Below, in pieces: positions 1 to 10,847 of a stretch of 10,847 bases of DNA. How positions within the stretch are numbered: the stretch's first letter is position 1; each line of letters starts with the position of its first letter. Source of the stretch: a virus (Duplodnaviria > Heunggongvirae > Uroviricota > Caudoviricetes); the IMG/VR virus record IMGVR_UViG_3300020498_000003. One strand, given 5' to 3'. Position numbers and translations under genes: made by a program. The notes beneath the pieces were generated by a model. That model had not been told where the DNA came from, searched no databases, and worked only from the letters and a program-made list of their open reading frames with translations.

Positions 1-1754
1 TATGTAAATCTTGTTCCAGATAGTTGGAATGAATCATTAAACATTATATCACAACTAAATACAACAGCATTTGATGAGTCTCTACCAATGAATTGTCTGA
101 CATCAGAGAATTGATAGTTATAAATTTTACTTACAGTTCCGACATCTCTACCATCAACTGAAATTACTTCCCCTTCTCTGAAATTGCCATTTACATTAAT
201 TAATTCTAAGTTGTCGGAAGTTACTGATAATGCACCTCCACTAACTCTAATAAAACCAGTTGCTCCAGATGATTTACCTACAATCTGAGATCCTGCTATG
301 ATAGTAGTAGAAGCACCTAGCTTAATTCTTGTAAATAGAGAAACATCAAATAGGAATGCTTTATATACATCATTCTCGTTTCCAGTTACACCATCAGAGG
401 TGTCCTCTAGTTCCCAATTGGATATTCTTGCAAATCCAATAGTTGTTCCATTAGAAGATCCTGGAGTAGTATTCTCACGATCCTTCAATTCCACAATTTG
501 GTAAGATGGTGAAATATTTGGTCCAGTAATTAAAGGTGTTCCGTAGACATTGCTGACTAGAACATAGTTACCCAACTCAAATGGTACAATATTATTTTGT
601 AACGATACAAAGTTTCTAGGTTTAGGTACATCTAGATACTTTGGATTTGTTGATTGAATTGGATATCCTCTTAGATATGCTCTACCAGGAGATACTTGAA
701 CAGCATAAAGTGATTCTGATGCCTCTACTTTGGTGTCTTCTGTAATCTCCCCTGCATTATATACACCATCATTAAATCCATCATTTAGACACTCTCTTAC
801 CGTAATATCAAATGGATCGATCATGAAATCGCCATTTGTATCAAATGTTCTTTTTGCTAGTTCTTTTTCTAGTTCACTATATGCTGTTCTTTCAACGAAT
901 GATTGTACTTTTCCGTTTTCAATACGAATCAATTCAATGAAGTTTTTATCAGCGTCATCGCCAATTTCTTTTTTAATTAATGTGGTGTTAATCTTAAATC
1001 TATGTGCTCCAGGTGCAGCATAGTTTGATGATCCAGCAGCATTATCATTTAGCGAATCATCATCTTCTGGTGTAATAATAGATTCAGATACTTCAAGACC
1101 AACTCTGAATGATGGGTCTTTTGCATATTGATCTAGAATGATATATTGAGACTTTACATCTACAAAGTGACCTCTAATAAAATATACACCTGTGTTAACA
1201 TAAGCAACAGATGCAACTGCAGTTGCTTCATTAGGAATCATCTGAGCAAATGGACTTCCAATTTCTAACAGAGTTCCACCAAATGTGATTTCTTTATCTG
1301 CTAGTAATTGTTCATTATCTAAGAATCTTAGAATATCGTTGTTTGTTCCACCAGCTTCAGTATACTTAACATATAGAGTAATAAAATTCCTATCAGACTC
1401 TTCTGCAGAAATTGAATATAATACTTTTGCCTTTACCCCAGTAGTAATACCAGTTATGGTTGTACCAGTTAATTGTGATCTGTATAGTTCTACTTCAGAT
1501 CCAAGGAAACTAGACTGTAGCAGAATGCAGTCTACATTGTTATCAAATCCAACTTGACCAGGGATGACCATGGAACCATCCTTGAAGAAATGGTTTCCCA
1601 TGTTCTCGATCTGATTCTGTAAGATCGATTGCATTGTAGTGAGTTCTCTTGCCTGAATCGGGAACCCAGGACGATAAAGAACCTTATAAAAGTTCTTAAA
1701 CTTATCAAAATCATCATAATAAGGTGTTACATTTAAGTTGGTATTCTGGGGCAT
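1..1754 (-). CDS. VrlC-like / DUF4815-family virion structural protein, N-terminal 584 codons (runs off the left edge; absent from the ORF track)
   Basis: ATG at 1754-1752 (cat on +). My manual translation found no stop down to position 3: MPQNTNLNVTPYYDDFDKFKNFYKVLYRPGFPIQARELTTMQSILQNQIENMGNHFFKDGSMVIPG...GVYFIRGHFVDV...RVGLEVSESIITPEDDDSLNDNAAGSSNYAAPGAHRFKI...SPGRAYLRGY...SGTRFT. The N-terminus (PYYDDF, RPGFPIQARELT, APGAHRFKI) is the one I recognise from VrlC-like proteins that follow gp8 in cyanomyoviruses. It starts 16 nt after the gp8 stop. Confidence 0.9.
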   Translation of the reverse strand, partial: MPQNTNLNVTPYYDDFDKFKNFYKVLYRPGFPIQARELTTMQSILQNQIENMGNHFFKDGSMVIPGQVGFDNNVDCILLQSSFLGSEVELYRSQLTGTTITGITTGVKAKVLYSISAEESDRNFITLYVKYTEAGGTNNDILRFLDNEQLLADKEITFGGTLLEIGSPFAQMIPNEATAVASVAYVNTGVYFIRGHFVDVKSQYIILDQYAKDPSFRVGLEVSESIITPEDDDSLNDNAAGSSNYAAPGAHRFKINTTLIKKEIGDDADKNFIELIRIENGKVQSFVERTAYSELEKELAKRTFDTNGDFMIDPFDITVRECLNDGFNDGVYNAGEITEDTKVEASESLYAVQVSPGRAYLRGYPIQSTNPKYLDVPKPRNFVSLQNNIVPFELGNYVLVSNVYGTPLITGPNISPSYQIVELKDRENTTPGSSNGTTIGFARISNWELEDTSDGVTGNENDVYKAFLFDVSLFTRIKLGASTTIIAGSQIVGKSSGATGFIRVSGGALSVTSDNLELINVNGNFREGEVISVDGRDVGTVSKIYNYQFSDVRQFIGRDSSNAVVFSCDIMFNDSFQLSGTRFT

Positions 1755-1770
1755 CGTTTTTCTCTATTAA

Positions 1771-3303
1771 TTAGAACTCAATAACAATTTTAATGTCTTC
1801 GATCTGATCGTTTGCACGGGAGATCGGTCTTCTATTATCTATATAGATAACTTGTCCGCTGTCTTTTTGGATCTCTGGATCTGCATAACCAGCAGTAAAT
1901 CTCATACCCAAATCATATTCAGTATTGTTGATAATTCTGTTGGATGCTCCAGGAACAGCAGGGAAGTTTACATCTGGTTGTCCACTTGCACCAGATGTTG
2001 CTCCAGTGATAGTATTACTTCCAGAAAAATCATTTAGTGAACCAGTAATTTCTGGGAAAATACCATCAACTTTATTTTGATAGTATTTTAGGACTTTTGT
2101 TGTAGAATCCCATGATACAACTCTTCCTCTAGAAGTAATTGTTTGACCACCAACACTCTTAGATTGTGTGATAATCTCGTCTGGTAAGAAATTACCTTGA
2201 AATGTTGGTGGGAAAATAACTGCTCTGAGTGAAGTTAATGTTAGTTCATTTGTCAATTCACTAGTGCTATATCTTTTTGGATTTAATACTAGACCAATTC
2301 TTCTATAGTCATTATCAATTGGGAAGTCTCCAGATCCTTCTGAGTATGATAATTTTGCATTTACCATGACTCTATATCCACCTAATTCATAAGCACTATT
2401 TGATCCATGTCCACCCTGAGGGGGAATTATAACATCGATAGAACCACCACTTCCAGTACCAATTCCATTTACATCATCAACTACGATCTTTCCGAATGTA
2501 TATCCAGTACCACCAGAAGTTACAGTAGCATTTACAATTCTGCCACCATCAATTACTATAGAAACTCTACCACCAATCCCATCACCATTGATGGGTACAT
2601 TATCAAATGTACCGTTATTGTAACCAGAACCAGCAGCAGAAATTACAACAGTATCAATTTCTCCTTGTACTGCGTTTGAGTTAACTGCGGAGTCATTTAG
2701 TACTGGAATGTATTCTGACGAGAAGAACTTAAGAACCTGAGCAACAGGAATCGTGTACATATATTTCCATCTATATCCATCAGCAGTTGTGATAATAGAT
2801 GTCGATGTTCCAGTTGGTTCAATAGTTGAAGGTCTACCATTAGGATCAGATGGTGAAGTGCCATTGTAAATGCACTTATATGCCTGATATGAAGAGTTTA
2901 CAACATAGAAGTCAGCATCATATAATCTAGTAGAACCAGATGCAGCAGTCTTTGTAGGAGAATAGTCATGACGATACATATCGTAGATAAATCCCAGTCC
3001 ACCAGTTGTCTTTTCTGGGGGAATCCAGTCAATTCTACGAACTACTTGAATACTGTCATTTGCAAGAACTCTCTTTAGCGATATCATGTCATCGTAGACA
3101 TCACTATACTCAGAAAAACTATCTACAGGTTCTGGTGGATTATTGTCGGATTCCCACTCTTGAGGTCTTCCGATAAATACATATAATCTGTCCCTAGTTG
3201 ATCCTGCTTCCAAATCAGTTGCCTCTGGGTTTGGTCCTTCTAGAGACTTAATGAATTTTTGAGCAGCATATATTCTAAATTGATCAGTGAGAAGTGCTGA
3301 CAT
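1771..3303 (-). CDS. gp8: T4-like baseplate wedge subunit gp8 (510 aa)
   Basis: Motifs typical of cyanophage gp8: LTDQFRI, LYVFIGRPQEW, DDMISLKRV, VVRRIDW, YDMYRHDYS, FYVVNSSYQAYKCIYNG, EPTGT..TTADGYRWKYMYTIP, PQGGHG, C-terminal GQVIYIDNRRPISRANDQIEDIKIVIEF. It has an AGGA SD and a CTAAATA box upstream. Confidence 0.93.
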   Translation of the reverse strand: MSALLTDQFRIYAAQKFIKSLEGPNPEATDLEAGSTRDRLYVFIGRPQEWESDNNPPEPVDSFSEYSDVYDDMISLKRVLANDSIQVVRRIDWIPPEKTTGGLGFIYDMYRHDYSPTKTAASGSTRLYDADFYVVNSSYQAYKCIYNGTSPSDPNGRPSTIEPTGTSTSIITTADGYRWKYMYTIPVAQVLKFFSSEYIPVLNDSAVNSNAVQGEIDTVVISAAGSGYNNGTFDNVPINGDGIGGRVSIVIDGGRIVNATVTSGGTGYTFGKIVVDDVNGIGTGSGGSIDVIIPPQGGHGSNSAYELGGYRVMVNAKLSYSEGSGDFPIDNDYRRIGLVLNPKRYSTSELTNELTLTSLRAVIFPPTFQGNFLPDEIITQSKSVGGQTITSRGRVVSWDSTTKVLKYYQNKVDGIFPEITGSLNDFSGSNTITGATSGASGQPDVNFPAVPGASNRIINNTEYDLGMRFTAGYADPEIQKDSGQVIYIDNRRPISRANDQIEDIKIVIEF

Positions 3304-3311
3304 TGTTTAAT

Positions 3312-3315
3312 TCCT
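3312..3315 (-). promoter_or_regulatory. Shine-Dalgarno-like AGGA for gp8
   Basis: The minus strand reads TATAGGAATTAAACA-ATG, giving an 8-nt spacer to the ATG at 3303. Confidence 0.55.
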
Positions 3316-3340
3316 ATACTTCTGGTTCTTCTTGCTAATA

Positions 3341-3347
3341 TATTTAG
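3341..3347 (-). promoter_or_regulatory. Putative T4-type late promoter box (CTAAATA) upstream of gp8
   Basis: + strand tatttag = minus CTAAATA, intergenic and about 38 nt upstream of the gp8 start. It resembles the gp55-dependent TATAAATA consensus. Confidence 0.65.
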
Positions 3348-3350
3348 GCG

Positions 3351-5459
3351 TTAAAAACTATCATTTCTCAATTGAGTATCATAACTAATAGAGAGTATTC
3401 TCCAAGACGCTCCATTTTGACCTGTTAAAATTTCTCCACCAAGAATTGCTTCAGCAACAGCACCAGATCCATTTCCACCACTAAATGTAATTTGTGGTAC
3501 ATCTGTATATCCATAACCACCATTGGATAATGTTATTGTACTAACTTGGTCTGCCAACATCACTGCAGTAGCAGCTGCTGATGTTACTGAATTATTTTGG
3601 AATTGAATTATAGGTGCAGAATTATAACCATTACCTCCAGAAATTACCTTAACACCAACTACTGTACTGTTATCGGAGAATTTATATAGTAATCCAATAT
3701 CTTCATCTTGTGTATCATATGGTATTATTGAGTTGACAACGAGAGTTTGTGTATTTGGATTCCAAGATTCTACAGTAGCTCTAATTTGTGAATTTAATCC
3801 AGTCACAGTTTCTCCAATAACATAGTTAACTCCATTGAAATACGCTGGATTGCGAGTATCTAATTTAATAGTGAGACGAACGAAATGATCTACTCCCTCG
3901 TTCAGATTACTTGCATCAACAACTGTAGCATTCTTGAATGGAATGCTAGAGTCTCTTACTTTATCTCCAACTTGGAATAATGTGGTATTTTGACCCCCTT
4001 GAGTTTCTTCAATACCATATAATGTTGATGGAATACCACCATCTAAATTAATTTGATCTTCATAGTCAGTTCCAGTGTTTATTAGATCTGGTAGACCATC
4101 TCCATCACCATCCAATTCTGCAATATCCTCAAATGCAAAATCCAATAATACTGAGGGTATCTCTGTTAATCTGAAAATAATTGAACCTTCTTGGTCTATA
4201 ACATTGTGTGGAATACTAAATGTTCCAGATGAATCTGATACCCCAGCATCAAACACTACATTGCTCTTTTCTCCAGGAAGTCCAGCATCAATAAATGCTA
4301 GTTCATCTACTTGGAAAACAATGAATAATTCTTTTGTTAATGGATTCCAATCATATACTATAGCAATTTTATTATTTGCACTTTCTGTGCTCCTAATTAA
4401 TCTATCTCCAACATTAAATTCATATGTTGTTATTCCAGTAACTTCATCATCTTGAGTGTCATCTAATACAACTCTCTGATCATATCTAAAGTTAATACCT
4501 CTAGTGCAACCAGTTAATCTATTGACATCCTTTCCAGTATATCGTATTAATTCAGATCCCAATAAGATAACACCACTTCCTGGAAATGGATTGGTAGTAG
4601 ACACATAAATGTTTGTATCATTTCTATCTGCATCTATTGTAAGACCAGCAAGATTGTAATATTCTAAATTATAAGATTGTCTATTTCTTGCAATTTTTTT
4701 TAATTTTGTTTTTCTGGCAAATACAACTCTAGGTGGAGTTACATATCCCCTTCCTGAATTTTGTAGAACAATATCGACAATTTGTCCTTGATTTATTACA
4801 GCTCTTGCCTTTGCTCCAACTCCACCTCCACCAACTAAAAGGACATATGGTTCTTTTAGATAGAACTGTCCAGGATTACTAATAGTGAAATTGGTAGATA
4901 CAATCGAAGTATTGTCAATTTCTGCAACTCCTCTTGCACCTCTACCACCACCGCCACTAATGGACAAGAATGGTGGTTCCTCATATTCTCTACCTTCATT
5001 TAATATTGTCAATCCAGTTACTGTTCTTGGAGTCGCCCTAAGAACAGCACCATTTCCTTCTCCACCAATTATTTCAGCATCAACATCATAGAATTGTTTA
5101 TCGCCACTTCTAAGCATTTTAATATAATCAATACTTCCATTTTCTTTTAATACAACTTCTGCATCTGCTGGATCTGGTAATTCAGTGGCGTTTTCTGGTA
5201 TCTGTGGAAAGAATTTAACCCTCAGCGGATCATATCCCTCACCAGGATCAAGAACCTGCACTGAAACGATTCTGCCATTTTCTATAATTGGTTTTAGTAC
5301 AGCATCTCGTATAGGAGTTCCACAATTTCTTATAGTCAATACTGGTGGTCTAGATTCACTATATCCAGATCCACCATTTTTAATGATGACGGAATCAACT
5401 CCCAAGTCATCATTAAAAACAGGAACTATTACTGCTCCAGATCCAGGTCTAGTTGCCAT
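3351..5459 (-). CDS. Putative virion/baseplate structural protein with GxGY and GGxGxGA repeats (702 aa)
   Basis: Long ORF with repeated beta-rich units (IKNGGSGY, VLDPGEGY, ILNEGREY, LQNSGRGY, VISGGNGY, LSNGGYGY; GGEGNGAVL, GGGGRGARG, GGGGVGAKA, GGNGSGAVA) of the kind common in cyanomyovirus baseplate proteins. It lies directly upstream of gp8 and is preceded by CATAAATA. Its exact function is unknown. Confidence 0.8.
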   Translation of the reverse strand: MATRPGSGAVIVPVFNDDLGVDSVIIKNGGSGYSESRPPVLTIRNCGTPIRDAVLKPIIENGRIVSVQVLDPGEGYDPLRVKFFPQIPENATELPDPADAEVVLKENGSIDYIKMLRSGDKQFYDVDAEIIGGEGNGAVLRATPRTVTGLTILNEGREYEEPPFLSISGGGGRGARGVAEIDNTSIVSTNFTISNPGQFYLKEPYVLLVGGGGVGAKARAVINQGQIVDIVLQNSGRGYVTPPRVVFARKTKLKKIARNRQSYNLEYYNLAGLTIDADRNDTNIYVSTTNPFPGSGVILLGSELIRYTGKDVNRLTGCTRGINFRYDQRVVLDDTQDDEVTGITTYEFNVGDRLIRSTESANNKIAIVYDWNPLTKELFIVFQVDELAFIDAGLPGEKSNVVFDAGVSDSSGTFSIPHNVIDQEGSIIFRLTEIPSVLLDFAFEDIAELDGDGDGLPDLINTGTDYEDQINLDGGIPSTLYGIEETQGGQNTTLFQVGDKVRDSSIPFKNATVVDASNLNEGVDHFVRLTIKLDTRNPAYFNGVNYVIGETVTGLNSQIRATVESWNPNTQTLVVNSIIPYDTQDEDIGLLYKFSDNSTVVGVKVISGGNGYNSAPIIQFQNNSVTSAAATAVMLADQVSTITLSNGGYGYTDVPQITFSGGNGSGAVAEAILGGEILTGQNGASWRILSISYDTQLRNDSF

Positions 5460-5481
5460 AGTATTTTTCTAATTATATTAG

Positions 5482-5489
5482 TATTTATG
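5482..5489 (-). promoter_or_regulatory. Putative late promoter CATAAATA overlapping the protease stop codon
   Basis: + strand tatttatg at 5482-5489. The minus strand reads TCA TAA ATA, 22 nt upstream of the ATG at 5459. Confidence 0.7.
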
Positions 5490-7146
5490 ATACCTTTCTT
5501 CTTTGTATTGCAACTCTAGGATAGGTCATTCCAGAAGATTGTCTTACGCTATAATTAAATTTTGGATTTGCTACTCCAGTTTCTGGCCTATCTTTTTTGT
5601 AGTATGCGTATCTATTATTTGATGTGTTGCCTAGGGAAATATAGTCTCCAGCATTACCTCCAGTTGTAGAGATTTGACCAATTTTAGATGCACTGAATAT
5701 ATAATCTCTTGCAATAGTTTGATTTATATTTGGTAATTGCTCTGCTAAGCAAGCAAGTAATCCTGCTACTTGAGGACTTGACATACTGGTTCCAGATATT
5801 GAACCAATTTTATATGAAGATGATCTTGGATCATTTGCTAGTATAATGCTAAATTCTGCTGCAGCAGTAGCATCATATACAGAAGACACAATATTTGATC
5901 CTGGAGCATATAAATCTACTCTACTTCCATAGTTACTAAAAGTTGATTTATATTCTTGTGAAGTAGTTCCAATACTTCCAACACAAATACTATTTCCTGC
6001 AGCAGTTGGGGAAGATCCTCTACTGTGGAATATTTGTTGTCCAGATACAATGATAAAATTATCCCAATCTTGCATACTGCTAGTGGCACAATTCCAATAA
6101 GAATTTCCAGCAGAACCAACAATAATTACGCCATCATTAATTGCATCTTGAACATCAGCATCTAATGCAGCATATCTAGCAGGTATTTGATACAAATAAT
6201 TATTAAATGGAACTGGAACACCATTCTCTTCTAATGCCTGTTTCTTTACTGTATTAGATAATCCTGATAGTGTTGTAACAGTAGATCTGTACATTACTTG
6301 AAATATATCAGCAAGTTGATAATTTGTTGTATATGAGTATCCCCAACTATTATTAACTACTGTTGGATTTCTTCTGCCAGTATTAGCATTTACATCTTTG
6401 TTTTTATGCCAATGTCTAATATAATCAAATATCACTAGCGCCCAATCTGAACCACCATAGTTACCACCTTGATAATTAAATTCCATGTTAAAGATTTTAG
6501 AATCTCTTGCCCATCCTTGAGTATTCCCAGCAACAGTTCCAGCAACATGAGTTCCATGGTTACTGCTTATGTTGGAATAATTATATGTTCCAGTAGTAGA
6601 AATACCAAGTATAGAACTATACTGAAACCAATCAATTTGATTTACTCTGGTTCCACCAGTGCCATCATCATTTATTGCAAATTCTGGATGTGATGGATTT
6701 ATGTGGGCATCTACAATTACTACATCTACATTTTTGCCAGAGCTAGTTGTCTTTATATTTGCAGACCTTTGAGTAAATGCACTATTTGTACCCCATCCAG
6801 CAGCCTGTCCACCTTCAGTTATTCGGAGTAACCCCCAATTTTTATCAGAAGAATCAATTGTCGAATTCTTCTCAAATACTCCAGTTTGTGTCCAGAATGG
6901 TGTTACACTAAGTCCTAGTTCACTTGGTAGTAATTCTACAGCAAGAACTCTAGGATCATTCCTTAGAGATTCTGCTTCTTGCTCCGTCAAACTATAATGA
7001 GTATTTCTACTTATATCTCTTCTCAACTTGCAAGAAACTTTTCTATTGGGAATATATAAATCCCCACCAGGAGTTTCCATATCATCATAAAATTGCTCTA
7101 GATCATCAAATTTTTTTAATGTAACTACATATATACTTTTCATCAT
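5485..7146 (-). CDS. Subtilisin-like serine protease (peptidase family S8) with I9-like prodomain, no signal peptide (553 aa)
   Basis: Catalytic D146 in VDVVIVDAHINPSHPEF (6709-6711), H197 in NHGTHVAGTVAG (6556-6558), oxyanion N348 in IVGSAGN (6103-6105) and S454 in SGTSMSSPQVAG (5785-5787). Also VVNNSWG and FSNYGSRVDLYAPGSNIVS. The N-terminal YVVTLK...LTEQEAESLRNDPRVLAVE resembles an I9 propeptide. Confidence 0.95.
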   Translation of the reverse strand: MMKSIYVVTLKKFDDLEQFYDDMETPGGDLYIPNRKVSCKLRRDISRNTHYSLTEQEAESLRNDPRVLAVELLPSELGLSVTPFWTQTGVFEKNSTIDSSDKNWGLLRITEGGQAAGWGTNSAFTQRSANIKTTSSGKNVDVVIVDAHINPSHPEFAINDDGTGGTRVNQIDWFQYSSILGISTTGTYNYSNISSNHGTHVAGTVAGNTQGWARDSKIFNMEFNYQGGNYGGSDWALVIFDYIRHWHKNKDVNANTGRRNPTVVNNSWGYSYTTNYQLADIFQVMYRSTVTTLSGLSNTVKKQALEENGVPVPFNNYLYQIPARYAALDADVQDAINDGVIIVGSAGNSYWNCATSSMQDWDNFIIVSGQQIFHSRGSSPTAAGNSICVGSIGTTSQEYKSTFSNYGSRVDLYAPGSNIVSSVYDATAAAEFSIILANDPRSSSYKIGSISGTSMSSPQVAGLLACLAEQLPNINQTIARDYIFSASKIGQISTTGGNAGDYISLGNTSNNRYAYYKKDRPETGVANPKFNYSVRQSSGMTYPRVAIQRRKVS

Positions 7147-8285
7147 GCCTCAAGTTGAAGGACTGTTAAAGTAACTGAAATGGATGCTGCAGACCCAGAT
7201 TTATTTACGATCTTTAAGTAAATATTTTCTGATGGAGTTTGATCATCATTAAATCCAATTGCAACTGGAGTCATTGCTTGAGTTGCTGCCGCTGTGGTTA
7301 TAACCTCTGCGACTACTCCAGAACCTGGAATTGGATCTGTAGTTTCAGATCTTCCTGCATCTGCTGTCCTAGAAACTGTTGATGTGTAAATTGTAACCCA
7401 AGCAGCAGCACTTGTTGTTATTTTCAGTAGAGCATAAGTCTTAAACCCAATAACTGCCACATCAGATGATGCATTATTTGCTATAGTACCAGTTGATACT
7501 GTAAGTGTTCCTCTTTGCTGAAGAGAACTTCCTCCTCCACCACCTGAAATATCGTCAATTGAATTTACCCAAGTTGTTCCATCATATTTTAATACCTGTC
7601 CAGTAGTTGGAGCAGTTACTTCAACATTAGATAAGTCCTGTATATTTACTGGAACATTAGGTTTATTTGTTAGATCGTTGTAACTACCAGAGAAAAGTGT
7701 GGGTTTACTTAACAGATCGTTATAAGAACCACTGGTCGCCACAGCAGATAATGTTGGTTTATTACCAAGATCATCATATAGACCACTAGTAGCAACGACA
7801 GATAACGATGGTTTGTTTAGAATTCTCGCTACACCAGAAGAAGCATTCCAATCAGTATTAACCTGAGCAGCAGGTATTGTTGGTTTATTCGTTAAATCAT
7901 TATAATTTCCCGAGAATAGTGCAGGTCTACCAGTAAGATCGCTATACGAACCACTGGTTGCCACAGCAGATAATGTTGGTCTATTTAAGATTTGAGATAT
8001 TCCAGAAGTGGCATTCCAATCAGAATTCACTTGAGCCGCTGGTATTACAGGTCTATTGATAAGATCATTATAATTTAGTGCAGCATTAATAAATGCCACC
8101 CCATTTGATCTTAATACCTGACCAACAGTAGATGATGTCTCAATATCAATTTTAATATTGGTGCCATCTCCGAGTTTTTCATATACCTCGTTAAGCATTG
8201 AATTTAACTTTTGACCAGCAGATCTCAGAGAGTCGCCAGTCCCGTCATTCGGAGATGCTCCAACATTTATTAATTGTTTTGCCAT
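7143..8285 (-). CDS. Fibre-like protein with a T4 gp9/gp10-like N-terminal anchor, a YxDLxxKP repeat shaft and an uncharacterised C-terminal head (380 aa)
   Basis: The N-terminus MAKQLINVGASPNDGTGDSLRSAGQKLNSMLNEVY matches the gp9/gp10-type anchor motif. It has six YxDLxx[KR]P repeats, a DLSNV..PTTGQVLKYDGTTWVN fibre motif, a poly-Gly linker and a ~125-aa beta-rich C-terminal domain. An AGGAG SD lies upstream, and the TGA stop overlaps the protease ATG (ATGA, 7143-7146). Confidence 0.8.
   Translation of the reverse strand: MAKQLINVGASPNDGTGDSLRSAGQKLNSMLNEVYEKLGDGTNIKIDIETSSTVGQVLRSNGVAFINAALNYNDLINRPVIPAAQVNSDWNATSGISQILNRPTLSAVATSGSYSDLTGRPALFSGNYNDLTNKPTIPAAQVNTDWNASSGVARILNKPSLSVVATSGLYDDLGNKPTLSAVATSGSYNDLLSKPTLFSGSYNDLTNKPNVPVNIQDLSNVEVTAPTTGQVLKYDGTTWVNSIDDISGGGGGSSLQQRGTLTVSTGTIANNASSDVAVIGFKTYALLKITTSAAAWVTIYTSTVSRTADAGRSETTDPIPGSGVVAEVITTAAATQAMTPVAIGFNDDQTPSENIYLKIVNKSGSAASISVTLTVLQLEA
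7714..7980. repeat. Direct repeat pair of 45 nt (7714-7758 and 7936-7980) within the fibre gene
   Basis: agatcgttataagaaccactggtcgccacagcagataatgttggt vs agatcgctatacgaaccactggttgccacagcagataatgttggt: 42/45 identical, with a 33-nt core at 32/33. The offset is 222 nt (74 codons), and both copies encode PTLSAVATSGSY.DL. Confidence 0.9.
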
Positions 8286-8296
8286 CTTTTTTATTA

Positions 8297-8301
8297 CTCC
8301 T
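8297..8301 (-). promoter_or_regulatory. Shine-Dalgarno AGGAG for the fibre gene
   Basis: + strand ctcct at 8297-8301, with an 11-nt spacer to the ATG at 8285. Confidence 0.65.
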
Positions 8302-8308
8302 ATAGATT

Positions 8309-8316
8309 TATTTATG
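8309..8316 (-). promoter_or_regulatory. Putative late promoter CATAAATA overlapping the gp7-like stop codon
   Basis: + strand tatttatg at 8309-8316. The minus strand reads TCA TAA ATA AAT CTATAGGAG, 23 nt upstream of the fibre ATG. Confidence 0.7.
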
Positions 8317-10847
8317 AAGCATCAAAAGTTATAAATGATAAATCAAATGTGGTAGCAGATGAATCAAATGATCCTTGCGTTTCTTCAGGATCTGGAATTT
8401 CTGTTAGAATTTCAATTTCTGGATATAAGTATCCAATTCCAGCATCTATAACATCAACTCTAGAAATACCAACTTGTGCCTTTACTTGTCCATCAAAACC
8501 AGTTGGTGAACTTAATGAAACTACAGGAGTTGAGGTATAACCCTCTCCGCCAGAAGTTAACTGTACAGTTCTAATTCTTCCTCTAATTAGATTTGCTAAT
8601 GCTTCACCATTTCTTCCAAAGACCGAACCAAGATAATCAAATGTGATCAATGAGTTTGATGATTCGACAATAGCAACAGTTCTATCTCTATCTTCAGATT
8701 CAATTTCAAGTTGGTCTCCAGATTCAATTGGTGGAATTACTGTAGCAGCAATAACATCAGCATCAGATCCAATATACGAGTATGCAACAAAGGTACTACC
8801 AGCACGAGGAACTTCCGCAAAGTTGATTCTTGAACCAACAATCTCAAATGCTACTCCTGGTTCTTGAATAACTCCATTTAATGATACAATGATATTATTT
8901 TCTGGTCTAATATTTGTAGACTGAACTCCATCTGTAATTGTTAATGAATAGAATACTTCATTTAATTTTAAGTTGAAGCTGCTTCTTAGTGAGTCAAACT
9001 CGAATGAAATATCATCTAGTTTTCTCAATTTACCAACATAAGTTCCGTGGAAAGTTGCTCCTAATTCTGGTGCCTCTAAGAATTCAATAACATCACTGAA
9101 TGTATTATATGATACTCCAGCTGGTTGTAGAATACCATTAATGTAAACTAGAACATAACCATCAGAATCTGGGAAGTATGAGATTCCATTATTAGATGTC
9201 AACTTAAATGTTGTTTGTGTGCCATCAAAACCTCTGAAGGATCTTGAAATTCTACCAACAACTTCTTTAACAGTGACAATACCAGATCTATAATCATTAG
9301 ACACTAACTGAGAATACTGTGTAAATGTTCCCTTAACGCCACTCAAATATAATCTATAGTTTGATCCAATTTGGAGAATTCTTTCAACATATCCGTATGC
9401 AATTTCGGACTGTACAGAAACAGATTCTACACTTGCGAATCCACTTGGATACTGTTCGGAACCAGCAAAATATGCAATAGTTTCTCCAACCTCAAAATTA
9501 TCATCATCTAGTAAATTGGAGATGTATAGATATTTTTGACCTCCATTCTGCTCATACTTGAGTAAAACTGCTTCTTTTCCTTGAGGAATATTGTCCGTAA
9601 CATTAACAATCTTTTCCCCAACCACAAATGTCGTAGATTCTTCATTTGGAAGATCTATCGTTAAACGATATACATTTGTAGTTTTTACAAGACTACCAAT
9701 AGATACCTGAGTTCCTTCATAACCTAAAGTATCAATATAGATGTCACTCGTCGAAGAATATACTACATTAGATACATGGAATTTATCATTAAGTGATTCA
9801 GTATCTAGTACTAACTTACCACCAGAAGTATCAAGTACTGGAGATGTTGTTCTTTCATATAGAGATACCGTGGATTCGGAATCAGATTTTGGTGCTCTGA
9901 TGTAATCTCCAGTGGAGAAACTTCCAAGGACATTCTTAAGTTGAACTCTATTATCAATAGAAACTATAGTTGCAGTGAAATTATCTTCATTTAAGAGAAC
10001 ATTGTTCACATTAAATGGACCGCTTTGGATTGCAACATCAATATAGTTAATAGTTTCGGAATAGTATACCGAATATACCTTACAAATTCTTGATGGTTGA
10101 CCTAAAACTGTAAGTTCCTGATTAATATCGAATGTTTCTACTGCTTCAGCAAAGTTAACTCTAAATCTCTTTAGAATAGTTTTTACATCTGCTCTATTGA
10201 TAATGATTGATGAAATCTCACCATATTCCTGAGAAGTTGTGCCATAGATATAATCTCCTTCAGTAATACCACCCTTAACTGGAGTTATTGGATCTCTAGT
10301 TGGATATACAATAGAAGGAATTACAATTGAATTTTCTGGAACAATAGCATTATCATCAATATATGATGAATTATTTAATGTTCCTAATAGTATGCTCATA
10401 TTATCATCAATAAATGACTGCATACTGGTCAAATTGCCCCCAGTTATTGAAATTGCAGAGTCTGTATATGAATAGAAACCAGCAGCACTAGAAGGAGATT
10501 GTAAAGTTTCTGCAACTGCTTGCTTCATCAAATCTCTAACTTGCTGGTATGCATAAATGCTCTGAATTAATTCTCCCTGTAGTGAAGTTACAGTTCCAGT
10601 TGCAGCATCAATATATGCAACAGTAGATTCGTAAATTCCACTATTGCCATCTGTTAATAGATCATATACAATAGCATCAACAATATATCCAATGTCTCTT
10701 ATGCACTTAGCATTTCCACCTGGGATTGAGAATCCTGGATAATTGTTAAGTGTTCTCTGAATAGTTTCATTCTGAATATACAACTTATTAAACATAATAA
10801 GTTTAGCAGCATCTCTCTTCACCTGTGTAGTTGGGATGAGAATATCA
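8312..10847 (-). CDS. C-terminal portion of a giant baseplate structural protein, gp7 (wedge initiator)-like; 5' end outside the window
   Basis: The frame stays open past the track's GTG at 10822 to the window edge (DILIPTTQ-VKRDAAKL). It contains the KCIRDIGYIVDAIVYDL helical motif (10658-10708), two tandem FD...F.L...NG.[IL]Q.P...F.E.P..G.TF domains (about 9038-9229 and 8774-8998) and GGEGY/AGIGY units, all typical of the very large cyanomyovirus gp7-type proteins. Its position upstream of gp8 fits. Confidence 0.75.
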   Translation of the reverse strand, partial: DILIPTTQVKRDAAKLIMFNKLYIQNETIQRTLNNYPGFSIPGGNAKCIRDIGYIVDAIVYDLLTDGNSGIYESTVAYIDAATGTVTSLQGELIQSIYAYQQVRDLMKQAVAETLQSPSSAAGFYSYTDSAISITGGNLTSMQSFIDDNMSILLGTLNNSSYIDDNAIVPENSIVIPSIVYPTRDPITPVKGGITEGDYIYGTTSQEYGEISSIIINRADVKTILKRFRVNFAEAVETFDINQELTVLGQPSRICKVYSVYYSETINYIDVAIQSGPFNVNNVLLNEDNFTATIVSIDNRVQLKNVLGSFSTGDYIRAPKSDSESTVSLYERTTSPVLDTSGGKLVLDTESLNDKFHVSNVVYSSTSDIYIDTLGYEGTQVSIGSLVKTTNVYRLTIDLPNEESTTFVVGEKIVNVTDNIPQGKEAVLLKYEQNGGQKYLYISNLLDDDNFEVGETIAYFAGSEQYPSGFASVESVSVQSEIAYGYVERILQIGSNYRLYLSGVKGTFTQYSQLVSNDYRSGIVTVKEVVGRISRSFRGFDGTQTTFKLTSNNGISYFPDSDGYVLVYINGILQPAGVSYNTFSDVIEFLEAPELGATFHGTYVGKLRKLDDISFEFDSLRSSFNLKLNEVFYSLTITDGVQSTNIRPENNIIVSLNGVIQEPGVAFEIVGSRINFAEVPRAGSTFVAYSYIGSDADVIAATVIPPIESGDQLEIESEDRDRTVAIVESSNSLITFDYLGSVFGRNGEALANLIRGRIRTVQLTSGGEGYTSTPVVSLSSPTGFDGQVKAQVGISRVDVIDAGIGYLYPEIEILTEIPDPEETQGSFDSSATTFDLSFITFDAS

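Follow-up and report, generated by a model that had tools for sequence, protein, structure and literature searches.

Why does a tailed phage encode a subtilisin-type protease directly behind a fibre gene, in the midst of its baseplate genes? The question arises from a 10,847-nucleotide stretch of DNA, here called the window, from an uncultured virus whose closest isolate is 71% identical in DNA. An earlier note, made from the sequence alone, had proposed that the fibre carries the protease on the virion or, alternatively, that the protease trims the fibre or a giant gp7-like protein during assembly.

A fibre gene and a subtilase gene in a baseplate cluster

The virus is a marine cyanobacterial one, and the gene pair lies in a T4-like cyanomyovirus baseplate cluster. 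Its neighbours encode a giant protein resembling gp7, a wedge protein of 702 aa, gp8 and a DUF4815 protein, all of them structural, in agreement with the earlier reading; neither a gp11 nor a gp12 partner was seen anywhere in the window. As that reading also had it, a fibre gene and an intact subtilisin gene are coupled through ATGA, and both open reading frames are on the minus strand. The features, in window coordinates, are as follows:

8309–8315, minus strand: ATAAATA (as CATAAATA), a box resembling a late promoter; it overlaps the stop of the gp7-like gene upstream
8297–8300, minus strand: Shine-Dalgarno-like GGAG, 11 nt ahead of the fibre ATG, read from the sequence
7143–8285, minus strand: fibre gene, 380 aa, from the ORF list; matches PHROG tail-fibre and baseplate connector families
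7962–8285, minus strand: N-terminal gp9/gp10-type baseplate attachment domain, aa 1–108 (Pfam PF07880)
7527–7961, minus strand: shaft, aa 109–253, ending in a Gly5 linker, read from the translation
7146–7526, minus strand: C-terminal head, aa 254–380 (127 aa), modelled as a jelly-roll beta-sandwich (pLDDT 90.9)
7143–7146, minus strand: ATGA, overlap of fibre stop and protease start, read from the sequence
5485–7146, minus strand: pro-subtilase gene, 553 aa (552 aa with the second ATG); Pfam PF00082; phrog_9158, 2e-101
6898–7146, minus strand: propeptide-like domain, aa 1–83, modelled as beta-alpha-beta-beta-alpha-beta (pLDDT about 90)
5677–6744, minus strand: catalytic domain, aa 135–490, with triad and oxyanion Asn
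6709–6711, 6556–6558, 6103–6105 and 5785–5787, minus strand: catalytic residues D146, H197, N348 (oxyanion) and S454, respectively
5488–5676, minus strand: disordered C-terminal tail, aa 491–553, of low pLDDT in the monomer model; predicted docking peptide
5482–5488, minus strand: another ATAAATA box, which overlaps the stop of the protease gene and lies before the 702-aa wedge gene

At the junction (...GAG GCA TGA TGA AA...), the fibre TGA shares ATGA with the first protease ATG. Public gene calls start the protease at the second ATG, giving 552 aa and a 1-nt overlap (TGATG), and thus the coupling is tight either way. The pair had also been assigned a shared late-promoter box and Shine-Dalgarno site. 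Indeed, an ATAAATA box lies 24 to 30 nt before the fibre ATG, followed by GGAG, and in 17 of 28 related loci ATAAATA likewise lies no more than 45 nt ahead of the fibre start. However, the exact T4 late promoter, TATAAATA, is absent from the whole window, in which the 7-mer alone is neither rarer than chance nor enriched (3 seen, 6.2 expected).

The fibre matched T4_gp9_10_N (PF07880) with 32.6 bits against a cut-off of 25, and its residues 3 to 42 aligned with residues 2 to 41 of T4 gp10 (E = 2e-4), confirming the gp9/gp10-type N terminus proposed earlier. What is shared with T4 gp10 is these N-terminal 40 residues and the Pfam gp9/gp10 N-domain; no similarity to the rest of gp10 or gp9 was found past about residue 108 by Pfam or past residue 42–133 by PDB sequence searches. 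T4 gp10 has 602 aa, whereas the fibre has 380 aa with a repeat shaft and a different C-terminal head. The gene position beside gp7-like genes suggests that the fibre may attach to the gp7 wedge protein. Six copies of a Y-x-D-L-x-x-(K/R)-P fibre repeat span aa 71 to 209 of the whole fibre protein, and the shaft has a 54-nt tandem period in its DNA (7698–7814) and matches phrog_9729 (tail fibre) in three stretches.

The jelly-roll head with which the fibre ends matched no Pfam family. A named identity for it was rejected, since Foldseek and VIA searches of the PDB returned generic jelly-roll matches, none outstanding. The best were a nanovirus capsid (Z 8.0) and a trimeric phage cement protein (Z 7.3), with the C-domain of the Tk-SP subtilase (Z 6.9) and TNF-like lectins (TM about 0.4) as further matches. 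Neither the fibre nor the protease matched any family of the self-cleaving chaperone Peptidase S74.

The protease scored 98.1 bits against Peptidase_S8 (PF00082; cut-off 21.8) over residues 137 to 487. Its H and S motifs align to proteinase K, and D146, H197, N348 and S454 are invariant in 18 homologues of 35 to 73% identity. The AlphaFold model (pTM 0.82) matched pro-subtilisin E, proteinase K and aqualysin with target TM values of 0.65 to 0.79. The best Foldseek match was unautoprocessed pro-subtilisin E (3whi, E = 4e-15), over an alignment of 513 columns, enough to exceed the catalytic domain alone. By profile, Asp-His-Ser order, oxyanion Asn and modelled fold, the protein is assigned to S8 (clan SB) and proteolysis is predicted. 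A propeptide-like fold was modelled over residues 4 to 83, where no I9 propeptide was matched in Pfam at E 0.01 or better. As stated earlier, no signal peptide was found; the charged N terminus opens the propeptide-like beta-alpha-beta fold. The protein thus shares with the proteinase K/subtilisin E-type pro-subtilases (MEROPS S8A) the catalytic fold, the Asp-His-Ser order, the oxyanion Asn and an N-terminal propeptide-like domain, but it differs in having several long insertions, a disordered C-terminal tail and no signal peptide, and in being phage-encoded and coupled to a fibre gene. The tail contains two motifs, R520-P-x-x-G524 and G539-x-x-Y-P543-R544, in which R520, G524, P543 and R544 are conserved.

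Recurrence of the head–protease cassette

A survey of gene neighbourhoods, proposed in the earlier note, found the head consistently followed by a clan-SB protease in related loci, S8 with one S53 exception. In 34 related pairs the head precedes a clan-SB protease, with a gap of −4 to +3 nt in 33; the proteases of the tabulated pairs form 19 clusters at 70% identity, or 11 at 50%. The head was directly upstream in all 16 protease-seeded IMG/VR loci having upstream DNA, and the S8 query matched downstream in 28 of 30 head-seeded loci. Of the remaining two, one has a divergent S8 in that place and the other a protease of the pro-kumamolisin/S53 type. Six arbitrarily picked head proteins (188 to 2337 aa, from other 50%-identity clusters) were each followed by an S8 gene. 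The head domain occurs in 3944 representative proteins, nearly always C-terminally, and 4343 protease clusters were matched at E 1e-10 or better among 8000 candidates scored. No second copy of the cassette was found in the record from which the window comes, a 24.8-kb IMG/VR fragment (about 14% complete) with a single head and a single S8 gene.

Cassette fibres have at least six unrelated N termini, lengths of 188 to 2337 aa and differing genome positions. The heads align with a mean column identity of 61% and contain an invariant patch, TDPxPGSGVxAE (T316-D317-P318-x-P320-G321-S322-G323-V-x-A326-E327). A head that is conserved while its anchor varies fits a partner-binding socket better than a variable receptor tip. 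On the protease side, each of the 30 complete head-coupled proteases has an [FYW]PR tail, the S53-type protein and the divergent one of S-CAM1 among them, as does none of the four S8 homologues without a head upstream (P-SSM2_297, S-SCSM1_228, Sf-CH5_215 and S-T4). Gene anatomy, the intact active site, the coupling of head and protease and the co-occurrence of tail and head are direct results of computation. Proteases are not the only partners of the head: in S-SCSM1 (after ORF231), P-SS2 and S-CBS2 something else follows downstream, and no homology was found between two of these partners, P-SS2 ORF088 and S-SCSM1 ORF232. Among eight proteins with internal or duplicated heads, none was a head–S8 fusion.

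Cultured cyanomyoviruses carry homologues annotated as subtilisin-like serine protease or peptidase (S-CREM1 ORF165, S-H38 QPB07966, Sf-FR1 ORF192, S-RSM4 ORF039, S-WAM2 and S-H9-1). These belong to the same family (62%, 59%, 46% and about 34% identity) and, as in the window, have a head-bearing fibre gene upstream, a tight junction and the tail motif. In S-CREM1 and S-H38 the cassette lies in the baseplate cluster with the synteny of the window, flanked by the gene for the gp7-like giant protein and another wedge gene, a placement that would suit processing of the phage's giant gp7-like or other baseplate proteins during baseplate assembly. However, the cassette is in the tail-fibre cluster in Sf-FR1, S-RSM4 and S-WAM2, and in these phages, S-H9-1 and S-CAM1 it is in that cluster or elsewhere, away from gp7; it is the head domain, not gp7, that travels with the protease. 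In most of the phages, then, the cassette is found among tail-fibre genes. The earlier suggestion that the giant gp7 is trimmed thus does not fit the gene contexts, on which such processing was rejected as a general role, and we regard this reading as very improbable.

The homologues also bear on a second alternative, in which the subtilase fold is a non-catalytic tip adhesin that binds a receptor, the triad serving self-processing only and the propeptide staying bound as in PCSK9. PCSK9 chains feature prominently in the list of fold matches, conservation across homologues is good in the propeptide region (Y6, Y20, R43, S46–T49 and Y51) and no mechanism for its removal is apparent. Moreover, the canonical HGTH and GTSMxxP motifs are missing from two distant homologues, Sf-CH5_215 and S-T4, indicating that the fold can persist in fibre clusters without them. 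Yet the triad and oxyanion Asn are invariant in all aligned head-coupled homologues, down to 35% identity, and an S53-type protease can take the place of S8 at the same position, which argues that proteolysis, not a particular binding surface, is selected. We therefore consider a purely adhesive role decidedly unlikely.

Predicted docking of the protease tail on the fibre head

The earlier note had also suggested modelling the head trimer with the protease. In a complex model of three heads and one protease, the tail is predicted to dock on the head patch with a score of 0.87, compared to 0.00 for the best of three controls. Of 80 solved complexes, 58 attained such a score, as did 2 of 110 mismatched pairs; these counts apply only roughly here, since the model was built from a 3+1 chain set and alignments of our own. 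Agreement between runs was at least 63% of contacts, and the partner pLDDT was at least 83. The modelled interface joins protease residues 520 to 553 to fibre residues 314 to 342, the most conserved stretch of each protein. The tail is placed on the invariant TDPxPGSGVxAE patch, a single tail touches all three head subunits and the catalytic residues are not among the contacts. Based on one structure-prediction job and on motif co-occurrence among related, non-independent sequences, these data support binding rather than demonstrate it and point to roughly one protease per trimer. The genetic coupling suggests near-equal synthesis of the two proteins, as against one tail per three head subunits in the model.

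Such an arrangement recalls the gp38 adhesin of phages T2 and S16, whose gene lies just downstream of the distal fibre gene and whose product caps the trimeric gp37 long-tail-fibre tip, tip and partner being exchanged between phages as a cassette. In both systems the partner gene is directly downstream, fibre tip and partner travel together and, in our model, one partner sits on three subunits. However, there is no sequence or fold similarity to gp38: Pfam and PHROG matches of the window protein are to subtilase and protease families only, the partner has the fold of an enzyme, and the gp10-like fibre belongs close to the baseplate, whereas gp38 acts on the long tail fibre.

The modelled binding would be equally expected of a chaperone, that is, of an assembly or maturation factor that binds the head only in the infected cell, where it aids folding or trims the head or another fibre component, and that is absent from virions. 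T4 gp38 and gp57A are such long-tail-fibre assembly factors absent from finished virions, the position directly after a fibre gene is the classical place for a fibre chaperone, and the lack of a signal peptide fits. A processing enzyme, however, needs neither stoichiometric coupling nor a dedicated docking tail that leaves the active site unoccupied, and the head reaches the fibre C terminus, with no extra pro-segment to cut off. Many relatives also bear lectin-like, glycine-rich or cupredoxin-like modules; the lectin-like and cupredoxin-like additions are hard to reconcile with a cytoplasmic role, and the extra modules suit a protein exposed on the particle better than an enzyme that does its processing in the cytoplasm.

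Virion evidence from relatives and a proposed role

Proteomic data on relatives bear on the same choice. In S-SCSM1, mass spectrometry of CsCl-purified particles flagged the S8 protein ORF228, the head-bearing ORF231 and its downstream partner ORF232 as virion proteins (PMC9602691). In P-SS2, virion mass spectrometry gave 11 peptides for the head-bearing ORF087 and 17.5 for the downstream ORF088 (PMC2784084). S-SCSM1 ORF228 (1411 aa) and P-SSM2 ORF297 lie in tail-fibre clusters and have a homologous S8 domain (27% identity) and a propeptide-like N terminus, but they lack both the [FYW]PR tail and a head-bearing gene upstream (the head HMM detected none before S8 genes of either type); the virion protein ORF228 carries its own lectin-like C-terminal domains. 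Thus a gene after a head-bearing fibre encodes a virion protein wherever proteomics exists, and a fused S8 homologue is itself a virion protein; both observations run counter to a role confined to the infected cell. By analogy with these relatives, none of which is a head-coupled S8, the presence of the protease in the virion is suggested.

The S-CREM1 virion proteome can be read in favour of an assembly factor. It comprises 14 proteins, of which four are described as structural, nine as having no known function and one as lacking any database match, and its text does not mention the S8 peptidase ORF165, which was probably not detected. The virion proteins are marked in a figure only; the text, supplementary table and GenBank record are silent on detection of ORF164 and ORF165. 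One of the 14 proteins, the lipase homologue ORF157, is probably not structural according to the genome paper. Most baseplate proteins were also missed in that proteome. In the S-CREM1 and other genome papers, the S8 gene appears in annotation tables only, and the proteome papers on S-SM1, S-PM2, Syn9 and S-SCSM2R concern phages without the cassette or mention no protease. On balance, we judge an assembly or maturation factor unlikely, if less so than an adhesin.

We favour the reading, with a probability of roughly 0.55, that the two genes are a mobile cassette by which a protease of the subtilisin type is mounted at the tip of a baseplate fibre. The proposal that the fibre carries the protease on the virion is thus partly supported by three independent lines of computed evidence: the coupling recurs across loci, the tail motif is limited to head-coupled proteases and the docking model stands against controls of zero; its virion component rests on analogy with relatives. 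In such a mechanism, the fibre trimer would plug into the baseplate wedge through its gp10-type N terminus, and the repeat shaft would extend the trimeric jelly-roll head outward, the head acting as a conserved socket and not as a receptor binder. Translational coupling would keep protease synthesis in step with the fibre. The protease would fold with its own propeptide and bind the head non-covalently through its C-terminal tail (RP..G, G..YPR), leaving the active site free. It would exit the cell on the virion at lysis, so that a signal peptide would not be needed, and act extracellularly during adsorption on a candidate cyanobacterial surface protein.

Under this favoured reading, the protease would resemble the tailspike and fibre depolymerases (the P22 tailspike, K1F endosialidase and capsule depolymerases) in being a virion-borne enzyme at the host-contact end. 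Depolymerases, however, cut polysaccharide and contain the enzyme within the trimeric spike polypeptide, whereas the fold found here predicts peptide-bond cleavage by a separately encoded and probably monomeric docked protein. To our knowledge, the enzymes known on phage particles cut sugars or peptidoglycan. We found no fibre-borne phage subtilase in the full-text literature searched, where a general protease displayed on a fibre is undescribed; a 2018 review on the enzymes with which phages breach cell barriers contains neither the word "protease" nor the word "proteolytic".

More tentatively, and at somewhat less than even odds, thousands of marine phage fibres may end in one conserved jelly-roll socket to which a clan-SB protease, usually S8 and occasionally S53, is held interchangeably on the virion by a short plug peptide at its C terminus. 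Polysaccharide depolymerases would then have a first proteolytic counterpart, one that cuts a protein on the cyanobacterial surface (a receptor such as an S-layer, pilus or porin protein, or another) and so shapes adsorption, host range or release from debris in the dominant phototrophs of the ocean. The cassette family occurs in viruses of Synechococcus and Prochlorococcus, hosts of importance to carbon cycling in the ocean. Were the protease on the particle, it would be a new host-range determinant and would suggest that some picocyanobacterial phage receptors or barriers are proteins needing cleavage, and the tail of about 35 residues with its 127-residue head would provide a natural plug and socket for cargo on phage fibres.

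Gene order and the junction between fibre and protease

The window belongs to a 24.8-kb IMG/VR virus fragment that is ∼14% complete, and all of its long ORFs lie on the minus strand.

Long ORFs of the window, in order of transcription
8312-10846 (-), gp7-like giant structural protein, C-terminal 844 aa
7143-8285 (-), fibre, 380 aa
5485-7146 (-), subtilase, 553 aa
3351-5459 (-), wedge protein, 702 aa
1771-3303 (-), gp8
3-1754 (-), DUF4815 protein

As the earlier note had described, the fibre-protease pair is set among baseplate structural genes, with the gp7-like, 702-aa wedge, gp8 and DUF4815 ORFs around it. Among cultured viruses, S-CREM1 and S-H38, both T4-like cyanomyoviruses, are closest, and the gene order is identical in the two; the window DNA is 71% identical to S-CREM1, and the protease shares 62% and 59% protein identity with its S-CREM1 and S-H38 counterparts. 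Separately, residues 8 to 116 of the open-ended gp7-like ORF (window 10499-10825, -) match Pfam Phycobilisome (PF00502; E 1.4e-5, 25.5 bits against a cut-off of 22.2), a globin-like fold that is unexpected within a cyanophage structural tail protein.

The translational coupling claimed for the pair was evident as an ATGA in which the fibre stop overlaps the protease start codon; in public gene calls the protease begins at the second ATG, immediately adjacent, so that the overlap is 1 nt. The intergenic distance is −4 to +3 nt in all pairs but one (73 nt), and none of the related loci has a promoter-like gap between the two genes. A Shine-Dalgarno-like GAGG lies 1 to 4 nt 5′ of the protease start, within the fibre's last codons (window 7143-7160, -), and arises from the conserved C-terminal Leu-Glu(-Ala) codons (cttGAGGca). 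Related loci mostly carry a purine-rich AGG/AGA at the same place, and its retention suggests that, besides structure, translation of the downstream gene may constrain the last residues of the fibre.

The late-promoter box and Shine-Dalgarno sequence reported upstream of the fibre held in part: GGAG lies 11 nt 5′ of the fibre ATG, together with CATAAATA, and ATAAATA is present, but the exact T4 TATAAATA is absent from the window. Of the 28 related loci, 17 have ATAAATA ≤45 nt 5′ of the fibre gene, and in the window a second copy of this 7-mer directly follows the protease stop. The 9-mer TCATAAATA, comprising a Ser codon, a TAA stop and the promoter-like box, is found twice on the minus strand, at 8309-8317 (end of the gene before the fibre) and 5482-5490 (end of the protease gene). 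Identical short sequences thus flank the pair on both sides and could act both as a promoter and as a joint for recombination.

The head domain and its protease partner

Residues 3 to 108 of the fibre match the Pfam gp9/gp10 N-domain, in agreement with the N-terminus previously assigned, and residues 3 to 42 align to residues 2 to 41 of T4 gp10. The protein also carries the repeat Y-x-D-L-x-x-(K/R)-P six times, and a Gly5 linker comes after the repeats. Residues 254 to 380, the head, are modelled as a jelly-roll sandwich of nine strands (pLDDT 90.9), for which a structure search returned generic neighbours only. Head conservation is unusually high for a fibre tip, with 61% mean column identity in the alignment and an invariant patch, T-D-P-x-P-G-S-G-V-x-A-E, at residues 316 to 327. 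The head family has 3944 representative members, in which the domain is almost always at the extreme C terminus.

The protease is a proteinase-K-like subtilase with D146, H197, N348 and S454, and, as first noted, it has no signal peptide. Its model contains a confident β-α-β-β-α-β propeptide-like domain (residues 4 to 83), a catalytic domain (135 to 490) and a disordered tail (491 to 553), and its closest structural match is unautoprocessed pro-subtilisin E. Among 8000 candidates scored, the family comprises at least 4343 clusters at E 1e-10 or better. Some relatives (locus L009, 3989-7135; also L010, L013, L022, L061 from S-H9-1, and L062) carry cupredoxin-like C-terminal domains ending in Y-x-C-Q-x-H-x-x-M, with blue-copper-type ligands.

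BLAST with the fibre revealed that the genes upstream of the isolates' S8 homologues have only the C-terminal head in common. In Sf-FR1, S-RSM4 and S-WAM2 the head is 41 to 56% identical, the fibre N-termini are unrelated, and the pair is located in the tail-fibre cluster. The proposal that the protease trims the giant gp7 is contradicted by these other genomic homes, and we regard gp7 processing as highly improbable. The gene-neighbourhood survey bore out the association of head and S8 gene: a head lay just upstream in 16/16 protease-seeded IMG/VR loci with upstream DNA, and the S8 query matched just downstream in 28/30 head-seeded loci, the other two having a divergent S8 and a pro-kumamolisin/S53-type protease at the same place. 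An S8 gene also directly follows six of six arbitrarily chosen head-bearing proteins (188 to 2337 aa) from other 50%-identity clusters. Clustering of the proteases in the tabulated pairs yields 19 groups at 70% identity and 11 at 50%, and no fewer than six unrelated kinds of fibre N-terminus occur, gp10-like, tail-fibre-like and collagen-like ones among them. On this comparative evidence, the pair is a conserved, mobile cassette.

In the S53 case (locus L051, 4380-6005), the enzyme that replaces S8 after the head-bearing fibre has a pro-kumamolisin activation domain and shares the C-terminal G-x-x-Y-P-R tail. A PCSK9-like, non-catalytic role of the protease as an adhesin is weakened both by the invariant triad and by this replacement, and appears quite unlikely. 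Two distant S8 homologues in tail-fibre clusters, those of Sf-CH5 (L059, 3504-5432) and S-T4 (L060, 3654-5420), lack the canonical HGTH and GTSMxxP sequences and may, judging from these motifs, be inactive; neither has an upstream head or the tail motif.

The protease tail and the modelled complex

Alignment of the proteases revealed conservation outside the catalytic core, at R520, G524, P543 and R544 of the disordered tail. The [FYW]PR motif is present in 30/30 complete head-following proteases, among them the divergent S8 of 439 aa, the S53-type protease and that of S-CAM1, and in 0/4 S8 homologues without an upstream head (P-SSM2_297, S-SCSM1_228, Sf-CH5_215 and S-T4); these are related sequences and not independent trials. 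When counted by 50% clusters, the two groups still separate fully. In the cupredoxin-bearing relatives the motif is not C-terminal and precedes the last cupredoxin-like domain.

Modelling of three head copies with one protease gave a score of 0.87, compared to 0.00 for the best of three controls. For comparison, 58 of 80 solved complexes attained this mark, as did 2 of 110 mismatched pairs, counts that apply only roughly to our own alignments and 3+1 chain set. Runs agreed in at least 63% of contacts, with partner pLDDT of at least 83. The confident interface places protease residues 520 to 553 (closest pairs 538 to 547) against fibre residues 314 to 342 of all three head copies, with no catalytic residue taking part in the contacts. 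The model supports, short of demonstrating, head-protease binding, as the earlier note had anticipated. We know of no solved complex resembling it, so the prediction is unlikely to reproduce a known structure.

Virion proteins and the role of the protease

Mass spectrometry has been performed on CsCl-purified virions of S-SCSM1 (PMC9602691). Those marked as virion proteins in its GenBank record include ORF228, in which an S8 homologue is joined to lectin-like domains; ORF231, a fibre with the head at its end; and ORF232, encoded by the unrelated gene that comes next. In the siphovirus P-SS2, 11 peptides were reported for the head-bearing ORF087 and 17.5 for the next gene, ORF088 (PMC2784084). 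These data indicate that head-bearing fibres belong to the particle, that in each of the two cases with data so does the product of the gene after the head, and that members of this S8 family can do so as well. Direct virion data bearing on a head-coupled protease come from relatives only, by analogy with which it would be on the particle. Evidence pointing the other way is the shallow S-CREM1 virion proteome (14 proteins), whose description does not mention the peptidase.

Binding alone is equally compatible with the protease being a transient assembly or maturation factor. However, three features fit such a role less well, and we consider it unlikely: in the model the docking tail leaves the active site unoccupied, relatives carry added lectin-like and cupredoxin-like domains, and neighbouring gene products are virion proteins. 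We favor, with a probability of roughly 55%, a protease mounted on the fibre tip and acting outside the cell: its tail would dock as a plug on the head, the socket, and the enzyme would act extracellularly from there. Candidate substrates, which are guesses, are the S-layer, pili, porins and marine protein gels.

Several isolates' genes are already annotated as subtilisin-like protease; full-text searches returned no functional study of such phage genes, and the word "protease" is absent from a 2018 review on phage barrier-breaching enzymes. What this analysis adds is the tail motif, found strictly together with the head, the replacement of S8 by an S53 enzyme, the complex model and the proteomic parallels. 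The genes after the head in S-SCSM1 (ORF231-232; L056, 2045-6367) and P-SS2 (ORF087-088; L054, 2099-5490) are non-protease genes, unrelated and of no Pfam family. Since such partners are found in virions, the head may serve more generally as a socket, accepting distal partners of several kinds.
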